A DNA stretch of 63,743 nucleotides, the filler included, from Octopus bimaculoides (lineage: Eukaryota): NCBI RefSeq assembly GCF_001194135.2. It is 6 parts of 6 records of this genome, joined end to end, with 100 filler letters (N's around TTAATTAATTAA, not from the genome) between each part and the next. Parts side by side here need not be neighbours in the genome. Positions count along the whole stretch, not along the records: positions 1 to 5,467 come from NC_068981.1; 5 more parts are not named here. One strand, given 5' to 3'. How positions within the stretch are numbered: the stretch's first letter is position 1; each line of letters starts with the position of its first letter. Under the pieces are notes generated by a model. That model searched no databases. It saw only the letters and a program-made list of their open reading frames with translations, and had not been told where the DNA came from. Positions 1 through 63,743 of the stretch are shown piece after piece. The position numbers were made by a program, and so were the translations under genes.

Positions 1-190
1 ACAACCAGAACCCTAAGTAAGACATGTGTAAAATTTGAATGAAATTGGTTGTGTAGTTCTCGAGTTTTAGGGAAACACACACACACACACACAGACAGAC
101 AGACAGACAGACAGACACACATTCTCATTTTTATATATATAGATAACCACATGTGTGTGCGTGCGTGAGGAGTGATGTGTGTGCATGTGT

Positions 191-226
<36 letters not shown>

Positions 227-241
227 ATAGACACATACACA

Positions 242-314
242 CGGTGACCGGTAAATTCCACTGCGATAAATTCCACCCACGGAAAATTCCACCAGGTAAA
301 TTTCACCTTAGGTG

Positions 315-410
<96 letters not shown>

Positions 411-929
411 GTTTGACTTTTGCTTTGTATTTGTACAAGTTGACTCCAAGCCTCACCCAGAGACCTCAAGAGACAACAAGTTAGAAGTTCATGTTGGTGT
501 TATGCCTAGGGTGTCATATATTTGGTTTTGCACATTCTAGAGAATGTTTAAGAAAACATAAGAAAATTGTGAGTTTTGTTTTAAAATTTAAGATTACATA
601 GACAGTATTTTACGCAGGATATGGGCAGTTCCCATGAGCACTATCTTTTGAATTTCTGCCATTTTGGGGTTTCCTGATATTATTATCATTGCCTTTGCAT
701 AGCTTCTAATGCTGGAGATGTACGACAGTGTCAGCTCTTCACTACCAGTGAACTAAGGTAACACCTCTTATTTTTCGAGCACCTTCCGGAGTATTCGAGC
801 GGTTCCAAGCAGTACTGTTTCCTGCAAGTGCTCCACCCTTATTACATGGGTGGAATTTACCTATGGTGAAACTTACCTGAAGGAATTTTCTGTGGTGGAA
901 TTTACTGCGGTAGAATTTACCTAGATCCC
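242..929. mobile_element. Putative non-autonomous TIR/foldback element with ~70-bp modular inverted repeats built from GGTAAATTCCACC-like units
   Basis: 250-319 (ggtaaattccactgcgataaattccacccacggaaaattccaccaggtaaatttcacc) aligns with the reverse complement of 851-921. No coding capacity; no TSD identified. Confidence 0.5.
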
Positions 930-1214
930 ATACACGCATACATACATACATACATACATACGTGCACACGTATATACATACATAAATACATACATATATG
1001 CATACACACATACAAACATACATACAAATATCTACATACACGCATATGTATACATACATACAAACATACATACATACAAACATACATACATACATACATG
1101 CACACACACATACATACATACATACATACATACAAACATACATACATACTTACACACATACATACACATACAAACATACACATACATACATACATACATA
1201 CATACATACATACA

Positions 1215-1246
<32 letters not shown>

Positions 1247-1697
1247 AAGTAAAAACAAATAGAAGAAAAATTCTTGAAAGTAGCCAAAAGAGATCTCTTG
1301 AACTTAAATTGACCCGCCTGAAAGAGGACTCAATGAAAAGCTGTCAGAGAGAAACTTCGTCATTGGAAGCGGGTAACTGAAAAACTAATTAACAAGTCAT
1401 TAAGACGAAATCAATCAGTATGAAGGGATTGTGAGATCAGGGGACAGTCAATGAAAAAGAGGACAGTTGATCGTTCCCAGGAAGATATGGCTTACGAGGG
1501 TGGGTGGACTGGAAATTTCATCGGTTGACTATGAAGGAGTGATGCTAGTGTTGTGAAACTTTGCATGTATTAATTTCAGCTCTTCTTATTAATGACTACA
1601 TTGTTTCTTTCCAGGTAAACTGACATCTGACTGTTCAAAGAACACTTCAAATGTAATTAGCAGCGGCGTCTCTTGAAAATAGACATTTGATGTCGTG

Positions 1698-2159
1698 GAG
1701 TGAAGATTATTTGCCAACATAACATGGCAGTCCTGGTTTAGGACGAATGTTGCTGTAATTTAGCCCCAGAAGACATCGTCTCCAGCTCTGTGTCCTTATA
1801 TTTTCGAACAAGGGAATCTAGCACCCTCATTCAGCTCAAAACAATATCTGTGTAACGCGAAATTGGCAGCGCTACCTCTAGCCGAGCAATTATTCTGTGC
1901 TGATGAAGGGAAATAACCTAGAAATTGCAATACACAGATATTGTTTTGAGCTGAGTAGGGGTGCTAGATTCCCTTGTTCGAATATATAAGAACACAGATC
2001 CTGTCGTATAGCCAGCTGGAGACGATGTCTCTTGGGGCTAAATTACAGCAACATTCGTCCTAAACCAGGACTGACATGTTATGTTGGCAAATAATCTTTA
2101 CTCCAAAGTACTGTTGTTGAATATCTCTCGTTGTGAGATTTACAAGTAGAAATTTTCTA
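1698..2159 (+). mobile_element. Non-coding foldback insertion carrying a hammerhead ribozyme (Penelope-like pLTR or retrozyme-like)
   Basis: 13-bp TSD ATTTG(A/G)TGTCGTG at 1685-1697 and 2160-2172. Inverted arms at about 1697-1854 and 1931-2104, with an HHR motif between and overlapping them. Confidence 0.8.
1894..1938 (+). ncRNA. Type I minimal hammerhead ribozyme motif (CUGAUGA core, AUA cleavage triplet)
   Basis: Stem I UCUGUG/CACAGA; CUGAUGA at 1900-1906; stem II AGG/CCU followed by one extra A; GAAA at 1921-1924; palindromic stem III AUUGCAAU; predicted cut after 1932. Confidence 0.7.
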
Positions 2160-2439
2160 ATTTGGTGTCGTGCTGTTAACAATTACCGGCAGAAAAAGAG
2201 TTTAGCCTCAAACAACACTCATGCTGTCATGGTTGCTACATTAGGGAATGATGCTCTAGCTTTATCAACAGTGTAAAAATGGGCAGCTAAATTTAGGAGG
2301 AGAAGGGAGGGTCTCGGAGATGATCCTGCCTCTGGACGTCCTGAAACTGCCTCCACTGAGGACAACACTGATCGTGTTCCCTACATACTGATGGATGACA
2401 GACGATTGACTATAAATTAAATATCCAATGCTATTCGTA

Positions 2440-2644
2440 TTAGGTTAGTGCATAATTATTGTGGCTTTTTTTTTCAATAAATTTTATTCAACAAAAAATT
2501 TAAACAAAACGCCAAGCAGAAATAGAAGTAGATGGTGAATATGCTCCGGAATAATCATTTAAAGATGTTTTTTTAAATGTTGTTATTGTTTTTGTTGAAT
2601 AAAATTTATCGATAGAAAGCCGCAATAATTATACGGCAACCTAA
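2440..2644. mobile_element. 205-bp mariner-derived MITE with HsMar1/MADE1-like TIRs
   Basis: TIR TTAGGTT(A/G)GTGCATAATTATTG(T/C)GGC, extended to about 60 bp. TA duplication at 2438-2439 and 2645-2646. Removing it restores the host transposase frame (NAIRIFLEGDENILHDRLGMTK). Confidence 0.9.
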
Positions 2645-3929
2645 TATATTCCTTGAGGGAGATGAGAATATTCTGCACGATAGACTTGGCATGACGAAGG
2701 TTTCTGCTTGGTGGGGGTCACGTCTTCTGACACCTGATCAAAAGCACGCTAGGATGATCACATCACGGGAAAATCTGACATTGTTTCAGGCAGATCCAGC
2801 TGGTTTCCTTAAGCGTTTCCTAACCCAGGAGACAAAGAGACAATTCATGCAATGGAAACACCCCTCTTTACCTGCTCCAAAGAAGGCCAAAGTCGTTTCA
2901 TCTGCAGGGAAGGTGATAGCCTCCGGTTTTGGGGATGCAAAATGCATTGCGTTGAAAGTGCCACACTATCAATGGAGAATACTATGCTAACTTACTGAAG
3001 CAGTTACAAGAGACTGTCAAGACCAAACGCGCAAGAAAACTGACGGAAGGGGTTTTGTTTCATCAGAACTATGTTCTAACAAACAAGTCCTCGGTTCCAA
3101 TGGCTGCTGTGCATGACTGGTTTTTGAACTGATTGATCACCCTCCCTATTCTCCTGAATTGGCCCCATGTGACTATCATCTGTTCCCCAACATGAAAAAT
3201 CACATGGCTGGGGATCAGCATCAGTGATGATGACGTCATGTATACTGTTGATGACTTTTGGGACCAAGAAGACGAAAGCTTCTTCACAAACGGGATCCAA
3301 GTACTCCAACATCGATAGAAGAAGTGTGTGTACCACAAAGAGGGATTAGGTTGACAAACACACCTCATTTCATCACATTCCATGAGAGTATCTCGATCAG
3401 CCTTTGAACTTCTCAGCCGACTCCCCGTAATACTGGAACAATAAATGTCTGCAAGACCTTCTTAAGGTTTACAGGATGATTAACAAAACAAGATGAGTGC
3501 TTTCACAACCTTGTTGACAAGCGGGTAGCCACTCAGATTGAACTGTAAATTAAAAAGAAAAAAAGAAAACATAGATACACACACACATACATAGACACAT
3601 AGATACATAAACACGTACACACACACACACACACACACACACATGCAGGTATCGAAAAAATGCCTGGTCTGAAAAGAAGGCGTTTAAACCGGATGTAGCC
3701 TCGGTACCAGAAATCTGATAGGAGCATTAATGGTGATATTGCTGAGGGTGTGGTAGGAAAGTTTCAAGACAGGAAAGCGTCAGAAAGAGCTTTAATACTG
3801 ACACAAAAACAAATTTTCCGTCGACAGTAACTTACAAATCTTTCGCAAAAAGCACTCCGTGGATGATATAAATAAACTACCTTAAACTGATTGCCATTCA
3901 CACAGGGAAGAAATGTTAGCCTCACAGCA

Positions 3930-4110
3930 GAATCATCATCATCATCATCATCGTCGTCGTCGTCGTCGTCGTTTAAGTCCGTTTTCCATGCTGGCATGGG
4001 TTGGACGGTTTGACTGAGGATATGTAAGCCAGGAGGCTGCACTAGGCTCCAATCTGATCTGGCACGGTTTCTACAGCTGAATGCCCTTCCTAATGCCAAC
4101 CACTCCACAA
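3930..4110 (-). mobile_element. RTE-type LINE/SINE 3' end with (GAT/GAC)n tail
   Basis: CATCATCATC...GTTTAAGTCCGTTTTCCATGCTGGCATGGGTTGGACGG...GCTGAATGCCCTTCCTAATGCCAACC resembles RTE 3' ends (recognised from memory). Confidence 0.55.
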
Positions 4111-4424
4111 GTATCGGGCTATCAGATGCTAATAGCCAATAAAGATGGATGGCTTGATTGATGGCTTATCTGAACACCTGTGAATATCCGTACAGTCTGT
4201 ATAAACACTAGCAAGGAAACTGGAGTCAGCGGCTTGGTTTATTGCATAATTCTAGAATTATTTCATCAATGCTTTACCACGAGTTTATTGATGGAATATT
4301 GTGATGTCATATATACAATGAAACATCGAATCGATATTATTGCGACAACGCCAGAAAATATCGACTCTTCAGGACTATACAGAAATTGAAACTTCCCTTG
4401 TTAATGTGTGTGTGTGTGCGTGTG

Positions 4425-4459
<35 letters not shown>

Positions 4460-4596
4460 AAATAGATGGATAGATAGATAGATAGGTAGATAGATAGGTA
4501 GGTAGATAGAGAGAGAGAGAGATACATACATACATACATACATATAGACCAATACATGCATCACACATACATACACCATACACACACACACATACC

Positions 4597-4770
4597 ACGG
4601 GCTTCCCCACAGTTTCCGCCTACCAAATTCACAACTATATTCACTCAGGAGGCATTGTTTATCCCGGGACCATAGTAAATAACACTTGCCCAAGATGCCG
4701 CACTGTGGGACTGAACCTGAACTCATGTGTTTGTAACCCGATCTTCTTAACCACACAGTTACACCTACAC
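4597..4770 (-). mobile_element. tRNA-derived SINE head (family A)
   Basis: Homologous to 14105-14281; reverse complement contains GTGTGGTTAAGAAG...GGTTCAGGTTCAGTCCCACAGTGCGGCATCTTGGGCAAGTGTT. Confidence 0.75.
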
Positions 4771-5511
4771 CTATACCATACAAGATGAGAACAAATATCC
4801 GTCAAATGTAAATAATGTAAATAATGAAATACGTATTTTAGAAATTACATTCACGTAATATGACACGTTTCCATAGTTACAACTTAATAATATTTCACAA
4901 TAAAATCAGAAATTCTGTTTATTCTTGTTCATCACAACTCTACCCCTCACTCCAAGTGTTTATTTCACTCGACCTTCATCATCTCAAGTACTGTCACCTA
5001 TTCCAAGATTCACTCTTTCCCTAAGTATACAAAACTTTGATAATTACACAGAAACCACTTAGATCCTTTCCAGGAATTATTTATGAGAAAGACTGGCATT
5101 TTTTGCTTGCTTTGATTGGCTAAGAACTGCTGCCAAAGTAATTGATGTCAGACTAGCTTTGGCAATTGATTCTCATGCCACTCCTTTGAGGATGTCAACT
5201 TAGAATTGTACATCTCTTGTCACTTGTGCTAATTCATTTGTCATACTTTGGCTGAGAGACCTCTGTCTGTACTTGTGCGTATGTGAGAGAGAGAGAGAGA
5301 CAGAGAGACAGAGAGAGAGAGAGAGAGAAAGAGACAGAGAGAAAGGCAGGCAGAGTGTGTGTTTGTGTGCGTTTGCGTGTGTGCGTGTGTGTGTTTGTGT
5401 GTGTGTGTGTGTGTGTTTGTATGTGCAAGAGAGAGAGAGAGAGTGTGTGTGTGTGTGTGTGTGTGTGNNNNNNNNNNNNNNNNNNNNNNNNNNNNNNNNN
5501 NNNNNNNNNNN

Positions 5512-5523
5512 TTAATTAATTAA
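5512..5523. other. Assembly spacer TTAATTAATTAA within a 100-bp gap (also 20322-20333, 42379-42390, 57142-57153, 62585-62596)
   Basis: Identical 12-mer flanked by about 44 N on each side at five places; gives stops in all six frames. Artificial, not biological. Confidence 0.95.
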
Positions 5524-5712
5524 NNNNNNNNNNNNNNNNNNNNNNNNNNNNNNNNNNNNNNNNNNNNGTTATCTCCCCCTTTCTTAGCTCTCCTGAAATA
5601 AGAATTTCTAACTTCCGGTCAGTCATTGTTATGATCGGCCATTATTATGATTGACCGTTGACTGAACACTATTCAATTTTTTTTCTCCGTGTTTTTCTCC
5701 TTGTCTCCGTAT

Positions 5713-5749
5713 TCTTTCTGTTGAAGAGCGTAGCTCGAAACGTCAAAGA
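5713..5749 (+). ncRNA. Hammerhead-like motif with variant core (CUGUUGA) inside a dispersed repeat (~5590-5850)
   Basis: Stem I UCUUU/AAAGA, stem II GAGC/GCUC, GAAAC-GUC. A homologous degenerate copy lies at 42460-42496 (-). Confidence 0.55.
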
Positions 5750-5857
5750 CTTTCCGTATTCCCGAACGTCATACTAATATATACTTTTGTTATTTACACC
5801 ACCTGTCCTCGTCTGTTGTTATTATTTGTATATTCTCCCATATATAAATATATAGAT

Positions 5858-6005
5858 CTTTTACTTGTTTCGGTCATCGTACTGCAGCCATGTTGGGGCA
5901 TTGGCTTAATGTGCTTTAGTTGAAAAAATTATCTCAGTACTCGTTTTTTTCTTTTTAACTCTGCCACTAATTTTATCGGTCTTTTGGTCGAACCGTTACG
6001 TTCCA
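5858..6005 (-). mobile_element. SINE family A 3' tail fragment
   Basis: Homologous to 13851-14040 (TTTTACTTGTTTCGGTCAT...GCAGCCATG). Confidence 0.65.
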
Positions 6006-6078
6006 GGGGCGCAACCCAAAGAGCAATGATTACCTAGCAGTAGTAGATAAACAAACACACACATACACACACACACAA

Positions 6079-6143
<65 letters not shown>

Positions 6144-6229
6144 TATATATGTATGTATGTACGTTGAATAAACTGTCGTAGATTACGCAAAAATGAAAAT
6201 AACACTGACATCTCATTTTAACAGTTATA

Positions 6230-7010
6230 TTTACCAAAATTACGTAAAAATATTTTGAAATACTAAAGAGTAAATTTATTCAATAAATCGGCATTAGTTT
6301 CAGCCACGGCCTCCAGACAACTTCGGATTCTCCTGCAACTCTTCTGGGCGGTCTCCTTGTTTAGGTTGGTGAATGCTGCCATAATCCTTGCCTTCAGCAC
6401 ATCATTGGTATTACAAGGAGTTTTGTTGGTCTCTCACTCAACTGTACCCCACACACAATAATCAAGGGGGTTGCAGGTGGCAAGATGTTAGATGTGGTGT
6501 AGTCACAGAAATGGTCAGACAGCCATGACTGGGTTCTCCTGCTTGTGTGGCATGGTGTAGAGTTCTGTTGCGAGACATAGGGTCTTCTACCAACCACCCC
6601 CTTGACCCAGGGCAGCACTACCTCCTCCAGACACTCCGTGTTCAGTGTGAGTCCGTGTGGGAAGATGAATGGAGGCATAACGTCGGCATCACTAATGATC
6701 ACTCCAAACATCATGATGTTAACTGGGTGCTTGATTTCTATCAGTCTCAGTACATGTCCTCAGATTCCACTGTCCTCAAATTGATATCCAAACATTCTGA
6801 AATATTCCTATTGGAGCTTTCGGCGTAAATGCTAAGCAGTACAGCATTTCGTTTCCAAATTTCTGGCAGAGTGAATTGCGTCATGGTGTTGTTTTTCTCA
6901 CACATGGTGCCTAACTGACCCTACTATACTGTGTAGTCAACGAAATCCAAAACAAACAATGAGCATATGCGAAATAAAAAATATAAAATGGTGACAATTT
7001 ACCCATTGCA
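6230..7010 (-). mobile_element. Internally deleted maT (DD37D-like) Tc1/mariner element
   Basis: N-terminal MTQFTLPEIWKRNAVLLSIY (ATG at 6884) joined to catalytic-domain MMFGVIISDADVMPPFIFPHGL...QQNSTPCHTSRRTQSWL...CNPLDYCVWG. Ends are approximate. Confidence 0.75.
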
Positions 7011-7535
7011 TATGTATATATNNNNNNNNNNNNNNNNNNNNNNNNNNNNNNNNNNNNNNNNNNNNNNNNNNNNNNNNNNNNNNNNNNNNNNNNNNNNNNN
7101 NNNNNNNNNNNNNNNNNNNNNNNNNNNNNNNNNNNNNNNNNNNNNNNNNNNNNNNNNNNNNNNNNNNNNNNNNNTATATATATATAAATATATGTGTCTG
7201 TATGTGTATATGTATATATGTGTGTGTGTGTGTGTGTGTATATAGATGTGTGTGCTTGTATGTGTGCGTGTGCGTGCGTGTTTATTATATTAAATTTTAT
7301 AAATCCACCTTCAGCTTTTTTCCCGTGCTAATCTGTTCACGACTCTCATGCTCAGCCTAGAGCAAAGCTCAAAGTACACTGTCAACTTTTGATATAATAA
7401 AAGCAACTTTCCACTCTACACAACTTACTGAGTTCCTAACCATATGATGTTTGAACTACTTAAAACATACTTTTTAATATACTTTACAACTCTTATATAA
7501 CTATATATATGTGTATATATGTATTTACATATATA

Positions 7536-8165
7536 CGGGGTCTGATCAATAAGTATCCGGACTCCTGCTATAGTAACGAGGTTAAAGCATGCAGACTAAA
7601 GCCGCTTGACGAAGATTGACCTTCTTCTCTGCTGTGCATGCACACTAAGTTTTAACCTTCTAGCTCACTTCCGCTGTTTGCAGCAGTGCTTTGAAGGAAG
7701 GTGAATAGAGCGTGATCGCCGCATTGACCATGACAGAGAAAGTTGTCAAGGCAATATCTGCTCAGACGCCTACGCAAAGTTGCAGAAAGTGTATTAAGGG
7801 GAGTGTATGAGACACACACAAGTGTACGAGTTATTCAGACGTTTTCAAGATGGCCGAAAAATTGTCGATATTGACGAACGTTCTGGGAGATCCGTAGCCA
7901 GAAGAACTGAGAAAAACATCGCAGTTGTGCGTGCAGCTGTGAGGGGAAATCGTCGAATCACCATCCGTAAGTAATCAAAGGATGTACAGGTTAGTTACGG
8001 TTCAGTTCAGTTCATTTTCACTGAAGATTTGGGTATGAAATGCGTGTCTGCCAAGTTTCTGCGAAAACTGCTTTCAGCTGACCATAAGAACACTCGAGTT
8101 TCAGTTGCACAAGATCTCCTTGATTGTGTCGAGAACGATGGAAACTTCTTGAAAACTTTGTGTAG
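7536..8165 (+). mobile_element. mariner (irritans-like) 5' fragment
   Basis: TA|CGGGGTCTGATCAATAAGTATCCGGACT TIR; HTH remnants VYELFRRFQDGRKIVDIDERSGRS and EDLGMKCVSAKFLRKLLSADHK. Confidence 0.85.
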
Positions 8166-8396
8166 GCCTTTGAGCAGGTATCGTCAAGCTTTTAGCAAAG
8201 TTTGATGCAGATTCTCTGGTCAACTTTCTTTGTCATTGTCAGCGACGATCACACGTTACACACTTTCATTCCAAATGCTGCTGTAAATAGCGGAAGTGAG
8301 CTAGAACAACAGAGTTCAAGGTCAGCCTTTGACAAGCAGCTTTACTCTGCGTTCTTTAGCTTCGATTCAACAGCAACAGTCCTGTTCAAACCACGC
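8165..8396 (-). mobile_element. Second 5' end of the same mariner family, in inverted orientation
   Basis: Reverse complement matches 7536-7760 (TTCTAGCTCACTTCCGCT) and encodes MTKKVDQRICIKLC. Confidence 0.75.
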
Positions 8397-8469
8397 ATAT
8401 ATAACGTCCTGTACCCATATATGCATATGTATATACATATATATATGTAGGTATGTACATATATGTATG

Positions 8470-8532
<63 letters not shown>

Positions 8533-9322
8533 CATTTATATTATTATACGATTGAACGCCACGCATCCATTTCCAAGTAAATTTTATCTTAATAATTTCG
8601 ATGCGACCCTTATTGTTCCATTCTATTTCTATTTCTATTTCTCTAGCCTCTCCCCTTTCGTTTCCTCTCTCTTCCTTTCTCTAATTCTTTTTATCTCCTC
8701 TTCTCCCCCTTTCGTCTTTTTCTTTCTCATCCTTTCTCTAATTCTTTTCCTCTCCCCTTCACTGTTCTCTGTCTGTCCCTCACATCTCTCTCCCTCACAT
8801 CTCTCTCCCTCACATCTCTCTCGCTCACTTTTTCTCCTTTGCTCTCTCGTTGCTCGCACGTGACCATCGGCCATCTTTCTTTTTCTAACTTGACTTTCTT
8901 TCTTTCTTTCCGATCAGCTGAGGGATCAGATGCATTCTTGTCTGTTTCCTGTCTAAGATTGTTCTTCCAATGTTCGTCACCTCACCTCGTATAGGTTTAG
9001 CCGCTCTTTCTGTTTGTTTTCACTATCTTGATTTTGTTACCAACTTTGACCTTCTGCAAAATCCCAAATTTTATTTAATTTGCTTTGCGGGAGCAAATGT
9101 TTTGCCGAAGGTGTATCCTGTCATGAATTGCTAGAAATACGGAGTAAAGAAAACAGCCGACAACTGATGAAGGGTCGTTCTTTATATTGCTTGTCTTGTT
9201 TTTCGTTTGTTTCTTTCGTTGTTCACAAAAAAAAGTTTGTATTCCATGTTTTCGTATTTTGTATTTCATCTTGTTTTCATATTTCATATTGTTTACATTC
9301 TGTGGTGTCCTGTACCCATATA

Positions 9323-9358
<36 letters not shown>

Positions 9359-10151
9359 GTGTGTATGTATGCATGTATGTACATATGTATGTATGCATGT
9401 ATGTATGAATTTATATATATACATATGAAGTGTGTATGTATGTAGGTATGTCTGTATGTATGTATGTACATATGTATGTATGCATGTATGTATGTATTTA
9501 TATATATATATATATAAAACAAGCATACATATATACGTACATACATGCATACATACAAAGTACATATATATATACGTTTATGTATGTATGTATGTATGTA
9601 TGTATGTATGTATGTATGTTTAAATAAATCACGTATATGCTGACATACTAAGAGAAGAATTGACCTTCCATTTCCTTTGACAAATTCACTCGTTTGCATA
9701 GAAAGCATTCCATAATTAGTTGACAAATTCTGTGCACTATCTTCATGATTCCTCTCATTTTCTTTCAGTGTCTTAAGATGGAAGAGGGTATTCACAGGTA
9801 GATTCCGTAGACTGCTGAACAAAATGCCGTGTTGTGTTTATTTTGCCCTTCATCCTTTCAGAGTTACAAGAGTATTGGAATCAGTAATATACTGAGGTCA
9901 ATTTAATATACAGTCTTCTTTCTCCGAAAAATTTGTGAATTTGTGTCAGTGTTAAAAATCAATATAAGTAGTGGGGCTTTGTGGTAGAGTGAAAAAAGTA
10001 AATGAGTACTCTTGCTAGTAGCCAATTATGACCTTCAAAAACTATCTTTCTTCTCACAAAAAAAAATGTAAAATATCTTCAAATTATATTATGATTTCAG
10101 CTTATTTTTTTCTTATTTACTTTTTCTGGTTTGATTTTTCTTTTTCTTTAG

Positions 10152-38591: not shown

Positions 38592-38869
38592 GAATGAGTA
38601 CCGATTTCCAAACGGTGTTGGGTTTAATAGCACCTGAGTGAAAAGATTGCGCGCAAGGGAGGTAAACTGTCCCGAAAGTGATGCAATTAGGGGTGATATG
38701 ATTGATAGAATATGAACCGTATATGGGATATATGAGGATTAGTGGCATTACTGGTATTAGTAGGGTTAGTATTGTATTGTATTAAATTGTGTTATGTTGT
38801 GGTTGATATTTATCAATGAAAGTTGCCTGTTTATTTAGTTTTTTCTGCCCTGAGGTGTCATGGGAACAT

Positions 38870-39720
38870 TGATAAAAAGGGAAGATTCGCAGTCAATGGA
38901 GCAGTTTGAGTTCCCATTGTAATTCCACATTGTCGATAGTAAACTATATAGAACATGACATAAATATTGTGTCAAATATGCATCATATATATTTCATGAT
39001 ATGTATTACAAAAATAAGAAGGATGTGAAAGAGAGCTTGAATCCTGTTAAAGATTCTTAAAGGATATTAAAATGCAGTTTCGTTAAGATAAATGTTCATA
39101 TGCGGTTATAAAAAATTAGAAAACATTAGAAAGCAGTTAAACAAGATCACTATAAAAAACCTGATAATTTCTCCATTATCAGATGAATAATGCTACACAC
39201 GAGGTAGAGGATGGCGAGAAATGTGTGTAAATATATTCTGTCGTTGGGGTTGTAGCAAAGAATAAGAAACTAGAAAATAATCCTTCGGATTAAATAATAT
39301 CTGAAACGCTGAGCCTTCTGCATGCATTAAATTAGGCTCGAAACAAAGACGCTGTAATGTTCCTCGTACTAAACTTTCGGATAGAGGATTAGATGACCCG
39401 GTGTCTTGAGATTGAAACCCCAAAGCCGTTAATCTCAGGGAATCTCCACATCATTAATGATATTAATCGCCTAAAGTGAAGAATACGGAAGCAAAAGCTT
39501 AACATTGATTCAAAGAGCCTTTGACTAACACATCATATCCTTTTGGCAGCGTCTTTTAATCAAACGTCGAAAATCCTCTCTGGATCACGTATATATTCAT
39601 GAGGTAAACAGCATCAAGGGAGTTGCGAACGATCCTACTGGAAAGTCTTCTGAAAGTGGAAGTCAAGCAAATCTTCCGGAACAGAATATCAAAGGGAAGG
39701 ATTTCAGTTTATCAGCAGAA
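38870..39720 (+). mobile_element. R4/Dong-like LINE RT remnants
   Basis: KNKKDVKESLNPVKDS...IKMQF.DKCSY-like segment; heavily decayed. Confidence 0.45.
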
Positions 39721-40072
39721 GGTCATGCATGCTTGTTAGGAAATTTAAGAACAATACTAACACAGATGGTCAATTTTAGACCAAGAAATGCTGTATTCGC
39801 TTCCGCGCTGAAAGATGCGTATCTGCCATAGAAGAACAGGAAAAATAAAATTACCTCATCTGCATAAGTTATCGTCATAGAGGCAAAAGAGAAAAAAATC
39901 TGAGTGGAAAAGTGAAGATCAAAATATCAAAATTAAAAAAAAACGGTGACGAAGACGACATAGTTATCCGCAAAATGAAAAATTACTTCTAAATGTACTT
40001 GTGAAAACCTCAGTGAAATGTATGTACAACACAGCATAGAAACTAATATGGGAGAGAGAAAAGATGTTCTGT

Positions 40073-41045
40073 CTATTTTGGGGAATTAGTTGCGCAACAA
40101 ATGTCTGGATAACTTTAAAAGAAAAGTAAAGAAACGTATGTATCTAGCTAACAAGACGTCTGCAGAAGCAGCCGTTTACCTATAGCTATTTATGAATACC
40201 GGTGTTCATTAGACTATTCGGAAAGCTCATTTATCTTCTTGAGTGGAGCCGAAGACCGTCAGAACAGCTGTGAAGGATGAGTTGGGCCTCAGGTCCTACA
40301 ACTGGACACTGAGACACCTGCTCACAAACCCTATGAAGATAAGGAGCCTGCAGTGGTGCAAAAAGGTTTTCGCATATGTCAAGAAGATCAGGTCCACCCT
40401 GAAAATTTTCTCTGACGACAGGATCTTCACAGTGGATGCAGAAACTACCGGTGCATTACAAAGTCAACAACTGACGTCAGAGGCAATTTCATAACAAAAC
40501 ATCCCATCCAGGTCATGGTCTTCGTGTTGTGGCCGGAAGAATGATACCCATCTACTTCTACACGCCGGAGAAAATATGGGTTCTGACGCCTACTACAAGA
40601 TGCTGATGTACCATATCTTACAATGGCACAAGGCGAACTACCTGCAGGGCAGCTACGTGTTGACCCAGGATGGTGCTCCCACCCATACTGCCAAGAAAGC
40701 TCAGAATATCTACAAATCTAACTGTGCTGCTTTCTGGCTTGCATACTTCTGTCGCTGTTCCAGACCCGATCTCAACTCTCTGGATTATGCCAACATCAAC
40801 ATGCTGAAGGCTGCCATTAATGAGGAGTGGGCCAGGATGTCCAGTGACTTCGTGGTGAAGAGTTATTTGCTGTTCCGGGGCCATGCGGAGGCAGTAATTG
40901 CCAACAATGGAAGCCACATAGAAAAAAACAATAAATATATGTAAATGTTATTAACAACGAATTTTTGAATTACGAAACCCCATCAATACGCAATGAGAGA
41001 GTTTCAAATGTAACAGCAATTTTGCAACTTTTGCTTCCCCACATT
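40073..41045 (+). mobile_element. maT (DD37D) transposon, decayed
   Basis: IFSDDRIFTVDA; QDGAPTHTAKK...RPDLNSLDY with exactly 37 residues between the second and third Asp; imperfect TGGGGAA...AGTTGC TIRs. Confidence 0.85.
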
Positions 41046-41345
41046 CTATATATTATATTATATCATATATATATATCTATATATATGTATATATATAGAG
41101 AGAGATATTAATACAAACACACACTCCTTTATCAGACAGCTATATGTTTGTATATATATTGATCACTGAGTATTAAAATTTTTACATGAATGCATATTAC
41201 CCTCTTCCTCTGCTTCTATCCATGTCTCTATCTTTCCCTCTCACCCTCCCTTTCACTCCCTTTCTTCTCTTCGCGCTTTTTTGCTCATTCTTTCACTTTC
41301 GCTTTCGCTTTAAACCCGCTTAGAACCTCTCACTTTCTGTCCCTG

Positions 41346-41400
<55 letters not shown>

Positions 41401-41742
41401 TCCAGAGTATTCTTATCCCTTTTCCCCTCTGTTTATATTATATTTCGATTGAACAGATTATGTATGAAATGCATAAACAGGAAAGCCGAACACATTGTTA
41501 TTGAAAAGCTGCATTGCATTAAAAGCAATAAGAATATGCATGTGTGCATATCAATTTAAAAACCTGCTTTTTCACCTCAGCAGTAACACTTTTACAAATA
41601 CAATTCAATTTAGAAAATCATAAAAGCTTCACCGAAGTTACTCTGTCTTGTATTGTAGAAGCTACATACCATACAAACTATATTAACGACCACCGACAGC
41701 CCTGATGTATTGAACTTTAAATCAATCAATGACTTCATCTCC

Positions 41743-41804
<62 letters not shown>

Positions 41805-42300
41805 GCATACCTACCTACCCTTGTGTATATCTCTACATTTCTAACGATCATGTTCTCTCAAACTCTCTGTCTATCTGTCTATCTGTCTGTCTGTCTCTCT
41901 CGTTCTCTTCTCTGTATCAATCTTTATGTATATATGTATATATACACACACACACACATATATAAATATAGATATTCATACGTTCAAGCCAAAACGGACA
42001 GGCACATATATACGTGAAGACACTGCTTAGATAAACCGATGAATGCTTAGGCACATAGAATGATAGACTAATCGACAGATAATTGAATCATAATTAGAGC
42101 GGTAGATAAATGTAACCTAAATGCCATGTATTAAATGAACAAACAGATAGGGATATATATATACATAAATACCAAAGCAGTCGTCTGTTGGTGATGTAAT
42201 AACGCATTATACAAAGTGAGAACGCAGGCCTCAATTAATACCTACCTACATAAATACATACTTACATACACTTCTCCATAATTGCACACGCACATATCTA

Positions 42301-42334
<34 letters not shown>

Positions 42335-42459
42335 NNNNNNNNNNNNNNNNNNNNNNNNNNNNNNNNNNNNNNNNNNNNTTAATTAATTAANNNNNNNNNN
42401 NNNNNNNNNNNNNNNNNNNNNNNNNNNNNNNNNNTATAACGCTCGAGAAGTGAAAAAGT

Positions 42460-42496
42460 ATTTAACGTTTCGAGCCTACGCTCTTCCACACAAAGG
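42460..42496 (-). ncRNA. Degenerate hammerhead-like motif, same family as 5713-5749
   Basis: Reverse complement CUUU-GUGUGGA-A-GAGC-GUAG-GCUC-GAAAC-GUU-AAAU. Confidence 0.45.
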
Positions 42497-42552
42497 AACA
42501 CAGAACGAAAAAAGTGGCTAGTGATCTATCATGGCGAATGCCGGACAGAAGG

Positions 42553-42720
42553 GTCAAGCGTGGCTTTGTGGTAAGAAGCTTCCTTCCCAACCACATGGTT
42601 CCGGGTTCAGTCCAGCTGCGTGGCACCTTCGGAAAACTTTTCTTCTGCTATAGCCTTGGGCCGACCAAAGCCTCCTAAGTGGATTTGGTAAAAACAAACT
42701 GAAAGAAGCCAGTCGTGTAT
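42553..42720 (+). mobile_element. SINE family A head
   Basis: GTGGTAAGAAGCTTCCTTCCCAACCACATGGTTCCGGGTTCAGTCC. Confidence 0.8.
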
Positions 42721-42873
42721 CGGGAACTGATGAGGCCTACCGGCGCGAATATTTTCACACATGCGCAGGAAAGGTGGCTCCACCTTACACTCGAAGTATT
42801 TTTCTCACGCGGCATTAGTTTTGGTAGCAAAAAAATAAGTAGGATACTCTTTTGTATGCACCTCGTGTGTTTC

Positions 42874-42909
<36 letters not shown>

Positions 42910-43054
42910 TATTAAACACACACATACTTAATTATTATTAAAGCTGCGAAATCATCACAATTTCCTGCTTTAATAATAATAAAGCATATTGCTCTATCTC
43001 CGGTATTTGAGTACTATTTTTTCCCACCTTGTTTCACATTTATATGCTTACTTT

Positions 43055-43091
<37 letters not shown>

Positions 43092-43529
43092 TCATAGATA
43101 GACAGATAGACAGGTAAATAGGCAGACAGGCTGACAAATAGAAAACGAATAAACATCAACTGATGTTCCATTGAGAATCGTCTCTTACATACATTTTGAA
43201 ATATGATAAGCTGATTATTTTATGGACAGATGCGTATAGAAAATTACGATGTCCATGCCCCTTGCATAGTTGGCTGGTGAAAAAAACTGTGCTAAGTTCC
43301 ATTATAAAGCTAAGAACGGCAGAGATTAGATAGACATGTCGACTATAGTATTTACTAGAGCGCCAATCACTTATTCATTTTCCTGTATAAAATGCCAATA
43401 TCCAAATATCATTGTTTTAAATCATATGTGTTACGGATAAATGAATGAGATTGTGTATAAAATATAGTTGACTAATATATGTGTCAGACATCAGTATTCG
43501 AAATGTTTGCAATACTTGACAGCACTCTG

Positions 43530-44220
43530 ATATTGGTTTCAAATTTCGAGGCAGGTGATAAGATGCTTACATCGATCCCACGAGCTATGGCGGCGAGCTG
43601 GCATTCCAGGGACTCCAGGCACCCCTATCAAAACGCTTAGGGATATTTCATTCGGGTTTACATTCTGAGTTTAAATTCCGCTGTGGTTGACTTTGACTTT
43701 CATCTTTTCGGGATCGGTAAAATAAGTACCAGTTAACCCCCCACCACCGCCGAAATTGCTGACTTTGTGCCAAAATTTGAAAGTAACATTACCAGACACC
43801 ACAGTGGTGAGCTGGTAGAAACTTTAGCACGCCGGGCAAAATGCTCAATGGTATTTTGTCTGTCTTTACTTTCTGAGTTTAAATTCCGCCGAGATCAACT
43901 TTGTCTTTGATAAAGTAAGTAGCAGTTACCCCTATCAGAAATTGCTGGCCTTGTGTCAAAGCTTGAAACCAATATTAAAAATTCTGCGGAATTTGAATTC
44001 AGAACGTAACGACAAACGAAATGCTATTAAATGTTTTGCCTGACGATTGACCTGTTCGCCGCTTTAGCTTTCACAAGCATTGGCTTCAAATTTTGGCACA
44101 AGTTCCAGCAATTTCGGTGTGGAGTTAAGTTTATTGCATTGACCCTAGTGTTCAACTGATACTTATTTTATCGACCCCGAATGGATAAGTCGACCACGGC
44201 AAAATTTGAACTCTGAACCT
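43530..44220. mobile_element. Cluster of older family B SINE fragments on both strands
   Basis: Several GGCGAGCTGG / GAGTTTAAATTCCGC / GACTTTCATC motifs at 43585, 43805, 43985 and 44085. Confidence 0.7.
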
Positions 44221-44221
44221 A

Positions 44222-45024
44222 AATTTTGGGGGAGGGGACCAGTCGATTAGATCGACCCCAGTATGCAACTGGTACTTAATTTATTGACACCGAAAGGATG
44301 AAAGGCAAAGTCGACCTCGGTGGAATTTGAACTCAGAATGTAACGACAGATGAATTACCGCTAAGCATTTCACTCAGCATGCTAAGGGTTCTTATTTCTT
44401 TACTGCCCACAAGGGGCTAAACATAGAAGGGACAAACAAGGACAGACAAAGGGATTAGGTCGATTATATCGACCCCAGTGCGTAACTGGTACTTAATTTA
44501 TCGACACCCAAAGGATAAAAGGCAAAGTCGACTTCGGCGGAATTTGAACTCAGAACGTAACGATAGACGAAATACCTATTTCGTTACTGCCCACAAGGGG
44601 CTACACACAGAGGGGACAAACAAGGACAGGCTAACGGATTAAGTCGATTATATCGACCCCAGTGCGTAACTGGTACTTAATTTATCGACACCCAAAGGAT
44701 AAAAGGCAAAGTCGACCTCGGCGGAATTTGAACTCAGAACGTAACGATAGACGAAATACCGCTAAGCATTTCACCCAGCATGCTAACGATTCTTATTTCT
44801 TTACCGCCCACAAGGGGCTACACATAGAGGGGACAAACAAAGACAGAAAAACGGATTAAGTTGATTATATCGATCCCAGTGCGTAACTAGTACTTATTTA
44901 GTCGACCCAGAAAAGATGAAAGGCAAAGTCGACCTCGGCGGAATTTGAACTCAGAACGTAAAGACAGACGAAATAACGCTAAGCATTTAGCCCAGCGTGC
45001 TAACGATTCTGCCAGCTCGCCGCC
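44222..45024 (-). repeat. Head-to-tail tandem array of four MetaSINE-like (family B) copies
   Basis: Units at about 44222-44391, 44392-44576, 44577-44793 and 44790-45024; only the last has a complete head. Confidence 0.9.
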
Positions 45025-45420
45025 TTAGCTTTTTACATATATTACTAAGGCGCTAACTTAGACATACCGCTGGCTTCGAATAACACAGTAGGAACGGGAT
45101 TACTACATTTTGTCTTGCATATTTAAATGCACATTCAAATATGTGATAATTCATTTTATAATTCAATTAACCTAGAATGAAGTAATCAATATGTACAAAA
45201 TGCTAAGTTAATTAGCAATAACAATTGATAATAATTCACTCAGAACAGCGAGAAACCAAGCAATAAAGCATTGATTCAGATTCGAACACGAATTACTGAT
45301 CATCACCGGAGAACACTTCCTCCCTTCGTATGCTGGTAACACATGCAATTCAGCAGTGTAAGTGAACTTTGATGGAAAACATTGATGGAAAAGAAAAAGG
45401 ATAAAAGTTATTACAGTTTG

Positions 45421-45513
45421 CGCCCACAGGGGGACTTGAACCCGCGACCCTCAGATTCCTTTGCTTGCTTTTAATTTAAAAGTCTGATGCTCTACCGACT
45501 GAGCTATGTGGGC
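45421..45513 (-). tRNA. trnK-UUU: tRNA-Lys(UUU) with a 20-nt canonical-position intron (45457-45476)
   Basis: 73-nt cloverleaf after intron removal; perfect acceptor stem GCCCACA/UGUGGGC; D and anticodon arms identical to vertebrate Lys-TTT; intron after A37; TTTT terminator about 15 nt downstream. One C50-C64 mismatch in the T stem. Confidence 0.92.
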
Positions 45514-46399
45514 AGCTGTAATAAACTCTCTTTGTATGCCATATAATGCTTAGATGATGCTTGGGTGACTAGTTTAATTATGGAAGTGTGTATCATTGCT
45601 GATTTTTAAAGAGGTGTAGCCAGAGGAAGCTTTTAAGGAAGTGAGAGAGGAGAGGTGGTAAGTGGCTTCTCTTTATACCAGTCTATACTAGTGTGTGTGA
45701 ATATACACATATATCTAGGAGTATGTGTATGTGTAGGAAAAAGACATTTCTTTCTGTAAAGATACGCTTTGTGTCGGCGATGTAAATATGTATGAATGGA
45801 TGTATGTAGGTAGGTATGGATGCATGTATGTATGTATGTATCTTTTATGTAGTGAGTTCAAACAAGAAAAACGACAAAAAAAAAACAACAAAAAACAACA
45901 ACGCGAGGACGTGATACAGATATTGTGTTACTGGACGCTCTTGCATATCTAGACATGCTCATATATATATTTAAATGATAAAGTTTTACAGAATTTTACA
46001 TTTCTAGTGATGGATTGGATCTGTAGTCTTTGAATTAGTTTACTCGTTTGAAGCTTTCCTTCAAGTAAGATTCTAGTTTCTAACAAAGATGAAAAGTTCT
46101 ATCACTGGAATGTTGATAACAAAACTAATGTCACATGAGAGGTAGGCCCCTAAACAGAGCGCTTTCTCTCTTGATGACCCCATACACTTGCTGGCTTTCG
46201 ACTGCTACCACTTGCATGTACAAGTTGTTTGCAAAACATGAACTTAGAAAAGTCTTGTATACTTTTACTGTTCCGCTAGTAGATTATATATACAATGTGT
46301 GTGTTAGCTGGTTGATTTCTTTTTCTGAAAAGCCTAGCTTATCCAGATTATCCCTTTTGCTAATAATAAAAAAAAACAAGAGCACCAATTATTATTTGT

Positions 46400-48100
46400 A
46401 TGCAAAGGCATATATAATTGGGACATAGTACCTGAAGGTTTCGAAGCAGCTCTCCGTAGTTAGCTTCTGTCTCTCTTTCATTTCACGGTACATACATTTT
46501 CTTATTTTCCCCAAACAACTATATCTGATTAGTTGCGTTTGCCCTTGGTAGAGATTCTGAAGGAAATGTTTTACCAATGTTACTTGAGTTGATGTTTATG
46601 TGAGCCTTTAATATCCCAAATGTTGTTTTCAGCAAATGTACAGCAAATACTTTGTGAGATATTTGTCTTGTAGTAAGAGAAGAGTTCCGAATGCCGCAAT
46701 TTTTCTAGGACTAGTGCAATATTCTCGGGTCATTTTATCTTTTTTCATAACACCTTCATGTGATGTTTTCTTCAATGCCAAGACATATATAAACATTTTT
46801 TGTGCAAAAGGAGAAATAGTTAGATCCTTGATGCGCAGGTTCGAGATTTAGGGGACTGATTTTTCTACGGTCAACGACCAAATGCGAACAACTCTTTTGG
46901 CCAAGTTCCATTATATGTCAGCTGAAAATGTTAATTACTCCAGCTGCTCTTTGGTATTGTTAACATTTTCAGCATAAATCTTCAGGTCACCTACAAAGAT
47001 ATCATGGATAACACTAATATCTCTAGAAGTTGCAGACACTAGTATGTAGCCATTTGATTTTTGCAGCAAGGATGATGGATTTAATGCCGAATTGAAAAAA
47101 ATTACAGAAAAACTATCCCATTGGAATAATGCCTTTGGAATATTTATTATATTGGAGATTATCGATCCACTCATAGTTGTTGCCCAGGTCTTTGTGAACC
47201 TTTCAGATGCAGCAATTAACTCAGCAGAGACAGTCGCCAAATGCAGAGACTTCGCAACTACGAGTGGGAAATACAGTTGACTGCATTTCTATAATCAAGT
47301 TCTAATATCACAAGATTTCTGCGGTGTTTTCTTACTTCGGACAGCACAGCTTTGTTACACTCCTTTCTTTCTGCCTGTCTGCTCATCAGTCACTATGTTT
47401 ATCGACCCTCAATGATCGTGGAAGAATTAGCTGAGACATATTTTTGCAAAGCTGGACATAACATAAAGTAAGCATCAAGCCTATCGTGTTCTACCAACTC
47501 AATGATTTCATTCTTGGCTACACGATTTGTCTGTTATGTTAATTTGGCCTTCCATCGTTCTTTTGAATATGAATATTAATGGTTTTCTGTAAAATGTCAG
47601 CCTTTTGTACCAATATTCAACTATTAGATTTCTCCTCATTATGTAGTTTGCCTACAGCCAACGAGAAAATTTCAGTGTAGATTGCGTGTTTTGCGATCAA
47701 TGTTGGTACAATATACTTTTCTAACTGTATTTATTCACGATGCATTAAACCTGCAGTTTCACATGATTATCTGTTATTTCGCTTCCGTCTGTCACTAGGT
47801 ACTAGTTACAGGTATTCAAAGGGTGGCACCCTTGTTGTACAAGACTTTATCACTACAACCAAATGATGTACAGATGTCTTTTTACAGTAACCTCATTTCT
47901 CGTCTCATCTAAGGCAAGTCTCATGGTGATAGAAGAGTAGCGCCGAGTGCAGAACTAATCAGTTGGAAGTGCACAGTTTCAAATCTGTGCATAGGAAGCA
48001 GGAGTCTAAATTTAACATCGCTGTTGTATCTTCTCATGACTGAGCAACCCTTTTTCAGGCGTGCAGAGCTCACTCAATTTACTGGAGACGACGAAACACA
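46400..48100 (-). mobile_element. R4/Dong-like non-LTR retrotransposon RT region, decayed
   Basis: NKAVLSEVRKHRRNLVILELDYRNAVNCIPH; KALFQWDSFSVIFFNSALNPS (GIFQGDSLS-like); HDIFVGDLKIYAEN (LYMDDLKLYA-like); YICLGIEENI. Confidence 0.75.
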
Positions 48101-48998
48101 AATGTGAGAGGTTAAACAATCGCCATTAGTTAAAAGTACTTTAAAAAAAACTTGAACATTTATTGTTGGCATAAAGCTGTTGGCTAAGTAAAGCCAAATT
48201 TATTGTGAAGATCAAGTTGTCTGTGACTTCAGGTTTCGCCTATCGGCTTTTTCAGTCATTGAAAGAAATCTACTCGTATTATTTATATATATAAATGGAG
48301 AGAAAAGCTGCGTCAAAAGAATGAGGTGTGAGTTTGGTTTTACAAATATGTTAAGAAATTCAATGAAGAAACTTTTTATTTTGTCAAAGACAGCAAACTT
48401 CGTAAATTTTTAAAGGTCGATCATGTGCTTAAAGGTCAAAAAGTATATGAAGTAGATAGATCTGTATAATGGTAAGTTAAAAGGACGGTTAGGATGGGAG
48501 TGGAGATTAGACAATAAAAAGCAAAAGAGGTGAGATGGCTTGTTTGATAGAAGGTACTTGAAAATCAGAATTGAAAACAATAGCTTAGCAAGTTCAAAGT
48601 TTCTTACAAAATGGCTGACTTTTACAATGATTTTTATTCTTAAAAATCTAATTGAGTTTTCAAATACTGGAGAAAAAAACACTTTTCACTTATTCGTAAC
48701 TGTGTTTGGTGTGCCATTTTTATATATATTTTGTGTATAGCAGAAAAGAACTGTATGAATGCATTTTATATTCACAACAACATTCTCGGTTGTGGTTAAT
48801 ATATATTTGAATTAAAGCCCGAAACATTACGGTTTGTTGGTCCTGTCAAATCGCTAGATGGTAGGGGTTCGCTCCGCTGCTTACAATATATGTCGGGTGG
48901 AGATTGCATCGTTAACCAGCTAAAGGAGCCTTCTTCTTTGGGTTAAAAATAGTATTTAACGTCGGCTCCTACGGAACAGCCATGTTGAAGTGGCGAGA

Positions 48999-49044
48999 AA
49001 CATTACGTTTCGGCTCATATACCTTCCAGCTTTCACCAGGTGTT
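48999..49044 (-). ncRNA. Type I minimal hammerhead motif (core mutated to CUGGUGA; GUA triplet)
   Basis: AACAC-CUGGUGA-AAGCU...AGCC-GAAAC-GUA-AUGUU. Confidence 0.55.
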
Positions 49045-49117
49045 TTGAGGGAAATTTCGGACCGGGATTCTCATTCCTAAGGTATTTTGCGATGTATATT
49101 ATTATTATTATTATTAT

Positions 49118-49192
49118 TCAGGTCACTGCCTGGAATCGAACTCGGAATCTGGGGGTTAGTAGCCCGCGTTCTTAACCACTACGCCATATGCC
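49118..49192 (-). mobile_element. tRNA-derived Pol III head (A box TGGCGTAGTGG, B box GAGTTCGATTCC) followed by (TAA)n
   Basis: Reverse complement GGCATATGGCGTAGTGGTTAAGAACGCGGGCTACTAACCCCCAGATTCCGAGTTCGATTCCAGGCAGTGACCTGAATAATAAT; T stem imperfect, so not a true tRNA. Confidence 0.8.
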
Positions 49193-49344
49193 ACCTACAC
49201 TTTTCTCTGCAAAATAGGGGTAGTTTATCCTGTTCAGGTTATATTATTAGCATTATTCTGCGATTGAGAATTTAAAATCACTTCTTTAACTTTTTAAGAC
49301 ATCTCGACGCTTCTAAAAGCAAACATCGTTTGTTTATTTACGTT

Positions 49345-49628
<284 letters not shown>

Positions 49629-49679
49629 TACATCGAAAAATACCTTAGGAATGAGAAACCAGGTTCGAAATTTCCCCAA

Positions 49680-49725
49680 GACGCCTGAAGAAGGCTAGAG
49701 GGTATATCAGCCGAAACGTTGTGTT
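49680..49725 (+). ncRNA. Type I minimal hammerhead ribozyme motif (CUGAAGA core, GUU triplet)
   Basis: Stem I GACGC/GUGUU; CUGAAGA at 49685-49691 plus an extra A; stem II GGCU/AGCC; GAAA at 49713-49716; AC/GU palindromic stem III. Confidence 0.7.
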
Positions 49726-50559
49726 AACAAGAAACAAGATGAGGACAAATATCCTTCAAATGTAAATAATGTACATAAGTCTTCATCTCTTAAATATAGA
49801 ACTGTATAACCAAAACTATACAAAAATTATATAATTTTATAACATTGCTTCATAAAATTATATGATTAAAAATAATTATATAATCTTGTAATAATTCTGC
49901 TTGTTCCACCATTACGTAGCCCCTCAAAGCTTCCACGTTATTAGCTGAAAGGGGGAGAGGAGGGATTAATGGGAGGGAGAGGTGGTGGTGAGTGAAATGT
50001 GTAACTTTTTTTAACTAGGTTTTCTTTTCTCCGTTACTTAGCCCGTCTACAACGCTTTCACGAGATTAGCTGAAGAGAACACGAAGAACAAAAAAAACAT
50101 GAAGAGAAAAAATAGGGTAAGGCGAAGAGTGAAAGAGAAAGAGGGAGAGTGCTGTGCATTAAGTCTATAAAATTGTGCATAAAGTGTATATAGAAAGTGC
50201 ATTAAGCAATCATTAGATTCCAATTTCTTTCACTATTCAATGAATAACAGATAAGTGACTATCTTTCCATACAGACACAATGCAGGCTACGCTTTCAGGT
50301 TTTTTGGACTAAGTTTTCAGAAATAACCTAATGGGTTTACCAGTAAATCCGTGAAATATATACGGGTTCCCCTAGATTTTATAAATAGTATAAACTAAGT
50401 AATTATTGGGGGATTAATTATGAAAAAAGATTCATTATTTACTTTGAGTAGGTGTTATAACATAGAGTGTAAGGAGAGAGCAACAAATATGAAAATCGAA
50501 AATACGGGAGGCATGTTTAAATGTATGAGAGGTGATGGTGTTGTTGATGGCTATAAGAT

Positions 50560-50795
50560 GGACGCGAACTGTAAGGAAGCCCGTCGTGTATGTGTGTGTT
50601 TTGTGTTTGTGTGTCTTCGTGATTGCGTCCCGGTGTTGGTTGCTTACGTCACTGTAACTTAGCGGATCGGCAAACGAGAACCCACTGATTGTGTACTAAA
50701 CTTTAAAATAAATACTGGGGTCTATTTGTTCGACTAAACCCTTTTAGGTGGTGGCCCAGGATGGTCTCAATCCAATGACCGAAACAAGTAAAAGA
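50560..50795 (+). mobile_element. SINE family A (partial head, microsatellite, tail)
   Basis: GAACTGTAAGGAAGCCCGTCG-(TG)n-...GTAACTTAGCGGATCGGC...GAAACAAGTAAAAGA. Confidence 0.75.

Positions 50796-63743: not shown

What the first reader, a model, noticed from the sequence alone, without database searches (positions are those of the whole stretch)
1698..2159. TSD-flanked, non-coding foldback insertion carrying a hammerhead ribozyme
Seen: a 462-bp insert flanked by a 13-bp duplication (ATTTGATGTCGTG 1685-1697 / ATTTGGTGTCGTG 2160-2172). Removing it restores the mariner N-terminus IWCRAV. It has ~160-bp inverted arms and a type I HHR (stem I UCUGUG/CACAGA, extendable by CAAU/AUUG; CUGAUGA; GAAA; palindromic stem III AUUGCAAU; AUA cut site). 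Established: minimal type I HHRs with palindromic helix III mark Penelope-like element pLTRs and non-autonomous retrozymes. Inference: this is a non-autonomous ribozyme retroelement mobilised by a PLE reverse transcriptase, a family I cannot place among named cephalopod repeats. Caveat: stem II has an extra A before GAAA, so this copy may be impaired.
Basis: partly seen in the sequence, partly recalled or inferred. Interest (0 to 1): 0.85.

Follow-up and report, generated by a model that had tools for sequence, protein, structure and literature searches.

The report
Hammerhead-ribozyme retroelement insertion in octopus mariner
A 462-bp piece of a ribozyme-carrying retroelement inserted into a dead mariner transposon in an octopus genome; its hairpin shape is the usual footprint of Penelope-type integration, so it is a new example of a known kind of element.

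Summary
Window 1698-2159 is an insertion with a 13-bp target-site duplication (12/13). Two related mariner copies, one from Octopus vulgaris, carry that 13-mer once, so they serve as empty sites.

The insert has three parts:
- an inverted 159-nt copy (1696-1854);
- a longer direct copy (1855-2105);
- a 54-bp tail at one end only (2106-2159).

Head-to-head 5'-truncated copies, a one-sided tail and a variable TSD are the published signature of Penelope-like element (PLE) integration. The foldback is therefore most likely an integration footprint, not a designed hairpin.

The hammerhead at 1894-1938 (+) is real by structure. A covariance model built only from four experimentally validated animal retrozyme hammerheads finds it full-length as the single best hit in 99 kb (17.3 bits, E~0.008; next 9.9 bits). 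Twelve of 13 model pairs form. A self-cleaving axolotl retrozyme has U·U at that position. Rfam's own hammerhead models report nothing.

Not tested, because no octopus DNA search was available: other copies, covariation, and whether the source is a non-autonomous retrozyme or a truncated autonomous PLE.

Verdict: new member of a known kind, modest interest.

The parts
1685..1697 (.). Left copy of the 13-bp target-site duplication (ATTTGATGTCGTG)
   Evidence: 12/13 match to 2160-2172. The 13-mer is single-copy in two related mariner copies.
1696..1854 (-). Inverted, 5'-truncated copy of the element (sense strand is minus). It corresponds to 1931-2105 and lacks the ribozyme core and the tail.
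   Evidence: Inverted repeats I1 and I2. Arm alignment: 9 substitutions plus a 16-nt indel. The inner end maps 2 nt from the predicted ribozyme cleavage site.
1855..1930 (+). Unique central segment. It is the extra 5' part of the longer direct copy and holds the 5' strand of helix I, the catalytic core, helix II and helix III.
   Evidence: Not repeated elsewhere in the window. Lies between the arms.
1894..1938 (+). Type I hammerhead ribozyme motif: helix I UCUGUG/CACAGA, CUGAUGA, helix II AGGG/CCUA (A·A at 10.1/11.1), loop 2 AAAUAA, GAAA, helix III A-UUGCAA-U, A17. Predicted cleavage is between 1932 and 1933.
   Evidence: Covariance model R1, built from four validated retrozyme hammerheads: 17.3 bits, E~0.008, full length, best of 99 kb. 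Pair table. Descriptor statistics. The dimer fold forms the 8-bp helix III. Rfam models give no hit.
1887..1943 (+). Extended helix I: upper 4-bp stem CAAU/AUUG beyond a 3-nt/1-nt internal loop (UAU / U)
   Evidence: The MFE fold of 1885-1945 has the same layout as I read in axolotl Ax353 (CAGC-UUC-ACCUCA ... UGGGGU-U-GCUG) from the sequence.
1931..2105 (+). Part of the direct copy that is duplicated in inverted form as the left arm
2106..2159 (+). One-sided 54-bp 'tail' beyond the inverted repeat, A+T-rich (30% GC), no similarity elsewhere in the window
   Evidence: PLE tails are described.
2160..2172 (.). Right copy of the target-site duplication (ATTTGGTGTCGTG)
1495..3421 (+). Host: a degenerate mariner copy. 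The insertion sits at codons 4-8 of the transposase.
   Evidence: 78-83% DNA identity to the O. vulgaris mariner in L001. Protein homologues. HTH_48. Frames.

Best explanation
An RNA carrying a canonical type I hammerhead ribozyme was reverse-transcribed into the 5' end of a mariner transposase gene. The source RNA was either a retrozyme-like non-autonomous element or the terminal repeat of a Penelope-like element. The enzyme was of the Penelope type (reverse transcriptase plus GIY-YIG endonuclease).

Inferred steps:
1. The endonuclease nicked both target strands 13 bp apart, in an A/T-rich AAAATTT stretch.
2. cDNA synthesis was primed on both strands from two internal start sites in the RNA, equivalent to 2159 and 2105.
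3. One cDNA copied 305 nt, through an uncleaved or religated ribozyme site.
4. The other stopped at or next to the ribozyme cleavage site and the helix III palindrome.
5. The two copies were joined head to head.

This leaves what is seen: an inverted short copy, a longer direct copy, a tail at one end only and a 13-bp duplication.

Shown: the insertion, the duplication, the empty sites, the inverted copies, the tail and the ribozyme motif. Inferred: the enzyme, the two priming events and ribozyme cleavage in vivo.

The copy is old (the arms differ by about 6%) and sits in a dead transposon, so it probably has no present function. Its ribozyme has a weakened helix II and would at best cleave slowly, probably as a dimer in multimeric transcripts.
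For: Insertion and TSD with two empty-site paralogues.

Inverted copies and a one-sided tail. Published PLE anatomy matches:
- an inverted 5'-truncated copy next to the direct copy, and a 30-40 bp tail at one end only;
- an inverted pLTR, a 31-bp tail and 8-10 bp TSDs; head-to-head is the commonest arrangement; pLTRs are sufficient in trans;
- a purified PLE protein cleaves and extends both strands and starts reverse transcription at two internal sites, and the interval between those sites is the tail.

Hammerhead:
- CM R1, built from validated retrozyme hammerheads only, gives a full-length hit of 17.3 bits, E~0.008 in 99 kb. The background maximum is 9.9 bits.
- 12 of 13 pairs are standard. 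The only mismatch is at the position where the self-cleaving axolotl HHR_Amex2 has U·U.
- The descriptor rate is about 0.05 per Mb or less in random sequence.
- The dimer fold forms the 8-bp helix III, -30.3 versus 2 x -10 kcal/mol.

The ribozyme is in sense orientation upstream of the tail, as in PLEs.

The inner end of the inverted copy lies 2 nt from the predicted cleavage site. My estimate is about 1-2% by chance for a site placed at random in the 305-nt unit.

No ORF longer than 55 codons in the insert, and both arms share the stops. GC is 41%, in the retrozyme range.
Against: - No second copy of the element was found. Family membership, consensus and covariation are therefore untested.
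- Rfam hammerhead models give no match, even at E<=10 on a 101-nt query.
- The G10.1-C11.1 pair, called highly conserved, is replaced by A·A.
- The tail is 54 bp, against the 30-40 bp usually quoted.
- No PLE reverse transcriptase is present in the window or in the 23 kb of octopus DNA fetched (a weak test using a sequence recalled from memory).
- For the one PLE studied in vitro, ribozyme cleavage was not needed for insertion, and no reads ended at the cleavage site. The 'run-off at the cleaved end' step is therefore speculative.
- E-values from R1 are rough: four seed sequences and a short calibration.
Confidence: 0.65

Rival explanations
1. The insert is simply a heavily 5'-truncated copy, plus its inverted partner, of an autonomous Penelope-like element. 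On this reading 1855-2159 is the 3' end or pLTR of a full-length element that encodes RT and GIY-YIG elsewhere in the genome. There would be no separate non-autonomous 'retrozyme' family.
For: PLE insertions are mostly 5'-truncated, and hammerheads sit in their pLTRs near the 3' end. Retrozymes and pLTRs are sequence relatives. The insertion anatomy fits equally well.
Against: Published comparisons assign canonical type I hammerheads (6-bp helix I, 4-bp helix II, short palindromic helix III) to retrozymes. They assign minimal hammerheads (long helix II, short helix I, no helix III) to autonomous PLEs. This motif is of the canonical type. The region downstream of the ribozyme has stops in all frames in both arms, unlike the anole PLE, where the unit's 3' end overlaps the ORF start. 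Some insect, rotifer and shrimp PLEs do have a small palindromic helix III, so this is not decisive.
Confidence: 0.25
2. The hammerhead-like motif is a chance or decayed resemblance. The insert would be an unrelated short retroposon (SINE-like or LINE-mobilised) that acquired an inverted duplication by twin priming or snap-back synthesis.
For: Rfam finds no hammerhead. The basal helix II pair is mismatched. Only one copy is known. Variable-length TSDs are also made by LINE machinery.
Against: All invariant core positions, the canonical spacing and 12 of 13 pairs are present. The independent CM hit is well above background. The chance rate of even a relaxed descriptor is about 0.05 per Mb or less. 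There is no poly(A) or simple-repeat 3' end and no tRNA-like head. LINE twin priming normally joins non-overlapping segments, whereas here 160 nt are duplicated. A one-sided tail is a PLE hallmark.
Confidence: 0.08
3. It is a DNA transposon of the foldback or MITE kind, moved by a transposase that recognises its long inverted repeats.
For: 160-nt inverted arms, no coding capacity and flanking direct repeats.
Against: The inverted repeat is not terminal: 54 bp lie outside it at one end only. To my knowledge a 13-bp TSD matches no cut-and-paste superfamily. A true MITE in the same mariner (2440-2644) shows the expected terminal TIRs and TA duplication, for contrast.
Confidence: 0.02

Closest known systems
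Metazoan non-LTR retrozymes (Cervera & de la Pena 2020, PMC7229834; Li et al. 2026 preprint, 10.64898/2026.07.22.740005)
   Same: Canonical type I hammerhead with the same dimensions as the validated coral, mussel and axolotl ribozymes. Non-coding, low GC (41%), TSD longer than 4 bp, proposed PLE-dependent mobilisation. Solo (monomeric) copies are described.
   Different: This locus has no tandem repeat and only one ribozyme copy. It has an inverted partial copy instead. Monomer length, circular RNA and copy number are unknown. The 10.1/11.1 pair is A·A.
Penelope-like element insertions with inverted pLTR and tail (Arkhipova et al. 2013, PMC3846280; Craig et al. 2021, PMC8557442; Frangieh et al. 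2024, PMC11167929)
   Same: Head-to-head inverted 5'-truncated copy, an extension ('tail') at one end only, a short variable TSD, a hammerhead in sense orientation upstream of the 3' end, and an A/T-rich nick site.
   Different: No RT/GIY-YIG coding sequence is attached. The tail is 54 bp rather than 30-40 bp. The ribozyme is the canonical type, not the minimal type reported for most animal PLEs.
Axolotl HHR_Amex2 (retrozyme Rtz_353)
   Same: Mismatch at the base of helix II (U·U there, A·A here), 2-bp helix III with a palindromic tetraloop, A at position 17, and a 6-bp helix I followed by a 3-nt/1-nt internal loop and a 4-bp upper stem (my reading of the sequence). It cleaves weakly as a monomer (22% in 1 h) and better as a dimer.
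   Different: No primary-sequence similarity outside the core. The octopus motif has not been assayed.

Membership tests
Hammerhead ribozyme, type I | Invariant core C3 U4 G5 A6 N7 G8 A9 ... G12 A13 A14 ... A15.1-U16.1, H17 (not G) | tested here: met
   CUGAUGA 1900-1906, GAA 1921-1923, A1924-U1931, A1932
Hammerhead ribozyme, type I | Open helix I formed by the sequence 5' of the core and the sequence 3' of the cleavage site | tested here: met
   Six Watson-Crick pairs 1894-1899/1933-1938, plus 4 more after an internal loop. Present in the MFE fold.
Hammerhead ribozyme, type I | Helix II closed by the conserved G10.1-C11.1 pair | tested here: not met
   A1907·A1920 mismatch. The other three pairs (G·U, G-C, G-C) form. 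A validated natural ribozyme with U·U at this position cleaves.
Hammerhead ribozyme, type I | Short helix III with palindromic loop, allowing dimeric action | tested here: met
   AUUGCAAU 1924-1931. The dimer cofold forms the 8-bp helix. The feature is described.
Hammerhead ribozyme, type I | Match to curated Rfam hammerhead covariance models | tested here: not met
   No hammerhead family reported at E<=10 in 5.5 kb or in a 101-nt query.
Hammerhead ribozyme, type I | Match to a covariance model of experimentally validated animal retrozyme hammerheads | tested here: met
   R1: 17.3 bits, E~0.008 (rough), full length. Next best in 99 kb is 9.9 bits.
Hammerhead ribozyme, type I | Covariation among homologous copies; self-cleavage | not testable with these tools
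   No other copy could be retrieved. No wet assay.
Non-LTR retrozyme | Tandem repeats (dimer to multimer) of a 170-400 bp monomer, each with a hammerhead | tested here: not met
   No tandem or direct repeat in 1600-2250, and a single ribozyme. Solo copies are known for the family.
Non-LTR retrozyme | Non-coding, GC below about 45-50%, TSD longer than 4 bp when present | tested here: met
   Longest stop-free stretch is 55 codons. GC 41%. TSD 13 bp.
Non-LTR retrozyme | Multi-copy family expressed as linear and circular RNA | not testable with these tools
   No cephalopod genome or transcriptome can be searched by DNA here.
Penelope-like element (insertion signature) | Partial tandem and/or inverted 5'-truncated copy adjoining the main copy | tested here: met
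   Inverted copy 1696-1854 head-to-head with 1855-2105. Criterion.
Penelope-like element (insertion signature) | Short extension ('tail', 30-40 bp) at one end only | tested here: inconclusive
   A one-sided extension is present, but it is 54 bp. Without other copies it cannot be shown to be element sequence between two start sites.
Penelope-like element (autonomous) | ORF with reverse transcriptase and GIY-YIG endonuclease | tested here: not met
   No such ORF in the insert or the window. tblastn with a recalled PLE-like sequence finds nothing in the window, L001 or L002 (weak test).
Foldback/MITE DNA transposon | Inverted repeats at both termini, directly next to a TSD of family-specific length | tested here: not met
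   The right arm ends 54 bp before the TSD.

The most novel reading that the evidence does not exclude
The shorter, inverted copy ends within 2 nt of the predicted ribozyme cleavage site. If many genomic copies of this family show inverted or 5' junctions piling up at 1931-1933, that would be a genomic footprint of in vivo hammerhead cleavage. An alternative cause would be priming driven by the helix III palindrome. Either way, the ribozyme would be shaping Penelope-type integration products. That is a role not demonstrated so far: in the one PLE studied in vitro, cleavage was dispensable. It would also define the first described cephalopod retrozyme family.
Probability: 0.2. Interest if true: 0.55.

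Novelty: new member of a known kind. Interest (0 to 1): 0.3.

Why it matters
The locus is a clean, datable example of a hammerhead-bearing retroelement in an octopus, with paralogous empty sites available. For this group I found no published description of retrozymes or PLE ribozymes beyond a count of Rfam hits in the giant squid.

Its anatomy links a canonical retrozyme-type ribozyme to a Penelope-type integration footprint at a single locus. That supports the current view that animal retrozymes are mobilised by PLE enzymes.

The near coincidence of the inverted junction with the cleavage site gives a cheap genome-wide test of whether the ribozyme acts during retrotransposition.

For genome annotation, such foldbacks should be read as paired truncated copies, not as hairpin genes or MITEs.

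Tried and rejected
1. Rfam cmscan of the whole piece and of a 101-nt sub-window found no hammerhead. The only hits were microsatellite-driven microRNA-like matches below threshold.

2. Search for other copies through spurious ORFs. Stop-free stretches from all six frames of the insert were concatenated and searched against 5.8 billion proteins, with no hit.

The arm 24-mer also found nothing in prokaryotic genomes or viral contigs. These collections are not expected to hold cephalopod DNA.

4. Look-up of two window ORFs to recover the source contig: not on record.

5. The third protein search used an O. vulgaris zinc-finger ORF, in the hope of harvesting more octopus loci. It returned only vertebrate and other poly-zinc-finger proteins and wasted the search.

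6. Only one octopus locus (L001, 23 kb) was obtained. It has no copy of the insert and no hammerhead.

7. tRNA-derived SINE idea rejected: ARAGORN finds nothing.

8. Idea that the region after the ribozyme encodes the N-terminus of a PLE ORF, as in the anole element, rejected: stops occur in all frames and are shared by both arms.

9. Idea that the 56 nt at 1618-1672 belong to the insertion event rejected: they are native mariner 5' UTR, present in a distant mariner copy.

10. The tail and the central segment have no similarity elsewhere in the window above the shuffle level.

11. MAFFT misaligned the window motif with the four reference hammerheads by one column. The CM alignment was used instead.

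12. The supplements of Craig 2021 and Cervera 2014 are not held.

Full report
**What is there**

Window 1698-2159 is a 462-bp insertion. It is flanked by ATTTGATGTCGTG (1685-1697) and ATTTGGTGTCGTG (2160-2172), a 12/13 match.

The surrounding sequence is a decayed mariner:
- The N-terminal frame matches HTH_48 (E=1e-4, just under Pfam's cut-off).
- A stitched translation of 2670-3360 finds mariner transposases at up to 62% identity (E=1e-81). The best named hit is from Octopus vulgaris.

I fetched that O. vulgaris locus (L001, OX597827.1). It shows the same mariner family at 78-83% DNA identity. It also holds eight copies of a SINE-like repeat that is present in the window at 3960-4107. The window therefore comes from an octopus or a close relative.

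In the O. vulgaris copy the transposase starts ATG GAC AAA ATT TGG CAT CGT GGT GTT (MDKIWHRGV), and the 13-mer occurs once. A more distant mariner (L002) also has it once. These two paralogous empty sites confirm both the insertion and its duplication.

The 56 nt at 1618-1672 that the O. vulgaris copy lacks are native mariner 5' UTR, not part of the event.

**Anatomy of the insert**

- The inverted repeat runs 1696-1854 against 1931-2105. It consists of 92 nt at 96% and 68 nt at 93%, with 9 substitutions and one 16-nt indel overall.
- As RNA the whole insert folds at -285 kcal/mol, z=-28.
- Between the arms lie 76 unique nucleotides (1855-1930).
- Beyond the right arm lie 54 nucleotides (2106-2159) that have no partner on the left and no similarity elsewhere in the window.
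- There is no tandem repeat, no tRNA-like part, and no open frame longer than 55 codons. The stop codons are shared by both arms.

The inverted repeat is therefore not terminal, which argues against a foldback or MITE transposon. A genuine MITE in the same mariner (2440-2644) has terminal inverted repeats and a TA duplication, and makes a useful contrast.

**How this shape arises**

The published structure of Penelope-like element (PLE) insertions fits point by point:
- Copies are mostly 5'-truncated.
- An inverted 5'-truncated copy often lies immediately next to the direct one, head to head.
- A 30-40 bp 'tail' is often present at one end only (Craig et al. 2021).
- Rotifer examples have an inverted pLTR, a 31-bp tail and 8-10 bp duplications. 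pLTRs alone suffice for mobilisation in trans (Arkhipova et al. 2013).
- A purified PLE protein cleaves and extends both target strands. It starts reverse transcription at two internal sites of the RNA, and the interval between those sites is the tail (Frangieh et al. 2024).

I therefore read the insert as two cDNA copies of the 3' part of one kind of RNA. A longer copy on the + strand (1855-2159) started at the distal site. A shorter copy on the - strand (1854 down to 1696) started at the proximal site. The two were joined head to head.

On this reading the foldback is a by-product of integration. The enzyme and the two priming events are inferred, not shown. The 54-bp tail is longer than usually quoted.

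**The ribozyme**

The motif lies on the sense strand of the longer copy, 173 nt upstream of the proximal 3' end.

Rfam's curated models report no hammerhead, even at E<=10 on a 101-nt query. This counts against it.

I then took the four retrozyme constructs whose self-cleavage sites are marked in the supplement of Cervera & de la Pena 2020 (coral Amil224, mussel Mg353, axolotl Ax353 and Ax330). I aligned their hammerheads and built a covariance model without the octopus sequence. I searched the window plus 44 kb of other animal DNA with filters off.
- The best hit is 1894-1938 (+): full length, 17.3 bits, E about 0.008. That E-value is rough.
- Everything else scores 9.9 bits or less and is fragmentary.

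The alignment puts the motif in the canonical register:
- helix I UCUGUG/CACAGA;
- CUGAUGA;
- helix II AGGG/CCUA with loop AAAUAA;
- GAAA;
- helix III A-UUGCAA-U;
- A17.

Twelve of 13 model pairs are standard. The exception is A1907·A1920 at 10.1/11.1.

The same position is U·U in axolotl HHR_Amex2. That ribozyme cleaves 22% in an hour as a monomer and much better as a dimer.

Helix I continues after a 3-nt/1-nt internal loop into a 4-bp stem (CAAU/AUUG). I read the same layout in Ax353.

Two copies of the motif are predicted to pair through the 8-nt palindrome of helix III: -30.3 kcal/mol against -10 for each monomer.

A descriptor loose enough to accept the irregular helix II gives:
- one hit in the window;
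- none in L001 or L002;
- one in 20 Mb of composition-matched random sequence with G·U allowed in helix I, and none with Watson-Crick pairs only.

I conclude that the motif is a genuine hammerhead of the canonical animal type. Its helix II is weakened. Whether this copy or the family consensus cleaves is untested.

**A detail worth following**

The inner end of the inverted copy pairs with position 1931. That is the last base of the helix III palindrome and lies 2 nt before the predicted cleavage site (A1932|C1933). For a site placed at random in a 305-nt unit this closeness has a chance of roughly 1-2% (my estimate).

Two explanations are possible:
- run-off of the second cDNA on a self-cleaved RNA, plus a 2-nt TA microhomology;
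- palindrome-mediated self-priming, which has been proposed for PLE head-to-head junctions.

For the anole PLE, cleavage was dispensable in vitro and no reads ended at the site. This stays a lead that only many copies can test.

**Retrozyme or truncated PLE?**

The literature assigns canonical type I hammerheads to non-LTR retrozymes and minimal ones to autonomous PLEs and Terminons. It now treats retrozymes as non-autonomous relatives of PLE pLTRs, with solo copies known.

The canonical architecture, the lack of coding sequence and the low GC (41%) favour a retrozyme-like source.

However, this locus is not a tandem array. Some PLEs carry a small palindromic helix III. I also could not compare the unit with any octopus PLE. 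I give the retrozyme-like reading a modest edge over a truncated autonomous PLE. The shared statement, a hammerhead-bearing RNA inserted by PLE-type machinery, gets about 0.65.

**What could not be done**

No tool here searches cephalopod DNA. All of the following failed to find a second copy:
- the six-frame ORF trick;
- exact-pattern scans of metagenome, prokaryote and viral collections;
- look-ups of window ORFs.

A third protein search meant to harvest octopus loci was wasted on zinc fingers. Copy number, consensus, covariation and association with an RT/GIY-YIG ORF therefore remain open.

**Novelty**

The kind is known. Hammerhead_1 hits have been counted in the giant squid genome, but I found no description of cephalopod retrozymes or PLE ribozymes. 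This is a new member of a known kind, of modest interest, with one testable lead: the junction at the cleavage site.

Noticed in passing
window 2440-2644 (TA at 2438-2439 and 2645-2646): A second, independent insertion in the same mariner. It is a ~205-bp MITE with ~26-bp terminal inverted repeats (TTAGGTT...GTGGC / GCCGC...AACCTAA) and a TA duplication. It is absent from the O. vulgaris mariner copy.
   Followed up: partly
window ~3960-4107, with (GAT)n/(GAC)n at 3929-3972: SINE-like repeat in minus orientation with a trinucleotide-repeat tail. Eight copies at 77-88% identity lie in 23 kb of O. vulgaris DNA (L001).
   Followed up: partly
window 4524-4782: Another dispersed repeat, with several 66-70% copies in the O. 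vulgaris locus L001. It overlaps a spurious 148-codon ORF on the minus strand.
   Followed up: no
window 73-250, 930-1243, 3588-3648, 4519-4576: Rfam matches to mir-297, mir-3149, mir-466 and similar families fall on (CA)n/(CATA)n/(GATA)n microsatellites, all far below gathering scores. They are low-complexity artefacts.
   Followed up: yes
window 1999-2014 versus 1787: The right arm of the foldback has 16 nt that the left arm lacks. The other differences between the arms are 9 substitutions, 7 of them transitions. If transcribed, the 160-bp duplex would be a plausible ADAR or Dicer substrate, but the spectrum is not specifically A-to-G.
   Followed up: partly
window 1618-1672; L001 about 12155: The O. 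vulgaris mariner copy lacks 56 nt of 5' UTR that this copy and a distant mariner (L002) retain. This is a deletion in that copy, unrelated to the insertion.
   Followed up: yes
L002 16873-18243: The unrelated ENA contig fetched through the mariner search carries a LINE-type reverse transcriptase ORF (RVT_1). It is not a Penelope-like element.
   Followed up: partly
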